DNA of 64,000 nucleotides. Origin: Candidatus Bathyarchaeota archaeon. Its GTDB lineage: Archaea; Thermoproteota; Bathyarchaeia; Bathyarchaeales; Bathycorpusculaceae. The stretch lies in the NCBI GenBank assembly GCA_963702095.1, contig OY969706.1:2816001-2880000 (forward strand), given 5' to 3'. The notes under the pieces are model-generated. The model was not told the DNA's origin. It saw nothing but the letters and a program-made list of their open reading frames with translations, and ran no database searches. This document shows positions 1-64,000 of the stretch, one piece after another (positions within the stretch are counted from its first letter, which is position 1; each line of letters opens with the position of its first letter). Made by a program: the position numbers and the translations under genes.

Positions 1-177
1 GAGAAACTCAAAGATGCCAAAGTCACTTTCTACGTTATAGCTGCGCCAAAATACAGTGTTGAGGTGCAGGCAGAAAACTATAAGCGCGCTGAAGACGTTA
101 TTCAGAAAACAGCGGATAACGTTGTTACCTATATCAGTAGGGCTGGCGGGCAGGGCAGTTTTAGAAGGGAAAAGTAG
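1..177 (+). CDS. eif2a: Translation initiation factor aIF-2 alpha, C-terminal part (truncated at window edge)
   Basis: Frame 1 reads EKLKDAKVTFYVIAAPKYSVEVQAENYKRAE...GGQGSFRREK*, typical of the aIF2a C-terminus; conserved aIF2a-nop10-PAC2 order. Confidence 0.9.
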   Translation, partial: EKLKDAKVTFYVIAAPKYSVEVQAENYKRAEDVIQKTADNVVTYISRAGGQGSFRREK

Positions 178-344
178 TGGTTTGGCAACTGCGCAAATGC
201 GTAAACTGCAACGCATACACCCTAAACAAAGCCACTTGTCCCGCATGCGGGGGACCAGTTAGGATTCCGCATCCCGCCAAGTTTTCCCCCGACGACAAAT
301 ACCTCAAGTATCGAATGGCAATGAAAAGGAGCCAAACAGAATGA
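177..344 (+). CDS. nop10: H/ACA RNP protein Nop10 (missed by ORF track)
   Basis: GTG start; MVWQLRKCVNCNAYTLNKATCPACGGPVRIPHPAKFSPDDKYLKYR has the zinc ribbon and HPAKFSPDDKY signature. Confidence 0.95.
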   Translation: MVWQLRKCVNCNAYTLNKATCPACGGPVRIPHPAKFSPDDKYLKYRMAMKRSQTE

Positions 345-1111
345 AGGAAACCTACATTAAAGAATTCAGCGAAGTCCAAGCCAACAGCCCCGTCCTCATC
401 GAAGGATTACCTGGACTCGGACTAGTGGGCAAAATCGCTTTACGCTACCTTATCAAGCAGTTGAAACCAAAAAAAATCGCTTACCTCTACTCGCCCCATT
501 TTCCATATTTCGTGCTCGTGAACAAGAAGGGCAACGTGCGACTGCTAAGAGGAGCATTCTACTATTACCAAAACCCCAAAGGACAAGACATCCTCCTCTT
601 CACAGGCGACAGCCAATCTCAAACAATCGAGGGACAATACGAAATCGCCGACCGCATGCTCGACTTCAGTGAGCGCCATGGCGTAAAAACCATCGCCACC
701 ATAGGCGGCTACCGCATGGAACCCAAGGAGAAACCCAAAGTCTACATAGCCGCCACCGACCACGCCATCCTCCAGAGGGCAGTCGACGCCGGCGCAACTT
801 TGTCCACAGCAGGCAGCCCAATAGTGGGCACTGCAGGACTCATCTTGGGCGTAGCAAAATTCAAACACATCGAGGCACTGTGCCTACTAGGCGAAACACG
901 CGGCTACCTCCCTGATCCACAAGCCGCCAAAAGCGTGCTTGAAGTGCTAAAAGCCACTTTCAACTTCGATTTGGACCTCAAGGGCTTAGACGAAGAAATA
1001 GTCAAAGCAGAAACCATGGTCACCAAACTCCAGCAGATCGAAGCCAAACGCGCACTCGAAGCCGAAGAAACCCGTAAACAAGACGACAAAAAGACAACCT
1101 ACATCTCTTAA
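341..1111 (+). CDS. Proteasome assembly chaperone, PAC2 family
   Basis: IEGLPGLGLVGKIA and CLLGETRGYLPDP motifs; follows nop10. Confidence 0.9.
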   Translation: MKETYIKEFSEVQANSPVLIEGLPGLGLVGKIALRYLIKQLKPKKIAYLYSPHFPYFVLVNKKGNVRLLRGAFYYYQNPKGQDILLFTGDSQSQTIEGQYEIADRMLDFSERHGVKTIATIGGYRMEPKEKPKVYIAATDHAILQRAVDAGATLSTAGSPIVGTAGLILGVAKFKHIEALCLLGETRGYLPDPQAAKSVLEVLKATFNFDLDLKGLDEEIVKAETMVTKLQQIEAKRALEAEETRKQDDKKTTYIS

Positions 1112-2196
1112 ACAAAGCTTTTCTTTATTATTTCCACAGTGCGTTCAGCTGCGTGTCCATCGCCGAAAGGCGACACAGTCGGCAACGCCTCATCTTTTGC
1201 CACCGCCTCGTTTATGGCGGATAAAATGCGGTTCTTATCGGTGCCTACAACCGTGGCAAAACCTGTTTCCACCGCTTCCTGACGCTCAGTTGACAACCGA
1301 ATAACCAACACACGCTTGCGTATGCTGGGTGCGGTGGCTTCTTCTTGGATGCCGCCTGAATCGGTGATGATTAATTTGCAGTTCTTTTCCAGTAGCAGAA
1401 AGTCGAGGTACCCAAGCGGCGGAAAAATCTTCACGTTTGGCATGGCTTCTATTCTTTGGATGATGTGGCTTTCTTGGAGGCGCTTGCGTGTCCGCGGATG
1501 CATCGGGTACACCACAGGCAACGGCGACTTAGCAAATACTTCCACAAACGAATCCAACACGGCGGGGTCATCGACGTTTTCGGCTCGGTGTGCAGTCGAC
1601 AACGCAAACTCCTCAAACGGTATCTGCTGCATAATCTTGGATTTTTTTTCCGCGATGGGCAAATGCTCGTTAACCGCGTCGATGGCTGTGTTGCCGGTGA
1701 GGTAGATTTTTCCCCACACGTTCTCCTTGCGCAGGTTGCCGATGGCACGCTCTGTTGGTGCGAAAAGATACTCGGAGATGTGGTCGGTTAAGCGGCGGTT
1801 ATGTTCCTCAGGCATACGCAAATCAAAACTCCGCAAGCCCGCCTCAACATGGCCGATGGGTACACCACGTTTGTTCGCCGCCAATGCAGCTGACAGTACG
1901 GTGTTGGTATCGCCTTCGACGAGCACGATTGACGGGTCGATTTTGCACAGCAAATCATTAATCTTCGCCATGATCTCAGCGGTCTGTGCTCCGGGCGAGG
2001 CAGAATCGATTTTAAGCCAAAAGTCAGGCGCCGCCAGTTCGAGGTTTTCGATGAATTGCTGCGCCATGTTGTAGTCATAGTGTTGCCCGCAGTGCACAAA
2101 CACCATGGGCAAGGCGGCTTTTTTTAGGGCGCGGATGATGGGCGCCATCTTGATTATTTCAGGCCGTGTTCCCGTGACTACAACAACTGGCTTCAC
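1108..2196 (-). CDS. wecB: UDP-N-acetylglucosamine 2-epimerase (non-hydrolysing)
   Basis: GTRPEIIK, GDTNT, HVEAGLRS, MPEEHNR, TDSGGIQEEA, PFGDG; GTG start at 2196 preferred. Confidence 0.95.
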   Translation of the reverse strand: MKPVVVVTGTRPEIIKMAPIIRALKKAALPMVFVHCGQHYDYNMAQQFIENLELAAPDFWLKIDSASPGAQTAEIMAKINDLLCKIDPSIVLVEGDTNTVLSAALAANKRGVPIGHVEAGLRSFDLRMPEEHNRRLTDHISEYLFAPTERAIGNLRKENVWGKIYLTGNTAIDAVNEHLPIAEKKSKIMQQIPFEEFALSTAHRAENVDDPAVLDSFVEVFAKSPLPVVYPMHPRTRKRLQESHIIQRIEAMPNVKIFPPLGYLDFLLLEKNCKLIITDSGGIQEEATAPSIRKRVLVIRLSTERQEAVETGFATVVGTDKNRILSAINEAVAKDEALPTVSPFGDGHAAERTVEIIKKSFV

Positions 2197-2207
2197 GTTT
2201 GCTGCAC

Positions 2208-4238
2208 CTATGTCTTCTTTAAGCATCCTTCCCGCGGCTCATAAATGGTGCCCTCACGCAGCAACTGCCCAATCATACGTTCGATTTCGCCTCTGGGAAT
2301 CTTGTGCTTTGTCTCCAACTCATTCACTAATGCGTCGCGTTCAACGATGCCGGTGACTTTCTCCATTTCCATGATGGTTGAGATGACCATGCCTAAGCGG
2401 TCACGGATACTCTTGGGGCGCCCCGTCATGATTAAGTCGATGTCAACTTTGAAGCTGGACATGTCGATGCCTACTTCCTCAAGCGACCTCTTCATGATAG
2501 CTATGGCTGCTTCAGCATCCTCCTGGGTTACAGTGGGACGCAAAGCAACACGGGCACGGGCTTCGGCAACTCGGACCAGCGCTTCGAGTTGGCGGGCAGT
2601 GATGGCGACGGGGGAACCTTCGGTTTCACTGGCGGAACGCATAGCTAAGTAGAAGTCGCTTAAACGTTTTAGTGCTTCTTCGCTAAGTTCAGGTTTGACG
2701 GTTTTGGCGTAACTAATGTACTTGCGCAGCAACTCTGAGTCAACTTGAGCTTCAACAGGGCTTATTCCGCGTCTATGCATCTCTAGGATGTGGCGAGACA
2801 TTTTGCTATCCGATTCTTTGTTGGGGATGTCTCGGAGTACGAATATGAGGTCAAAACGGGATAAGATGGTGACTGGCAACGAAATGTTTTCTGCAACGGT
2901 GCGGTTGGGTTCATACCTGCCCAGCGAAGGGTTAGCCGCAGCGAGTACGGCGGTGCGAGCGTTTAAGGTGGCAACGATGCCTCCTTTAGCAACGGAAACA
3001 GTGTGCTGCTCCATAGCTTCGTGGATGGCAACACGGTCTTCAGGACGCATTTTATCCATTTCGTCGATACAGGCGATTCCTTTGTCGGCTAGCACCAAAG
3101 CTCCTGCTTCCAGCGACATACTTCCGCCTTTCTCTCTAACAACGGCGGCGGTTAAACCTGCAGCGGTGGTACCTCTGCCCGATGTGTAGAGTCCCCTTGG
3201 TGCAATACGCGAGACATACTGAAGCAACTGGCTTTTGGCGGTTCCAGGGTCACCGATGATTAAAGCGTTGAGTTCGCCTCTTATGCTCATGTCTGGGAGG
3301 GTTCTCGATACTCCGCCAAACAGCAGGTACATGACGGCTTCTTTTAAGTGTTCGTTGCCAAAGATGGAGGGGGCGATAGATGTCATGATTTTTTTGTGCA
3401 CTTGGGGGTCTTTGGAGAGTTCGAGGATTTTGGCTTCTTCCTCGGGTGTGGGAGGGGAGGTTTCGGGTTCTTTGCCTAGCACTTCGATTGAGTTAGCGTC
3501 AAGTTGAAGGATAAACGTGCGGAGTTTGCCCATACCCATCAGTGAAGGCGCAAAAGCCCGCACTACGCCCACGATTGAAACGTGGTCGCCTGGTCTTGCG
3601 ACGTCGACTATTTCGTCTCCAATCAGCTTAACCGCGAGGACCCTTGGCAGCTGTCCAGGCGGGAGGTCTTCTGGTTTTTCCTGTAGACGCAGGTCCTGTG
3701 AGTCGATGAAGTTGGATTCTTCTTGGCTGAACTCGAAGGGTCCGTCTCTGCCGCAGTCAGGCGCCTGGCAGATGGCTGGGGCTTTGAGGAACTGGCCGTT
3801 TTGCTCCACCTGGTTCATGGTTCCGCAACGTTTGCATTTGAAAGCCGCAATCTGAACCATCGGGCGGACGGGTGTGGCTCGCACAACTATGCCTTCTATC
3901 ATGACGAGTTTGCTCATTTGCCTTGAGCCTAGGCGACGCAGCTGCTCTTTGCCCAGCAGCTTTACGACTCTGACTATGATTTTGTCGATTTTCTCAGCGT
4001 ACTCCGCATCTTCGATGCGTAACTGTTCAAATGCACCTTTGCCGGCGTGCTGCAAAAACTCTTCAGGCTTAGCCAGCAAAAGTTCAGCCAGTGCCTGGTC
4101 GAAGCTGTAGAGTTCCTCAAAATCGATGGTTAAACTGTTTTTACCTGTAATGGCTAGCTGGGCGATTCTCTGCCGATATTTTTCTTTTTTGAAGAATTCT
4201 TGGAACCGCTGCTGGGGATCAACTGTTTCCAGCGTCAT
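2208..4238 (-). CDS. mcm: Replicative helicase MCM
   Basis: Zn finger, Walker A GDPGTAKSQ, IDEMDKM, SRFD arginine finger, C-terminal winged helix; no intein. Confidence 0.98.
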   Translation of the reverse strand: MTLETVDPQQRFQEFFKKEKYRQRIAQLAITGKNSLTIDFEELYSFDQALAELLLAKPEEFLQHAGKGAFEQLRIEDAEYAEKIDKIIVRVVKLLGKEQLRRLGSRQMSKLVMIEGIVVRATPVRPMVQIAAFKCKRCGTMNQVEQNGQFLKAPAICQAPDCGRDGPFEFSQEESNFIDSQDLRLQEKPEDLPPGQLPRVLAVKLIGDEIVDVARPGDHVSIVGVVRAFAPSLMGMGKLRTFILQLDANSIEVLGKEPETSPPTPEEEAKILELSKDPQVHKKIMTSIAPSIFGNEHLKEAVMYLLFGGVSRTLPDMSIRGELNALIIGDPGTAKSQLLQYVSRIAPRGLYTSGRGTTAAGLTAAVVREKGGSMSLEAGALVLADKGIACIDEMDKMRPEDRVAIHEAMEQHTVSVAKGGIVATLNARTAVLAAANPSLGRYEPNRTVAENISLPVTILSRFDLIFVLRDIPNKESDSKMSRHILEMHRRGISPVEAQVDSELLRKYISYAKTVKPELSEEALKRLSDFYLAMRSASETEGSPVAITARQLEALVRVAEARARVALRPTVTQEDAEAAIAIMKRSLEEVGIDMSSFKVDIDLIMTGRPKSIRDRLGMVISTIMEMEKVTGIVERDALVNELETKHKIPRGEIERMIGQLLREGTIYEPREGCLKKT

Positions 4239-4816
4239 TGCTTGTCGGCTCCGTTTTCAAGAATCTTGGCTTTCCATTCAGATATGATTTTTACAAGTTG
4301 ATCGTAGACTATTTTTTCCTCTTTGGTTAATTTGTTTAGGACTTGTTCGCTTTGACCGGGGCCCGAGGCTAAGGCGACGATTTTTTTGAGGCGGGAGTTG
4401 ACGATGTCGCGGGCTAAGTGTTTGACGCGTTCGCATTCCTGGTATTTTTCGGATTGTTGGCTCTGGGTGGCTTGGGTTTTTAGGTCTTGGAGGAACCTGC
4501 GGAGTTTAGGGTAGAATTCTTCGGGTAACTCGCTGATTTGCCCCGGCACCTGCACGCCCTCCTTCCACTGTGCCTTAAACAGTTTGGTGGAGTCCAAGAT
4601 TTCGTCTTCTCGGAAATGCACCATACCCGCGGAAGCTAACTCTTTTGCTACCCAAAAGTAAACTTCGTATTCGTTGCCTTCGTCGAAGGGTCCAACAATT
4701 AAGCCTGCCAACTTGATTTCGGGGCAGTTGCGGTTCGCCACGATTTTCACTGGCGAATTCTCATAGCAGAAGTCCAGTGTGCCTATTTTAGCTGCCAACC
4801 CGTCTATCCCTCTCAA
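4235..4816 (-). CDS. gins23: GINS complex subunit Gins23-like
   Basis: B-domain then A-domain (VYFWVAKELA, LPEEFYPKL, RLKKI); directly upstream of and overlapping mcm as in other archaea. Confidence 0.8.
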   Translation of the reverse strand: MRGIDGLAAKIGTLDFCYENSPVKIVANRNCPEIKLAGLIVGPFDEGNEYEVYFWVAKELASAGMVHFREDEILDSTKLFKAQWKEGVQVPGQISELPEEFYPKLRRFLQDLKTQATQSQQSEKYQECERVKHLARDIVNSRLKKIVALASGPGQSEQVLNKLTKEEKIVYDQLVKIISEWKAKILENGADKQ

Positions 4817-4963
4817 CCTAGCCCTTTTTTGGGGGTCACAAGTATAGCTTAGGTGACAGTTAAGGGTTTTGCATTACTACCTGTTTGGCTCTGCCATCTA
4901 TTGGAAAGGGAATTTAGGGTTTTTTTGCGCTTTTCTAGATGATTTTGGCTGTAATTTTGTTTT

Positions 4964-5090
4964 TTCTAGTGTTAGATGAAGGCAGAGTGCCCCTTACTCA
5001 TCATCTTCCTGTGGACTTGGTGGGCGGCTTTGTTTTGCGTTCTGCAACGGAAATGGTTTACATGCTGGTTGTGGCTGATTCTACAAGTAG
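4964..5090 (+). repeat. Dispersed 127-bp intergenic repeat, family 1, copy A
   Basis: Ungapped hand alignment: ~76% identical to 30030-30156 and ~81% to the reverse complement of 63093-63219; invariant core TGTTTTGCGTTCTGCAA. Confidence 0.92.
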
Positions 5091-5121
5091 GGATGCTCCG
5101 CCAAAGAACTATCGACTTCTC

Positions 5122-5346
5122 CTAAGCCATAATTTCTATTTGTGTCTCGCCAGCCTTAGCCTTAATGATTGTGGCAACCAGTTCACCCATGAACTTGCTG
5201 GCGTTTAAAATTTCAATCTCCACTGGCTTGTCTTTATCATCAAAGTTAACTATAACTGCCCCATGGTCTTCGGCGTACGCTATCTGCTTCTTGCTTAAAA
5301 GAATGCTGAGCGTGTCGCCGACTCCGTCATAAGTTACCTTAGTCAT
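5122..5346 (-). CDS. DUF2283 family small protein
   Basis: MTKVTYDGVGDTLSI...IVNFDDKDKPVEIEILNASK matches the DUF2283 pattern. Confidence 0.8.
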   Translation of the reverse strand: MTKVTYDGVGDTLSILLSKKQIAYAEDHGAVIVNFDDKDKPVEIEILNASKFMGELVATIIKAKAGETQIEIMA

Positions 5347-5348
5347 GC

Positions 5349-6599
5349 TTACGGCCATAGCCCCAGCGTCTTTATCGCGTTTGCAACCCGCCCCACACCC
5401 AGCATTAAGGCTCCTGTGCGCATGTCGCTTTCTTCCCTTGCCACAACCGCCTCCACATCGTTAAACGCCTTAGTCATCTTGTCCTCCAACTTGCGGTTTA
5501 CCAACTCCAAGGGCCACTGCTCCCGGGTCAAGTTCTGCACCCATTCAAAGTAGCTCACCGTAACGCCGCCGCTGTTGGCTAAGATGTCAGGTATGAGGCA
5601 GATTTCTTTTTCATGGAGGATTCGGTCGGCTTCAGGGGTTGTGGGTCCGTTAGCGGCTTCCGCAACCATCTTGGCTTTAATTTTGTCTGCGTTTTTTATG
5701 GTGATTTGGTTTTCCAGCGCCGCAGGAATGAGCACGTCGCATGGCAGTTCAAGCAACTCCTCGTTGGTTATGTTCTTGCAGCCCCTAAAGCCCTGTACAG
5801 ATTTGGACTTCTCCTTATATGCCAAAACCGCTGTTGGGTTTAAGCCGTCGGGGCAGTAGATGCCGCCTGTACTATCGCTGACCGCAACTACTTTGCAGCC
5901 GATTTCCCCCGCTGCCACCGCCGCGTTGTAGCCAACGTTGCCAAAGCCCTGAATCACAACCGAGGCACCCTTGAGTTTTAAGCCGTTGTTCTGTGATGCC
6001 TGTTTGACGCAGTGGATGACGCCTCTGCCTGTGGCTTCTGTGCGTCCCCATGAACCGCCGATGTCTACTGGTTTGCCCGTTACCGATTCGGGGATGCGGT
6101 GGCCTTTTAGTTGGCTGTAGGTGTCCATTATCCACGCCATGGTTTGGGCGTCGGTGTACATGTCGGGGGCGGGTATGTCGAGGTGGGGTCCCAAGTATTC
6201 GATTATTAAGCTGACGTAGCGGCGTGTGAGGCGTTCGAGCTCTTGTTGGCTGAGTTTTTTTGAATCCACGCATACGCCGCCTTTGGCTCCTCCAAACGGG
6301 ATGTCGGCTATTGCACATTTCCACGTCATAAGCATAGCTAACGCGGTTACGTCGTCGAGGGTTATGTTGGGGGAGTAGCGGATGCCGCCCTTAAATGGGC
6401 CACGAGCGTCCCAATGCTGCACGCGAATGCCTTTGAACACACCCACCGACCCGTCGTCAAGGTGAATGTCCATGCTCACTATCATGGAGCGTTTGGGGTG
6501 GCTAAGCATCTTTTTCATGCCCTCGTCAAGTTCAAGTTTGTCTGTTGCCAGATGAAGCTGAGATAGGGCAACATTTAGAGAAGTTTGTCCCTCTGACAT
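5349..6599 (-). CDS. gdhA: Glutamate dehydrogenase (Glu/Leu/Phe/Val family)
   Basis: GPFKGGIRY, GGAKGG, IPAPDMYT, QGFGNVG, EAANGP, SYFEWVQN. Confidence 0.97.
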   Translation of the reverse strand: MSEGQTSLNVALSQLHLATDKLELDEGMKKMLSHPKRSMIVSMDIHLDDGSVGVFKGIRVQHWDARGPFKGGIRYSPNITLDDVTALAMLMTWKCAIADIPFGGAKGGVCVDSKKLSQQELERLTRRYVSLIIEYLGPHLDIPAPDMYTDAQTMAWIMDTYSQLKGHRIPESVTGKPVDIGGSWGRTEATGRGVIHCVKQASQNNGLKLKGASVVIQGFGNVGYNAAVAAGEIGCKVVAVSDSTGGIYCPDGLNPTAVLAYKEKSKSVQGFRGCKNITNEELLELPCDVLIPAALENQITIKNADKIKAKMVAEAANGPTTPEADRILHEKEICLIPDILANSGGVTVSYFEWVQNLTREQWPLELVNRKLEDKMTKAFNDVEAVVAREESDMRTGALMLGVGRVANAIKTLGLWP

Positions 6600-6799
6600 G
6601 ATTGAGCCTCTATGTGAAAATCATAATTGGTGTTGATTAAATAAGAGTTCGCTTAATCGTTTTTACCTATTTAGCAGATGCTCTCTACACTATGACTTAG
6701 CTGGAATTGCGAGTCTACCTCTGCAGTTTCGGATGAGCGCTTTTTTGGCTGCAAAGGTTTTTATCCCACAATCTACTGCCGTCTAATGAGGAATCTTTT

Positions 6800-7389
6800 G
6801 TGAGCAATTTAGAATCCAGCAAGAACCTAGCGGGCATAGGCTCCATTTTGCTCTTATTCGGCTTTGCCCCCTTCGGAGGCTGGGTCATCGGCATCATCGG
6901 CGTAATATTGCTCCTCATGGGCATCAAAGGACTCTTGTTCTACTACCAAGACCCCGCGATCTATCAAAGTGCTCTCTCAGGCGGCGTCCTATACATAATC
7001 GCCCTCATCGCAACCGCGGTTTCGCTGGGCGGATTATCTCTAAGCGGCATGTTTAGCGCCGCAACATTGGGCGGCTTGTTTGGGATAGGCATTGGTCTCT
7101 TCCTCTTTATCGTCGGATTAGTCATTGCCTTCATCTTCTTTGTCTTAGCCGCCACACGTATACGGCGATGCCTAGCCAAAATAGGTGAACACTCAGGCAT
7201 ACACCTGTTCGAAACCGCTGGCCTCATCCTCTTTATCGGCGCGATTTTAACCATCGTGTTTGTGGGCCTCCGCCTCCAACCACACAACCGCCTTCACAAG
7301 CCACCCGTTACTGCCCCTACTGCGGCGCACCAGTCGATAAAGCCGCCACCTTCTGCCCCAACTGCGGCAGGCAGCTACCATCATCCTAG
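6800..7389 (+). pseudogene. DUF996-family membrane protein with out-of-frame C-terminal zinc ribbon (internal deletion near 7268)
   Basis: Paralog of 38817-39455; last TM helix missing after IVFVGL; another frame gives PPPTTQPPSQATRYCPYCGAPVDKAATFCPNCGRQLPSS* ending at 7389. Confidence 0.75.
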
Positions 7390-7475
7390 CCCTCTTTTTC
7401 TTTGTGGCACCCAGCATGCAACCACACATCTTTAAGAAGAAAGCAAACTCGCTCTAGAATTGATGTGACACATCT

Positions 7476-7703
7476 ATGTTTAGAAATTTCTTTTTTGGTA
7501 ACCACTCACCCGTCCGCTCGGCTTCCCCCAGAATCCCCCAAGCTCCACCCGTACCAGAGGAGCCGCTTGAGAACATGCCGCGCAGCAACTTGGTATGCGA
7601 GATATGCGGGAAAACCTTTAGGACTCACAGTCAACTCGACCGCCACTTGGAAAACATGCATGGGCATCCAGAGAAAACCCACATCAAGCCACACACAGAA
7701 TAA
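7476..7703 (+). CDS. Small C2H2 zinc-finger protein
   Basis: CEICGKTFRTHSQLDRHLENMH fits C-x2-C-x3-F-x5-L-x2-H-x4-H. Confidence 0.7.
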   Translation: MFRNFFFGNHSPVRSASPRIPQAPPVPEEPLENMPRSNLVCEICGKTFRTHSQLDRHLENMHGHPEKTHIKPHTE

Positions 7704-7718
7704 CCAAGATAAGATTTT

Positions 7719-7772
7719 GTGCTCTGGTTCGGGATTCGAACCTGAGTCATCGACTCTAAAGGTCGATATACT
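7719..7772 (-). repeat. Decayed duplicate of the 3' portion of tRNA-Glu (att-like remnant)
   Basis: gtgctctggttcgggattcgaacctgagtcatcgactctaaaggtcgatatact aligns with 8543-8595; 5' acceptor strand and most of the D-arm absent. Confidence 0.85.
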
Positions 7773-7816
7773 ATGGATGTGCCCGAAACAATCTATATAA
7801 CCGCAAGGCGTATATT

Positions 7817-7844
7817 TCCCACTGTGGGATTAATTCCTGTGGGA
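7817..7844 (+). promoter_or_regulatory. Putative antitoxin operator
   Basis: Perfect inverted repeat TCCCAC-T-GTGGGA plus a second CTGTGGGA half-site just upstream of the antitoxin ATG. Confidence 0.55.
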
Positions 7845-7848
7845 AAAA

Positions 7849-8103
7849 ATGGATCAAGAGGTCATAGTTGACGAAAAAGGCAGAATTCTAATACCAAAAG
7901 AAGCCCGTGAAAAGATAGGGTTGCAAACAGGCGGTAAAGCAAGGCTAAGAATAGAAAAAGAAAAACTAATCATAACGCCTCCTGTTTCACCAGAAGAATT
8001 TATTAAAGAATTAGAGGGATGCATCAAAAAAGGCACACCTGTTATTGACCCGTTGGACCTCAAGAAAATGTGGGAACCAAAAGTAAAGCAGGCGAAAAAT
8101 TGA
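7849..8103 (+). CDS. vapB: AbrB/MazE-type antitoxin (VapB)
   Basis: VDEKGRILIPKEAREKIGL AbrB motif; TTGA overlap with downstream PIN gene. Confidence 0.88.
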   Translation: MDQEVIVDEKGRILIPKEAREKIGLQTGGKARLRIEKEKLIITPPVSPEEFIKELEGCIKKGTPVIDPLDLKKMWEPKVKQAKN

Positions 8104-8534
8104 TTTTTATTGACTCCAACATTTGGTGCTATTATTTTGATCAGCGCCTGCCTGAACATCAATTGGTACGTGAACCAATTCGACAAATACTTATGTCCTC
8201 TCAGGAGATTATCTGCAACACAATTGTAGTGATGGAAATTGCTCATTATCTTGTCAGACACTTTTGTGAAGATGATGCTAGAATCAAAATTGAACACTTC
8301 ATCAAGTTGGGTAACATGAGAATCATAGATTTTGACGCTAAGATAATGACTGAGAGTCTAGATACTCTTTTGAATTACAATTACAGCCATGGATTAGGTG
8401 GTAGAGACTCAACCATATTGGCAACCATGAACTTACATGACATTAAAACGCTAATGACCCATGATGATGTATTAAAAAGGATATCTAACAAAACACATTA
8501 CAATATAATCGATCCTGCAACAAAAAATCAATAG
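8100..8534 (+). CDS. vapC: PIN-domain toxin (VapC)
   Basis: IFIDSNIW, VVMEI, GRDSTILA, LMTHD acidic PIN residues; TTG start at 8100. Confidence 0.88.
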   Translation: MIFIDSNIWCYYFDQRLPEHQLVREPIRQILMSSQEIICNTIVVMEIAHYLVRHFCEDDARIKIEHFIKLGNMRIIDFDAKIMTESLDTLLNYNYSHGLGGRDSTILATMNLHDIKTLMTHDDVLKRISNKTHYNIIDPATKNQ

Positions 8535-8543
8535 AATTTGTAG

Positions 8544-8618
8544 TGCTCCGGCCGGGATTCGAACCCGGGTCGCCGACTCGAAAGGCCGGCATACTTGACC
8601 GGACTATACTACCGGAGC
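8544..8618 (-). tRNA. tRNA-Glu (TTC), intronless
   Basis: Reverse complement folds as a cloverleaf: acceptor GCTCCGG/CCGGAGC, anticodon arm CCGGC-CTTTCGA-GTCGG, T-loop TTCGAAT. Confidence 0.96.
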
Positions 8619-8688
8619 GCCAATGCTAGAAGCATCAAGCAGAATACAATTTCCCTCGAATAAACATTACCCTTCCACAAAGGCTGTT

Positions 8689-9228
8689 TTAGCTCACAAG
8701 CTTGTTTTGTTTGCCTTTTTTTTGAGTAAACAAGAACCCAGTTATTTGATCTACAAGTTTAGCTTGGTTCTTGTTGGCTTCTTCGAGTTTTTCTATTCTT
8801 TTTTCTATATCGCTTGAGAGGATTTTGCCTTCGATGCGGTTGGCACTACGGAACATAAGCATCATCCTAAAAACCTCGTCAACCGCCTTCTCCTGTTCCA
8901 TGAAGGAGGCAGGTTTAATCCCCACAACCACAGAGAGCAAGTCAACGTAGTGTTCTTTAATTTTGAGTTCAGCGCTCACCGAGGGGTCTTTGGGGAAAGC
9001 GATGTTTAGCGGAGTCTGCTTGGCGAGTTCAGCGGCGGTGGGAAAACGGATGATGATGTCGCCGCGTATCCAAGACGACACAAATTCAGTGGTGATTTTT
9101 CTGATGTCTTGCCGTGAGTAGAGGACTGAGGGTTCCGCTGGCACCTCAGGTTTACGTTTGATTCTGACGCTAATTATCTTTTTTTCATCCGAGTTGCCAT
9201 TTGGATTGGACATGTGCCTTCTATCCAC
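8689..9228 (-). CDS. Hypothetical protein with C-terminal coiled coil
   Basis: 179-aa ORF filling the gap between tRNA and HD gene; no motif recognised; start may be the ATG at 9213. Confidence 0.65.
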   Translation of the reverse strand: MDRRHMSNPNGNSDEKKIISVRIKRKPEVPAEPSVLYSRQDIRKITTEFVSSWIRGDIIIRFPTAAELAKQTPLNIAFPKDPSVSAELKIKEHYVDLLSVVVGIKPASFMEQEKAVDEVFRMMLMFRSANRIEGKILSSDIEKRIEKLEEANKNQAKLVDQITGFLFTQKKGKQNKLVS

Positions 9229-9291
9229 TCTTTCTTCTAACCGCTACTCTCCTAAGCAAGGACTAGTATATAAAAAACAGCTTGGAAGTTG

Positions 9292-10581
9292 CTAAAAAGA
9301 GATTTTCGCCGCCGAAGGAATCTTGCCTAAAACCTTAGCAGTTGCTTTCTCGACCTCGGCGCGGTTTACTTGATCAGTGTAGACCCGTAGGATGTTCATG
9401 AAGCCTCTGAGGGTTTCAAAGATCCTAGAGCTCTCGCTTAGTCGTTGCAGCTTCTTTTCTCCAGCGGGGCTACGGGTAAACACTGGGATTTCGGTGGATT
9501 CCATCAAAACCGCATGATGATAAGGCACGGATGGCACCGTGGGCACATCGATGATTACGTCGTCTAATTCGACGCCTGCTTCCTTGGCAATTTCACTTTG
9601 CACCTGCTTGCGGTAGGATTCTCTTCCGAACAGGTTGCTTATCATGGCGTCTTTCTCGTAGAACGTCCGCTCGTAGGCGCATTTGAGCATACGGCGGTTT
9701 TCAAGGTTGCCGATGATTTCGTTGGATGCCCTGCATTTTTTAAGCGCCGTCCAAACTGTGTAGTCATCGAGTGCAATGTATTCTTCGGGGGTTTTGAATG
9801 CAGTTAAGCCGAGTTCACTGTTGGCTTTATCCATGGCGGTTGCCAACATAATCTGGGCTGCCCGCCCGACGCGGTGGAAGTAGATGCTTTTGAAGGATTC
9901 GATTCGGGCTATGACGAAGGCTTCCAGGGCTGAGAGCGCGCCTAGTTCAACCGCCAAGTTCTCGCCCATAACGTCCAATGCATGGATGAGGCGGTATACG
10001 TCTATGAAGCCGTATTCTGCGCCTGTGTGATAGGTGTCGCGGACGATGAAGTCCTGTTTATCCACATCGACGGCGCTGCTTATTATCTGGTCGAGGAACG
10101 CGCGGTCCTTCTTGTGGAGTTTTCCAACGGCTAAGCCAGCGACTTCTTTGGGGTTGTAGCCCATTTTGCCGAGTTTGTCGGCGAGTTCACTTTTCTCGAC
10201 AATCCACTCTGTCATGTCTTCATGGGTTTTATCGAGGTCTTTGATTAGGAGATGTTCAAAGACGTGGCTGAAGGGGCCGTGTCCACAGTCATGCAACAGG
10301 GCGGATAGGCGGCACATGTCGATTTCTTCGTCACAGACCACTTTGGAAATGTTAGGGTTCACCAGCACCTGCCCCGCAAGGAACATGACGCCTAAACTGT
10401 GTTCGAAGCGCGTGTGGTTGGCGCCGGGATAAACGTACTCGGAACCCGCCAGTTGCCGTAATCTGCGTAGGCGCTGCATGGGGTAGGTGTCTATGATGGT
10501 TTTTTCTTGCTCAGTAATGTAGACGTATCCATGCACTGGATCTTTGATTTCTCCCCAGTAGGCTTTTGGCACAAGCGTCAA
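9292..10581 (-). CDS. HD-domain dNTP triphosphohydrolase-like protein (SAMHD1/YwfO type)
   Basis: DPVHG, QRLRRLRQL, HTRFEHSLG, LLHDCGHGPFSH, DVDKQDF. Confidence 0.9.
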   Translation of the reverse strand: MTLVPKAYWGEIKDPVHGYVYITEQEKTIIDTYPMQRLRRLRQLAGSEYVYPGANHTRFEHSLGVMFLAGQVLVNPNISKVVCDEEIDMCRLSALLHDCGHGPFSHVFEHLLIKDLDKTHEDMTEWIVEKSELADKLGKMGYNPKEVAGLAVGKLHKKDRAFLDQIISSAVDVDKQDFIVRDTYHTGAEYGFIDVYRLIHALDVMGENLAVELGALSALEAFVIARIESFKSIYFHRVGRAAQIMLATAMDKANSELGLTAFKTPEEYIALDDYTVWTALKKCRASNEIIGNLENRRMLKCAYERTFYEKDAMISNLFGRESYRKQVQSEIAKEAGVELDDVIIDVPTVPSVPYHHAVLMESTEIPVFTRSPAGEKKLQRLSESSRIFETLRGFMNILRVYTDQVNRAEVEKATAKVLGKIPSAAKISF

Positions 10582-10639
10582 CTCAGTTACAAATTATTAT
10601 CTATGTGTCTCCCTATAATGTGTAGCGCTGTGTGCACGT

Positions 10640-11257
10640 ATGGTTAAGAAGGGCATTTTCATAGTTATCGAAGGGTTGGATGGCAGCGGCAAAACCACCC
10701 AAACCACACTGCTAGCCGAGAAACTGTCGCAGACCTACAGAGTTCACCTTACCGCCGAGCCCAGCAGGGGCAAAATCGGCATGTTTATCCGCGAAGGCTG
10801 CCTCTACGAGCAAACCCGCCTCCCCACCGAAGCCGAAGCGCTACTGTTCGCAGCAGACCGCATCGAACACATGCAAACCGAACTCAAACCCGCCCTCGAC
10901 GAAGGCAAAATCGTCATCTGCGACCGCTACACCTACTCCACACTGGCGTATCAGGGCAGTGCAGGGTTGAGCTTGGACTGGATAAAAACTATCAACGCCC
11001 GGGCATTGCAACCTGACTTCGCAATATTCATCGATGTGCCGCCTGAAAAGGTGATTGAGCGTTTGCAACGCAAGAAATCGGTGATGGAGACGCTGGAGAT
11101 CCAGCAGAAGGTCCGAGAGGTTTACTTGAAGTTCGTCGAGAGAGGCGATTTGATCAAGATGGATGGGGACAGAGCCAAAGAAGTGGTGGCGGACGAATTG
11201 TACCAAAAAGTGGTGGAGTTGATTGGGCCCGTCAAAGACTACGTCTCGGCAGTTTGA
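10640..11257 (+). CDS. tmk: Thymidylate kinase
   Basis: EGLDGSGKTT, LLFAADR, CDRYTYSTLAYQG. Confidence 0.96.
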   Translation: MVKKGIFIVIEGLDGSGKTTQTTLLAEKLSQTYRVHLTAEPSRGKIGMFIREGCLYEQTRLPTEAEALLFAADRIEHMQTELKPALDEGKIVICDRYTYSTLAYQGSAGLSLDWIKTINARALQPDFAIFIDVPPEKVIERLQRKKSVMETLEIQQKVREVYLKFVERGDLIKMDGDRAKEVVADELYQKVVELIGPVKDYVSAV

Positions 11258-11333
11258 CTAAAAAATTGTCGGCGGCTCCTACACGCCTACGGGTGAGTGC
11301 ATGGGTTGGATGTTAACAATCAAATAGGCTGCG

Positions 11334-14300
11334 TTATTTTGTTTGGGGGAACTCGATGATGAATTCTGTGCCCTTTTTCTCTTGACTATCAAAGTTTATG
11401 GTGCCGCCAAGCCCCTCAACCAACCGCTTCACAACCGCCAACCCCAAGCCTTGGCCTTTGGATTTGGTGGTGAAGAGCGGCGTGAACATTCTTGTCTGCA
11501 CATCTGCTGGGATGCCGACGCCTGTATCTGCAACAGCGATGATTGTGTTATCTTTTTTCTTGGTTGCTGTCAAAGTGAGTTTACCCTCTTCTTGCATCGC
11601 TTGAACCGCGTTAGTTATCAGGTTAGTGAGAATTCTCCGCATGTAGGCGACATCAGTATTTATCGGCTTAGCTCTTTCATCGATTTTAGTAGAGACTTCT
11701 ATGTCTTTTGGGATACTGATTGTTAACAGTGTGCCTTCGATGAGTTCAGCGAGGTCTGCGTCTTGCAGGTTAGGCTTTAATGGTCGCGTGTAGTCTTGGA
11801 GGTCGCTTACGATTTTGTTGATGTATGTAAGGTTCTGGTTGACTGAATCGACGCTCTCCAAGATAGCCTGTTTGTTTTCGTCGTCCTGCATGGCTTTGGT
11901 TTCTTCAGCGATGATGTAAATGTCGCTTGTGATCGCCTGCAGGGGATTGCGGATGTCATGGCCCACCATGCCTGCGGTCTGCCCGATTGCAGCTAACCGC
12001 TCAGAATTCTTAAGTTCCTGTGCCCTTTGCTCGGCAAGCTCCTCCATTTGGCTAGCGTATTCCTCAAGAACAACAGCGTTTTCCTCTAGTTTCTTTTGGG
12101 CTATGGCTCGTGCTTCCTCTGTCTGTTTTAACTCGTCGATGTCTGTGGAGTAGATGCGTATGTTTTGTGTGTACGGCACCAAGTAGAGTTGTTGGTGGTA
12201 CCAGTGTCCGTTAACTTGGACCTCTCGACCAAACGTATTTGTGTTTAGGTCGCTGAATCTCTTTGCAGCTTCTTTCCAATCAATGAAGAACGGATGGTCT
12301 AAGCCTAATTTCGCTAAATCGGGAAATATCCTGGCGGTTGCAGGGTTAATGAATGTTAATTTCCCGTCGCCAGTGACTTCTATGACTGGGCTAGGGTTAA
12401 GTGTTGGGAAAGACGCTAAGCGGGCAATTTCTTTTTCAGCGCGTTCTTTTTCTTTGCGTAGTCGAAGCATTGTTATTCCCTGCGAAAAATCGCTCGCCAA
12501 CTCAGTGAGCAGTTTTATTTCGTCTTCTGAACGAGCATAGGACTCTTTCGAATACAGCGTTAATGCGCCGAAAACTTTGCTTTCCGACTTAAGAGGCAAA
12601 GCAATGGACGACTCAAAGCCTCTTTTGAGTGCCTCTTCCCGCCATGGCGTAAACACTGGGTCTTCATGCATATCTGCACAGAATTGGGGTTTACCTGTGC
12701 GGATTGCTCTACCGGTTGGTCCTCGCCCGCGTTCCGTGTCCGCCCACGTTATCCTCAACGTGTTTAAGTAGCCTTCATCTAAGCCGGCATACGCTACTGG
12801 GCGAACCGTTTTGGCTGCGTCGTCTTCAGCTAATCCTACCCACACCATTTTGTAACCGCAGTTTTCAACGATTATTCTACAGGCATCTTGCAAAAACGAT
12901 TTTTCATCAGTGGCTCGTATGAGTGCTTGGTTGCTGTCGCTTATGGCTCTTAGGGTGCGGTTGAGTTTTTTAAGCTGTTCCTCGCCTTTTTTGCGTTCAG
13001 TCAAATCCACGTTGGATTCCAATATGCTTTTAATTTCGCCGCCTTCTGTCTGCTCGGCAAGCCACCAGCTCTGCACAACCACTTCTTTGCCCTGTTTTGT
13101 TTTGTGACTAAGTTCTCCTGTCCAGCGCTGTTTTTCATTCAGCTCTGTGATAATGTCGTGAAAGGGTTGAGGATATTTTGTTTCAAATAGTTCATAGGTC
13201 GTTTTTCCTATGGCTTCTTTTTTTGTCCAGCCATAGAGTTTCTCTGCGCCCCTGCTCCAGAAGGTTATGGTGCCATCCATCTTACGCACTATTACGGCAT
13301 CTGGGCTTAAATCGATTAAATCGGCTTGGCGGCGGATAGCTTCTTCGGTTTTCTTGCGCTCTGTTATATCACGGAAAACAAGCACGACTCCACAGATTTC
13401 GCCGTCTCTAACTATGGGTGCTCCACTGTCGTCGATGGGAATTTCTGTCCCGTCTTTGCATATTAGAAGCGTATGGTTAGCTAAACCGACAATAAGTCCC
13501 TCTTCTAGGACTCTGTCAACTGGGCTTTCGACTGGTTTTCGGTTTAACTCATTGATGATTTGGAATACTTGTTTAACCGGTTTGTGCTTGGCTTCTTCAA
13601 GGGTCCAGCCGGTTAATGCTTCAGACACAGGGTTCATGAAGGTGATTTTGCCCTCAGTATCAGTTGCTATGACAGCGTCGCCGATACTGGACAGGGTGGT
13701 TGACCACCATAGTTCGCTTTCTTTTAGGGCTTCTTCGGCTTTCTTTCGCTCGGTGACATCTTGCACCATCCCCACTGAAAGATAAATTTTTCCAGCGTCA
13801 TCTCGAATGTGCGTACATTTTTCGTGAACAAACCGGGTTTCACCGTTGTCTTTTCTTACGACTCTATGCTCAATTTCATAGCCCCCTTTTCCTTCACGCA
13901 CAGAACCAGAATATGCGTCGTCGACGGATGTGCGGTCGTCAGGGTGGATAGCAGCCAAGAAGGCTTCGTAAGTGGCGTCGAACTCTTGGGGTTTTAACCC
14001 AAAGATTCGGTAGACCTCATCTGACCATGACAGCTTGTTTTCTTTTAGGTCAAGTTCCCAGCTACCAAGATGAGCGATTTCTTGGCTTCGATTAAGCATT
14101 TCTTCGTTTTTTAGCAGTAGCTGTTCAGTTTGCTTGCGTTCAGTGATGTCTTCGAAAACAGAGACAAAATAGCCCTTGCTCGGACTATAAGCGGAGATGT
14201 GGAACCACTTGTTACGTACCTCGGCGAACCGTTCAGTTGTTATGGGTTCACCTGTTAAAGCAACCTTGCCGTAGACGTTAATCCAATCAGCAGGGTCTCT

Positions 14301-14525
14301 TTGGAGGTTTGGAAGAACTTCTGTGGCTCTTTTTCCGACCACAGATTCTTTTTTGACCCCGTTTATTCTCTCGTAGGCTTCGTTGACGTCGAGGTAAACC
14401 CAGTCAACTGGTTTTCCAGCTTGGTCAGTAATTAATTGGCAGTAGGCTATGCCCTCAGAGATTTTTGAGGAGAACAAATCCATCTGGGGTGGGTCAGGTC
14501 TTGTTTGGGGCGCTATTTCAGTCAA
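11334..14525 (-). CDS. Cytoplasmic multi-PAS/GAF sensor histidine kinase
   Basis: Four PAS/PAC units, GAF (GRGPTGRAIRTG), HisKA (GHDIRNPL), HATPase (NLITNA, DTGVG, GLGL). Confidence 0.95.
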   Translation of the reverse strand: MTEIAPQTRPDPPQMDLFSSKISEGIAYCQLITDQAGKPVDWVYLDVNEAYERINGVKKESVVGKRATEVLPNLQRDPADWINVYGKVALTGEPITTERFAEVRNKWFHISAYSPSKGYFVSVFEDITERKQTEQLLLKNEEMLNRSQEIAHLGSWELDLKENKLSWSDEVYRIFGLKPQEFDATYEAFLAAIHPDDRTSVDDAYSGSVREGKGGYEIEHRVVRKDNGETRFVHEKCTHIRDDAGKIYLSVGMVQDVTERKKAEEALKESELWWSTTLSSIGDAVIATDTEGKITFMNPVSEALTGWTLEEAKHKPVKQVFQIINELNRKPVESPVDRVLEEGLIVGLANHTLLICKDGTEIPIDDSGAPIVRDGEICGVVLVFRDITERKKTEEAIRRQADLIDLSPDAVIVRKMDGTITFWSRGAEKLYGWTKKEAIGKTTYELFETKYPQPFHDIITELNEKQRWTGELSHKTKQGKEVVVQSWWLAEQTEGGEIKSILESNVDLTERKKGEEQLKKLNRTLRAISDSNQALIRATDEKSFLQDACRIIVENCGYKMVWVGLAEDDAAKTVRPVAYAGLDEGYLNTLRITWADTERGRGPTGRAIRTGKPQFCADMHEDPVFTPWREEALKRGFESSIALPLKSESKVFGALTLYSKESYARSEDEIKLLTELASDFSQGITMLRLRKEKERAEKEIARLASFPTLNPSPVIEVTGDGKLTFINPATARIFPDLAKLGLDHPFFIDWKEAAKRFSDLNTNTFGREVQVNGHWYHQQLYLVPYTQNIRIYSTDIDELKQTEEARAIAQKKLEENAVVLEEYASQMEELAEQRAQELKNSERLAAIGQTAGMVGHDIRNPLQAITSDIYIIAEETKAMQDDENKQAILESVDSVNQNLTYINKIVSDLQDYTRPLKPNLQDADLAELIEGTLLTISIPKDIEVSTKIDERAKPINTDVAYMRRILTNLITNAVQAMQEEGKLTLTATKKKDNTIIAVADTGVGIPADVQTRMFTPLFTTKSKGQGLGLAVVKRLVEGLGGTINFDSQEKKGTEFIIEFPQTK

Positions 14526-14702
14526 CCAGCCTTATGACGTTATTTTCTATAAAGCTCAGTAGGGATTTATTATGTTTTTTGACACATACTTGGTTTCTAT
14601 TCGGGCAAATCAGTGCAATAATTAGCATAAAAGGATGGCAGAGATTGGAAAATTCTTAAATCCCCAAACTGCATCACAGACAAGTTAAAGGTGTAAATTA
14701 AA

Positions 14703-15638
14703 TTGGCACAACAACCACTAACATTCAAAACAGTTTTTGTTTTCCTAGACACAGACAAGTATTGCAGCCCATTCGACATGCTCGTAGCCATAGACGCATT
14801 CCCCGACTCCATGATATTCAAGTTCGAGAACGTTACGGGCGAAGACGCTCCCAAAATCGTGTTTGATCTTCTTTTCCCGCGAGGTCCAGAAGGCGCAAAG
14901 CACACAAAGATCTTCATCAACGGTAGCAACTTTGAAGAAGTAGAGAAAGTCGTCGCAGCCACCCAGAAAGCCATGAAGTCCGCGCCATGGGGAAACAGCA
15001 TCATCGTTGACCCAAGAGGCGGATACAGCACCGCAGCCGCAGCCGTCGCCAAAACCTTCGGCGCATCCAAGGAAAAAGGACTCGGCGAACTAAAGGGCAA
15101 AAAAGTCACGGTTTTAGCAGGCACAGGTCCAGTCGGGCAAACCGCCGCTCGCATATACGCATCAGAGGAAGCCGACGTAACAATCACCAGCCGCTCACTC
15201 GCTAAAGGGCAACTTGTCGCAGACAAAATCAACGCTGAATGCGGCGCCGTACGCGTTAAAGTCGTTGAAGTCAGCAAGCCAGAGCAGACAGCTACAGCGG
15301 TTAAAGATGCAGAAATCATTCTCTCCGCAGGCGCAGGAGGCATCCAGCTTCTATCCGCAGCAGACCTTGCAGCTGCACCTAACTGCAAAATCGTCGCAGA
15401 CATCAACGCCATCAAACCACTCGGCGTGGAGGGCTTAGGACCCAACGATGATAAAGAAATGAAGCCGGGCGTTTGGGGCATCGGCGCATTAGCCATTGGC
15501 AAACTGAAGATAAAAACTGAAACCGAAATGATTAAGCGTGCCACCGCTGAGCCATCGGGACTCTTTGACTATTCAATCGCCTATACCATCGCTAAAGAAG
15601 CTATCCTCAAGAAACTGGCAAAAGCAGCTGCCAAGTAA
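14703..15638 (+). CDS. NAD(P)-dependent methylene-H4MPT/H4F dehydrogenase, MtdA/MtdB/MtdC-like
   Basis: N-terminal LDTDKYCSPFD...FPRGP..KHTKIFING, DPRGGYSTAAAAV, Rossmann AGTGPVG, DINAIKPLGVEG, GALAIGKLK. Confidence 0.85.
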   Translation: MAQQPLTFKTVFVFLDTDKYCSPFDMLVAIDAFPDSMIFKFENVTGEDAPKIVFDLLFPRGPEGAKHTKIFINGSNFEEVEKVVAATQKAMKSAPWGNSIIVDPRGGYSTAAAAVAKTFGASKEKGLGELKGKKVTVLAGTGPVGQTAARIYASEEADVTITSRSLAKGQLVADKINAECGAVRVKVVEVSKPEQTATAVKDAEIILSAGAGGIQLLSAADLAAAPNCKIVADINAIKPLGVEGLGPNDDKEMKPGVWGIGALAIGKLKIKTETEMIKRATAEPSGLFDYSIAYTIAKEAILKKLAKAAAK

Positions 15639-15648
15639 GCAGCTCCAA

Positions 15649-15666
15649 CTTTTTCTTTTTACTTTT
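15649..15666 (+). terminator. Probable oligo-T terminator
   Basis: T-rich tract starting 11 nt after the mtd-like stop codon. Confidence 0.5.
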
Positions 15667-15760
15667 AGGCTAGTTCTGTTTTAACAGAAAAATATCGGTT
15701 GGCTTCTTTGCAGAGCACCCAAGAAACTTAAATATGTTGACAGCTTAAAAAGAGCCCAAG

Positions 15761-16822
15761 ATGGCTACTCTCCCTGAAACCTTCAAGCAACTATTCAACA
15801 CAAGCCTATCAAACGGCGAAATCATAACTTCCATAATCATATTCATCATCGTTGCCTGCGTCGGGTGGGGTGCCTACTTGATTTTCAACAGGTACTTTTG
15901 CAAGTGGGCAAAGAAAACCACAACAAATCTTGACGACCAAATCATCGCCGCTGTAAAACTCATCATAATAATAATGATAGTTGTCTTCGGCATCGAAGGC
16001 GCCCTACAGCCACTATCAATTCTGCAGCCCTACCACGAAACACTCATCCAAGTCTTCGCAGTAATAGAAATCCTCTTAGGAGCATTCGCAGTCACCCGCG
16101 TAGCGAACATATTCGCAGACTGGTACACCTCTAAAAAAAATCTGGAAACCAAAAACAGCCCTCACTTGCTTTTCCTTTTAAAGAAAATCATACAGATCGT
16201 CGTTTTTGTAGTAGCGCTTCTTATAATTCTCTACGTCCTTGATGTAAACCTCACCGGCGCGGTAGTCGGGTTGGGAGTTGGAGGCATCGCCATAGCCTTC
16301 GCCCTACAAAGCACGCTCGGCGATTTCTTCAGTGCCTTCTCCATCTACTTTGACCGTCCCTTCGAAATCGGAGACTTCATAATCGTCGGCGACCAAGCAG
16401 GTACAGTCAAAGCCATTGGCATCCGCTCCACAAGGTTGCAGCTTCTGCAAGGTGAAGAACTAGTCTTGCCCAACCAACAATTAACCAGCTCCAACGTAAG
16501 GAACTTTAGAAAACTAAAAAGACGCCGCATAGTACTTAACATCGGAGTAACCTACGAGACATCCTCTGAGAAACTCCAAAAAATCCCAAGCATAATAACC
16601 GATATAATCAATAAGATGGAGATAGCGACTCTTGAACGCGTGCACTTCACGGAATTCGCCGATTTCAGTTTGAAATTCTTGATTATTTACTACGTTGAGT
16701 CAGCCGACTGGGGCGAATACCTCAAAGTACAAGAGAAAATCAACTACGCCATAAAAGAGGAGTTTGAGAAGGAAGGCATCGAGATGGCGTATCCAACAAG
16801 CACCGTTTTCGTCAAAAAGTAG
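15761..16822 (+). CDS. mscS: Small-conductance mechanosensitive channel
   Basis: GLGVGGIAIAFALQ, DRPFEIGDFI, GIRSTRL, GIEMAYPT. Confidence 0.93.
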   Translation: MATLPETFKQLFNTSLSNGEIITSIIIFIIVACVGWGAYLIFNRYFCKWAKKTTTNLDDQIIAAVKLIIIIMIVVFGIEGALQPLSILQPYHETLIQVFAVIEILLGAFAVTRVANIFADWYTSKKNLETKNSPHLLFLLKKIIQIVVFVVALLIILYVLDVNLTGAVVGLGVGGIAIAFALQSTLGDFFSAFSIYFDRPFEIGDFIIVGDQAGTVKAIGIRSTRLQLLQGEELVLPNQQLTSSNVRNFRKLKRRRIVLNIGVTYETSSEKLQKIPSIITDIINKMEIATLERVHFTEFADFSLKFLIIYYVESADWGEYLKVQEKINYAIKEEFEKEGIEMAYPTSTVFVKK

Positions 16823-16977
16823 TTGCCCCTTTGCCCATTCTGTGTTGTGCGTAACAGGGCTTTTTTAAAATGGGCTGCGAATTACATCTGTTTTTCGTCG
16901 CACAAGTAAGTAATACTTAAATTTAAATAACCGTTTCAGCCTAAAAAGAACTTTCCACAGAGGGGAGGGAAAAGTTA

Positions 16978-18063
16978 GTGGATTTATTAAGCATAGATTT
17001 CCTCGTAAACATCGCAATAATCGCGGTTGCCATCGTTTTCTTAAACCTGACTAGCGATGTAGTAATTAAATACGCTACCAAAATCGCTGCTATATCCAAG
17101 TTGGGCAAAACCTCTGTCGGCTTCACCTTGATTTCGCTATCCACTACGCTGCCAGAGTTGACTGTGGCGTTGTCTGCAGCCATATCTGGCGGTGCAGCCT
17201 TATCCATCGGAAACGCCATAGGCTCCAACATCTTCAACATATCCGCCATACTGGGCATAGGTGCAGTACTCTTGGGCGCAAATATTTTCGTGCAATGCAA
17301 AAGAAAGAAAACAATTTCAGTCAGCAACAACAATATCCTCCCTAACTTTGTCGAGTCAGAGCTAAGCAACATTCAGTTCGGCTTGTTCGTAGCTTCGATG
17401 GTGCCGCTGATTTTGCTCTACATTCCGCAGGATTGGGCATGGCTTGTAGGGCTAATTCTGCTCACGGTGTTCGGCATCTACATTTACAGGCTGACTAGAG
17501 TGCGGATAACCACCGACGAAGCCGACGTAGAAACAGAACCAGGAGACAAAGGCAAACTCAAACGGTTCATAGTCTTCACGATTCTAGGTGCTTTAGGTGT
17601 AGTTGTGAGCGCCAACTTTATGGTTGAGTCAGCCATCGTCATAGCTACATCCGCAGGTGTCTCTCAGGAGATCATTGGAGCCACTGTAGTTGCGTTGGGC
17701 ACCAGCCTTCCCGAGTTAAGCATAGGCATCAAATCCATACTCAGAGGACACGCCAACTTGGCGATAGGCAACATTATCGGCTCAGCCTTCTTCAACACAA
17801 CCCTCATCTTAGGTGTAACGATGTTTGTGCCCACATTGTTGGGTAATGCCGTCAATCTGGAAATGTCGGTTTACCTTAACCTGATACTGTTCTCGATAAT
17901 CATCAACACATTCTTCTGGTACTTCCTGTCCAGAAGGAAAATCGCTTGGAAAGAAGGCGTAGTGCTGCTAACAATTTATGTGCTGTTCATTATTACTACG
18001 ATTGGCGCAGGTGCATTCTCTTTTGGACCTGCCGCTGCTTTTTCCGCGATAGGTCTCTGTTAA
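16978..18063 (+). CDS. Sodium:calcium antiporter (CaCA family)
   Basis: Two alpha repeats STTLPEL..GNAIGSN and GTSLPEL..GNIIGS. Confidence 0.9.
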   Translation: MDLLSIDFLVNIAIIAVAIVFLNLTSDVVIKYATKIAAISKLGKTSVGFTLISLSTTLPELTVALSAAISGGAALSIGNAIGSNIFNISAILGIGAVLLGANIFVQCKRKKTISVSNNNILPNFVESELSNIQFGLFVASMVPLILLYIPQDWAWLVGLILLTVFGIYIYRLTRVRITTDEADVETEPGDKGKLKRFIVFTILGALGVVVSANFMVESAIVIATSAGVSQEIIGATVVALGTSLPELSIGIKSILRGHANLAIGNIIGSAFFNTTLILGVTMFVPTLLGNAVNLEMSVYLNLILFSIIINTFFWYFLSRRKIAWKEGVVLLTIYVLFIITTIGAGAFSFGPAAAFSAIGLC

Positions 18064-18101
18064 AGACTTGCTTAGTTGCGTAAAATAGCTGGGAAAAAAA
18101 A

Positions 18102-19262
18102 TTAGAGAGCTTGGGCGATGCGTTTGCAGGCTTCTGCTATGCGTTCTTTTGGCTGCGTAAACGTGATGCGCACATACCCTTCGCCGTGTTTGCCGAAGCC
18201 GACCCCGGGTGTGACAACGACGCCTACATCGAGCAGTTTAGCGGCGAACTTTATCGAGTCGCCCTTGCAGTTCACCCACACGTAGAAGGTGGCTTTGGGT
18301 TTTTCACATGGGTAACCCAGCTTGGTTAGGGTGTCAACGAGGAGGTCACGGCGTTCCGCCATGACTTGGTTGTTCTTCTTTAGAAACTCTGGCGGGTCAC
18401 TGCTTGTGTAGCTGCCCAAGGCTGTAACCGCGACTTTCTGAGTGTAAACTGGCGGACCAGAGTCAATCTGCGACTTCACCCTTGCTAAACCAGCAATCAA
18501 TTGCTTGTTGCCCACTGCGAAGCCGATGCGGTCGCCTGTCATGTTAAACGTTTTAGACAGCGAGTGGAATTCCACTACAACATCCAAAGCCCCGTCGATT
18601 TCTAGTATGCTGGGTGCGCGGTAGCCGTCGTAGGTGATTTCTGAGTAGGCGTTGTCGTAGCAGAGGATGATGTTGTTGTCTTTGGCGAATTGGACGGCTT
18701 CTTTGAGGCATTTTTGGTCGATGACTGCGGCGGTGGGGTTGTTCGGGTAGTTGATGAACATCATCTTCACGCGTCGGGCATCGACTGCTTCGAGGTCAGG
18801 TTTGAAGTTGTTTTCTGCCAAAAGCGGCAGGGGTACAGGTGTGCCGTCGCAGAGGATGGCGCTGCCGTTGGCGTAGACCGGGTACGCGGGGTCGGGGCAG
18901 AGCACGTTGTCGCCGGCATTTATGAATGCCCGTGCGATGTTGGCTATTCCTTCTTTGGAGCCCAAAAGCGCCACAACTTGGTCCTGCATCAAATCCACGC
19001 CGAAGCGTTTCTTGTACCACCCTACAACTGCCATTCGAAAGTCGGGTTCGCCTTGGCTGAAGCTGTAATTGTGGTTTTTGAGGTCACCTGCCTGCTCCTT
19101 TAGCGCATCCACAACGAATTGGGGCGGCGGCAAATCAGGGTCACCGATGGACAACGAAATAAGGTCGATTCCTTGTGCTTTCTTTTCTTTTTGGGTTCTC
19201 TCGATTTCTGCAAATAAGTATGGTGGTAACCGTTTGATTCGTTCTGCAAACTCAAAAGTCAA
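18102..19262 (-). CDS. dapL: LL-diaminopimelate aminotransferase
   Basis: Class I PLP aminotransferase (NYPNNPT, DNAYSE, SLSKTFNMTGDRIG); last gene of the dap operon. Confidence 0.85.
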   Translation of the reverse strand: MTFEFAERIKRLPPYLFAEIERTQKEKKAQGIDLISLSIGDPDLPPPQFVVDALKEQAGDLKNHNYSFSQGEPDFRMAVVGWYKKRFGVDLMQDQVVALLGSKEGIANIARAFINAGDNVLCPDPAYPVYANGSAILCDGTPVPLPLLAENNFKPDLEAVDARRVKMMFINYPNNPTAAVIDQKCLKEAVQFAKDNNIILCYDNAYSEITYDGYRAPSILEIDGALDVVVEFHSLSKTFNMTGDRIGFAVGNKQLIAGLARVKSQIDSGPPVYTQKVAVTALGSYTSSDPPEFLKKNNQVMAERRDLLVDTLTKLGYPCEKPKATFYVWVNCKGDSIKFAAKLLDVGVVVTPGVGFGKHGEGYVRITFTQPKERIAEACKRIAQAL

Positions 19263-19264
19263 AG

Positions 19265-20098
19265 TTATGTCTCCTTGAATAGTGTGCCTTCAAAAACTTT
19301 CTCGGCTGGGCCAATCAGGTATATGGTGTCGTCGACTTCAACTTGGAGGTCGCCTCCAAGAGCGTGGACGTTGACTCTGTTGCCGATTTTGCCCAGTTTG
19401 TTTGCTGCTGCGACGGCGGCGCATATTCCTGTGCCACAGGCGAGGGTTTCCCCGCAGCCCCGCTCCCAAACCCGAACCGTGAGCTCGTTGCGACTGTTAA
19501 CTTGGACGAAGACCGCGTTGGTTCTTCTGGGAAAAGCCTTGTGGTTCTCAACGAGTTTTCCCACAGAATAAACTGGAAACACATCGATGTTCTCCACAAA
19601 GGTGACGCAATGCGGGTTCCCCATGGAGAGGCAGGTTACCTTGTAGAGGTCATCGTCGATTTCTAAGTTTTGGTTTACGCAAATGCCTTCGCCGACCATG
19701 GGAAGTGAGGAGCGCTGCCAGTTGGGTGCGCCCATATCAACCTTTACCGATGTTACTTGGTCACCGTTAAGTGTTAACCAAACATGCTTTATGCCTGCCA
19801 ATGTCTCAACAAAGAACTCTGTTTTCTCTACGATGCCGTTTTCGTAGCAGTACCTGCTAAAGCATCGGATACCGTTGCCGCACATTTCGGCTTCGCTGCC
19901 GTCGGGGTTGAAAATCCGCATCTTCGCATCGGCAACTTTTGAGGGATAAACCAGCAGAAGCCCGTCTCCACCAATCGCGAACCTGCGCGATAAAAGTTCC
20001 TCTGCAAGTCTGGGAGCCCGCTTATCAGTGATTTTTTGGTCTCTGTTATCGATGACAACGTAGTCGTTGCCTAATCCATGCATCTTCCAAAAACGCAT
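19265..20098 (-). CDS. dapF: Diaminopimelate epimerase
   Basis: KMHGLGNDY, EMCGNGIRC, GNPH, ERGCGETLACGTG. Confidence 0.97.
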   Translation of the reverse strand: MRFWKMHGLGNDYVVIDNRDQKITDKRAPRLAEELLSRRFAIGGDGLLLVYPSKVADAKMRIFNPDGSEAEMCGNGIRCFSRYCYENGIVEKTEFFVETLAGIKHVWLTLNGDQVTSVKVDMGAPNWQRSSLPMVGEGICVNQNLEIDDDLYKVTCLSMGNPHCVTFVENIDVFPVYSVGKLVENHKAFPRRTNAVFVQVNSRNELTVRVWERGCGETLACGTGICAAVAAANKLGKIGNRVNVHALGGDLQVEVDDTIYLIGPAEKVFEGTLFKET

Positions 20099-21396
20099 CA
20101 GGACTCACTCTGGATTTTTTGACTGGAAATCAAGTCGCCGAGTTGCTCGCGGTTCCGTACTATGACGGGTTTGCCGCCTCGAACCATGACTTCTGCTGCT
20201 CTGGGGCGCGAATTGTACTGGCTGCTCATGCTAAAGCCATAGGCGCCTGCGTTTAGGACTGCCAGTAAGTCACCTTCCCTGATTTCAGGTAACTGCCGTT
20301 CTTTTGCAAGTAAGTCGCCTGACTCGCAGATTGGACCTGCTACGTCGTAGGTTTCTTTGTCAGCCTCGTTTAGTTTGTTGGCAACTAAGATATGGTGGTA
20401 GCTGCCATACATGGTGGGGCGCACAAGCGTGTTGAAGCCTGCGTCTACGCCGACGAATGTGCGGCTAGGCGTCGCTTTCACCGTGTTCACTGCTGTGAGT
20501 AGTATGCACGCGTCGGCTACTAGGTACCTGCCAGGTTCAACAAATAGGAAAGGCTTGCCCAACCCGTATTCCTTGACTTTATTCTTGAATAAAGTGACGA
20601 CTTTGCTGGAGAACTCGACGAGGTCTATCTCTTTGTCTTCGGGTTTGTAGGGAACGCCTATTCCGCCGCCTATGTCAATGAACTCGAAGTCGATGCCTAC
20701 TTCATCATGCACCCGCTTGGCTATTTGGAGCAGTTTCTCCACTGCCAAAACATAGGGTTCAGCTTCGAGAATGCCTGAGCCGATGTGCATGTGCATTCCG
20801 AAGCGTCCGACGCGGGCGCGTTGGGCAATTGCGTAAGCTTGGATGACTTCCTCCTCCCATAGGCCAAACTTGGATTCGGGGCCCGCAGTGATGCAGTGGC
20901 TGTGGTGTCCAGCGCCGACTTCTGGGTTGACGCGTACCGAGAGGATCTGGGGCACCGAAATTTTGAGGAGGCGGTCCATTTCCGATTGGGAGTCGACGTT
21001 GATTGTTATGTTGGCGTCTGAGAGCATTTTGAGTTCGTCGTCTCGGACGCTGGTTCCAGTGAATAGGATGCGGTCGGGTGTGAAGCCGCTGCTTAATGCT
21101 AAGAACACTTCGCCTGGGCTGACTGTGTCGAGGTATGCGCCTTGAGACTGCAGAATCCGCAGCACCGTCATGTTGGTGTTTGCTTTGGCGGCGTAGTAGA
21201 TGCGTACGTACTTGTAGTTGTTTACTAAGGCGCCGTAGAGGCGGTTGTAGTTGTCTCTTATGCGTTTTTCACTGATTAAATACAGTGGGGTATCATACTG
21301 TTTTGCCAACTCCACTGTTGAGTAACCGTCAAAGTAGAGGCTGCCTTTTCGGTCCTCGAGTGGTTCACGAAGCTTTCTCTTAACCATACCATACAC
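20098..21396 (-). CDS. lysA: Diaminopimelate decarboxylase
   Basis: YAAKAN, SKFG, HIGS, EPGRYLV, GPICESGD, YNSRPR. Confidence 0.97.
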   Translation of the reverse strand: MYGMVKRKLREPLEDRKGSLYFDGYSTVELAKQYDTPLYLISEKRIRDNYNRLYGALVNNYKYVRIYYAAKANTNMTVLRILQSQGAYLDTVSPGEVFLALSSGFTPDRILFTGTSVRDDELKMLSDANITINVDSQSEMDRLLKISVPQILSVRVNPEVGAGHHSHCITAGPESKFGLWEEEVIQAYAIAQRARVGRFGMHMHIGSGILEAEPYVLAVEKLLQIAKRVHDEVGIDFEFIDIGGGIGVPYKPEDKEIDLVEFSSKVVTLFKNKVKEYGLGKPFLFVEPGRYLVADACILLTAVNTVKATPSRTFVGVDAGFNTLVRPTMYGSYHHILVANKLNEADKETYDVAGPICESGDLLAKERQLPEIREGDLLAVLNAGAYGFSMSSQYNSRPRAAEVMVRGGKPVIVRNREQLGDLISSQKIQSES

Positions 21397-21421
21397 CAGA
21401 TTTTGTAACTAGAAGGCTGTT

Positions 21422-22483
21422 TTAAGCTAAACCGTTAGCTACATACAGTTCTGCGCCAAGTATTCCTCCGCCAGCAGCGCCCCGCACTGTGTTGTGTCCA
21501 AGGCACATGTACTTGAAAGTCAAGATTGGGTCCTTGCGTATCCTGCCCACTGTAACTGCCATGCCGCGGCTTGTGCCTCGGTCGTAGCGGGGTTGGGGAC
21601 GGTTCTTTTCATGCCGAACCACGATGGGTTGGGCAGGTGCAGAGGGCAACTTGAGCAGTTGCGGAGCACCCCTGAAGTCTTCAAACGCCGCTTCAATCTG
21701 CTTCAGTGAGGGCTCCTGATCCAGCTTTACGAATATGGACTCTAAGTGCCCATCTTTAACGTTGACTCTGTTGCAGCTTGAGCTTATCTTGAAATCAGCG
21801 TTCACTACTCCATTGGCTCCGTTGTAGGTTCCAAGTATCTTGAGGGCTTCGGACTCCATCTTGTCTTCTTCGCCTGAAATGAATGGAACCACGTTGTCGA
21901 TGATATCCAGTGAAGCTACGCCTGGGTATCCTGCGCCGCTGAGAGCTTGCATTGTAGTAACTATGACCTGTTTTAAGCCGAACTGCATAAGCGGCTTTAG
22001 CGAAATCGCCATCTGCGTTGTACTGCAGTTGGGGTCAGTGGAGATGAAGCCGCTCCATCCGCGTTGTTTCTGCTGAATCTTGACCAATTCGATGTGGTCA
22101 GGGTTGATTTCTGGGATAAGCAAAGGAACGTCTTTTTCCATGCGGTGTGCGCTGGCTTTGCTAAACACTGGGTAGAGGGCTGCGAATTCCTTCTCCACTG
22201 GACCCGCTAAATCACCGGGTAAGGACGTGAATACTATGTCGAAATCGCCTGTTTGCTCCGCTGACTTCACGTCTATGTTAGCAACTGGCATTTCACCGAT
22301 TTCTCTGGGCATCTCTGTCTCCATGAGCCAGTTGCAGGCATCTTTGAATTTTTTGCCTGCGCTCCGCTCTGAAGCCGCGAGCACTGAGACCTCAAACCAG
22401 GGGTGTCCCTGTAAGAGTTGAATGTACCGCTGTCCCACGGCGCCTGTTGCGCCTAAAATGGCGACTTTACGCTTATTTGACAT
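21422..22483 (-). CDS. asd: Aspartate-semialdehyde dehydrogenase
   Basis: GATGAVGQ, PNCSTT, QALSGAGYPG, HNTVRGAAGG. Confidence 0.97.
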   Translation of the reverse strand: MSNKRKVAILGATGAVGQRYIQLLQGHPWFEVSVLAASERSAGKKFKDACNWLMETEMPREIGEMPVANIDVKSAEQTGDFDIVFTSLPGDLAGPVEKEFAALYPVFSKASAHRMEKDVPLLIPEINPDHIELVKIQQKQRGWSGFISTDPNCSTTQMAISLKPLMQFGLKQVIVTTMQALSGAGYPGVASLDIIDNVVPFISGEEDKMESEALKILGTYNGANGVVNADFKISSSCNRVNVKDGHLESIFVKLDQEPSLKQIEAAFEDFRGAPQLLKLPSAPAQPIVVRHEKNRPQPRYDRGTSRGMAVTVGRIRKDPILTFKYMCLGHNTVRGAAGGGILGAELYVANGLA

Positions 22484-22554
22484 TGAACGTTCTTCCTTCG
22501 ACGAGTCTCTTATTCTTTAACTTGATAAAAAAGGTAATGGTGAGTTTTTCGGTG

Positions 22555-23346
22555 TTAAGATAGTCCTAGCACGTCCGCCATAGAGTAGACTTTGGGTGTG
22601 GTTTGTTTGCTTATCCACTCGGCAGCGAGGACGGCGCCCTGAGCTAAGACGGTGCGGTTAAACGCGGTGTGTTCGATGCGCAGCATCTCGTTTGGTCCTG
22701 CAACGATGACGCAGTGGATTCCCGGTACTCCGCCTGCACGTATGGCAACGGACTCCAGTTCACCCGGGTGCCTTGGACTGATGCCTTCTCTGCCATAGAC
22801 GGTTTTGCTGTAATTGCGAGTCTCGGAAATGATTTGTTCCAGCTTTTTCGCTGTTCCGCTTGGCGCGTCCTTTTTACCTGTATGATGGATTTCGCAGAGG
22901 CTAACGTCATATCCTGCTGGGAACGCTTTGAGTTGTTCCGCGAGTTTGAAGAGTATGTTGACGCCTACACTGTAATTCGGCGAGAACACAGCCGGAACTT
23001 TACCCGACATTGCCTCAGTTACCTGTCGGTTCTGGTCTACTGTGAAGCCTGTGGTGCCGAGGACTATACGTTTGCCGAGGTCTACGGCGAGTGGTATGTT
23101 GACTAAATCTGCGGCTGGCGCTGTGAAGCTTATGAATATGTCGGCGTCTTTGAGGGCTTGCGTTAAACTGTCGGAACCTTGGATTAATGTGTCGGAGTTG
23201 CTGCCGAGTTCACGGAGGCTTTTACCGACCGCTGGTGAATTCGAGGCTTCGACTGCGCCTACGATCTGGTGTCCCCTGACGGTAGCTTCGCCTATGATGG
23301 CTTGCCCCATTCTGCCCGCTGCACCTGCGACACAGAGCTTAAGCAT
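22555..23346 (-). CDS. dapB: 4-hydroxy-tetrahydrodipicolinate reductase
   Basis: GAAGRMG, GTTG, EIHHTGKKDAPSGTA. Confidence 0.96.
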   Translation of the reverse strand: MLKLCVAGAAGRMGQAIIGEATVRGHQIVGAVEASNSPAVGKSLRELGSNSDTLIQGSDSLTQALKDADIFISFTAPAADLVNIPLAVDLGKRIVLGTTGFTVDQNRQVTEAMSGKVPAVFSPNYSVGVNILFKLAEQLKAFPAGYDVSLCEIHHTGKKDAPSGTAKKLEQIISETRNYSKTVYGREGISPRHPGELESVAIRAGGVPGIHCVIVAGPNEMLRIEHTAFNRTVLAQGAVLAAEWISKQTTPKVYSMADVLGLS

Positions 23347-24376
23347 AGTAGAGTCCCTCTATGTACTTCTCGTTGTAGAGGCGGTCTTTTAAATCCACGC
23401 TGAAATATTCAGCTATGGGCTCAAGAACCTGTGGGTTAGCTTCGTAGACTTTGCGTGCGCTAGCCAAAACAACTTCAACGCCGCCCCTCGTCATTTTACC
23501 CAGCGGTTGCCTACATGGTCCAGAGGGCATTCCCAGCACATTCATCAGCGTCTTGTAGGCAACTGGGTTACGTGCTTTACAGGCTACTGGACCATAGGGT
23601 GTTTGCTCAATGGTTTTTACCGTTACAATGTTAAACAGCGGCTGAAGTGCTTGGTTGATTACGCTGGCAGCTTCCTCGTTGCCGTCCAACGCGTAGTGCA
23701 CCATGTCTGCGACTGCTTGTGGCGCTACGTTTGAAACGACTGAGATTACTCCGCTGGCTGCTATGTCGGGTGAGGTCAGCATTGTTAAGGTTTTGTCGTC
23801 GTCCCCGCTTAGGATGTTAAAGTTTTCTCCGCAGAGGTGGCGGGTTAGTTCCATGTTTTTGAGGTCGCCTGTGGCTTCCTTGACGCAGCTCACGTTGGGA
23901 TACTGCGCGTGTAGAGCGGCGAGGTCTTGAGGGAGCAGTTGGGTGCCGGTTCTGCCTGGGATGATGTAGGGGATAACTTGGACTTCGGGGAAACGCTTTG
24001 CTACGGGTTCGATGTATTCTTTTCTGATTTCAAGTGAGCTTGGACCATTGTAGTAGGGGTCTACGAGCAAAACTGCAGTGATTCCTGCATGGTAGGCGTG
24101 TTCGGTGCCGTCGAGGGTTTCCTGTGTGCTGTTGCTGCCTGTGCCCGCGATCGTTAAGCCGCGTTTGCCCATGTATTCGTGGGTTTTCTCGATAACTTTG
24201 CTGTGTTCATTCCAGTCTAGCGTGGGGCTTTCGCCGGTTGTGCCGACGGCGAGGATGCCTTTGACGCCGTTTTTTATTTGGAAATCCACCAATTGTGCTA
24301 ATCCTTCGTAATCGACTTGGCGGTTACGGTTCATGGGGGTTATTAGTGCTGTGTAACAACCGCTGAATGTTGCCAA
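23339..24376 (-). CDS. dapA: 4-hydroxy-tetrahydrodipicolinate synthase
   Basis: TALITP, GTTGESPTL, PYYN, IPGRTG, KEATG, SGDD. Confidence 0.95.
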   Translation of the reverse strand: MATFSGCYTALITPMNRNRQVDYEGLAQLVDFQIKNGVKGILAVGTTGESPTLDWNEHSKVIEKTHEYMGKRGLTIAGTGSNSTQETLDGTEHAYHAGITAVLLVDPYYNGPSSLEIRKEYIEPVAKRFPEVQVIPYIIPGRTGTQLLPQDLAALHAQYPNVSCVKEATGDLKNMELTRHLCGENFNILSGDDDKTLTMLTSPDIAASGVISVVSNVAPQAVADMVHYALDGNEEAASVINQALQPLFNIVTVKTIEQTPYGPVACKARNPVAYKTLMNVLGMPSGPCRQPLGKMTRGGVEVVLASARKVYEANPQVLEPIAEYFSVDLKDRLYNEKYIEGLYYA

Positions 24377-24540
24377 TTTTTATTCCTCATATTCGTGGGT
24401 GACGAACTGATGGGTTGCACAATATTTAAGTTTTACGCTTTACATATTTTAACTACGGAAAACGTAATTGATTAATCATAAACATATTAGAAAATGCTCC
24501 AGTTATAACGCTTTACGTAAAAAAACAACGGCAAACAAGG

Positions 24541-24840
24541 TTAAGGCACAACAGTATACGCCGTAAAACACCCCTCACAACTACCATAAATCCTCCTCAA
24601 ATACGCCAACGCCTCATCCAACGTAGCAGCAGCCGGAATAACCTGTCGAAAATTATCTGCCCTAATAACCTCAGTTAACTTCCCCGTCTGCGTCCCAACT
24701 ATTCGCAACTTCAACAAACGCGATCCACAGGCAAACACTGCCACATCACCCATCCGAGGTCTACCCTTTCGTACATCGATTGTTTTTTTGCCCTCACTTA
24801 ACCACTCGAGAACCTCTTTTTTTGCCAGAAACATCGGCAC
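24541..24840 (-). CDS. ASCH/PUA-like domain protein
   Basis: LSEGKKTIDVR...GD ASCH motif. Confidence 0.75.
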   Translation of the reverse strand: MPMFLAKKEVLEWLSEGKKTIDVRKGRPRMGDVAVFACGSRLLKLRIVGTQTGKLTEVIRADNFRQVIPAAATLDEALAYLRRIYGSCEGCFTAYTVVP

Positions 24841-24955
24841 CGCTAAACACCACGCCCAATTTGCCCTATCTATAAGATAAGTATTCAGTTAAAAAGCGGA
24901 TAGATACAAAAAATGAAAAAGTAGAGTTGGGGAACTTGGGGAAGAAACGGTTGGT

Positions 24956-25153
24956 TTACCCTTTGCCTTTTTCTTCTTTACCGAAGTACTGAGTCCACTT
25001 TAGCTTGCGTGCATCACGTTTGAATTCGAGGCTGCTCTTTTTGCATTTGCTGGAGTCAAACCAGAGGATTGAGCCGTCGTTTTTAACGTACATCATGCCT
25101 GTGCCAGCTGGGAAATCAGCACCACAGAACGAACATTTTCTCGGTTTTGGCAT
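24956..25153 (-). CDS. rpl24e: 50S ribosomal protein L24e
   Basis: CSFCG..PAGTGMMYVKNDG..FDSSKC..RKLKWT. Confidence 0.97.
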   Translation of the reverse strand: MPKPRKCSFCGADFPAGTGMMYVKNDGSILWFDSSKCKKSSLEFKRDARKLKWTQYFGKEEKGKG

Positions 25154-25174
25154 GACACATTTCTCCAAATAGTT

Positions 25175-25396
25175 TTATCTTGTGATTTTCTTTGCTTCAC
25201 GTTCAGTTTCTCGAAGCATCAGGATATCTTGAACGCGTACTGGTCCTTTAACGTTGCGTGTGATGATTCTGCCTTTGTCTTTGCCTTCCATGATTCTGAC
25301 GCGGACCTGTGTGATTTCGCCTGTTACGCCTGTGCGTCCGATGATTTGGATAACTTCCGAGGGAACTTGTTCGTCTGTTGTTTCTTTGCTACTCAT
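25175..25396 (-). CDS. rps28e: 30S ribosomal protein S28e
   Basis: [24 protein letters not shown]. Confidence 0.97.
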
Positions 25397-25397
25397 A

Positions 25398-25778
25398 TTA
25401 CTGAGTGCCTCGTTTAACCTGGTCGATGCGTGTGATGATTTCTTTGATTAAGCCTGCTGCTTCTCCCTCTCTCATGATGACTGCTGCTGCGCATGGGACT
25501 TCGATGCCGATGGATTTGCCGAGTTGTTCTTTGCTTGGGACAAAGACGTATGGGATTTTGCGTTCGTCACAGAGTAGTGGTAGGTGTGCAATGACTTCTG
25601 GGGGGTCAACGTCTTCGGCGATGATGACTAGTTTTGCTTGGCTGCGTTCCACAGCTTTTGTGGCTTCGTTTGTTCCTTTCCTAACTGATCCTGATTTTGA
25701 AGCAATCGTTAGGGCTTCATAGGCTGCATCTACGAGTTCTTTTGGGACTTCATACTTTACATAGAATGGTTTTGTCAT
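25398..25778 (-). CDS. rpl7ae: 50S ribosomal protein L7Ae
   Basis: [22 protein letters not shown]. Confidence 0.97.
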
Positions 25779-25944
25779 GTTTTCTTGGCCTCACCCTTGT
25801 TAAGGCACAGTCTTATCCACGCTTCACATTTAATAAGTTTTCGACTCCAAAAGATCATCTTTGTTCCTTCGCCTTATATACCATCCAGAAACCTTTAAAT
25901 CCCAAGCTACGGCTACATCCATGTTTTCGAGAGGGGAACCGCGT

Positions 25945-26187
25945 TTGCAAAGACTGGGCAGGATTTCAAATGTATCTCCTTCAGGAAACGCCATAGTTAA
26001 AGCAGAAAAACCCCCGAAAATCGGCTCCGAAGTCGTCGATGAGAACCTAAATGTTATCGGTAAAGTTTTCGACATAATTGGCCCGGTCTCTGCGCCTTAT
26101 GCAGTTATAAAACCCAACGTTAGAGAACCCGCCAAACTACTCAATAAACCAGTGTACTTGCTTCTCTCGAAGACAAAACGGAGTTAA
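25945..26187 (+). CDS. gar1: H/ACA RNP protein Gar1
   Basis: LGRI...[23 protein letters not shown]; conserved gar1-tfb order; TTG start at 25945 preferred. Confidence 0.88.
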
Positions 26188-26194
26188 AGAGAGA

Positions 26195-27169
26195 ATGATC
26201 AGAGACAGCAAGTTACAGGAAGAAATAAATCACGATCAAACCGCAGGCAAAGCCGAACCCTACAAGGCTCGAGTTTGCCCTGAATGCGGAAGCACCCGAC
26301 TTATGCATGATTCAGAAGCAGCAGAAATAGTGTGCATGGACTGCGGTATTGTTGTCCAACAGAAAATGACTGATCGAGGCCCGGAATGGCGAGCGTTTGA
26401 TGATGAACAACGCTCTAAAAGAACCAGAGTCGGTGCCCCCCTAACATACACCATCCATGATAAAGGGTTATCCACAACCATAGATTGGCATGACAGAGAC
26501 ATCTATGGCAAAAGCCTCTCTCCGGGGCAGAAAGCCCAGGTTTATCGTCTGCGAAAATGGCAACGCCGCATCAGAGTCTCCGATGCCACTGAACGTAACC
26601 TTGCCTTTGCACTCTCAGAAATCACAAAGATTTCCAACAACCTCAATTTACCAAAGAATATTTTGGAAACCGCCTCGGTTATCTATCGAAAAGCTGTCAA
26701 AGAACGCCTCATCCGCGGCAGATCCATTCAGGGTGTCACGTCAGCAGCGCTTTATTTGGCGTGTAGGCAATGCGGGTTGCCCAGAACCTTAGATGAGATT
26801 GCTCAAGCCTCAACCGTTAACAAGAAAGAGGTTGGTAGAAGCTATCGTTTCCTAATCCGTGAACTCAACTACTCCATTCCGCCGTTGCGTCCGAGCCAAT
26901 ACATCACAAAGTTCTCCAATCAGTTAACCATGCAGGGGAAAGTGGAGGAAATAGCACATAAAATCTTGGCTGCGGCAAAAGAACTTAAACTAACTTCTGG
27001 CAGAGGACCCACAGGCATCGCCGCCGCGGCAAGCTACATTGCATCAGTGCTCACGGGCGAACGGAAAACACAAAGAGAGATCGCTGAAATTGCGCAGGTT
27101 ACAGAGGTAACCATTCGTAACCGCTATAAAGAACTCGTCGATAGATTGATGTTTCAGATAAGTATCTAA
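26195..27169 (+). CDS. tfb: Transcription initiation factor IIB
   Basis: Zn ribbon CPECG..CMDCG, GPEWRAF, cyclin repeats, [13 protein letters not shown]. Confidence 0.98.
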
Positions 27170-27205
27170 GCAACCGCTTCTTTCTTCTTTTTGGTTGGGT
27201 TGGCT

Positions 27206-27502
27206 ATGGTTGATGAGGGCTTCTTTGTAGAGGAGGTAGATAAGTTGACTCTACAGGAGTCTGTTGCTAAACTGCGGCAGATACACAAAGAGTTAAGAGT
27301 GGTCGCTGCTAACCTGCATGGAAAACTGGAGATGCTTGATTCAGAACCCCAATTGCATAGCAGCCTAGACAAGCTAAGGCAGGATGTAGAAGCAAGAGCA
27401 AGCGACCTCGAAGCAGAAGTGAAACGGTTACGCCAAGACCTAAAAAACGTAAAAGACCTCTTAGGGAACGGCAACGACAAAAAAGTATCAACCGATTCTT
27501 AG
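27206..27502 (+). CDS. Hypothetical coiled-coil protein
   Basis: Heptad-rich ORF between tfb and DUF116 gene. Confidence 0.65.
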   Translation: MVDEGFFVEEVDKLTLQESVAKLRQIHKELRVVAANLHGKLEMLDSEPQLHSSLDKLRQDVEARASDLEAEVKRLRQDLKNVKDLLGNGNDKKVSTDS

Positions 27503-27547
27503 TAGAACATAGCTATTTTTTTAAGTGTGTAAAAACATTTCTAGGGT

Positions 27548-28162
27548 ATGCCCTATAAATTTACTTTCGACCTGTCTACTGTTCCGCGTTTTTTCTTCAC
27601 AGAATTAACCCTGATAAGCTACCAGAGGGGCATGCATAAATCCTTCCTGAAAACCGCTAACGACTTAATCATTAAATTCCGCATCCAGGAAGCTACGGGA
27701 CTCAACATCTCCGACGCCATAGTTGTGCTCCAAGACCTAATCGACTTGCAGGCGATTAACATCTCGGAGAGACGCAGGTTCCTAGAAACCAAGAAACGAG
27801 CGCTTTTTCTACCCCATTGCTCCCGCAAATACATGGATAGCCGCTGCAAAGCTACCTTCGACGCTTCCATCCCCTCCTACACGTGCGGTCAATGCTCTGA
27901 GGATTGCCAAGTAAACAAGGCAACTCAGTACGCTAAAAGCAAAGGCTATGACGTTTTCCTCCTCCCAGGCGGCTCCTGCATACCCAAAATCCTAAAGAGT
28001 GCACGTTACGAGGGTGTGGTCGGTGTGGCTTGCGGAGAAGAAATGAAGATGATGAGTCATCTGCTGGAGAGCATGGATGTGGCTGGGCAAGGTGTGCCAT
28101 TGATTAAGAACGGTTGTGCAAACACCATTTTTAACATGGAAACCATTGCTAAAGTTCTATAG
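27548..28162 (+). CDS. DUF116 family Cys-rich protein
   Basis: LFLPHC..C..CGQC..C..PGGS..GVACGEE. Confidence 0.85.
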   Translation: MPYKFTFDLSTVPRFFFTELTLISYQRGMHKSFLKTANDLIIKFRIQEATGLNISDAIVVLQDLIDLQAINISERRRFLETKKRALFLPHCSRKYMDSRCKATFDASIPSYTCGQCSEDCQVNKATQYAKSKGYDVFLLPGGSCIPKILKSARYEGVVGVACGEEMKMMSHLLESMDVAGQGVPLIKNGCANTIFNMETIAKVL

Positions 28163-28217
28163 CATATATAGCGGTTGATGTTAGTAAAGCTTATAATACC
28201 AGAGCAGAGAGCATTTA

Positions 28218-28499
28218 ATGATTTACATGCCAGTGAAGAAAGCAGCAGCTAAACCGAAAGCTAAAACCAAACCGAAAACACAAGTAAAACCGAAAACTAA
28301 GACGAAGCCAAAAGCACAGGCGAAACCAAAAACAAAATTCTATCGGACAGGCGAAAAATGCCCCGAATCAGGACTCTACGAGCATTTCTGTAAGGAAAAA
28401 GGTGAGGGCGCACGGATTCCGCTGTCTAAATCGGAGACTTTTCCGCCTTGCCGTACCTGTGGCTCGGTTAAGTGGAAACTGATCATGTCAGCAAATTAA
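28218..28499 (+). CDS. YjzC-like zinc-ribbon protein with Lys/Pro-rich N-terminal tail
   Basis: TGEKCPESGLY...IPLSKSETFPPCRTC..W preceded by KPK repeats. Confidence 0.7.
   Translation: MIYMPVKKAAAKPKAKTKPKTQVKPKTKTKPKAQAKPKTKFYRTGEKCPESGLYEHFCKEKGEGARIPLSKSETFPPCRTCGSVKWKLIMSAN
28251..28337 (+). repeat. Five degenerate 18-nt tandem repeats encoding KPKxxx
   Basis: aaaccgaaagctaaaacc / aaaccgaaaacacaagta / aaaccgaaaactaagacg / aagccaaaagcacaggcg / aaaccaaaaacaaaa. Confidence 0.8.
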
Positions 28500-28582
28500 T
28501 TTTCTCAATTTGATTATGCAGGTCTGCCAGTCTAGCCTCGGTTTGCGTAAACGATATATCGATTCACAATCTTAGGCATGTT

Positions 28583-29956
28583 GTGGCTAAATCTAAAATA
28601 ATAATTATCCTCTTAATAGTGGGTTTACTGGTTGCTTCAATAATAGTTTACCAACAGCAACTGTCCAACCTAGATTCATCATCAAACTCCGTCGGATTGC
28701 CAGCACCCCAAGGAAGCATTCTTTTCAAACAGGAAATCCGAGACTTCGCAAATACTATCGCGGTTGACGGCGGCAAATTTTTCACCCTGAATGACGACGG
28801 TGTGCTGTACTGTTTTGACGCCCAAAGCGGAAACCTACTCTGGCAAACCGTTGTTGACAACTGGCGTACAGGCGGATTAGTAATCAAAGATGAAATAATC
28901 TACGTTGGAGCAGTCGGCGGCGTTATAAAAACCGTGGATGAGCGCACCGGGAAACTGCTTGACTTACAGTTTGAGGCGCCTGTGAGCACTTCTTGGGGCA
29001 GTAAGAGTCCTCCCACTGCTTTCTCTGTTATTGAGGGTCGTGTGTTCGCTACCCAGACGGGTTGTAACGCCTTTAGCGCCGACACAGGTAGTCAACTTTG
29101 GATTTCTCTGCCCGTTACTATGCTTAACCCTCCTGACATGCCCTACACCGATAGCGTATGGGCGTTTAGCGATAATCTGGTTCTTGGCGCTGGAATGTAC
29201 CCTGCCGATAACACCTTTGCAGACGGATACTACCGAATCGACCCCGACAAGGGCGCTGTCATCTGGGCTATTGAATGCTCTAACATCCAAGAACCACTCA
29301 CATACCATAACAGAATAATCCTGACAAACTTTGGAAACAACATCCAAAAGTTCTGTACAAAAGTGTGTGTTGCCACCGCTTCCTCAGGAACCATCCTGTG
29401 GAGTTACGACATTGGATCACCAACTTACAAGCCAATAATCTATGGCGATTTGCTTCTACTGGTTGGCACAGACGGATATTTTTATGCCCTCAACCTCTCA
29501 AACGGTTCCTTATCCTGGAAGACACCCCTCAACAGTGACGGAACCCTCAAAGACGCGGCAGTATCCCCCATAAGAGTGGATGAACAAACCCAGAAGATAT
29601 ACTGGGCTTACGCCATCATCAGAACCAACGGCTCAGATAATAGCATAATCTACGATGGGGCATTGTGCAGCTTGGATCTGGCAACCGGCAGAAACCTTCG
29701 AACACAAACTTTCCAAAGCAACTGCACACAACCATTTTTTACAGACAGAAATCCGCTTTTGGGGTTAGCGCTGCTTAACCATACTGCCTTTTTGACTGTG
29801 CAAACTGATCTCTGGGCATTTCACAAGTCAAGTTTAGAAGTAGCTGGGATGCAGCATTTCGACCACAACCTTGTAGCACCCATTGCGGCTTATGGCAAAG
29901 TGTATGTTTCAGCAGACCTCTATGCACTGGCTTACAGCGACGCAGATGATAGTTAG
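28583..29956 (+). CDS. Exported or membrane-anchored PQQ-like beta-propeller repeat protein
   Basis: N-terminal hydrophobic segment; repeated LYCFDAQSGNLLW / FYALNLSNGSLSW blades. Confidence 0.85.
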   Translation: MAKSKIIIILLIVGLLVASIIVYQQQLSNLDSSSNSVGLPAPQGSILFKQEIRDFANTIAVDGGKFFTLNDDGVLYCFDAQSGNLLWQTVVDNWRTGGLVIKDEIIYVGAVGGVIKTVDERTGKLLDLQFEAPVSTSWGSKSPPTAFSVIEGRVFATQTGCNAFSADTGSQLWISLPVTMLNPPDMPYTDSVWAFSDNLVLGAGMYPADNTFADGYYRIDPDKGAVIWAIECSNIQEPLTYHNRIILTNFGNNIQKFCTKVCVATASSGTILWSYDIGSPTYKPIIYGDLLLLVGTDGYFYALNLSNGSLSWKTPLNSDGTLKDAAVSPIRVDEQTQKIYWAYAIIRTNGSDNSIIYDGALCSLDLATGRNLRTQTFQSNCTQPFFTDRNPLLGLALLNHTAFLTVQTDLWAFHKSSLEVAGMQHFDHNLVAPIAAYGKVYVSADLYALAYSDADDS

Positions 29957-30029
29957 CAGGTTTAAGCTCTATTTTTGTTTGGTCTTTGGTGAATGATTGC
30001 CCAAGTCTCCACACTTCTTTTCTTTGATC

Positions 30030-30156
30030 TTCTAGTGCTAGAAGAAGAGAGTGTCGCCTTTACTCAACATCTTCTTGCGGACTTTGCAGACGGTTGTGTT
30101 TTGCGTTCTGCAATGCCGATGGGTTGCTATCTGGTTGAGGCGATTTCTACAAGCAG
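30030..30156 (+). repeat. Dispersed 127-bp intergenic repeat, family 1, copy B
   Basis: Ungapped alignment to 4964-5090 (about 31 mismatches in 127). Confidence 0.88.
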
Positions 30157-30242
30157 TCCACAGTTTTTGACCTGCCTTATGTAGTTTTTAGGGTGTTTTG
30201 CTTGGTGTGTTATAGGTTAATTTTATATGATGGCAAATACAT

Positions 30243-30272
30243 GCTTACTTTGTAAGCGCCACAAGGCTTACA
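30243..30272 (+). promoter_or_regulatory. Putative operator: GCTTAC-N3-GTAAGC-N8-GCTTAC
   Basis: Three alternating half-sites forming two perfect inverted repeats between a TATA-like TTTTATAT (30221) and the HTH gene start (30283). Confidence 0.65.
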
Positions 30273-30282
30273 TGGTGATAAG

Positions 30283-30744
30283 ATGACGCTAAGCACAGGC
30301 TACCTAACTCCCAAACAAACCCGAATCTGGGACCTCAAAGGAAACGGCATCCAAGAAGCCCACATAGCAAAACACCTAAAAATCACACGCCAAACCGTCC
30401 ACAAAGCCCTCGACACAGCCAACCTCAAAATCGGCGAAGCCCTCGAAGAAACCGCCAAAATAAACAAAATCGAAATCCAAACCCTCAACCCAACCAAAGG
30501 CTACCTCCTCGGCTACAGCGCCCACTTCAAAACCAAAGCCTTCATCACCTTCTCCGCAAAAAACGGCGTCCAAGTCTGGTACAGACACGACGGCGACTGC
30601 AAAAAATGCCGCAAACTCGAAACCTGCAGAGAAGCCCTCCTAACAGAAGCAAAAAACCGCAACTTCCTCATCCTAGACGACACAAGCAAGATACTGCCCT
30701 CCAAACTTGCAGAAGCTCTAATCGAGAAAATAACAGGTGAATAA
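30283..30744 (+). CDS. Sigma-70 region 4-like HTH protein with H-x3-C-x2-C-x5-C motif
   Basis: LTPKQTRIW...EAHIAKHLKITRQTVHKAL HTH; YRHDGDCKKCRKLETC. Confidence 0.75.
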   Translation: MTLSTGYLTPKQTRIWDLKGNGIQEAHIAKHLKITRQTVHKALDTANLKIGEALEETAKINKIEIQTLNPTKGYLLGYSAHFKTKAFITFSAKNGVQVWYRHDGDCKKCRKLETCREALLTEAKNRNFLILDDTSKILPSKLAEALIEKITGE

Positions 30745-30747
30745 AGC

Positions 30748-31548
30748 ATGGGTTTATATGAAAGGTTGAGAGCATTTAAAAACTGGTGTCCTGAACCATC
30801 CACTCCGCTTAGTTCAAAGTTAAAGCAATTTTTTATTTCACCAAAACTGGCAGGCACTGGGGTCAGAAACAAGTGGGGTTATGTTCCTATCGCTGGCGGA
30901 TTCGGATTAATAGCTGCTGGCTTAGTTACTTTTATCATCCATGTTGTGCTAAACGGGGAGCTTTCTGGCACGGCGGCGGCTTATGCTCAGCGGTCGGATT
31001 TTTGGTTCTACTGGGCGCCGATGATTACCGTTTTTCTTATAGCAGGCGCGTTCGCCGCTGTTATTGGCGTATTTGTTCTAAAAAGGGTCACAAACCGATG
31101 GTTCTACGCTTTGATTGCTGGAGCGTTTATCCTAATTGCCTTTGACTCGTACTTCTTTGTGTTCAACTGGGCGAAGGATTTCATAAACATCATAGGCATC
31201 GAGAACTTCTATCCTCTTTCAGCGACCTACTTCTTCTCTGGACTAATGGCAGCGGTGTTTATGGTGGCGCTTGCAATGGTGTTGGGGCTGAAGGTTAGAA
31301 ACAAGTGGGGAATAATCACGGCAGTCGGCGGATCAGTCTTAATCCTCCTTGCCGTCTTCTTGATAGTGCTGGATGCAGCCGCCACCATCGCCATTGACCC
31401 TGTATTCAGCCTCGGTCTACGGGATTTCCGCTGGTACTTCTTCTGGCAGAATTTCGTCCCAGTTATTCCCTTTTCCTTGTTGATCGGCGGGTTCCTCGAA
31501 TTCATAGGAATATACCTGATAAGGATGGAAAAAAGCGGTGAGGCTTAG
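30748..31548 (+). CDS. Six-TM membrane protein with N-terminal WCP motif (DUF1673-like)
   Basis: FKNWCPEP N-terminus; three ~70-aa units beginning VRNKWG / VTNRWF / VRNKWG. Confidence 0.7.
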   Translation: MGLYERLRAFKNWCPEPSTPLSSKLKQFFISPKLAGTGVRNKWGYVPIAGGFGLIAAGLVTFIIHVVLNGELSGTAAAYAQRSDFWFYWAPMITVFLIAGAFAAVIGVFVLKRVTNRWFYALIAGAFILIAFDSYFFVFNWAKDFINIIGIENFYPLSATYFFSGLMAAVFMVALAMVLGLKVRNKWGIITAVGGSVLILLAVFLIVLDAAATIAIDPVFSLGLRDFRWYFFWQNFVPVIPFSLLIGGFLEFIGIYLIRMEKSGEA

Positions 31549-32297
31549 GCTGGTGTTGAGGAGTCCCAGAGGAACTGGAAGTACTCCCGCGCAAACCCCA
31601 CAACGCCCACGTGATCACTCCAAATAACCAAACTCGGCTTATCCTCGCCCAAAAACAGCATCGCTTCTTTGCCGTCAGCAATAATGCCGCCACCGAACAT
31701 GTGGTCCCGGATACGCAACTCGCCAAATCCAGCGAATTTTTTGAGGAAAAGCCAATCCTCTTTTTTGCCCGCCGCCATCAGTTTAATCTTAACGGACTTC
31801 TTGACTCCGCTTCCAAGAAGGGGCTCAGCCAAAGTAATCACGGGCTTAGCAAACTCTGGCGCCGCCACAACGATTTCGACTGAAGCCTTTTTGGCCATTT
31901 CCTCCAGCTTGTTGAGGACCGCTTGTTGCCCACGCAGGATAAGCATGTCGGGGCGTTCGACTAGCTCGCGTTTCTCGTAGAGGGGCTGCAACGTTTCGGC
32001 TATTGTGTTTTCCCAGCCTGCGTATTTGTCTTCGAGGCGCAGTTTGGTAAAGCGTGTGGCTTCCATCGGCGGCACAGGGTAATACTTGAAGGGGCGGGTT
32101 TCGCTGCTTTTGATCCAGCCTTTCTCTTTTAAGCTGTTTAGGACTTCATACATTTTGCTGTAGGGTACACTAGCTTGCTCGCTGACCTCCATCGCCGTCA
32201 TCTCTCCGCCCTCAAGTAGAACTATGTAGGCGTCGATTTCGTAGGCGTTTAAGCCCATTTCACGTAGTGTGCTGCGAGTTTCCTCGTTTAATGCCAT
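31545..32297 (-). CDS. TrmB-family transcriptional regulator
   Basis: MGLNAYEIDAY..VPYSKMYEVLNSLKEKGW..RPFKY wHTH plus effector-binding domain. Confidence 0.9.
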   Translation of the reverse strand: MALNEETRSTLREMGLNAYEIDAYIVLLEGGEMTAMEVSEQASVPYSKMYEVLNSLKEKGWIKSSETRPFKYYPVPPMEATRFTKLRLEDKYAGWENTIAETLQPLYEKRELVERPDMLILRGQQAVLNKLEEMAKKASVEIVVAAPEFAKPVITLAEPLLGSGVKKSVKIKLMAAGKKEDWLFLKKFAGFGELRIRDHMFGGGIIADGKEAMLFLGEDKPSLVIWSDHVGVVGFAREYFQFLWDSSTPA

Positions 32298-32403
32298 GGT
32301 TTTCCCCTCAATCACCGTAGGAAACGTTTGGAAACTTATTTATCATCACTCTACTCTTAAGCACTTCGACTATAACGCTTACACGTTAGAAGGCAAATCC
32401 TGC

Positions 32404-33894
32404 ATGAAAGATATTAAACCGACAAGAAGCATCTGTCCCGAATGTCTAAAACCCCTCGACGCAACCATCTACGAGGACGAAGGCAAAGTCTTCATTAAAA
32501 AAACGTGCCCAGAACACGGTTCCTTCAACGAGCTCTACTGGTCAGACTACGACCAATACGTCAGGGCCGAAAAATTCCGCAGCGAAGGCACAGGCGTGGA
32601 GAATCCCCGCACAGAGAAGAAGCTCGGTTGCCCAAGCGACTGCGGTTTGTGCCCAGAACATCATTCCCACACTGCGTTGGCAATCATTGACGTAACTAAC
32701 CGCTGTAACCTCAAATGCCCCGTCTGCTTCGCCAACGCAAACTACGCCGGCTACGTGTATGAACCCACTATGGAGCAGGTTGTGGGCATGCTTGAAAATC
32801 TGCGCGCTACCAAACCTGTGCCGGCGCAGGCGCTTCAGTTCAGCGGCGGAGAACCCACTATCCGCAAAGAACTCCCCGACATGATCCGAAAAGCCAAAGA
32901 ACTCGGCTTCAACCACGTCGAAGTCAACACCAACGGTTTACGTATCAGCCAAGACCTCGAGTACTGTAAGGAACTCAAAGAAGCAGGCGTCAGCACCATC
33001 TACCTCCAGTTCGACGGGTTAACTCCCGCCGTTTACAAGTACATACGCGGCGTCGACTTGCTTGACATAAAGATGAAGGCGATTGAGAACCTCCGCGCTG
33101 CAGGGTGGAACAGCGCTGTCTTGGTGGTCACACTGATTAAAGGCGTCAACGACGGCCAACTGGGCGACATAATAAACTTCGCCGCCAAAAACAGCGACGT
33201 AATCCGATGCATCAACATCCAACCAGTTTCGCTATGCGGGCGCTTGCCAGCTGACGAACGGGAAAAGATGCGTATCACCATCCCCGACTTCATGAAACGA
33301 ATCGAAGAACAAACAAATGGCGTCATCAAAGTTGACGACTTCTACCCTGTCCCCGTAGTGGTTCCTGTCTCTAAAGCTGTCGGCGCAATCAAAGACAAAC
33401 GCTACGTCGAATTCACAGCGCATCCACACTGTGGCATGGCAACCTTCGTTTTCATCGAGAACGGCAAAATCACACCTATCACACGCTACGGTAACATTGA
33501 CAAGTTCGTTGCGACCCTTCAAGGCGTCTACGACGATGCTTCCAAAGGAAACAAAAGCAAAGCCAAAATCCGCCTCGTGGGCGCAGGCAGACACATCAAA
33601 TTCAGTTTCCTACGCAAATACGTCCTCAAAGTATTGATGAACGGCGACTACAAATCGCTAGGCGACTTCGCCCGCTCCGCTGTGTTGATTTCATCGATGC
33701 ACTTCATGGACCCCTACAACTTTGACCTCGAACGGGTTAGCCGCTGTGTCATCCACTATGCTGTTCCAGACGGCCGCATCATACCCTTCTGCACTATGAA
33801 CTCCATCCATCGAGCCTCGGTTGAGAAGAAACTTGGCGTTCCCATCGAAGAATGGCAAAATAAACATAAGGTTGAAATAAGCCAGACAGTCTAG
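32404..33894 (+). CDS. tes: Radical SAM tetraether synthase (Tes / GDGT-MAS, MJ0619 family)
   Basis: CPEC..CPEH, CPSDCGLCPEH, CNLKCPVC radical SAM motif, HPHCG, RCVIHYAVPDGRIIPFC; ATG 32404 preferred over ORF-track start. Confidence 0.85.
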   Translation: MKDIKPTRSICPECLKPLDATIYEDEGKVFIKKTCPEHGSFNELYWSDYDQYVRAEKFRSEGTGVENPRTEKKLGCPSDCGLCPEHHSHTALAIIDVTNRCNLKCPVCFANANYAGYVYEPTMEQVVGMLENLRATKPVPAQALQFSGGEPTIRKELPDMIRKAKELGFNHVEVNTNGLRISQDLEYCKELKEAGVSTIYLQFDGLTPAVYKYIRGVDLLDIKMKAIENLRAAGWNSAVLVVTLIKGVNDGQLGDIINFAAKNSDVIRCINIQPVSLCGRLPADEREKMRITIPDFMKRIEEQTNGVIKVDDFYPVPVVVPVSKAVGAIKDKRYVEFTAHPHCGMATFVFIENGKITPITRYGNIDKFVATLQGVYDDASKGNKSKAKIRLVGAGRHIKFSFLRKYVLKVLMNGDYKSLGDFARSAVLISSMHFMDPYNFDLERVSRCVIHYAVPDGRIIPFCTMNSIHRASVEKKLGVPIEEWQNKHKVEISQTV

Positions 33895-33928
33895 ATGTTG
33901 GAATTAAAAATTTACTAAGGTGAAATTA

Positions 33929-34258
33929 ATGGGTGGAAAAAAGAAGCTTGGCATAAAGCAGATGGAGAAGCAGCAAGGAGACAAAGCAGCAGAGGATAGA
34001 GCGAAGAAGAAGGACGAGAAGAAATCCGGTCCGCCACAGAAGAAAACAACTATAGGCATCCTGCCTCCCGACGTTAAAGACCAAAAAATCGTTGCTGAAG
34101 TCAAAAAAATGAATGTCCTAACACCATACGCTGTTGCGACACGTTACGGCGTACGTCTCAGTGCAGCAAAAGACTTCCTCGAACAGTTGGAAGCCAACGG
34201 TGCAATCCAACTTGTCTCCGGAAGCCACAGCCTAAAAATCTACAAGCCAGCAGCCTAG
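33929..34258 (+). CDS. rps25e: 30S ribosomal protein S25e
   Basis: Lys-rich N-terminus MGGKKK, wHTH VLTPYAVATRYGVRLSAAKDFL..IY. Confidence 0.88.
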   Translation: MGGKKKLGIKQMEKQQGDKAAEDRAKKKDEKKSGPPQKKTTIGILPPDVKDQKIVAEVKKMNVLTPYAVATRYGVRLSAAKDFLEQLEANGAIQLVSGSHSLKIYKPAA

Positions 34259-34305
34259 CTGCTAAACTTTAATTTTATTTGGCGCGTATTTGGAGTTAAG
34301 CTGTT

Positions 34306-34779
34306 TTGAGTTTTCCCGAAAAAGTCTACACTGGCAAAGAAGTCAAAGTTGCCCGTGCCCTCGTTGAGCAAGGTTACCGGCATAACTTAGCGGTTAATGG
34401 TCAGTCAGATTTCACGTGGAAAGTTAAAGAAGCCCTTGAATACGTAAAAACCGCAGGTTACTACGATTACCTCCAAACCTACATCCGTGAAATCGTGGAA
34501 ATCGACGGCATGACCCAGCTGAGGCAGGCAGAAGTCGCCATCTGGGCTAACAAATTCGCCGTAGACAACCCCATAGACGCCGCCAGTTTGTTTATTCAAA
34601 AAGCCTTCAGTATGCAGGAGTACTTGCAGGGTAAACTCTACTATGGTGGCGTCGCAGAGAAACGCTCCATAGCTAAACGCATGGAATTCCTCGAAGTGCT
34701 CAAAGAGAAAACCGACAGCAAAGAAGTCAGGGAAGAATGTGAACGGCTGCTTTCTCTTTGGAGGGAAAGCTCGGTTTAG
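34306..34779 (+). CDS. Hypothetical protein
   Basis: 157-aa ORF co-oriented with rps25e, GGAG RBS. Confidence 0.7.
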   Translation: MSFPEKVYTGKEVKVARALVEQGYRHNLAVNGQSDFTWKVKEALEYVKTAGYYDYLQTYIREIVEIDGMTQLRQAEVAIWANKFAVDNPIDAASLFIQKAFSMQEYLQGKLYYGGVAEKRSIAKRMEFLEVLKEKTDSKEVREECERLLSLWRESSV

Positions 34780-35169
34780 TTATGCCAGTACAACTTTGAT
34801 AGTTGAGCCGCTTTTAACTTGATTAAACAGGTCCAGGTTGCTTGTTATTTTCCCCAGTATGCTTACTGGACTGTAGGGTTGGGATTTGCCGTAGAAGACG
34901 CAGAGTGCGCCTCCCATTGGCCAAAATGCGATGGTACCCGTCTCAACCGTGGGTTTAGCTTTTTCTTCACCCATTTTTATGGGAATTTCAAAGTATACTT
35001 CTTCCTTATAGAGTGCCGCTCTGCCCTCCATTGGAAGCTTGCGTACGATGTAGTCTATGGTTCGTGGAGCCATGAACCTGACCAATTCGCCTTCTGCTTC
35101 GCCTAAACCTTCTATGAGGAACTTTATTTTAATGCGAGAGATGCCTTCATCGTTACTCAAACTCTTCAT
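34780..35169 (-). CDS. Cyclophilin-like fold protein (DUF369/TM1367 type)
   Basis: APRT..LP..EEVYFEIP..GTIAFWPMGGALCVFYG..PYSPV. Confidence 0.8.
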   Translation of the reverse strand: MKSLSNDEGISRIKIKFLIEGLGEAEGELVRFMAPRTIDYIVRKLPMEGRAALYKEEVYFEIPIKMGEEKAKPTVETGTIAFWPMGGALCVFYGKSQPYSPVSILGKITSNLDLFNQVKSGSTIKVVLA

Positions 35170-35277
35170 ACCCCTTTACAGAAAACCACAAATTATGTGT
35201 GAATCAAAAAAGTATAGTGTGAAAGTGCAATTTAACCCTTACACTTTCATATACCCTATTTAGAGCTGTTGCTTTGT

Positions 35278-36387
35278 CTATAGAAGGCTCAGCACTGTCT
35301 CGCCGATGAACTCTACCTCTTGAGATGTGACTGCTGGATGAACTGGCAGCGAAAACACCTGTTTAGCTGCCTTCTCGGTTTCAGGCAATGCATGCGCATC
35401 GTAGTTATCGCGGTAATATGGCATCGTGTTTATCGGGTGGACGTAGTAGGCTTCTGCACCTATGCCTTTGGCTTTAAGGTCGTCTAGGAGCTTATTACGT
35501 TGGGCTTCAGTAGCGTCGATTAATCTGGCTGTGTAGAGGTACCAACTGTGCTGGCAACTCTCAGTTTCATAGGGCAAGACAAGTTTCTTGGATTTAGAGA
35601 GAATTCCAGTCAGTTGCTTAGCGTTCTCGCGGCGTTTAGCAACAAATGTAGGCAGCTTCTTCAACTGCACGATGCCGATTGCGGCTTCAAGCTCTGGCAA
35701 TCGGTAGTTGCTTCCCAACATCTCCGAGGCATACTTGGCTTTTTCACCATGAGTGCGAATCATACGTAGTTTCTCGTCTACCTCGTCGCTGTCGGTGGTG
35801 ACTACGCCGCCTTCGCCTGTCATCATGTTCTTGCTTGCATAGAGACTCCAGCATGCAGCATCAGAAAATGACCCAGCTGGCTTCCCAGCGTAGGTGGCGC
35901 CATGTGCCTGCGCAGCATCCTCAACCAGTGCCAAACCGTGTTTCTCCGCAATTTCCCGCATCGGCTTCATGTCAGCTGAGAAACCATACAGATCCACCGG
36001 CAGAATTGCCTTGGTTTTTTCGGTTATGGCTTCTTCGACTGCTGCTGGGGAGAGCGTGTAGGTTTTAGGGTTAATGTCTGCGAAGACTGGTCTTGCCCCG
36101 GCTAACGCGACTGCTTCAGCGGTGGCTACGAATGTGAAGCTGGGCACGATTACCTCGTCGTCCCGTTTGACGCCACAAGCCATGACTGCTGAGTGGAGCG
36201 CTGCGGTGCCTGTGTTCACGGCTACTGCGTGTTTGACGCCGGCTAATTGGGCGAAGAGTTTCTCAAACTCCAGAACTTTTGGTCCTGCGCCTAAGGCGTT
36301 GGTTACGGGTCCTTTGCGCATAACTTCAATGACTGCTTGGACTTCTGCTTCATCAGTGCTGGGTCTGTTAATCGGTATCATTTTCAT
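35278..36387 (-). CDS. DegT/DnrJ/EryC1/StrS family sugar aminotransferase
   Basis: NTGTAALH, PSFTFVAT, EDAAQAHGA, SKNMMTGEGG, SLPVHP. Confidence 0.93.
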   Translation of the reverse strand: MKMIPINRPSTDEAEVQAVIEVMRKGPVTNALGAGPKVLEFEKLFAQLAGVKHAVAVNTGTAALHSAVMACGVKRDDEVIVPSFTFVATAEAVALAGARPVFADINPKTYTLSPAAVEEAITEKTKAILPVDLYGFSADMKPMREIAEKHGLALVEDAAQAHGATYAGKPAGSFSDAACWSLYASKNMMTGEGGVVTTDSDEVDEKLRMIRTHGEKAKYASEMLGSNYRLPELEAAIGIVQLKKLPTFVAKRRENAKQLTGILSKSKKLVLPYETESCQHSWYLYTARLIDATEAQRNKLLDDLKAKGIGAEAYYVHPINTMPYYRDNYDAHALPETEKAAKQVFSLPVHPAVTSQEVEFIGETVLSLL

Positions 36388-36582
36388 GGGTCTCCATTTA
36401 CAATAACTGGCCTCTTCTGGTATATTTCGATTATCGCCAAAACAAGTTAAAATTTGATTAACAATCAGGCTAGAGGAAGCCTGTTTATAAAAACGTTTTT
36501 CCTACTTTTGGGCGGTGACTGCACGGGTACAGTCACATACGCTAAACTATCACAGCGGCTACCCTCAGTTGAGGTTAATGTT

Positions 36583-36969
36583 GTGCTTGGAGAATTAATC
36601 GGTGAATTCACCGGCAAAAACACTGGTTACCGAGTTTTAAGCGACGGAAAAATTGAAACATCCAATCAAGGCGCAGGCAAAATCCTTGGCATGCAAGCCT
36701 TCATCATGTCCACCGCAGTTGCCACCATGGCAAACGGCATATTCATGGGAGAAGTCAACAGCCTCATAACACTCATGGACGGCAGAGGAGTAATGCTCAA
36801 AGGTAACGCGGTTAGTTGGCAGGGCGGCAAAGGCGGCGTCACCCGAGCGGCATCCATCCAGACAACCCAGTCAGAGAAACTGCAAAGGCTTGTCAAAACA
36901 GTTCTGGTGCATGAATACGAGACCGATGAGATGGGTAATTGGGTGGGCAAAATCTGGGAGTGGAAATAA
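36583..36969 (+). CDS. Hypothetical beta-rich protein
   Basis: GTG start after GAGGT RBS; LGELIGEFTGK...YETDEMGNWVGKIWEWK. Confidence 0.65.
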   Translation: MLGELIGEFTGKNTGYRVLSDGKIETSNQGAGKILGMQAFIMSTAVATMANGIFMGEVNSLITLMDGRGVMLKGNAVSWQGGKGGVTRAASIQTTQSEKLQRLVKTVLVHEYETDEMGNWVGKIWEWK

Positions 36970-38100
36970 CTACTCTACAGTTAACTCCTGCGTAATCTTG
37001 TAATCCGCTACAACCGTGACTCCGCGCTTCTTGAACTGGCAATCCAACTCCAAATCGCCCGTGTCAACCCTGAGGCTCTTGAGCCTGTCCAGCTTGCTCT
37101 TAGTCGCGATCACCACGATGTTGTCTAAGCCGACTTGCCAAATTACTTTGCTGCTGATTTGCTGATTGCCCCTGCCAAAAATGAAGCCTTGTCCGCCGAT
37201 GGGGGTAACGATGATTTTTGCGGGTTTGTCGCTGATTTTTTCGAGGATTTGTTTTTCGTTGACGTCTCTGGCGACTATTTGCTTGTGGAGGAAGAGGTCT
37301 ACTCCGAGCAACGTTTTTTTCTGGTCCAAGAGGTCGGCGACTGTTCGTGTGGTGGTTCCGGGGCCAACTATGTAGAGGGTGTCGGGTTGCATTTCTTCGA
37401 TGATGCAGACGGCGATGGCTGCTTGATTCTCCACTTCGTTTTCTGTGGTGGCGCTTTCCATCTTGTTGCCCTGGATAAGGTGCGGTTCAAAGGGGCTAAG
37501 CATGTAACCGTAGAGTTCTGCTGAGAGGTGCCCTTGGCGGAAAGCTTCTTCGTCGATATCCATAACTTCGGCTTCGCGGACAGGCAACCCGCCCCAGAGA
37601 AACTGGATGGCAACTCTTGCGGCGGCTTGCGGGCTGATGGCGAATAGAGCGCTATGCATCTTGACGCCCGTGGGCACTCCGAGCACTGGCAGTTTCATGT
37701 CAACGGCTTTTTGAATGTCGCGGGTGGTTCCGTCGCCGCCGCAGTAAACCAGCAAATCCACGCCCTCCTCGACGATGGCTTTGGCGATGGTTTGGGTGTC
37801 TTCGGGGGCGGTCTCGGTTTTTGCTTCACCGATGACTCTGCAGGTGTAGCCCTGTTTTTTTGCTTCGTTCTCACCCATTTCGCCTGCGCCTACGACCAGT
37901 TTGAGGTGGGCTTTGGCGGTGGCGATTTCTAATAAAAAAGTTTCCGCGCGCTGTGCAGCTATGGGTTTGGCGCCGAGTGCGATGGCTTGTTGTAGGATGG
38001 CTTTGCCGTCTGTGCCTTTAAGTCCGACGGCTCCGCCCATGCCTGCGACTGGGTTTACGATGAAGCCGATTGTTTTTTGGGGAATCGCTTGAGTTGTCAA
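36970..38100 (-). CDS. ATP-NAD kinase / AcoX family protein
   Basis: NPVAGMGG, GGDGTTRD, GVKMHS, TPIGGQGFIFGRGNQQ. Confidence 0.9.
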   Translation of the reverse strand: MTTQAIPQKTIGFIVNPVAGMGGAVGLKGTDGKAILQQAIALGAKPIAAQRAETFLLEIATAKAHLKLVVGAGEMGENEAKKQGYTCRVIGEAKTETAPEDTQTIAKAIVEEGVDLLVYCGGDGTTRDIQKAVDMKLPVLGVPTGVKMHSALFAISPQAAARVAIQFLWGGLPVREAEVMDIDEEAFRQGHLSAELYGYMLSPFEPHLIQGNKMESATTENEVENQAAIAVCIIEEMQPDTLYIVGPGTTTRTVADLLDQKKTLLGVDLFLHKQIVARDVNEKQILEKISDKPAKIIVTPIGGQGFIFGRGNQQISSKVIWQVGLDNIVVIATKSKLDRLKSLRVDTGDLELDCQFKKRGVTVVADYKITQELTVE

Positions 38101-38246
38101 GGGTTATGAGCCTCTGTAGTAAATAGGCGTGGGGGATTAATAAAAAGAAAAAATCGCTTTCCTCCACAGTTGTGCCTTTGCGGAAGAATTTGTCGGTCAC
38201 CATACCGTTCACCTTCAGGTTTGCTGCAAAAAAGGGGTGGGTTGAT

Positions 38247-38801
38247 TCATCGGCGGCGTATCCACCAGATGAACACTATTACGGCAGGGATTGCGAGGAT
38301 GGCTGCTATCCGGATCAGTATGGTCACCATGGAGCCGACGACGTAATCGATGTTCCAACTTGCAATCGCCGTGTTCCAGTAGCCGTCCACGTAGACTTTG
38401 ATGGCAAACGCGATGAAGAGCAACGGCGAAACTGCTCCTCCCGCACCAGACCGTTTTTTGCCTTTGGCGGATAGGGTGTACTGCCGTTTTTCTTCTTCGC
38501 TGATTCTCTTCCACCACAGCCAACCTACGCCTGCACCTACCGCTGCTGGAATACCGATTAGGACCAGCTCCCAAAAGATCGCGTAAAGAATGAACAGCAC
38601 GAGGTTGTTCATCGTCCAGAGGTTTAGACCCGATGGGACCAGCCCTGTTACCTGTGCGTTGCCTGTGAACCAGACAAAGACGTAGACGCCGCCTGCCGCC
38701 AGCAGTATTGCAGCTGCTATGAAAGCCGTGAAGGCACCCCAGTGCTTGCGAGTGAAGAGGCGCCAACCTGCGTCGGTTGAGATTTGGGTTGTTTGGGTCA
38801 T
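38247..38801 (-). CDS. Hypothetical four-TM membrane protein
   Basis: Four hydrophobic segments; 15 nt downstream of the DUF996 gene. Confidence 0.75.
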   Translation of the reverse strand: MTQTTQISTDAGWRLFTRKHWGAFTAFIAAAILLAAGGVYVFVWFTGNAQVTGLVPSGLNLWTMNNLVLFILYAIFWELVLIGIPAAVGAGVGWLWWKRISEEEKRQYTLSAKGKKRSGAGGAVSPLLFIAFAIKVYVDGYWNTAIASWNIDYVVGSMVTILIRIAAILAIPAVIVFIWWIRRR

Positions 38802-38816
38802 GTTTTGCCGCTCCGT

Positions 38817-39455
38817 TTATGGTGTGGTTGCTGGTTGGGGTTGTTGTGCTGGTGGCTGCTGTGGGTACCCGTTTCCGTAGCCGTATCCGTTAGTGTAGGG
38901 CTGGTAGTCTTTGGGCTTCATGCTGGAGAAGCCTATTATGACGAATATCCACGAGACCAAGATCAGGAGCAAGCCGATACCAATTAGAGTCAGGTATGCT
39001 CCGACCATGAGCAGTGTTCCAGCGGTGGTAAATGCTGATTCGCCTGTCTTCTGTGCCAGTGTTTCATAGGCTTTCTTTAGGTGTGTTGCTGCCAGTACAT
39101 AGAATACGAATGCAATGACCAATCCGCTAACGATTGCAACTATGCCGCCTATGTTGCCTGCTGAGAATGCGAATGGCGCACCTGAGAGTAATCCTGTGAT
39201 TGCAAAGCTAACAACCCCAACGCCTATCGCTACTGCCGCCGCCATCACTGCGACTATGTAGTATTTGAGGCCGGTCCAAGCATTTTGGTTAATGCTTTCG
39301 TCTTGGTAGTAGTATGAGAGTTCTTTGGTTGCTTTAAGGAGTAGAACTATGCCGATTATGGCAAGTACCCATCCCACGGTTGGAACTGGACCAAGCATGA
39401 TAAGGATTGATCCTTCTATTGCCAGTGTTTTGCTGTATTGGAAGTTTACGTTCAT
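38817..39455 (-). CDS. DUF996-family membrane protein with Pro/Gln tail
   Basis: SKTLAIEGSIL..LSYYYQDESI..KTGESAFTTAG; ATG 39455 after GGAGG. Confidence 0.8.
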   Translation of the reverse strand: MNVNFQYSKTLAIEGSILIMLGPVPTVGWVLAIIGIVLLLKATKELSYYYQDESINQNAWTGLKYYIVAVMAAAVAIGVGVVSFAITGLLSGAPFAFSAGNIGGIVAIVSGLVIAFVFYVLAATHLKKAYETLAQKTGESAFTTAGTLLMVGAYLTLIGIGLLLILVSWIFVIIGFSSMKPKDYQPYTNGYGYGNGYPQQPPAQQPQPATTP

Positions 39456-39511
39456 TTTGTTTTGCCTCCGATTTTCCGATGCATCCACTATAGCTAATTC
39501 CTGATATAGCC

Positions 39512-39567
39512 CTAACATTTAGAAGCCTGACACTATCGTTTAGAGATGCAACTCTAAGGGTTAGAGT
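39512..39567. promoter_or_regulatory. Putative operator: repeated CTAA-N3-TTAG palindromes
   Basis: Perfect ACTCTAA-GGG-TTAGAGT at 39551-39567, overlapping TTAGAG-N6-CTCTAA, and CTAA-CAT-TTAG 42 bp upstream, in a divergent intergenic region. Confidence 0.5.
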
Positions 39568-39671
39568 CCCAAAAAAAACGTTTTAAGCCACTTCTGGGCT
39601 GGAGCTATATGGTTTTGGGGGATTAGGTTTTTATTCTAAACTGGCAACTTAGCTCCATAAGGGGTTCGGCG

Positions 39672-40151
39672 TTGGCAACTAAATCTCGAGGCATAAACGC
39701 GGACATACAGTCACCGCGCACACGGCTGCTGTACTTAATTTACAGTGCGCCCAACAGCCGCATCAAAGCCGCCCCCGGAACCAAAAGCAGCATCAGCACC
39801 GCCCTAGGCTACAAGTCGGACGGGCACTTCCACTACGACTGGAACTACCTGCTCGGCGCAAACATGATTGAGGAGAAAAACGGTTACTACCAAGTCACCG
39901 ACACAGGCAAAAAAGAGTTTGCACTGTACTCTACTGCGAGTATGAGTAACTGGATAATGGTGATTATGGGCATAGCCATCGTTTCTTTCACTGTCGGACT
40001 GCATCTTGAGTTGCTGCCGGTTTGGAGTGTAGCGTTTTTCGGCGCCGCATTGATCATGGTGGGCGGCATGTTTTTGCTTGTGGGCAAAAAAGCTAAACCT
40101 AACCTCTCCAGCGAAGCCAAAGAACTACTAAAAGAACTAAACAGGCGCTAA
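39672..40151 (+). CDS. Winged-helix protein with two C-terminal TM helices
   Basis: LLGANMIEEKNGYYQVTDTGKKE wing followed by two hydrophobic segments. Confidence 0.7.
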   Translation: MATKSRGINADIQSPRTRLLYLIYSAPNSRIKAAPGTKSSISTALGYKSDGHFHYDWNYLLGANMIEEKNGYYQVTDTGKKEFALYSTASMSNWIMVIMGIAIVSFTVGLHLELLPVWSVAFFGAALIMVGGMFLLVGKKAKPNLSSEAKELLKELNRR

Positions 40152-40186
40152 AAACAAAAAAGAAAGGTTTGGGGTGGTCTGCGTCC

Positions 40187-41608
40187 CTAGTAGGTTTCGC
40201 AGCCGATGTATTGCTTACTGACTTCGTTTAGCCATGGATAGAGCTTGCGCAATTTCTCCATGGACTCCGCGACTTTCTCCGCAGGGTACTCATATGGTTG
40301 CAAGCGACCGTTGAAGTATTCCTCGTAAGCAGACATGTCAAAGAACCCGTGACCCGTCAAAGCAAACAGCAAAGTTTTGGGTTCGTTGGCTTGTTTGCAT
40401 CGGAGTGCTTCATCGATTACGACTTTGATTGCATGGGAAGCTTCTGGCGAGGGGATGATGCCTTCGCTGCGGATGAACACTTTGGCGGCGTCGAAAGCAG
40501 CCACCTGGTTCACTGCGAGGGTGCTGATTTGGTGTTCCTTTGCTAGGGCACTGATGGTGGGTGCGATGCCGTGGTAGCGGAGTCCGCCTGCGTGGATGGG
40601 GGCTGGCATGAAGTCATGGCCCAAAGTGTGCATGGGCACCAGTGGGGTGAGTTTTGCGGTGTCGCCGTGGTCGTAGGTGTAGTAGCCACGGGTGACTTTG
40701 GGACATGCCGTGGGTTCGACGGCGATGAATTGGGTTTCTTTGGGTGCTTTCTTGCTGACTTTGTCGTAGTAGAAGGGCCAGTACAAGCCGCTGAAGCTGC
40801 TGCCGCCTCCTATGCAGCCGTAGACTGCGTCGGGGTAGTCTTCGACCATCGCCATCTGTTTCTGCGTTTCGAGTCCAGCGACGGTTTGGTGCATGCAAAC
40901 GTGGTTGAAGACGCTGCCGATGGTGTAGTTGGCTTTTTTGCCTGTTTTCTCGCTTTCCAAACTGTCCTCGACTGCTTCGCTGATTGCGATGCCTAAGCTG
41001 CCCTTGGTGTCTGGGTCTTCAGCTAAGATTTTTCTGCCTGCCGCGGTTCTGTTGCTGGGGCTGGCGATGCATTCTGCGCCGAAAGCGTTCATCATGGCTT
41101 TGCGGTAGGGTTTCTGGTCGAAGCTTGCGCGGACCATGTAGACTGTTGCTTCTAACCCAAACGTGTTAGCCGCAAACGAGAGTGCACTGCCCCATTGTCC
41201 GGCGCCGGTTTCGGTGGTGACGCGGGTGATGCCTTCTTTCATGTTGTAGTAGGCTTGGGGTACGGCGCTGTTGGCTTTGTGGCTGCCTGAGGGAGAGACG
41301 CCTTCGTATTTGTAGTAGATTTTCGCTGGAGTCTTGAGTGCTTTTTCTAGGCCTGTCGCCCGGAAGAGTGGGCTGGGTCTCCAGATCCTGTAGACTTCCC
41401 TTACTTCGTCGGGGATGTCTATCCAGCGTTCTTGGCTGATTTCTTGTCCGATGATTGCTTTGGGGAAAATTTTTGGTACTATGCCGACGCCTGGTTTGCC
41501 TGTTTCCGCTTCGATGAAGGGCGGCAGGGGGTGAGGTAGGTCGGGGGCTATGTTGTACCATTGTTTTGGTATGTCTGATTCTTTTAGTAGGATTTTTTTG
41601 TCTGGCAT
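40187..41608 (-). CDS. trpB2: Tryptophan synthase beta chain, TrpB2 type
   Basis: [39 protein letters not shown]. Confidence 0.95.
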
Positions 41609-41656
41609 TCAGTTCGCCTTTGCAGTGATCTGTTCTTGAAAGTTTTATTTAAGGCT

Positions 41657-41676
41657 TTTCTGTACAGAAATGTACG
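41657..41676. promoter_or_regulatory. TRP boxes (TrpY operator): TGTACA-N4-TGTACG
   Basis: TGTACA 41661-41666 and TGTACG 41671-41676, 4 bp apart, just upstream of the trpB2 TATA-like element; TGTACA is the TRP box of Methanothermobacter TrpY. Confidence 0.75.
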
Positions 41677-41754
41677 TGGTGGTTTGAGGAGCTGGTAAAC
41701 GCTAAACAACACATTTATACTTAGATGCACAGAACAATGCATCAGCGAGCTAAA

Positions 41755-42258
41755 ATGTGGAAGAAAATCGAAAGCCAACTCGGCAACTACCCCGAACGCC
41801 TAAAAGTCGCCAGAGTCCTCATCGAAAACGGCCTCAGCGCCCAAAATGACAAAATCTACCTCAACCAAATCGAAATTCCCCCTGTCAGAGTCGCCCGAGT
41901 CGCAGGCGTCGACCGCCGAACCGTCAACGAAACCCTCCACGCCATCCACGACAACCCCGAGTTGCGCATGATTTTCGAGGAAATCCGTCCCGCAGGCCAC
42001 AGCCTAAAAGAAATCGCTAAACACCTCAACCTAGGTGTGGTAGAAATCAGCGTAGTCAACGCCAGCTCCCCCGGCATCCTCTCCAGCGCCGCCGTGATAT
42101 TAAACAGGGCAGGTTTGAGTATACGCCAAGCCATCGTGGACGACCCTGAGCTGTCTCCTGAACCGAAGTTGACCTTTATTGTGGAACGCAAAATCCCCGG
42201 TGAACTCATCCCCGAGTTGCTAAGGATTCCAGGCGTCGCCAAAGTCTCTGTGTACTAG
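41755..42258 (+). CDS. trpY: TrpY-like HTH-ACT tryptophan-responsive regulator
   Basis: MWKKI..YPERLKVAR..GVDRRTV..PGIL..SIRQA..DPEL..PGVAKVSVY, colinear with TrpY as recalled; divergent from trpB2. Confidence 0.85.
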   Translation: MWKKIESQLGNYPERLKVARVLIENGLSAQNDKIYLNQIEIPPVRVARVAGVDRRTVNETLHAIHDNPELRMIFEEIRPAGHSLKEIAKHLNLGVVEISVVNASSPGILSSAAVILNRAGLSIRQAIVDDPELSPEPKLTFIVERKIPGELIPELLRIPGVAKVSVY

Positions 42259-42272
42259 ACGTTAGGCGTATG

Positions 42273-42310
42273 TGTGCAAGAGCATGCTTCTTTGTAGCTA
42301 TGCTTGCACA
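42273..42310. promoter_or_regulatory. Imperfect inverted repeat upstream of the H+-ATPase promoter
   Basis: TGTGCAAG...CTTGCACA arms with inner CAT/ATG and GCT/AGC pairing. Confidence 0.45.
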
Positions 42311-42416
42311 GTAACAAGCTTTTATTAGCATTATCTACCTTTAGAGTTCCTGTAGCGTTTTATAATTCTTCGCCAGCCGTTTCTGGTCTGAATTTTTAGG
42401 GTAAGGCTATGTTGTA

Positions 42417-44861
42417 GTGAGTCAAAAAACCGTCACCACTGAGGAATCCAAAAAAACTTCTATCCAGGACCTCTTTAAGAAGCTATCCAGCAACGAAAAG
42501 GGGCTCTCCTCCAGCGAAGCGCAGCAGAGGCTCCAAAAATACGGTGCAAACGAAATAGTTGAGAAAAAAATTAGTCCAATTAGAAAGTTCCTCGGTTACT
42601 TCTGGGGGCCCATTCCATGGATGATTGAAGCCGCAGTTGTTATGTCAGCAGTTATTCAGCATTGGCCAGACTTTGCAATCATACTGGTGCTTTTGATGTT
42701 TAATGCTGTGGTGGGTTTCTGGCAGGAACGCAAAGCAGACGACGCCATCGAATTGCTCAAGCAGAAACTTGCGCCCAACGCGAGGGTTCTGCGTGATGGC
42801 AAATGGATTCAAAAACCATCCAAGGAGCTTGTACCGGGCGATGTAGTTCGGATTCGACTCGGTGATATTGTCCCTGCGGACGCTAAACTGGTGAAAGGCG
42901 ACTATATTCAGCTGGATCAATCAGCGCTAACTGGGGAATCTTTGCCTGTGGAGAAGCATGTGGATGATGTTGCATATTCGGGGTCGATTGCACGGCAAGG
43001 CGAGATGGATGGACTCGTCGTTACCACAGGCATGAATACTTTTTTTGGAAAAACCACAAAGCTAGTTGAGGAAGCAGGCACAGTTAGTCATTTCCAGAAG
43101 GCAGTCACCAAAATAGGCGATTACCTCATTGCCCTAGCAGGGATAATAGTATTCATCATAATCGTCGTAAGCCTCTTTAGAGGTGAAAGCCTCCTATCAA
43201 CCATCCAGTTCTCTTTGGTTTTAACCGTTGCAGCCATCCCCGCCGCATTACCGGCTGTGCTCTCAGTCACCTTAGCCTTAGGCGCCATTGCACTTTCCAA
43301 AAAAGAAGCCATCGTAAGCAAACTGGTTGCCATCGAAGAAATGGCTGGCGTCGACGTTTTATGCGCTGACAAAACAGGCACCATAACAAAAAATGAGTTA
43401 ACCGTCGGCAAATTACAGCCCCTGAAAGGCTACACAGAAAAAGATGTCTTGCTTTTTGGAATTTTGGCTTCAAGAGAAGAGGACCAAGACCCCATTGACA
43501 CTGCTATAATAGAGAAGGGGAAAAAAACAGAAGACATCCAAAAGAGCTTGAAAGATTACACGGTTCAAAAGTTTACGCCCTTTGACCCTGTCAGAAAACG
43601 TGCAGACGCCGAAGTAAAAACCAACAATGCGAAAACACTTGTAGTGTCCAAAGGCGCCCCGCAAGTGATACTATCCTTAGTAGCCAACAAAGATGAAATA
43701 GCATCTCAAATTAACAAGTACGTCGACGATTTTGCTTCAAACGGTTACCGTGCCCTAGGCGTCGCCGAAAAAGACCAAAACCAATGGCACTACGTGGGTT
43801 TAATTGCCCTATACGATCCGCCACGTGAAGATTCAGCTCAAACCATAAAAACCGCCGCTTCCATGGGCGTAAGCGTAAAGATGGTTACAGGCGACCATGA
43901 GGCGATTGCTAAAGAGATTGCTAGTGAAGTGGGTTTAGGGACAAACATCCAGACGGCTTCTTCTTTTCTAGAAAAGAGTGATGTTGATGCAGAAGCCGTA
44001 ATTGAGCAGGCTGATGGCTTCGCAGAAGTTTATCCTGAACATAAATTCCACATCGTAAAGTTGCTGCAAGCCAAAAACCACATCGTGGGAATGACTGGAG
44101 ACGGCGTTAACGATGCACCGGCGCTAAAAGAAGCTGATGCGGGGATAGCTGTGGCAGGAGCAACAGACGCTGCAAAATCCGCTGCTGCCATTGTACTTAC
44201 AAAACCAGGGCTATCCGTTATTATTGATGCATTAAAGCAGAGTCGTCAGATTTTTCAGCGGATGAATAATTACTCAATATACCGAATAGCTGAGACATTT
44301 CGTGTCCTGTTCTTTATAGCTGCAACAATTTTGGCTTTCGAATTCTTCCCAGTTACCGCACTTATGATTGTGTTGCTTGCTATTCTCAATGATTTACCGA
44401 TAATAACCATCGCATACGACAATGTACGTTATTCGCGGAGTCCCGAAAAATGGAGTATGCGCGTTATTGTGGGAATGGCTACTTTGCTGGGTACTCTTGG
44501 CGTCATAGAATCCTTTGCGCTATTCTATGTTGGGTATCAAGTGTTGGCTTTGCCCCCTGCGGTTCTCCAGTCGTTTATGTACCTCAAACTTTCCGTTGCA
44601 GGGCACCTGACAGTGCTTATGGCAAGAACTAAGGGTCCGTTTTGGTCAGTGAGACCCGCTACACCCTTACTGTTAGCGGTAATCTTCACACAGTTAACTG
44701 CCACGTTGCTTACTGTTTATGGTATTCTGTTGCCTGCGATGGGGTGGGCGTTGGCGGGGCTTGTCTGGGGCGAAGCGTTGCTGGCTTTCTTAATAATCGA
44801 CCAAATAAAAGTTCGGTTCTACAAGGTGCTTGATCATAGCGGCGTAACTTGGACCCAGTAG
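42417..44861 (+). CDS. Plasma-membrane type (P3A) proton-efflux P-type ATPase
   Basis: FWGPIPWMIE, TGES, DKTGT, PFDPVRKR, DPPR, TGDGVNDAPALK, LNDLPIITIAYD. Confidence 0.93.
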   Translation: MSQKTVTTEESKKTSIQDLFKKLSSNEKGLSSSEAQQRLQKYGANEIVEKKISPIRKFLGYFWGPIPWMIEAAVVMSAVIQHWPDFAIILVLLMFNAVVGFWQERKADDAIELLKQKLAPNARVLRDGKWIQKPSKELVPGDVVRIRLGDIVPADAKLVKGDYIQLDQSALTGESLPVEKHVDDVAYSGSIARQGEMDGLVVTTGMNTFFGKTTKLVEEAGTVSHFQKAVTKIGDYLIALAGIIVFIIIVVSLFRGESLLSTIQFSLVLTVAAIPAALPAVLSVTLALGAIALSKKEAIVSKLVAIEEMAGVDVLCADKTGTITKNELTVGKLQPLKGYTEKDVLLFGILASREEDQDPIDTAIIEKGKKTEDIQKSLKDYTVQKFTPFDPVRKRADAEVKTNNAKTLVVSKGAPQVILSLVANKDEIASQINKYVDDFASNGYRALGVAEKDQNQWHYVGLIALYDPPREDSAQTIKTAASMGVSVKMVTGDHEAIAKEIASEVGLGTNIQTASSFLEKSDVDAEAVIEQADGFAEVYPEHKFHIVKLLQAKNHIVGMTGDGVNDAPALKEADAGIAVAGATDAAKSAAAIVLTKPGLSVIIDALKQSRQIFQRMNNYSIYRIAETFRVLFFIAATILAFEFFPVTALMIVLLAILNDLPIITIAYDNVRYSRSPEKWSMRVIVGMATLLGTLGVIESFALFYVGYQVLALPPAVLQSFMYLKLSVAGHLTVLMARTKGPFWSVRPATPLLLAVIFTQLTATLLTVYGILLPAMGWALAGLVWGEALLAFLIIDQIKVRFYKVLDHSGVTWTQ

Positions 44862-44912
44862 GCGCAGGTTAAGATTAAAAACTTAAGAAGCACAATGTAC
44901 CTCTTTTTGTAT

Positions 44913-46124
44913 ATGGATATTTTGAAGGATTATTCGGGCATCACCAGTGACCATGACTTATTGAGTATCCAGCAAAAAGCCGACAAACTCTCTGGCAAAC
45001 ACATAGTCTGCATAAACTCCACCTATCAAGGAGGTGGAGTCGCTGAAATCCTAGACAGCATCGTGATTCTGCTCAACGAGTTAGGGGTAGAGGTAGGGTG
45101 GCGAATACTGCATGGCAGCCCCGACTTTTTCACCGTAACAAAAAAATTCCACAACGCCTTACAGGGAGAAAAAATCAATTTTTCCGAGCAGAAAAAAGAC
45201 GTGTACTATGACGCGAACAAGCGTTTCTCGATTTTCACCCACCTAGACGACCATGACTTAATTATGATACATGACCCCCAGCCCTTGCCGCTGATAGATT
45301 TTTACGATAAAAAGCAACCTTGGATTTTCAGATGCCACATCGATCTCACAGCACCCAACCCCGACGTTTGGAATTACCTCAAACAATTCATCGCCAAATA
45401 CGATCACTTCATAGTTTCACTGGAACAATACAAACAGAATCTCCCCGTCCCCCAGAGTGTTGTTTACCCAGCGATCGATCCGCTTTCCTCCAAAAACAAA
45501 GACGTCTCGGACCGCGACATCGACAAGTACCTGCAGAAATACGGCGTCGATAGAGACCGCCCCATCATCACGCAGGTTTCAAGGTTTGATAAGTGGAAAG
45601 ACCCTCTGGGAGTTTTAGATGTTTTCCAAATGGTTAGAAGCAAAATTGACTGCCAACTTGTCCTCTTAGGCTCCCTGGCAACCGACGACCCCGAGGGACA
45701 GAAAATATTCCAGAAAGTGGAGGAAAAAGCCAAGAAATCCCTCTACGAAAACGACATCAAACTGGTCTTGGCGGAAAACAACTTTTTAGTCAATTGCCTA
45801 CAGCGGGCGTCCTCGGTTGTGGTGCAGAAATCGCTCCGCGAAGGCTTTGGGTTGACTGTTTCAGAGGCGCTCTACAAGGGCACCCCCGTGGTAGCCTCAA
45901 ACGTAGGCGGCATCCCCCAGCAGGTAATCGACGGTTACAATGGTTTTCTGCATGACCCCAAAGACTACGGCGGCTTCAGCAAAAGCATAATAAAAATAAT
46001 AAAAGATCCCTCTTTGAGGGTGCAGTTGGGTAGAAACGGATGTGAGCATGTTAAGAAAAACTTCTTGATAACTCGGCTCATAGATGATTGGTTAACCCTC
46101 TTTGAAGGCATGCTATGCAAGTAG
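44913..46124 (+). CDS. treT: Trehalose synthase TreT-like GT4 glycosyltransferase
   Basis: INSTYQGGGVAE, KKFHNALQG, HDPQP, RCHID, SRFDKWKDP, KSLREGFGLTVSEA. Confidence 0.88.
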   Translation: MDILKDYSGITSDHDLLSIQQKADKLSGKHIVCINSTYQGGGVAEILDSIVILLNELGVEVGWRILHGSPDFFTVTKKFHNALQGEKINFSEQKKDVYYDANKRFSIFTHLDDHDLIMIHDPQPLPLIDFYDKKQPWIFRCHIDLTAPNPDVWNYLKQFIAKYDHFIVSLEQYKQNLPVPQSVVYPAIDPLSSKNKDVSDRDIDKYLQKYGVDRDRPIITQVSRFDKWKDPLGVLDVFQMVRSKIDCQLVLLGSLATDDPEGQKIFQKVEEKAKKSLYENDIKLVLAENNFLVNCLQRASSVVVQKSLREGFGLTVSEALYKGTPVVASNVGGIPQQVIDGYNGFLHDPKDYGGFSKSIIKIIKDPSLRVQLGRNGCEHVKKNFLITRLIDDWLTLFEGMLCK

Positions 46125-46207
46125 TGGGTGCGTGGTGCGCAAAAAAGGTTTTTAAGAGCCTAAAACTGTTTACTAAGCAAGCGTGTTTCTTGTTTGGAGG
46201 AAATGTA

Positions 46208-48673
46208 ATGAATAATTCTGAGTTAATTTTGTGGTTTGACGATGTAACAATCAAAGATGTGCCACGGGTCGGCGGCAAAAACGCTTCGCTAGGCGAAATG
46301 ATTAGGTCAATACGAAAAGAAGGCATCCGCATACCCAACGGATTTGCCACCACCGCCCAGCTCTACTGGGAACTAGTCGACAAAAACGGTTTGAGAGAAA
46401 AGATTGAACCGCTCCTGCAAGCGCTTGTCAAGGGCGAAAAACCCCTCCGAGAAGTCGGAGCCGCCATCCGACAGTTGTTCCTTAATGCAGAGTTCCCCGA
46501 AGAGATCAATCAAGCAATCACCGAGGCATACGACAAGTTATGTGAGCGTTACGGCGTAAAAGACGTGGATGTCGCGGTTAGGAGCAGCGCAACAGCCGAA
46601 GACCTTCCCAGCGCAAGCTTCGCGGGGCAACAGGAGAGCTACCTAAACATCCGTGGCAAAACGCAGCTACTGGAAGCGTGCAAAAAATGTTTCGCCTCGC
46701 TGTTCACGGACCGCGCCATAACCTACCGCACCGCGCAGGGATTTGAGCACATGAAAGTAGCGCTTTCCATCGGCATAATGAAGATGGTCCGCTCCGACAA
46801 AGCCGGTAGTGGCGTCATGTTCACACTGGATACTGAAACAGGTTTCCCCAAAACCATTATCATCAACGCAGGCTTGGGATTAGGCGAATATATCGTTAAA
46901 GGCGTAGTTAACCCCGACCGCTACGTCGTGTTTAAGCCGCCGCTTGGCGACCCCAAGATGGTTCCGATCTTGGAGAAGGCGGTTGGCACCAAAGAGAGGA
47001 AACTCGTGTACTCTGATGGCGGTGCAGACGACACAACCAAGAACGTGGAGACAACGCCAGAGGAGCGGGAAGCCTTCGTTCTATCCGATGAAGAGGTTTT
47101 GCAGTTGGCACGGTGGGGTCTGCGCATCGAGGAGCATTACAAGCGGCCCATGGATATTGAATGGGCAAAAGACGGCGAGACCAACGAGCTCTATATTGTG
47201 CAGGCGCGTCCTGAAACCGTGCAGAGCCAAGTCAAAGAATCCAGCGGCTTAATGAGCTACACCCTCAAAGAGAAGGGCAAAGAGTTGATCGAGGGCATCA
47301 GCATCGGACAAGCCATCGCCACAGGCGAAGTATGTAAGATTCTCGACGCCAAAAACATCGACCAATTCAAAAAAGGCGCCATATTGGTCACAAAGATGAC
47401 GGACCCCGACTGGGTAACCATCATGAAAGAAGCCGCCGGCATCATAACCGATTATGGCGGACGCACCTCGCATGCGGCTATTGTGAGTCGTGAACTGGGC
47501 ATTCCCGCGATTGTGGGTACGGAGCGAGCCACGGAGGTGTTGCAGCCTGACCAGGCGGTGACCATGTCCTGCGCCGAAGGAGAAACCGGGCATGTGTACG
47601 AGGGGATTTTGAAGTTTGAGAAGACCAAAGTTTCATTCGAAGGCATACCCAAAACCAAAACGGAGATCATGATGAACATGGCCAGCCCCGACGCCGCGTA
47701 CCGCTGGTGGCGGTTGCCCTGTGAAGGCATCGGCTTAGCCCGCATGGAATTCATAATCAACAACATCATAAAAATCCACCCCATGGCACTCGTCAAATTT
47801 AACACCCTAAAAGACCAAGACACCATCAGCCGCATAAACCAACTCACCAAAGGCTACCAAGACAAAACCGAGTACTTCGTCGACAACCTTGCCAAAGGAA
47901 TCGCCCGCATCGCCTCCGCACAGTATCCCTACCCCGTCATCGTACGCATGAGCGACTTCAAAACCAACGAATACGCCAACCTCATAGGTGGCAAAGACTT
48001 TGAACCCAAAGAAGACAACCCCATGCTCGGGTTTAGGGGCGCCAGCAGATACTATAGCGACCGCTACAGAGAAGGCTTCGCACTGGAATGCCGGGCGATT
48101 AAACGTGCCCGCGAACAAATCGGGTTGACCAACGTGGTGGTGATGATTCCCTTCTGCCGAACAATAGATGAAGCCCAAAAAGTCATCGCCGTGATGGCTG
48201 AAAACGGCATCGAACGCGGCAAAAACGGGTTTGAAGTCTACGTTATGGCGGAAATCCCCTCCAACATCATCTTGGCGGATAAGTTTTCGGATTTCTTCGA
48301 CGGCTTCTCCGTAGGCTCAAACGACCTGACCCAACTGGTGCTGGGCATCGACCGCGACTCCTCAGAACTTGCCTACCTCTTCGACGAACGCAACGAGGCT
48401 GTAAAAGACGCCATAAAAACACTCATCCAAACCGCCCACGCCCATATCCCACGCCGGAAAGTCGGCATCTGCGGCCAAGCCCCAAGCGACTACCCCGACT
48501 TCGCCGCTTACCTCGTCAGATTGGGCATCGACAGCATCTCAGTTAACCCCGATAGCGTCATAGAAGTCAAAAAACGCGTGGCAGAAACAGAAAAAGAGTT
48601 GCCGCAGCAAAAAGACCGCTTGGAAGCTGTGGACGTGCAGCCGCCAATCAACAGACAATACAGCGACACCTAA
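46208..48673 (+). CDS. ppsA: Phosphoenolpyruvate synthase
   Basis: GGKNASLGEM, VRSSATAED, GGRTSHAAIVSRE, ENPMLGFRGASRY-like motif, GICGQAPSD; ATG 46208 after GGAGG. Confidence 0.95.
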   Translation: MNNSELILWFDDVTIKDVPRVGGKNASLGEMIRSIRKEGIRIPNGFATTAQLYWELVDKNGLREKIEPLLQALVKGEKPLREVGAAIRQLFLNAEFPEEINQAITEAYDKLCERYGVKDVDVAVRSSATAEDLPSASFAGQQESYLNIRGKTQLLEACKKCFASLFTDRAITYRTAQGFEHMKVALSIGIMKMVRSDKAGSGVMFTLDTETGFPKTIIINAGLGLGEYIVKGVVNPDRYVVFKPPLGDPKMVPILEKAVGTKERKLVYSDGGADDTTKNVETTPEEREAFVLSDEEVLQLARWGLRIEEHYKRPMDIEWAKDGETNELYIVQARPETVQSQVKESSGLMSYTLKEKGKELIEGISIGQAIATGEVCKILDAKNIDQFKKGAILVTKMTDPDWVTIMKEAAGIITDYGGRTSHAAIVSRELGIPAIVGTERATEVLQPDQAVTMSCAEGETGHVYEGILKFEKTKVSFEGIPKTKTEIMMNMASPDAAYRWWRLPCEGIGLARMEFIINNIIKIHPMALVKFNTLKDQDTISRINQLTKGYQDKTEYFVDNLAKGIARIASAQYPYPVIVRMSDFKTNEYANLIGGKDFEPKEDNPMLGFRGASRYYSDRYREGFALECRAIKRAREQIGLTNVVVMIPFCRTIDEAQKVIAVMAENGIERGKNGFEVYVMAEIPSNIILADKFSDFFDGFSVGSNDLTQLVLGIDRDSSELAYLFDERNEAVKDAIKTLIQTAHAHIPRRKVGICGQAPSDYPDFAAYLVRLGIDSISVNPDSVIEVKKRVAETEKELPQQKDRLEAVDVQPPINRQYSDT

Positions 48674-49021
48674 TCCATCGGCAACAATAGCGTTAAACGT
48701 AGTGTTGGCTGGGGGACAGGCGAATGAGCTCTCAATGGGTCCTGCTAGTGCCCGATTGCAATTCGCTGTTCACTGCTGTTTGCACTATGGCTTGTGCTGA
48801 AAACGCACTGGTTGCATATTGGTTTCCACGGGAAGCGCGCCTCTGGGTGCTTTTTTCGCCATCATATTAGGCTCCAAATATCAGATGTATGCACAAATCA
48901 GTAGAGGGAGGGTTCCTGTGCGGTGGGAAGGTGCGTTTTACGCATTTGTGTTGGCACGCAGAATCCTATATAGAGGGATAAGGTTCTTTTGGTGGAGTGA
49001 GTAGCCATTAAATGTTGGAAA

Positions 49022-49282
49022 TTACCCGCTTTTGTAGGGGAGGGCGGTTGTGGCTGAGCAACAAGTGCTGTTTATTTGCTGAGCCTTTTTCGAGCGCAAA
49101 CGAGATATGCTTTCACATCCATATCGCGGCGGCTTCAAAATGGAGCCATGCAGGCGTGTGGAGAAAAACCGATATCCCACACCAAAACAGACGCCAAAAC
49201 CATTGCAACCGCAAAAAGCAACCGTGTCCAATTCCTGTCTTGTGACAATTCTAAAACTGCCACACCCACATATAGAGAGAAA
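49022..49282 (-). repeat. Structured intergenic repeat, family 2, copy 1
   Basis: Reverse complement aligns block-wise with 51428-51696 (TATGTGGGTGTGGC, CACAAGACAG, GGTGTGGGATATsGGTTTTTCTCCACAC, CATGGyTCCAT); boundaries approximate. Confidence 0.8.
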
Positions 49283-49331
49283 CACAAAACAGTTAACTAG
49301 TAAAACAGAAAACAAAAGAAAAATGGCTCGT

Positions 49332-49574
49332 TTAAGCCAGCCATTTTAGGGGTATATCTTGGAAGGTGCCATCGGGCAACGTGCGCCGAATGGTGATTGG
49401 CAAAATGTTTGCGTCCAACTCGGATAGCGCGATGTCTATGGGGTTGGTGTTTTCTTGTGCATCTACCAAGATTGGGGCTCCCATCGAGATCTGCAGTGCG
49501 CGTGCACCGACGATTCTTGCTTTCTCGAAGCGAGTGACTTTTGGTGGTCCAACATTGATTGTTTTTTCTTGCAT
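49332..49574 (-). CDS. rpoK: RNA polymerase subunit Rpo6 (K)
   Basis: [28 protein letters not shown]. Confidence 0.97.
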
Positions 49575-49575
49575 A

Positions 49576-51228
49576 CTACATCATTCCGCCTGGCATACCG
49601 CCCATGCCGCCTCCCGGTGGCATCGGAGGAGCCTTCATCTTCGCAACAGAAATCACGTCATCGATCTTTAGTATCATCGCGGCTGCCTCGTTGGCTGACT
49701 TTATGATTTGCTTCTTAACCGCAAGCGGCTCGTAAACACCAAGCTTCGACATGTCCTCGACTTTACCCGAAGCAACGTTTATGCCCGCCCAAGTCTGGCC
49801 TTTCTCGTGGCTGGACCGCAACTCAGTAAGCAAGTTCACAGGGTCTAAACCAGCGTTCTCAGCCAAAGTCGTCGCAATCTCCTCGAGTGAATCCGCGAAA
49901 ACACGCACCGCCAACTGCTCACGACCCGGCAAAGTCTGCGCATACTTGCGCAGCACACCTGCCATTTCCATTTCAGGAGCAGCTCCCCCAGCGACTACAA
50001 GTGGTTCTTCGATGAGATCACGTACGACGCAGAGCGCGTCGTGGATGCTGCGTTCAGCTTCAGCGATTAAGCGTTGGTTGCCGCCGCGTATTAGGAGTGT
50101 GACGGATTTGGGGTTTTTGCATCCTTCGATATAGGTCATTTTATCGTCGCCAGTCTTGCGTTCTTCAACGAGGTCTGCTTTGCCGAGGTCCGTTGCTGTG
50201 AGGGCGTTTATGTTGCTGACGATTTTTCCGCCTGTAGCTCGAGCCAGTTTTTCCATGTCAGATTTTTTGGCACGTCGAATGGCGATTACGCTTTTTCTGG
50301 CGAGGAAGTGCTGGACCATGTCGTCGATGCCTTTTTGGCAGACCACAACGTTGGCGCCGCTGGCTAATACCTTGTCGACCATGGCTTTTAGGAGGGCTTC
50401 TTCTTCTTTTAGGAAAGCCTCGATCTGCGCGGGGTTTTCAATGTTGATTTTAGCGTCTAACTCGGGCTTTTCGTTTTCAAGTGAAGCGTCCAGTAAGGCG
50501 ATTTTGGCTTTTTCGACGCGTTTGGGCATGCCGCTGTGTACGATTTCCTTGTCTAAAACGATGCCGTTGATTAGTTGGGTGTCTGCGAGGGATTCACCGG
50601 TTTTCTTCTCAACTTTGACGTCGTCAACGTCTGCTCTGTAGCCCATGTCTGTTTTTTCTGCGACTGAGAGCATGGCTTTGACTGTGATGTCGGCTAGGAA
50701 TTCTTTGTGTTCAGAAACGATTTTGCTGCCCATTGCTGTTGAGGCGGCTTTTTTTAGGAAATCAGGTTTGGTGGGGTCTATTGGGATGGCGATTTTGTCC
50801 AGTGTAGCCAGCGCTTTTTCAGCGGCTTGCTTGTAGCCCTCAATGATTACTGTTGGGTGAACGTTTCGGTCGATCAGTTCCTCGGCGCGGCCCAGAAGTT
50901 CACCGGCGACGATGACGCTTGTGGTTGTGCCGTCGCCTGCTTCTTTGTCCTGTGTCTTGGCGACTTCAACCATCATCTTGGCGGCTGGATGCTGGATGTC
51001 CATTTCGTCAAGGATTGTTTTACCGTCGTTTGTGATTGTGACGTCTCCGAAGCCGTCGACGAGCATCTTATCCATGCCCTTTGGTCCAAGTGCGCTTCGG
51101 ACTGATTCAGCGACAACTTTGGCGGCCAAAATGTTTCCATGTTGGGCGTCTCTTCCGCGGTTGCGGTTTGAGCCTTCCCTTAAAACCATAATGGGGATTC
51201 CGCCTGCTGAAGTTGGTGATGTTGACAA
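49576..51228 (-). CDS. Thermosome (group II chaperonin) subunit
   Basis: [22 protein letters not shown]-rich tail. Confidence 0.97.
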
Positions 51229-51427
51229 ACCTTATAAACCTCCATTAATGCGAACAACAACATGATATGCTTAACCATATAAGTTTTTCTAGGCACGCCA
51301 CGTTGATACAGGCACAACAGAGCGGTTTTGGCAGGGTTTAGCGGCTTTTTGCGGCGAATGCAGGTTTGTGTGGCGGCAGAGGACGGCTTTTTGTTGCTCT
51401 CAGCGCTCTCCCCCCGTCTTCTGCGGT

Positions 51428-51696
51428 TTGTCTCTTTATGTGGGTGTGGCGTTTTATGGGGCCCACAAGACAGCTTATGGGGCAAGCTCCGTTTTGGGGT
51501 TGTGATGTTTTTATTTGACTATTTGGGTGTGGGATATGGGTTTTTCTCCACACACCATACATGGTTCCATGCAGGGGCGCACGGGATGTGTGTGTTTAAG
51601 CATGTATCAACTAGTTTTTTAGCGTCATTTAGCGTCATCTATTGAGGCGCAGATAACCTGGTTAGCCGAATGCCGCATAAAACAGAAGGCGGTTAC
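51428..51696 (+). repeat. Structured intergenic repeat, family 2, copy 2
   Basis: Diverged inverted copy of 49022-49282; strongest match at 51428-51570. Confidence 0.8.
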
Positions 51697-51782
51697 AACC
51701 AAAACACAAAGACCCCCAAAGAGGACCATCTTGGCAAGCAAAGACTCTATCTTGCGCTGTATTGCCCCATCTAACTGGAGGT

Positions 51783-52259
51783 TTAACGAGGTATTTGTCC
51801 GACCTTGCTATCTTTCTCCGTCACTCTTAAAGCGTACAGCTTTTTGTATAGATAGCCAATAACTATTCCAAGAGCAAGAATCCTTAGTACGTTAAACAAT
51901 AAGCCGATGAGAAAGTAACGCATAGGATCACTATTTGGCGTGAGAAAATGTGCAGGAACTTCAAGTAGGATTTCGGCAAGAATTAGGGCGATGAGACTTA
52001 ATATCACTGATTTTAGAATTGGGTTTCTTGTCGGAATCCTATTTGGAAATCGAAGCAAGAAAAAGCTGACGCCAAACCCGATAATCAAACCACCCACCAA
52101 AGCTTCAAGAAGCATTGGAAAATAAGAAATTGAAACACCCGCTCTATACTCCGCCGCAATGGGGGTGAGAGAAATTGCAAAGTTTGTTACCCCGAAGGCT
52201 AACCCCCCGGCGAGCGCCAGTACTAGCATTTTTCTCCAGATTTCTTTTGATTGGGTCAT
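51783..52259 (-). CDS. Hypothetical four-TM membrane protein
   Basis: GGAGG RBS, four hydrophobic segments, AT-richer region. Confidence 0.75.
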   Translation of the reverse strand: MTQSKEIWRKMLVLALAGGLAFGVTNFAISLTPIAAEYRAGVSISYFPMLLEALVGGLIIGFGVSFFLLRFPNRIPTRNPILKSVILSLIALILAEILLEVPAHFLTPNSDPMRYFLIGLLFNVLRILALGIVIGYLYKKLYALRVTEKDSKVGQIPR

Positions 52260-52289
52260 CTTTTTCCTCCCTTTTCTAATTTAGCCCTT

Positions 52290-52992
52290 CTATTTCTGTT
52301 CCTTAACAGCCATAATCAAAAGCCACAGCATAAGAGCAATTTCGGCAATGAAGCTAATCACATTTCCCGGATAAGCTAACGTCGGGTAGTCGGGGAGAAG
52401 GAAACCCTGCAAAAACCAACTCATATTACCGAAGAAATCAAGAATCAACAATATGCCCAAAAATTTAGGAAGGAAGCCGGATTTGTAAACTAAGTAGCCA
52501 AGGGGAAGTAACCACGCGCTAAAGAATATCTGGGCGATTAGAAACCCGTTTGTGTATAAATTGAGAGATGCCATTGCCATGGCTTGCAGTTGACCTGTTT
52601 GAAATACGTTTAAGTAATTAGCTCCGCTCAAAAACTGAACGGCAGCAAATAGATTTAGCGCATTAATACACTCTACAGCGACACCGCCCAAGTTTAGTAG
52701 CAGGAAAAGCAGAGCTAGGTTTTTGTTAACTGGTTTTAACAACAAATATAGAGCCCATGCCGCCAGAAGGAAAAACACTGCAGATACTAGCTCGGTTACA
52801 AAACCAACCCTGAATAGCTCCGGAGAAGCTACAATATTACTAGCTCGTCGCCGCTGCATCCCCATCTACAATAAATGTTCCACGAACATATGAGGCTAAG
52901 ACAGTTGTTAATATGAAAATGAGGTAGAAAAAACCCGCCATTCTTGCGGTCCTGCGTGGCGTTTGATCTGCGATTTGTTGTGTCGTTTCAAT
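52290..52992 (-). pseudogene. DUF4386-family membrane protein, frameshifted
   Basis: Upstream frame TPRRTARMAGFFYLIF...IVDGDAAAT joins ASNIVAS if one base at 52845 is removed. Confidence 0.8.
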
Positions 52993-53207
52993 TCCTCTGA
53001 TTAGCGTTTTTTGTTAATCGGGTTATTACGCATTTAAGCTTATGTGTCAAATATATTATCGTAGGTTGTTATTGGCTCGTTTTTTTAACAGAACTGCGAT
53101 TAGATACACGCTTGATGTAGTCGTCAGCGCATGGTTTGGCTGTAGACCTGAAACAGTTAGCGGAGACAATTTATTGATAGTTTTTTTAAGCAAGTTATAC
53201 CTTCAGA

Positions 53208-53378
53208 TCTAACTGTGGCGAGAAAAAAGCTAAAGACAAAGTAGCAAAAAAACGTTGTGAGACTCCAAAAAAGCAGATCAGCTTTCTTGATTTAGTAGGG
53301 AGCGGTGCAGGCGAAGCCTCCGTTGAAGAAGTAAATAAGATGCTGGATGAAATGAGAGCTGAAAAGGCGATTAATTAG
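53208..53378 (+). pseudogene. Start-less fragment resembling a VapB-type antitoxin C-terminus
   Basis: ...KQISFLDLVGSGAGEASVEEVNKMLDEMRAEKAIN*, preceded in frame by a stop with no plausible start. Confidence 0.35.
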
Positions 53379-53844
53379 CCCTTTTCTGTTCTGCTTGCGC
53401 CAGTGTTTTTGTGATTTGCTTCCAATGTGCTCCTTGCCAGTAGATTTGTCCGCAGTTGGGGCACCGCCAAAACTGGTCGTAGTATGTGTAGGTGTTGGGC
53501 TTTAGCTGGTCTTTTAATTCTTCTTTTGTGGCTGCTTTGATGGGGGTGTTGCAGATGGGGCAATACGCCTTATCCATGTCAATCTCCAATACCAGCCCGA
53601 ACCGCCGTGTAACCTCCGCCAATCGATCCGACTCGGTTTTGCCCTCAACAAAAAACGCCTCCAGTCCCCGTGTGATGGCGCGTTTGTAGAGTTCAAGATC
53701 CCTCGTCAACAGCGCACGCTCTTCCGCCTTCGCCAAACGTAGAAGCTCATCATCGACCAACTTTACCGAATAAACAACGTCGTGTCCCATCATGCGTAGC
53801 CAACGCGCCAGCTTCCCCAGCATGGCATCAGCTAAAAACTTCAA
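53371..53844 (-). CDS. Mut7-C RNase domain protein (DUF82)
   Basis: FLADAMLGKLARWLRMMG, LLTRD, CPICN, CPNCGQIYWQGAHW. Confidence 0.92.
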   Translation of the reverse strand: MKFLADAMLGKLARWLRMMGHDVVYSVKLVDDELLRLAKAEERALLTRDLELYKRAITRGLEAFFVEGKTESDRLAEVTRRFGLVLEIDMDKAYCPICNTPIKAATKEELKDQLKPNTYTYYDQFWRCPNCGQIYWQGAHWKQITKTLAQAEQKRAN

Positions 53845-55187
53845 ACGCTACCTCCACCGACGATTGCGCCTACACCGCCTTTCGCCACTATTTCGTCGTC
53901 TTCGTAGACGACTGTGCCGTTGACGATGGTTTTGGCGACTTTGCCATAGAGGTCCCAGCCGTTGTAGGGGCTGAATTTGGCTTTGGATTTGAATTTGGAG
54001 GCGTTGATTTTGAATTGACGGTTATAGTCGATGATGGTGAGGTCTGCGTTTTTGCCTGCTTCGAGGTGGCCGCGGCTGGTTAAGCCGTAGATTTCTGCTG
54101 GTTTCTCAGCGAGTAGGGAGACAACTTGGTTAATTGTCAACTTGCGCTTTCTAACCATTGTCAACATCAGCGGCAGAGTCGTTTCCAGTCCGGGCACACC
54201 CACTTTGACGTCCCATATGCTGGCAGCTGACTTCTCCTCGATTGCGTGTGGCGCATGGTCGGAGCCGATGGTATCCACTGTGCTGTCTTCGATGCCCTTC
54301 CACAGTGCATCAACGTGGGTTCGGTCGCGTAGAGGCGGCGCAATAAGCAGCATGGAGCCTTGACGTAGCAATTCGTCGCTTGAAAGCATCAGATGGTCGG
54401 GCGTCACTTCACAGGTGACTTTTCTCTCTGCCTTTTTGGCCTCTGCAATTGCCGCCAGCCCTTCTTTGCTGGTGACGTGGCAGAAATGCAGCCGTACATC
54501 TGTTTCCTCGCTGGCTTTGAGTAGGCGCTGGATGGCTCGAAGTTCAACGGTTTCGTTGTGGGCTCGCAGGTAATCGGCTGTGGCGGTTTTTTGCTTTTTC
54601 TTGAGGTTTCCCTCACTCGCTACTATCATCGCGTGATCCTCCGCGTGCACTGCAACGAGGGCTTTCTGTTCGGCAGCGGCTTTGAGGGCTTCTCTTATGA
54701 CTGCATCATCGTCTACGTTTACTCCACCAGTTTGGTTGCCCATGAAAAACTTGAAGGCAACCGCGCCTTCGCCGATAACCTCTTTGATTTCGGGCAGGGT
54801 CTTTGGGAACTCGGAGTAGAAGCCGACGTTTACGAGGAGTTGGCGCCTGGCGGTTTGAATGCGATTGCGAAGGGTTTTGGCGCTCATGGTCGTGGGGTCG
54901 TTGTTGGGCATATCCAAAACTGTGGTAAATCCGCCAGCTGCAGCCGCTGAGGTGCCTGTGGAGAAGTCCTCTTTGTAGGCTCTGCCCTCATCCCGCAAGT
55001 GTACATGCTCATCGATTAACCCCGGAAGAACAAGCAAACCATGCAAGTCGGTTTTGGCGTCGGCTTGGGGCATGTGGGTTTCTCTGCCGATTTTCTGTAT
55101 TTTTCCTTCTTCGACGGCGATGCCGCAGTCTACGATTTGACCTTTGAGGTAGGCTTTGGCGTTTAGGAGGACAGAATCAACGATCAA
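53841..55187 (-). CDS. pyrC: Dihydroorotase
   Basis: PGLIDEHVHLR, DMPN, VHAED, CEVTP, SDHAPH, SKAKFSPY. Confidence 0.88.
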   Translation of the reverse strand: MIVDSVLLNAKAYLKGQIVDCGIAVEEGKIQKIGRETHMPQADAKTDLHGLLVLPGLIDEHVHLRDEGRAYKEDFSTGTSAAAAGGFTTVLDMPNNDPTTMSAKTLRNRIQTARRQLLVNVGFYSEFPKTLPEIKEVIGEGAVAFKFFMGNQTGGVNVDDDAVIREALKAAAEQKALVAVHAEDHAMIVASEGNLKKKQKTATADYLRAHNETVELRAIQRLLKASEETDVRLHFCHVTSKEGLAAIAEAKKAERKVTCEVTPDHLMLSSDELLRQGSMLLIAPPLRDRTHVDALWKGIEDSTVDTIGSDHAPHAIEEKSAASIWDVKVGVPGLETTLPLMLTMVRKRKLTINQVVSLLAEKPAEIYGLTSRGHLEAGKNADLTIIDYNRQFKINASKFKSKAKFSPYNGWDLYGKVAKTIVNGTVVYEDDEIVAKGGVGAIVGGGSV

Positions 55188-55255
55188 GGCGGTTCACTGT
55201 ATGCAATAGCGGGTGGTTTACTAAAAAAGGTTATTTGCCCAAAAACGGGCGACTC

Positions 55256-56734
55256 TTAGCCTTTGACGACTGCGATGGGTACTAAACGGGCGACTTTAGT
55301 GGCGATGCCCAGAGTGTCGCTGACTTCGGCGACTATGTCCACGTTCTTGTATGCTGCGTCCGCTTCTTCTGCCAACACGGATGCGCTGGCTGCTCGGACG
55401 GTTATACCCCGTTTTTCGAGGCTGCTTTTAACGTCTGCGCCCCAGAACTGCCTTTTCGCCGCTGAACGACTCATCATGCGACCGGCGCCGTGTGCAGTGG
55501 AGCCAAATGTGAGTTCCATGGCTTTCTGTGTGCCCACAAGCACCCATGAACTGGTACCCATGCTGCCCGGAATCAAAACGGGCTGCCCTTCACTGCGGTA
55601 ATCCTCGGGGACTGCTTCATGCCCCGGTGGAAACGCGCGGGTGGCGCCTTTGCGGTGGACCCAGACTTTTCGGTTGACGCCGTCTATGTCGTGGGTTTCC
55701 ACCTTGGCGATGTTGTGGGCGACGTCGTAGACGAGGTTTAATCCGAATTTTTCGGGGTCCGTACCGTAGACCTGCTGGAAGCTCTGGCGAACCCAGTGCA
55801 TAATCGCCTGTCGATTGCAAAACGCGTAGTTGACGGCGCATGCCATGGCTTCGATGTAGTCTTTGGCTTCGGGGCTGCTGCCGGGTGCACAGGCTAATTC
55901 GCGGTCAGGCAAGGTGATCTTGTATTTTTGGACGGCGTGTTCCATGACGCGGAGGTAGTCGCTGCAGACTTGGTGTCCGTAGCCGCGGCTGCCGCAGTGA
56001 ATCATGACGGTGACTTGGCCTTCATGGGTTAATCCGAAGGCTTTAGCGGTTTTGGGGTTGAGGATTTTGTCGACTTTCTGGATTTCCAAGAAGTGGTTGC
56101 CGCTGCCCAAGGTGCCAATCTGCGATAATCCCCGGCTTTTGGCTGTGTGTGAGACTTTGTCGGGGTTGGCGTTTTTCATCTGGCCGTTTTCTTCGCAGTG
56201 TTTGGCGTCTTCTGCCCAGCCTAATCCTTGGTCGATTAGCCACTGGACGCCTTCGACGGCTAAGGTGTCTAAGTCGCGGTTGGATACGGTTAGGTCTTTT
56301 CGGCGGCTTCCTAAACCGGAGGGAACATTGCGGAAGATGGCTTCGGCGAGCGGCGCAAGTTTGGGTCGGATGTCTTTGTCGGTGACGTTGGTGGCGAGCA
56401 GGCGGACTCCACAGTTTATGTCATAGCCGACGCCGCCGGGGCTGATGACACCTTCGGTGTAGTCGGTGGCTGCGACGCCTCCGATGGGGAACCCGTAGCC
56501 TTCATGTCCGTCGGGCAACGTTATGGCGTGTTTGTAGATGCCAGGTAACTGGGCGACGTTGCTGCACTGCCAAAGGGTGCGGTCAGTTTTCATCTTGTCT
56601 AGCAGTGCCTGGTTTGCAAAAACCATGCCTGGAACCCGCATCGCTGGTTTGTACTTAGGAATCTGCCACATGCAATCGTTAACTTTCTCTAGTGGAACCC
56701 GTTCGGGAGTTGCTCTGCTTTCACTTTCACCCAA
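55256..56734 (-). CDS. rtcB: tRNA-splicing ligase RtcB
   Basis: PDGHEGYGFPIGG, GYDINCG, GTLGSGNHFLE, HRKGATR, HGAGR, VVKG; no intein. Confidence 0.97.
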   Translation of the reverse strand: MGESESRATPERVPLEKVNDCMWQIPKYKPAMRVPGMVFANQALLDKMKTDRTLWQCSNVAQLPGIYKHAITLPDGHEGYGFPIGGVAATDYTEGVISPGGVGYDINCGVRLLATNVTDKDIRPKLAPLAEAIFRNVPSGLGSRRKDLTVSNRDLDTLAVEGVQWLIDQGLGWAEDAKHCEENGQMKNANPDKVSHTAKSRGLSQIGTLGSGNHFLEIQKVDKILNPKTAKAFGLTHEGQVTVMIHCGSRGYGHQVCSDYLRVMEHAVQKYKITLPDRELACAPGSSPEAKDYIEAMACAVNYAFCNRQAIMHWVRQSFQQVYGTDPEKFGLNLVYDVAHNIAKVETHDIDGVNRKVWVHRKGATRAFPPGHEAVPEDYRSEGQPVLIPGSMGTSSWVLVGTQKAMELTFGSTAHGAGRMMSRSAAKRQFWGADVKSSLEKRGITVRAASASVLAEEADAAYKNVDIVAEVSDTLGIATKVARLVPIAVVKG

Positions 56735-56779
56735 AATCTTTCACCTTGCAACACAGAAGAGTTGCAGATTATAAAATGT

Positions 56780-57700
56780 TTATGACTGTTCTTTAGCCAA
56801 CTTTGTCTTGGCGTATTCGACGAAGCCACGGACACAGTTTTCCAGCACTGTCTTCTTGTAAATGGGGTGGTCTTTGACGTAGGTCTGTATTTGTGTCATA
56901 ACTGGGTCAGCTTTGATTATGTCGTCGCGGATTTGCTCGAGGGATTTGTTGGCTTTGACGCCTGCTTCGGCAACATTTGCCCAGAGTTGAAGCTGCACCT
57001 TGTAGGCTTTGAGGCGCTCGATGGCGTGGTCTGCTTTGCCGAAATGGCTAAAGTAGAGTGCCGTAGGCTGTAGGGCAATGAGTTTATCAAGCGACGCCAA
57101 CGCGGATTCAAGATAAAACGGAGGCGGCGTAGTCGGAACCACCACCCCGCATTCTGGCAGGTAGGTGCCTGCGGCGTCGCCGGGAAACACTCCGCAGTTA
57201 AAAGGCTCCTGAAAACTGAGGTTGTGCGAGGCATGCCCCAAGGTTTCGGTAACCAGAAGCTTGTTGCCGCCGCCCAGGTCGATGTTGCCCTCGGTCATGG
57301 TGATTATGCGGTCCTTGGGGACAGGTTCGGGTTTGCCGAAGACTTCGCTGACGTAGCCAAGCACTGCCTGCGAGGAAGGCCACAACCGTTCGGGGTCGAT
57401 TAGGTGGGGTGCGCCGCGTAGGTGCACGATGACTTTGGCGTTTGGCAGCGACTTGAGTAATGTGCCTGCTCCGCCGCCGTGGTCAAGGTGAACATGGGTA
57501 ACCGCCACGTACTGGACTAATTCAGGTTTAATATTTAGTTCCTGCAGGGCACTGAGGAGCCGCGGCACCGAATTGGTCTGCCTAGACTCCACAAGCAAAG
57601 GGGTTTCGCCGCACAGGATGTAGCTGCATATGAGTTGTTTGATGCCGCCTGTTTCAAGTTCAACTTGGTAGAGGTTTCTTCCAATTTGCTTGGTATGCAT
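56780..57700 (-). CDS. MBL-fold metallo-hydrolase
   Basis: THVHLDHGGG, GHASH, GDAAG, SHFG. Confidence 0.9.
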   Translation of the reverse strand: MHTKQIGRNLYQVELETGGIKQLICSYILCGETPLLVESRQTNSVPRLLSALQELNIKPELVQYVAVTHVHLDHGGGAGTLLKSLPNAKVIVHLRGAPHLIDPERLWPSSQAVLGYVSEVFGKPEPVPKDRIITMTEGNIDLGGGNKLLVTETLGHASHNLSFQEPFNCGVFPGDAAGTYLPECGVVVPTTPPPFYLESALASLDKLIALQPTALYFSHFGKADHAIERLKAYKVQLQLWANVAEAGVKANKSLEQIRDDIIKADPVMTQIQTYVKDHPIYKKTVLENCVRGFVEYAKTKLAKEQS

Positions 57701-57832
57701 AATGGTTCGCCAGAATAATGGTGAAAGAGTATTTTGAAGCATAAACTTTTCCACCAAAAATCCACAAAAAAGATCTCTAAATTTCCCAAAGTTGCTGAGT
57801 CGGTTTACCTAATGCCTGACTGTTGAAGGTAA

Positions 57833-58387
57833 TTATTCTGCTTCTTGAGATAGCCCTTCTTTTTCGGAAAGTGAAATCGGCGGAATTCCTTTATTGACCG
57901 GAATTTCCTTTAGAGTCATAGAGGCTGCTTTTTTGGTTTGTGCGTTTGCCCACAAATCAAGAGCCAACATGATTAAGTAGGGAATGGCTAAGTATAATCC
58001 TGCCAAAAAGGGGTTACTTAAAAATGCTACAACAGTGAACAACTGCGTAATGTCAAATTGAGTGTAGGTCAAAAGTAAGCCCTGTATTGAAAGCGCCAAA
58101 ACAGCCAATATCAAGCAAACCGTGTATTGGACTAAAATGCTTCTCTTTTTGCCCAAAAGCAACGCGGGAATAACAGAAGATAAAACAAAGATCCAAGTAA
58201 AGGCGTAAATAAAAACAATCAAGTCGATGTTTTGGCTGATCCATAATGCTACGGTTGGAGAGACATAGTTAACGTAGACTGCTACGGTTTTAACGGCGGT
58301 ATCAGTAAATAATTGGTAAGTTACGGTTAATATCCATGAAATAGATAAATACACGGGAGTCAAAACACCCGCTTTAATTTCAAGCAC
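57833..58387 (-). CDS. Hypothetical membrane protein
   Basis: Four hydrophobic segments. Confidence 0.7.
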   Translation of the reverse strand: MLEIKAGVLTPVYLSISWILTVTYQLFTDTAVKTVAVYVNYVSPTVALWISQNIDLIVFIYAFTWIFVLSSVIPALLLGKKRSILVQYTVCLILAVLALSIQGLLLTYTQFDITQLFTVVAFLSNPFLAGLYLAIPYLIMLALDLWANAQTKKAASMTLKEIPVNKGIPPISLSEKEGLSQEAE

Positions 58388-58534
58388 TCTCCTAGGGATA
58401 CTTACTTAAAACCGAGTGATAGTATTCTTATCAATCTGGCACTTAATAACATATGTGACTACTCACCAACTACAACAGAAGGCTGTATTTCATTCAGTAA
58501 GTAGCCATGATAGTTTAATTTAAAGTATTCACGT

Positions 58535-59734
58535 CTAAACTACGCAATTGTTGGCTGCTGGGTCATCCGCTTTTGGCTCTTGAACAGCTTTTCTTCCAGC
58601 AACAAAAGGAATGATTAGAGAAACAATTAACGTCGCAACAATCACTAAAGAGAAACCCGCCTCACTCAAGAAACCTTCGCTTAAAGCTACCGTTGCGATA
58701 ACTATGCCGATGGCACCTTTCCCCCCAAGAATACCCGCCAACTGTTTAGGAACCAAATCCACCTTAGATAAGACTCTTTTTGAGGTAAGATAAGTCAAAG
58801 AAACCCCCACACCCAACGCTATTGCTATGAGCAAAGCCATGCCGACATAGAAAAGGTAGTCTATCCCAGACAACATCACTTCAACCCCTGCAAAACCAAA
58901 GAAGAGGGGAACAAAGAAAATACTATTCATGGTGGAAAGCGTCTGAGAAATTCTGTCACAAGCTTTTCTTCCAATCAAGCCATCATGTAAAAATAACCCT
59001 GCAAAGAAAGCGCCTAAAATATAGCTCAGACCAATGTTTTGGAAGACAGCTGAAATGAGTAGGGCAATAACGATTAGTAAGGCAAACGCAAAGTCTTGTC
59101 TCTTGAAAAATTTTCCCGCTCGGGCTAAAAATTTTTGGAATAATTCTGGTTTTCGATTTAACAAGAAATCTGAGACAGCATAGAAGCCTATGAAAAGGCA
59201 AACTTCAAGTGAAATTTTCTATTGGTCTTAAAATTCCTGCAAGGAAAATAAACGCTAACACATCCGATATAGTGACAGGCGCAAGCATAATTTGTCCAGC
59301 GGTTGTTTTGATCAGGTTATACTGCCAAATAAGAACGGAAACTATGGAAAGTGAAGGCACAGCAATTGCCAGGGCAAGGACAAAAATCTCTGAAGTGCCG
59401 AAAGGAAAGATAAGCAGCGCTATAAGCACCATCAAAACCAGTGGAATCAAAAAACTGGTAATTGAGATCAAAGAGGCAACTCGGAGTCTTCCCTGTATCA
59501 TTTGTGTTTTCATTTCAAAGCCGATATGAAATATTATGAAGAACAAAGCGATTGATGAGATGGCTCTTAAGGGGTCGTCGGCAACGACTAAGCCAAGCAG
59601 AGAGGGACCAATTATCATTCCGCTTAGGATTTCTCCAACAACCGAGGGAAGGCGAAAACGCTCGAAAAGTTCACCCAATAAGATTGCGGCGGCTAGAACA
59701 ATGAGGATATCGGTTATAATGCTAACGGTTCCAC
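58535..59734 (-). pseudogene. Cation:proton antiporter (CPA2/KefB-like), frameshifted
   Basis: PSVVGEILSGMIIGP in 59205-59678 and ILGAFFAG / FVPLFF in 58535-59164 are in different frames; a second shift near 59727 separates GTG 59734 from VSIITDIL. Confidence 0.8.
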
Positions 59735-59867
59735 GTGAATCGTTATTACTCTGGTAAAGGGCTATTTCTTATTTGTGACCGTAAATACAGGCATTATTTG
59801 ATCTGAACGTAAGAATTAATTTATACACCTACGGAACCTTAGTAATGAAAACTGTGGGTAGAATATT

Positions 59868-60215
59868 ATGGCTGTCTTTTCAGTATCAACCTATGTTGTT
59901 AAACCCGACAAGCGCAAAGAGCATACAGCTTGGGGCAAGGCTCTTGTTGCATCCATGAAGGAGCAACCTGGACTGTTTAAGGAAGTTAGGAGCCTTCGTG
60001 TGCTTAGCCAAAAAGACGGCGACACCAGAAGATACCTTGCCATCTGGGAATTCAAAAACCAAGCAGACCTCAAAAACTGGCGCAAGAAGCTTCAAAAACT
60101 CAAGGAAGGAACTGATTTAACCTCCGATTTCCCGTCTCTGATAGAGCCCGACACTTTTTCAAACAACACATGGAAACCTGTCAAGTCAATGCGGAGAGTG
60201 CACCCTTCCCAGTAG
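59868..60215 (+). CDS. Dimeric alpha-beta barrel (ABM/NIPSNAP-like) protein
   Basis: YVVKPDK...PG...YLAIWEFKN pattern. Confidence 0.6.
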   Translation: MAVFSVSTYVVKPDKRKEHTAWGKALVASMKEQPGLFKEVRSLRVLSQKDGDTRRYLAIWEFKNQADLKNWRKKLQKLKEGTDLTSDFPSLIEPDTFSNNTWKPVKSMRRVHPSQ

Positions 60216-60299
60216 CAAGACCCAGAAGAAACAGTGCAGACAACAAACCTTAATTATCAAATCCTTTCTAAAACAAGCAATTAACAGGTGAAAAATTAA

Positions 60300-60953
60300 G
60301 TGAAAGCTATTATCTTTGGTGCGCCAGGCGCGGGGAAAGGCACGTATTCCTCGAGGCTGCAGGCTAAGCTTGGCGTCGACGTTATCGCCATGGGAGACAT
60401 TTTCCGTGAATCCGTTAAACAGGACTCTGCTTTGGGCAGAAAAGTCAAAAGCTACGTTGAAAAGGGCGCTTTGGTCCCAGACGACGTAGTCGTGGAAGTC
60501 CTAAAAGACCGCTTGGCAAAAGTGCCCAAGGGCAAAGGTTTTATCCTCGACGGGTTCCCACGCACCATCGAACAAGCCAAAACCTTGGAAGGCATCACCA
60601 AAATCGACGTTATCCTGCAACTCGACGTCCCAGACGAAATCATCATCCAACGCCTCAGCTCCAGACGCATTTGCAAGAAATGCGGCGAAGTCTACAACAT
60701 CCGCTTCTTAAAACCCAAAGTGGAAGGCGTCTGCGACAAATGCGGAGGCGAACTCTACCAACGTGCAGACGACAACCCTGAAGTCATCAAAAATCGCTTA
60801 CAAGTCTACAAGGACCAGACTGAACCGTTGATCGAATACTACAAGGAAAAGAATGTTCCCTTCGTCGTCAGCGGCACTAAAACGCTGGATTCGCCGCCTG
60901 ACCCAATGGTCGCCAAGATGCTAGATGACCTAAAGAAATTGGGCATCAGCTAA
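60300..60953 (+). CDS. adk: Adenylate kinase (bacterial type with Zn-binding LID)
   Basis: GAPGAGKGT, GFILDGFPRT, CKKCG..CDKCG, QRADD. Confidence 0.95.
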   Translation: MKAIIFGAPGAGKGTYSSRLQAKLGVDVIAMGDIFRESVKQDSALGRKVKSYVEKGALVPDDVVVEVLKDRLAKVPKGKGFILDGFPRTIEQAKTLEGITKIDVILQLDVPDEIIIQRLSSRRICKKCGEVYNIRFLKPKVEGVCDKCGGELYQRADDNPEVIKNRLQVYKDQTEPLIEYYKEKNVPFVVSGTKTLDSPPDPMVAKMLDDLKKLGIS

Positions 60954-61417
60954 ATATCAAGGATAAACTCCAAGATCACCCGTTCGGGTTCGCGAATAAC
61001 AACCATAAGGTGGTAGGTTACCGCTTTCACCCCGACTTTTTGAGGGTGTTTTTTGGGGTCAAACTTTTCTCCCCACACCTTCGCTTTGAACTTGAAGGTT
61101 TCAGCGGTTTCTTTCCAATCGCTAATTCCAAATCGACTGTAGAGCATGCCTTCGGTTTCAAATTTTACCAACAGAGCCTCAAGCCAATTGTAGAGCAAAG
61201 CATACTGATCTTCAGCTTCTACCTCTAAGGACTCCTCGGTGGTCTGGGCGATTTCGGTGCTGTCCGTCATCGTTTCAAACATGGCCAAAGCCGCGTTCTG
61301 GTAGGCTTCTTCCATATTAACTCCATGCGCACGAACGTAGACGTCGGCGGTGTGCTCCAGAAACTCAAATTTACCCGCAAATTTGTCGGGTTGCGTTTTT
61401 TTGTCCTGTTTGCTCAT
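60950..61417 (-). CDS. Archease
   Basis: FEFLEHTAD, KAVTYH, C-terminal LDI. Confidence 0.93.
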   Translation of the reverse strand: MSKQDKKTQPDKFAGKFEFLEHTADVYVRAHGVNMEEAYQNAALAMFETMTDSTEIAQTTEESLEVEAEDQYALLYNWLEALLVKFETEGMLYSRFGISDWKETAETFKFKAKVWGEKFDPKKHPQKVGVKAVTYHLMVVIREPERVILEFILDI

Positions 61418-61481
61418 GCCCAGTAACCTGCTTAAGAACAAGAGGAGTGCGAGGTAAAAACAGTTTCCCCCAAAAAAACGG

Positions 61482-61943
61482 TTAGAGCCTGCTAATCTTT
61501 TCGAGTGCAAGGTAGCTTTCTACTACCGAGCAGATCAGTTTATGGCAAACTTTTTCGAACGCCTTGTTTTCACGTGCCTTGGCCGCCTGCGCTGGATCAG
61601 ATAAGTCATATCCAAAGAGGTCTCCACACATTACGGTGCCATGCTGCTTCTCAAACTGCTTAAACAGGGCCTTAGCAGCGGCGTAAGCCTCTGCACGTTT
61701 CTCAACGCCAACCTCGTTGGTGCCATATTTTATGCCGACTGCCATTAATCCGCCTGTTAATGCACCGCAGACTGAACCACACCTTCCTATGCCGCCGCCA
61801 AACCCAGTGGCAATCTTGGGTATAAGCTCATTTTTGCTTTGGGGATCAATGTGCTCTGCCAATGTTAACAGGACACTCTGTGCGCAGTTGTAGCCGCCTC
61901 GAAAGTAAGTCACGGCTTTTTGGCATAGCTCTTCGTTTGACAT
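61482..61943 (-). CDS. C_GCAxxG_C_C family redox protein
   Basis: NCAQSV, GFGGG, CGALTGG, two further Cys. Confidence 0.88.
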   Translation of the reverse strand: MSNEELCQKAVTYFRGGYNCAQSVLLTLAEHIDPQSKNELIPKIATGFGGGIGRCGSVCGALTGGLMAVGIKYGTNEVGVEKRAEAYAAAKALFKQFEKQHGTVMCGDLFGYDLSDPAQAAKARENKAFEKVCHKLICSVVESYLALEKISRL

Positions 61944-61956
61944 GGTTTTGGCTTCG

Positions 61957-63000
61957 CTAGAAGTATTTGGTGGCTTTCTCTATGGCTGTAGCGGTGAGTT
62001 TGGCGCAGTTTTCGATGTCTTTTAAGTTTAGGATGCCGACGGGGCTGTGAATGTAGCGGGTGGGGATGGAGATGTTTCCGCTTGGAATCCCCTGCCTTGT
62101 GAGGCTTATGCGTGCGGCGTCAGTGCTGCCCAATAAGCCAGATTCGATTTGGAACGGAATCTTTTCTTTTTCCGCCGTTTCGGTGAGCCACCGCAAAATT
62201 TTGGGGTGAGTAATCAAGCCGGAGTCGCTAATGGTGAGTGCCGGTCCCTTGCCCATTTTTACGCTTGTATCGTATTCCCGTACGCCTGGCACGTCGCCTG
62301 CGATGGTTACGTCCAACGCAATTGCTAAGTCGGGGTCAACGCCGAAAGCCGCCACAGCTGCCCCACGCAACCCCACCTCTTCCTGCACAGTGCCCACAGC
62401 GCAGACAGTGCACTCGGTTTTTTGCAGCAGTTTCATGGCTTCAACCATGACTACGCATCCAGCGCGGTTATCAAACGCTTTACCCATCGCCACATCGCCG
62501 CCCAACTTGGCATATTGGACGTTAAACGCGATTGGGTCGCCGACTGCCACACCCATTTTGACCGCGTCTTCTTTGCTTTCTGCGCCGATGTCTATGAAGA
62601 GGTCGTCGAAGGTGATGATTTTTTTGCGTTCCTCCTCTTTCTGGATATGTGGAGGCTTGGAGCCGATGACACCCTGGTACGCGGTTTCTCTGGTGTAGAC
62701 AACGACCCTCTGTGCGGGTAAGATGCGGTCGTCGATGCCGCCCATTTTGCTGAATTGTATGAAGCCTTCTTTGGTTAGGGTTTTCACCATTAACCCGACT
62801 TCATCCATATGTGCCGCCAACATGATTTTGGGGGCTTTAGCTGCGCCTTTTTTGATGGCTATGACGTTTTCCATTCGGTCAAATTGGATTTCGTCTGCGT
62901 AGGGCTTTAGCATTTCTGCGAGGAGGTCTCGGACTTGGGTTTCTCTGCCCGTGACTCCGCAGGCGTTTGAAAGTTTCTCTAAGTTCTGGTTCAACGACAA
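61957..63000 (-). CDS. M42 family aminopeptidase (TET)
   Basis: AAHMDE, KAFDNRAG, QEEVGLRGA, RYIHSP. Confidence 0.95.
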   Translation of the reverse strand: MSLNQNLEKLSNACGVTGRETQVRDLLAEMLKPYADEIQFDRMENVIAIKKGAAKAPKIMLAAHMDEVGLMVKTLTKEGFIQFSKMGGIDDRILPAQRVVVYTRETAYQGVIGSKPPHIQKEEERKKIITFDDLFIDIGAESKEDAVKMGVAVGDPIAFNVQYAKLGGDVAMGKAFDNRAGCVVMVEAMKLLQKTECTVCAVGTVQEEVGLRGAAVAAFGVDPDLAIALDVTIAGDVPGVREYDTSVKMGKGPALTISDSGLITHPKILRWLTETAEKEKIPFQIESGLLGSTDAARISLTRQGIPSGNISIPTRYIHSPVGILNLKDIENCAKLTATAIEKATKYF

Positions 63001-63092
63001 ATCCGTGTGCCTTCTGTTTGTGTGGGGTAAGGTGAGAGATGTTAATTATTAAACGGTTACGGTTGGGTCATCATAGGCGGAGAGTGCAACAT

Positions 63093-63219
63093 GCGCTTGT
63101 AGTTTACTCCACATCTAGACCGCAATACGTTTCCGTTGCAGAACGCAAAACAAAGCCGTCCGCCAAGTCCGCTGGTAGATGATGAGTAAGGGGCGCTCTG
63201 CCTTCATCTAACAATAGAA
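63093..63219 (-). repeat. Dispersed 127-bp intergenic repeat, family 1, copy C
   Basis: Reverse complement matches 4964-5090 without gaps; about 7 mismatches in the first 90 nt. Confidence 0.92.
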
Positions 63220-63343
63220 CAACTAAAAGCTCGAAATTTTGATCCGCTGTTATAGGACATAGCGAGATTGCGCCTAAATTAGGCTGTGGTAAAGTTAAAT
63301 AGCACATATCCCCAGTTAGAGAATTAACCCACAGTGACCCCAA

Positions 63344-64000
63344 ATGTTAGATATCAAGCTTATCCGCGAAAACCCCGCGCTTGTCAGAGAAAACTTGGCG
63401 AAACGCAACAGCCCCGAATGCCTCCAAATGCTCGACGACCTAATCGCCCTCGACAAAGATTGGCGCCTAAACAACACCAAACTAAACGACCTCCGACACG
63501 ACCGCAAACAATGCACCATAGAAATCGCTAAACTAAAAAAAGCCGGCAAAGAAGCCGACGACGAAGTCTACAAGGCACAGGATATCGACCAAAAAATCAA
63601 ATTGATAGAGAAACAAGTCAGCGCGCAAGAAACAAAAATCCGCACTTATCTGCTCACCTTGCCCAACCTCCTTGACCCCACAGTGCCCTATGGCAAAGAC
63701 TCAAACGACAACGTCACAGTCAAAAAATGGGGCACCATCCCCCAGTTCACCTTCCCAGTGAAAAACCACATTGACCTCGCCATTGCGCTTGATCAAGTGG
63801 ACATGGAGCGGGCGGGCAAAGTGGCTGGTGCACGGTTTTTCTACCTCAAAAACGACGTAGCCAGACTTGACATGGCACTCATGTGTTTCGCCATCGACGA
63901 ACTCTCCAAGAAAGGCTACAGTGCAATAGTTCCGCCCTACCTTATGACGCGGGAAGCTTATGAAGGCGTGACTTCACTGGCGGATTTCGCAGATGTCCTC
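63344..64000 (+). CDS. serS: Serine--tRNA ligase, N-terminal part (runs off window)
   Basis: MLDIKLIRENP...coiled-coil arm...LPNLLDPTVPYGKDSNDN...KVAGARFFYLK. Confidence 0.95.
   Translation, partial: MLDIKLIRENPALVRENLAKRNSPECLQMLDDLIALDKDWRLNNTKLNDLRHDRKQCTIEIAKLKKAGKEADDEVYKAQDIDQKIKLIEKQVSAQETKIRTYLLTLPNLLDPTVPYGKDSNDNVTVKKWGTIPQFTFPVKNHIDLAIALDQVDMERAGKVAGARFFYLKNDVARLDMALMCFAIDELSKKGYSAIVPPYLMTREAYEGVTSLADFADVL

Follow-up and report, generated by a model that had tools for sequence, protein, structure and literature searches.

A high-copy family of short intergenic repeats in a Bathyarchaeota genome, probably MITEs of an ISH3-like insertion sequence with cores kept alike by recombination

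REP and BIME sequences are abundant, lineage-restricted intergenic repeats that occur in mosaics, and non-functional insertion sequence (IS) elements of Wolbachia reportedly undergo gene conversion, a finding attributed to Cordaux in 2009. Inversions between the terminal inverted repeats (TIRs) of Wolbachia IS elements are ascribed to ectopic recombination in the part of the source covered (PMC3004938). The MITEs SM1–SM4 of Sulfolobus solfataricus are present in 25–44 copies each according to the sections of PMC10969869 covered, which also count ERIC as a MITE and describe inversion of the Correia element. For Halobacterium, the portion of PMC7002104 covered places ISH-type elements at the borders of inversions and gives a target-site duplication (TSD) of 5 bp as typical for ISH3, and its MITE table, in the part covered, holds no ISH3-class MITE. 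The part of PMC11602168 covered presents a catalogue of 18,091 archaeal MITEs. No prior description of the repeat family considered here was found in the literature on Bathyarchaeia/Bathyarchaeota, MITEs, ISH3 and gene conversion, and the archaeal MITE catalogue of PMC11602168 may contain it.

The family came to light through three copies in the window, a stretch of 64,000 nucleotides of a Candidatus Bathyarchaeota archaeon (contig OY969706.1). The 127-bp copies lie where the original prediction had placed them, on the strands it had given, and align without gaps over the full 127 bp. Their identities of 75.6% (A/B), 81.1% (A/C) and 70.9% (B/C) bear out its hand estimates of ~76% and ~81% for the first two pairs, and the neighboring genes are also as described: a GINS subunit, DUF2283, a PQQ-repeat protein, an HTH match (weak, E 0.009, below the cut-off), an M42 peptidase and serS. 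A profile seeded with the three copies and run to convergence found 181 matches at E<1e-5 in the genome (G000; 2.94 Mb, 90% complete) and none in its reversed sequence, so that the expectation of further copies of an abundant, lineage-specific, non-autonomous element was right. Near-full copies make up 171 of the 181, with a mean pairwise identity of 62%. They form two subfamilies, A (110 copies) and T (61 copies), told apart by nine diagnostic positions within the first 60 bases at which A and T are swapped in concert. The blocks first taken as invariant are shared by the three window copies and do not extend to subfamily T (61 of the 171 near-full copies), where A and T are swapped across TTACTCA/CATCT. 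Gene overlap is at most 10% for 164 of the 181 copies by a crude gene caller, and orientation to neighboring genes is random (53/45/43/40). Of 120 genomes of the genus, 27 have the core motif. When 400 genomes were drawn from across the class, it turned up in 11 of the 40 that belong to this genus and was not found in the rest. Viral contigs had 25 loci with a short pattern and 0 with the full core, plasmids gave no match to the core, and three DNA contig runs gave distant relatives only, with no usable empty site. The family probably consists of MITEs mobilized by an ISH3-like DDE transposase, the cores that now lack TIRs having since been kept alike by recombination with one another. The window features are listed in Table 1.

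Table 1. Repeat cores and associated terminal inverted repeats in the window
Feature	Position	Strand	Basis or remark
Core copy A, subfamily A	4961..5093	+	No recognizable TIR; old site
Core copy B, subfamily A	30027..30159	+	Profile search and subfamily typing
Possible decayed right TIR of copy B	30165..30177	+	4/13 mismatches; 10.6% of control windows reach the same
Core copy C, subfamily A	63090..63222	-	Profile search and subfamily typing
Left TIR of copy C	63237..63249	-	1 mismatch to CAGTRGATCAAAA; AT-rich 4-mer before the TIR

Word enrichment near the cores is found for GATCAAAA leftward and TTTTGATC rightward, at variable distance. The TIR is 13 bp long, CAGTRGATCAAAA, and stands beside a minority of the cores. 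With at most two mismatches it occurs left of 24 and right of 23 of the 181 copies (control 0.14%), on at least one side of 40 and on both sides of 7; the other 141 copies have none. At up to three mismatches, both TIRs are seen in 11 of the 181 copies, three of which have an exact 4-bp TSD. Genome-wide, 21 of the 33 TIR sites with at most one mismatch abut repeat cores, and locus L089 has a perfect TIR pair. Intact elements are mostly 160–185 bp long with the layout TIR-core-TIR, the spacer between TIR and core varying in length. The absence of terminal inverted repeats in the original prediction does not stand, since copy C has one (Table 1), found at the same site also in the relative G007, and TIR remnants lie beside many copies; ungapped flank profiles are blank beyond the core, which is why no TIR was seen at first. 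The remnant right of copy B is doubtful, given the share of control windows that match as well. In another relative, G103, which possesses the transposase described below, both TIRs with at most two mismatches are found in 9 of 64 copies (960 kb), against 7 of 181 in this genome, and 6 of 12 two-TIR copies have an exact TSD.

Comparison with G007 (791 kb with 48 copies; 86% DNA identity to this genome) gave 12 shared collinear sites, 6 sites occupied in G007 only and 4 in this genome only. Of the ten one-sided sites seven could be aligned, two with a clean TSD and five without a clear boundary. The first clean insertion is 174 bp long and lies between CTAA repeats, the second is a two-TIR insert between TTAT repeats, and in each case one similar 4-mer is present at the empty site. 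A third insertion has both TIRs with TTAAA on each side and is empty in G007, its ends having been split later by inversion. Empty orthologous loci, a comparison proposed with the original prediction, thus exist, and filled and empty sites together show duplication of 4–5 bp of an AT-rich target. Four G007-only sites of a first sample gave no clean TSD and had TIRs at only one of the four, and some lineage-specific copies are without TIRs.

The same TIR bounds ISH3-like IS elements of 1.1–1.3 kb in relatives, with 11 IS loci carrying DDE/ISH3-like ORFs. The first of these, obtained by a genus-wide search for the TIR pattern, is 1163 bp long, with TIRs around an ORF of 354 aa. The partner ORFs (347–354 aa) match PF01609, and their best NCBIfam model is NF033541 (ISH3; E 3e-51 to 4e-51), with a score of 174 bits against a model cut-off of 225. 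Exact 4-bp TSDs flank 6 of the 9 IS elements that have the same TIR and both flanks; those of 5 bp were confined to a few MITE sites and to two more distant IS elements whose TIR is a variant. Related elements with the same TIR occur in records of Bathyarchaeia, Thermoplasmata and Nitrososphaeria. Within the genus, the closest transposase subgroup is found in G103, G113 and G076. The core motif is present in all three, compared with 27 of the 120 genomes as a whole; it is missing from four genomes in which a ~50%-identical transposase is bounded by the same TIR. Most of the core-rich relatives, namely G007, G005, G091, G079, G050 and G106, gave no match to the partner transposase, and neither the transposase nor a relic of it was found by PF01609 and IS searches in this 90%-complete genome. 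The best 30 of 400+ DDE matches in the genus have neither the core nor the TIR pair. Unrelated interiors lie between the same TIRs at L088, L092, L096, L082 and L094 (G050), with TTAA duplications in three, implying that the transposase likely served several MITE families.

The repeat family therefore has four of the five features of MITEs. It is short, multicopy and non-coding (181 copies, largely intergenic); it has TIRs as a family, with most single copies lacking them; TSDs are found at filled versus empty sites (three sites against G007); and an autonomous IS with the same ends exists in relatives, none being found in this genome. The fifth would be mobilization in trans by the transposase. 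The REP/PATE-like (HUH) element first suggested does not agree with these TIRs and TSDs, and models PF01797, PF02371, PF07282 and PF00078 gave no match in this genome, where no Y1 transposase of the RAYT/TnpA kind, TnpB, IS110 or reverse transcriptase was found; HUH, IS110 and retro-element partners were rejected on the silence of the domain models in this genome. PF04986 (IS91) also gave no match here, in a search whose controls were silent too. An origin of the core from a transposase gene or IS interior is unsupported, with a single 44-nt match (E 0.001) in 1 of 13 elements.

The history of the cores after insertion is seen in pairs of copies within the genome. Eight pairs share at least 50 identical bases, and seven of the eight are inverted and less than 60 kb apart, an arrangement found in 305 of all 14535 pairs; among nearby direct pairs, 0 of 283 reach 85% identity. 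In several homogenized pairs the identity covers the core and ends at the core boundaries, the tracts often running from the T-tract to CAAGCAG and leaving the TIRs and spacers outside. When four homogenized pairs were compared with G007, the intervening DNA could be shown to be inverted in three. Each copy of three inverted pairs retains one flank or TIR of the ancestral element, and in three cases the core is flipped at one site. Replicative duplication as the origin of identical inverted pairs was rejected for those checked: either the two partners have different TIRs and spacers, or relatives carry copies at both junctions. Rearrangement at cores is seen at the window copies themselves: in G007 the left flank of A is joined through one core to the downstream peptidase gene of C, and the remaining two flanks of A and C have other partners. 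Site A is occupied by a copy in the same place and orientation in four of six relatives (G007, G103, G079 and G113), with no copy in G091 and a partial copy only, farther off, in G005. The flanks and orientation in G103 are as here, but the core is of subfamily T.

Gaps that hold copies are synteny breaks 2–5 times more often than control gaps, with 9 of 25 against 5 of 64 in the comparison with G007 and 18 of 26 against 42 of 122 with G103 (p=0.002 in each), counting only copies with both flanking genes mapped (25 of 48 in G007, 26 of 64 in G103) and with control gaps that are somewhat shorter. Of all 43 synteny breaks against G007, 27 touch the repeat family or a sister family of 190 bp, which explains much of the gene-order scrambling between these close relatives. 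Ordinary homologous recombination is hard between 130-bp segments that are ~70% identical. A dedicated factor might pair the diverged cores, drive their conversion and inversion and seed copies without TIRs, the core itself being the selfish unit and the TIRs an occasional vehicle. Such a scheme would accommodate homogenized tracts that leave out the TIRs and their variable spacers, the several unrelated cores with the same TIRs and the TIR-less lineage-specific copies. It is quite improbable, however, as conversion tracts end at homology limits in any case, the clean new insertions have TIRs and TSDs, and a tyrosine recombinase link was rejected for want of consistent adjacency (a copy lies within 5 kb of three of the seven matches).

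Tyrosine recombinase genes lie in small clusters that resemble integrated elements at G000:C1:213218-214507, 560226-561155, 663169-664686, 1026656-1028155, 1066601-1068094 and 2936138-2937349; two are less than 400 bp from a core copy and two are just inside homogenized inverted pairs. The sister family of ~190 bp has two copies in the window, at 49065-49288 (-) and 51423-51629 (+), and 114 genome-wide at E<1e-5. A short central motif links it to the core, and in relatives it lies between the same TIRs; it also forms homogenized inverted pairs and coincides with synteny breaks at 7 of 8 gaps (G007) and 4 of 4 gaps (G103). Close neighbors (<250 bp) among the copies of both families are on the same strand in 20 of 20 cases in this genome, mostly in the order subfamily A, subfamily T and 190-bp family, an order that is not universal in relatives. 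An "arm" motif of ~50 bp (CTGTTGCTCTGCC ... CCTCCCC ... TAT), found at 49021-49085 (-) in the window and in 48 matches genome-wide, directly adjoins, on the outer side, a large number of TIRs in the two MITE families and in the partner IS subgroup of G103, G113 and G076; the motif could be a favored insertion target or one end of an older element. Another dispersed repeat, the third and ~200 bp long, occupies 46 intervals (G000:C1:2279298-2296434 and elsewhere), one copy abutting the same TIR at 2332143, and further repeats include a ~70-bp family of GTCAAG/CTTGAC units (40 intervals) and modules that trail the 190-bp family. The genome also has short ORFs arrayed in tandem, with recurring GG.K motifs (G000:C1:150631-152138), presumably akin to stress-induced small hydrophilic proteins.

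Conservation within the core is specific to position. Columns conserved to at least 95% number 31 of 129 in subfamily A and 36 in subfamily T, against at most 0–1 under uniform decay, and shared genealogy could account for some of this conservation within the genome. More telling is the comparison across species. The base is the same here and in G103 at 52 of 53 and 49 of 49 conserved columns, with four-fold sites 46% identical, and the conservation profiles correlate with rho of 0.72 and 0.82. About 50 core positions are thus kept across species with near-saturated synonymous sites; the match of columns would also be expected if copies had recently been passed horizontally from one species to another. 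At the 12 sites shared with G007, conserved columns match in 353 of 367 comparisons (96%) and variable columns in 779 of 1107 (70%), with four-fold sites at 68% and immediate flanks at 83%. Since the variable columns change at about the four-fold rate, overwriting of cores is shown only by the subfamily switches and the homogenized pairs. A protein-coding core was rejected: pN/pS is 0.58–1.14 over the frames of both subfamilies with no frame favored in both, and a three-base rhythm is not significant over the whole core (p 0.32–0.38).

The core contains two imperfect dyads in which G/C positions are fixed, A/T mismatches are tolerated and the spacing is constant; judged from their sequence, the dyads look more like binding sites on double-stranded DNA than like RNA structure. 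A multi-copy structured non-coding RNA, one of the original suggestions, or a UTR element is most improbable. The A/T swap keeps the first dyad complementary, both sides being changed at two pairs in 20 of 45 sequences, and covariation over the whole structure in the mixed alignment exceeds 500 of 500 shuffles. This compensatory signal is a single subfamily split, however: within either subfamily no helix rises above shuffles, the top covarying columns are not base pairs, and A:A and T:T mismatches are common within the dyads. Folding scores are weak on either strand (mean z of -0.5 to -1.1), the core has no Rfam match, and its random orientation to genes also counts against an RNA or UTR. For the stem originally proposed between GTGGG and TCTGC, 77% of cells in subfamily A and 60% in subfamily T are paired, which is no more than shuffling of the columns gives: 121 and 432 of 500 shuffles, respectively, reach the observed pairing. 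A scan of copy A for bacterial-type promoters and terminators found none, its models being bacterial and archaeal signals outside their scope. A tRNA gene at 8544-8618 (-) is the sole Rfam match in the window at gathering score.

Binding sites in the cores would suit a history in which MITEs were later domesticated, a host DNA-binding protein such as a nucleoid organizer or regulator now binding the dyads, with selection acting on each copy. The excess of identity in conserved columns over flanks and four-fold sites at the sites shared with G007 is in line with it, as are the near-constant core length (111–113 between two anchor columns in 154 of 171 copies), the occupation of site A in most of the relatives compared and the sharing of copy positions with G103, more frequent (9 of 26) than in controls (16 of 122; p=0.017). 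Domestication is nevertheless unlikely, because the core motif was not found in 93 of the 120 genus genomes, copies have no preferred orientation to genes, close relatives have gained and lost sites, and high identity at invariant columns is also predicted by conversion from paralogues; a binding protein was not identified. A bolder reading, speculative and unlikely, is that MITE interiors form a genome-wide recombination platform in this one genus, a putative protein recognizing the dyads and pairing ~70%-identical cores, so that ~300 sites, the 190-bp sister included, would drive inversions and overwriting without transposase or TIRs.

The favored course of events, a MITE family whose cores went on to recombine, may be pictured in four steps. 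Elements of TIR-core-TIR layout, with the TIR of the relatives' IS, inserted with a 4–5-bp duplication of an AT-rich target, as the intact elements and the filled and empty sites show. An ISH3-like transposase would have moved them in trans and later been lost from this genome. Recombination of cores with other cores would then have produced the inversions, subfamily switches and homogenized pairs that are observed: exchange between inverted copies would turn round the intervening DNA and separate the members of TIR pairs and of target duplications, gene conversion would swap the core at a fixed site, even for one of the other subfamily, and TIRs, lying outside the shared homology, would decay during conversion of the core. 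Finally, the ~50 positions at fixed spacing, including the two dyads, would be constrained, most likely as putative protein-binding sites on double-stranded DNA needed when master copies amplified, and conversion would pass the constrained pattern on to old copies.

These results add a high-copy MITE family and a matching ISH3-like IS to Bathyarchaeia, a poorly studied archaeal class. The family offers a tractable case for how archaea recombine short diverged repeats and for whether a host protein adopted them; should nothing more than conversion of stranded MITEs lie behind it, the family is an ordinary parasite, if a well-documented one.

Among known systems, ERIC, Correia, REP and BIME repeats resemble the family as abundant, lineage-restricted intergenic repeats in mosaics with sister repeats, with no sequence link shown, but the core here does not form a single long palindrome, and a search of the genome gave no Y1/RAYT transposase. 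As in the Wolbachia IS elements of the part of PMC3004938 covered, elements are flipped at one site and homogenized by recombination; the substrate here, unlike those full IS elements, is a 130-bp core about 65–70% identical between copies. The partner belongs near the ISH3 family by its PF01609 match and best NCBIfam model, whereas its sub-cut-off score and a TSD of mostly 4 bp, rather than the 5 bp typical in the part of PMC7002104 covered, are the reasons why it is not filed as ISH3. Like SM1–SM4 and the Halobacterium MITEHsal, as described in the parts of PMC10969869 and PMC7002104 covered, the family is short, non-coding, intergenic and multicopy, with IS-shared TIRs and target duplications. 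Unlike them, it has ~180 copies, mostly TIR-less, an interior that is full-length and conserved by position, and no partner found in the genome, so that the usual MITE pattern is inverted here, the ends decaying and the interior being kept.
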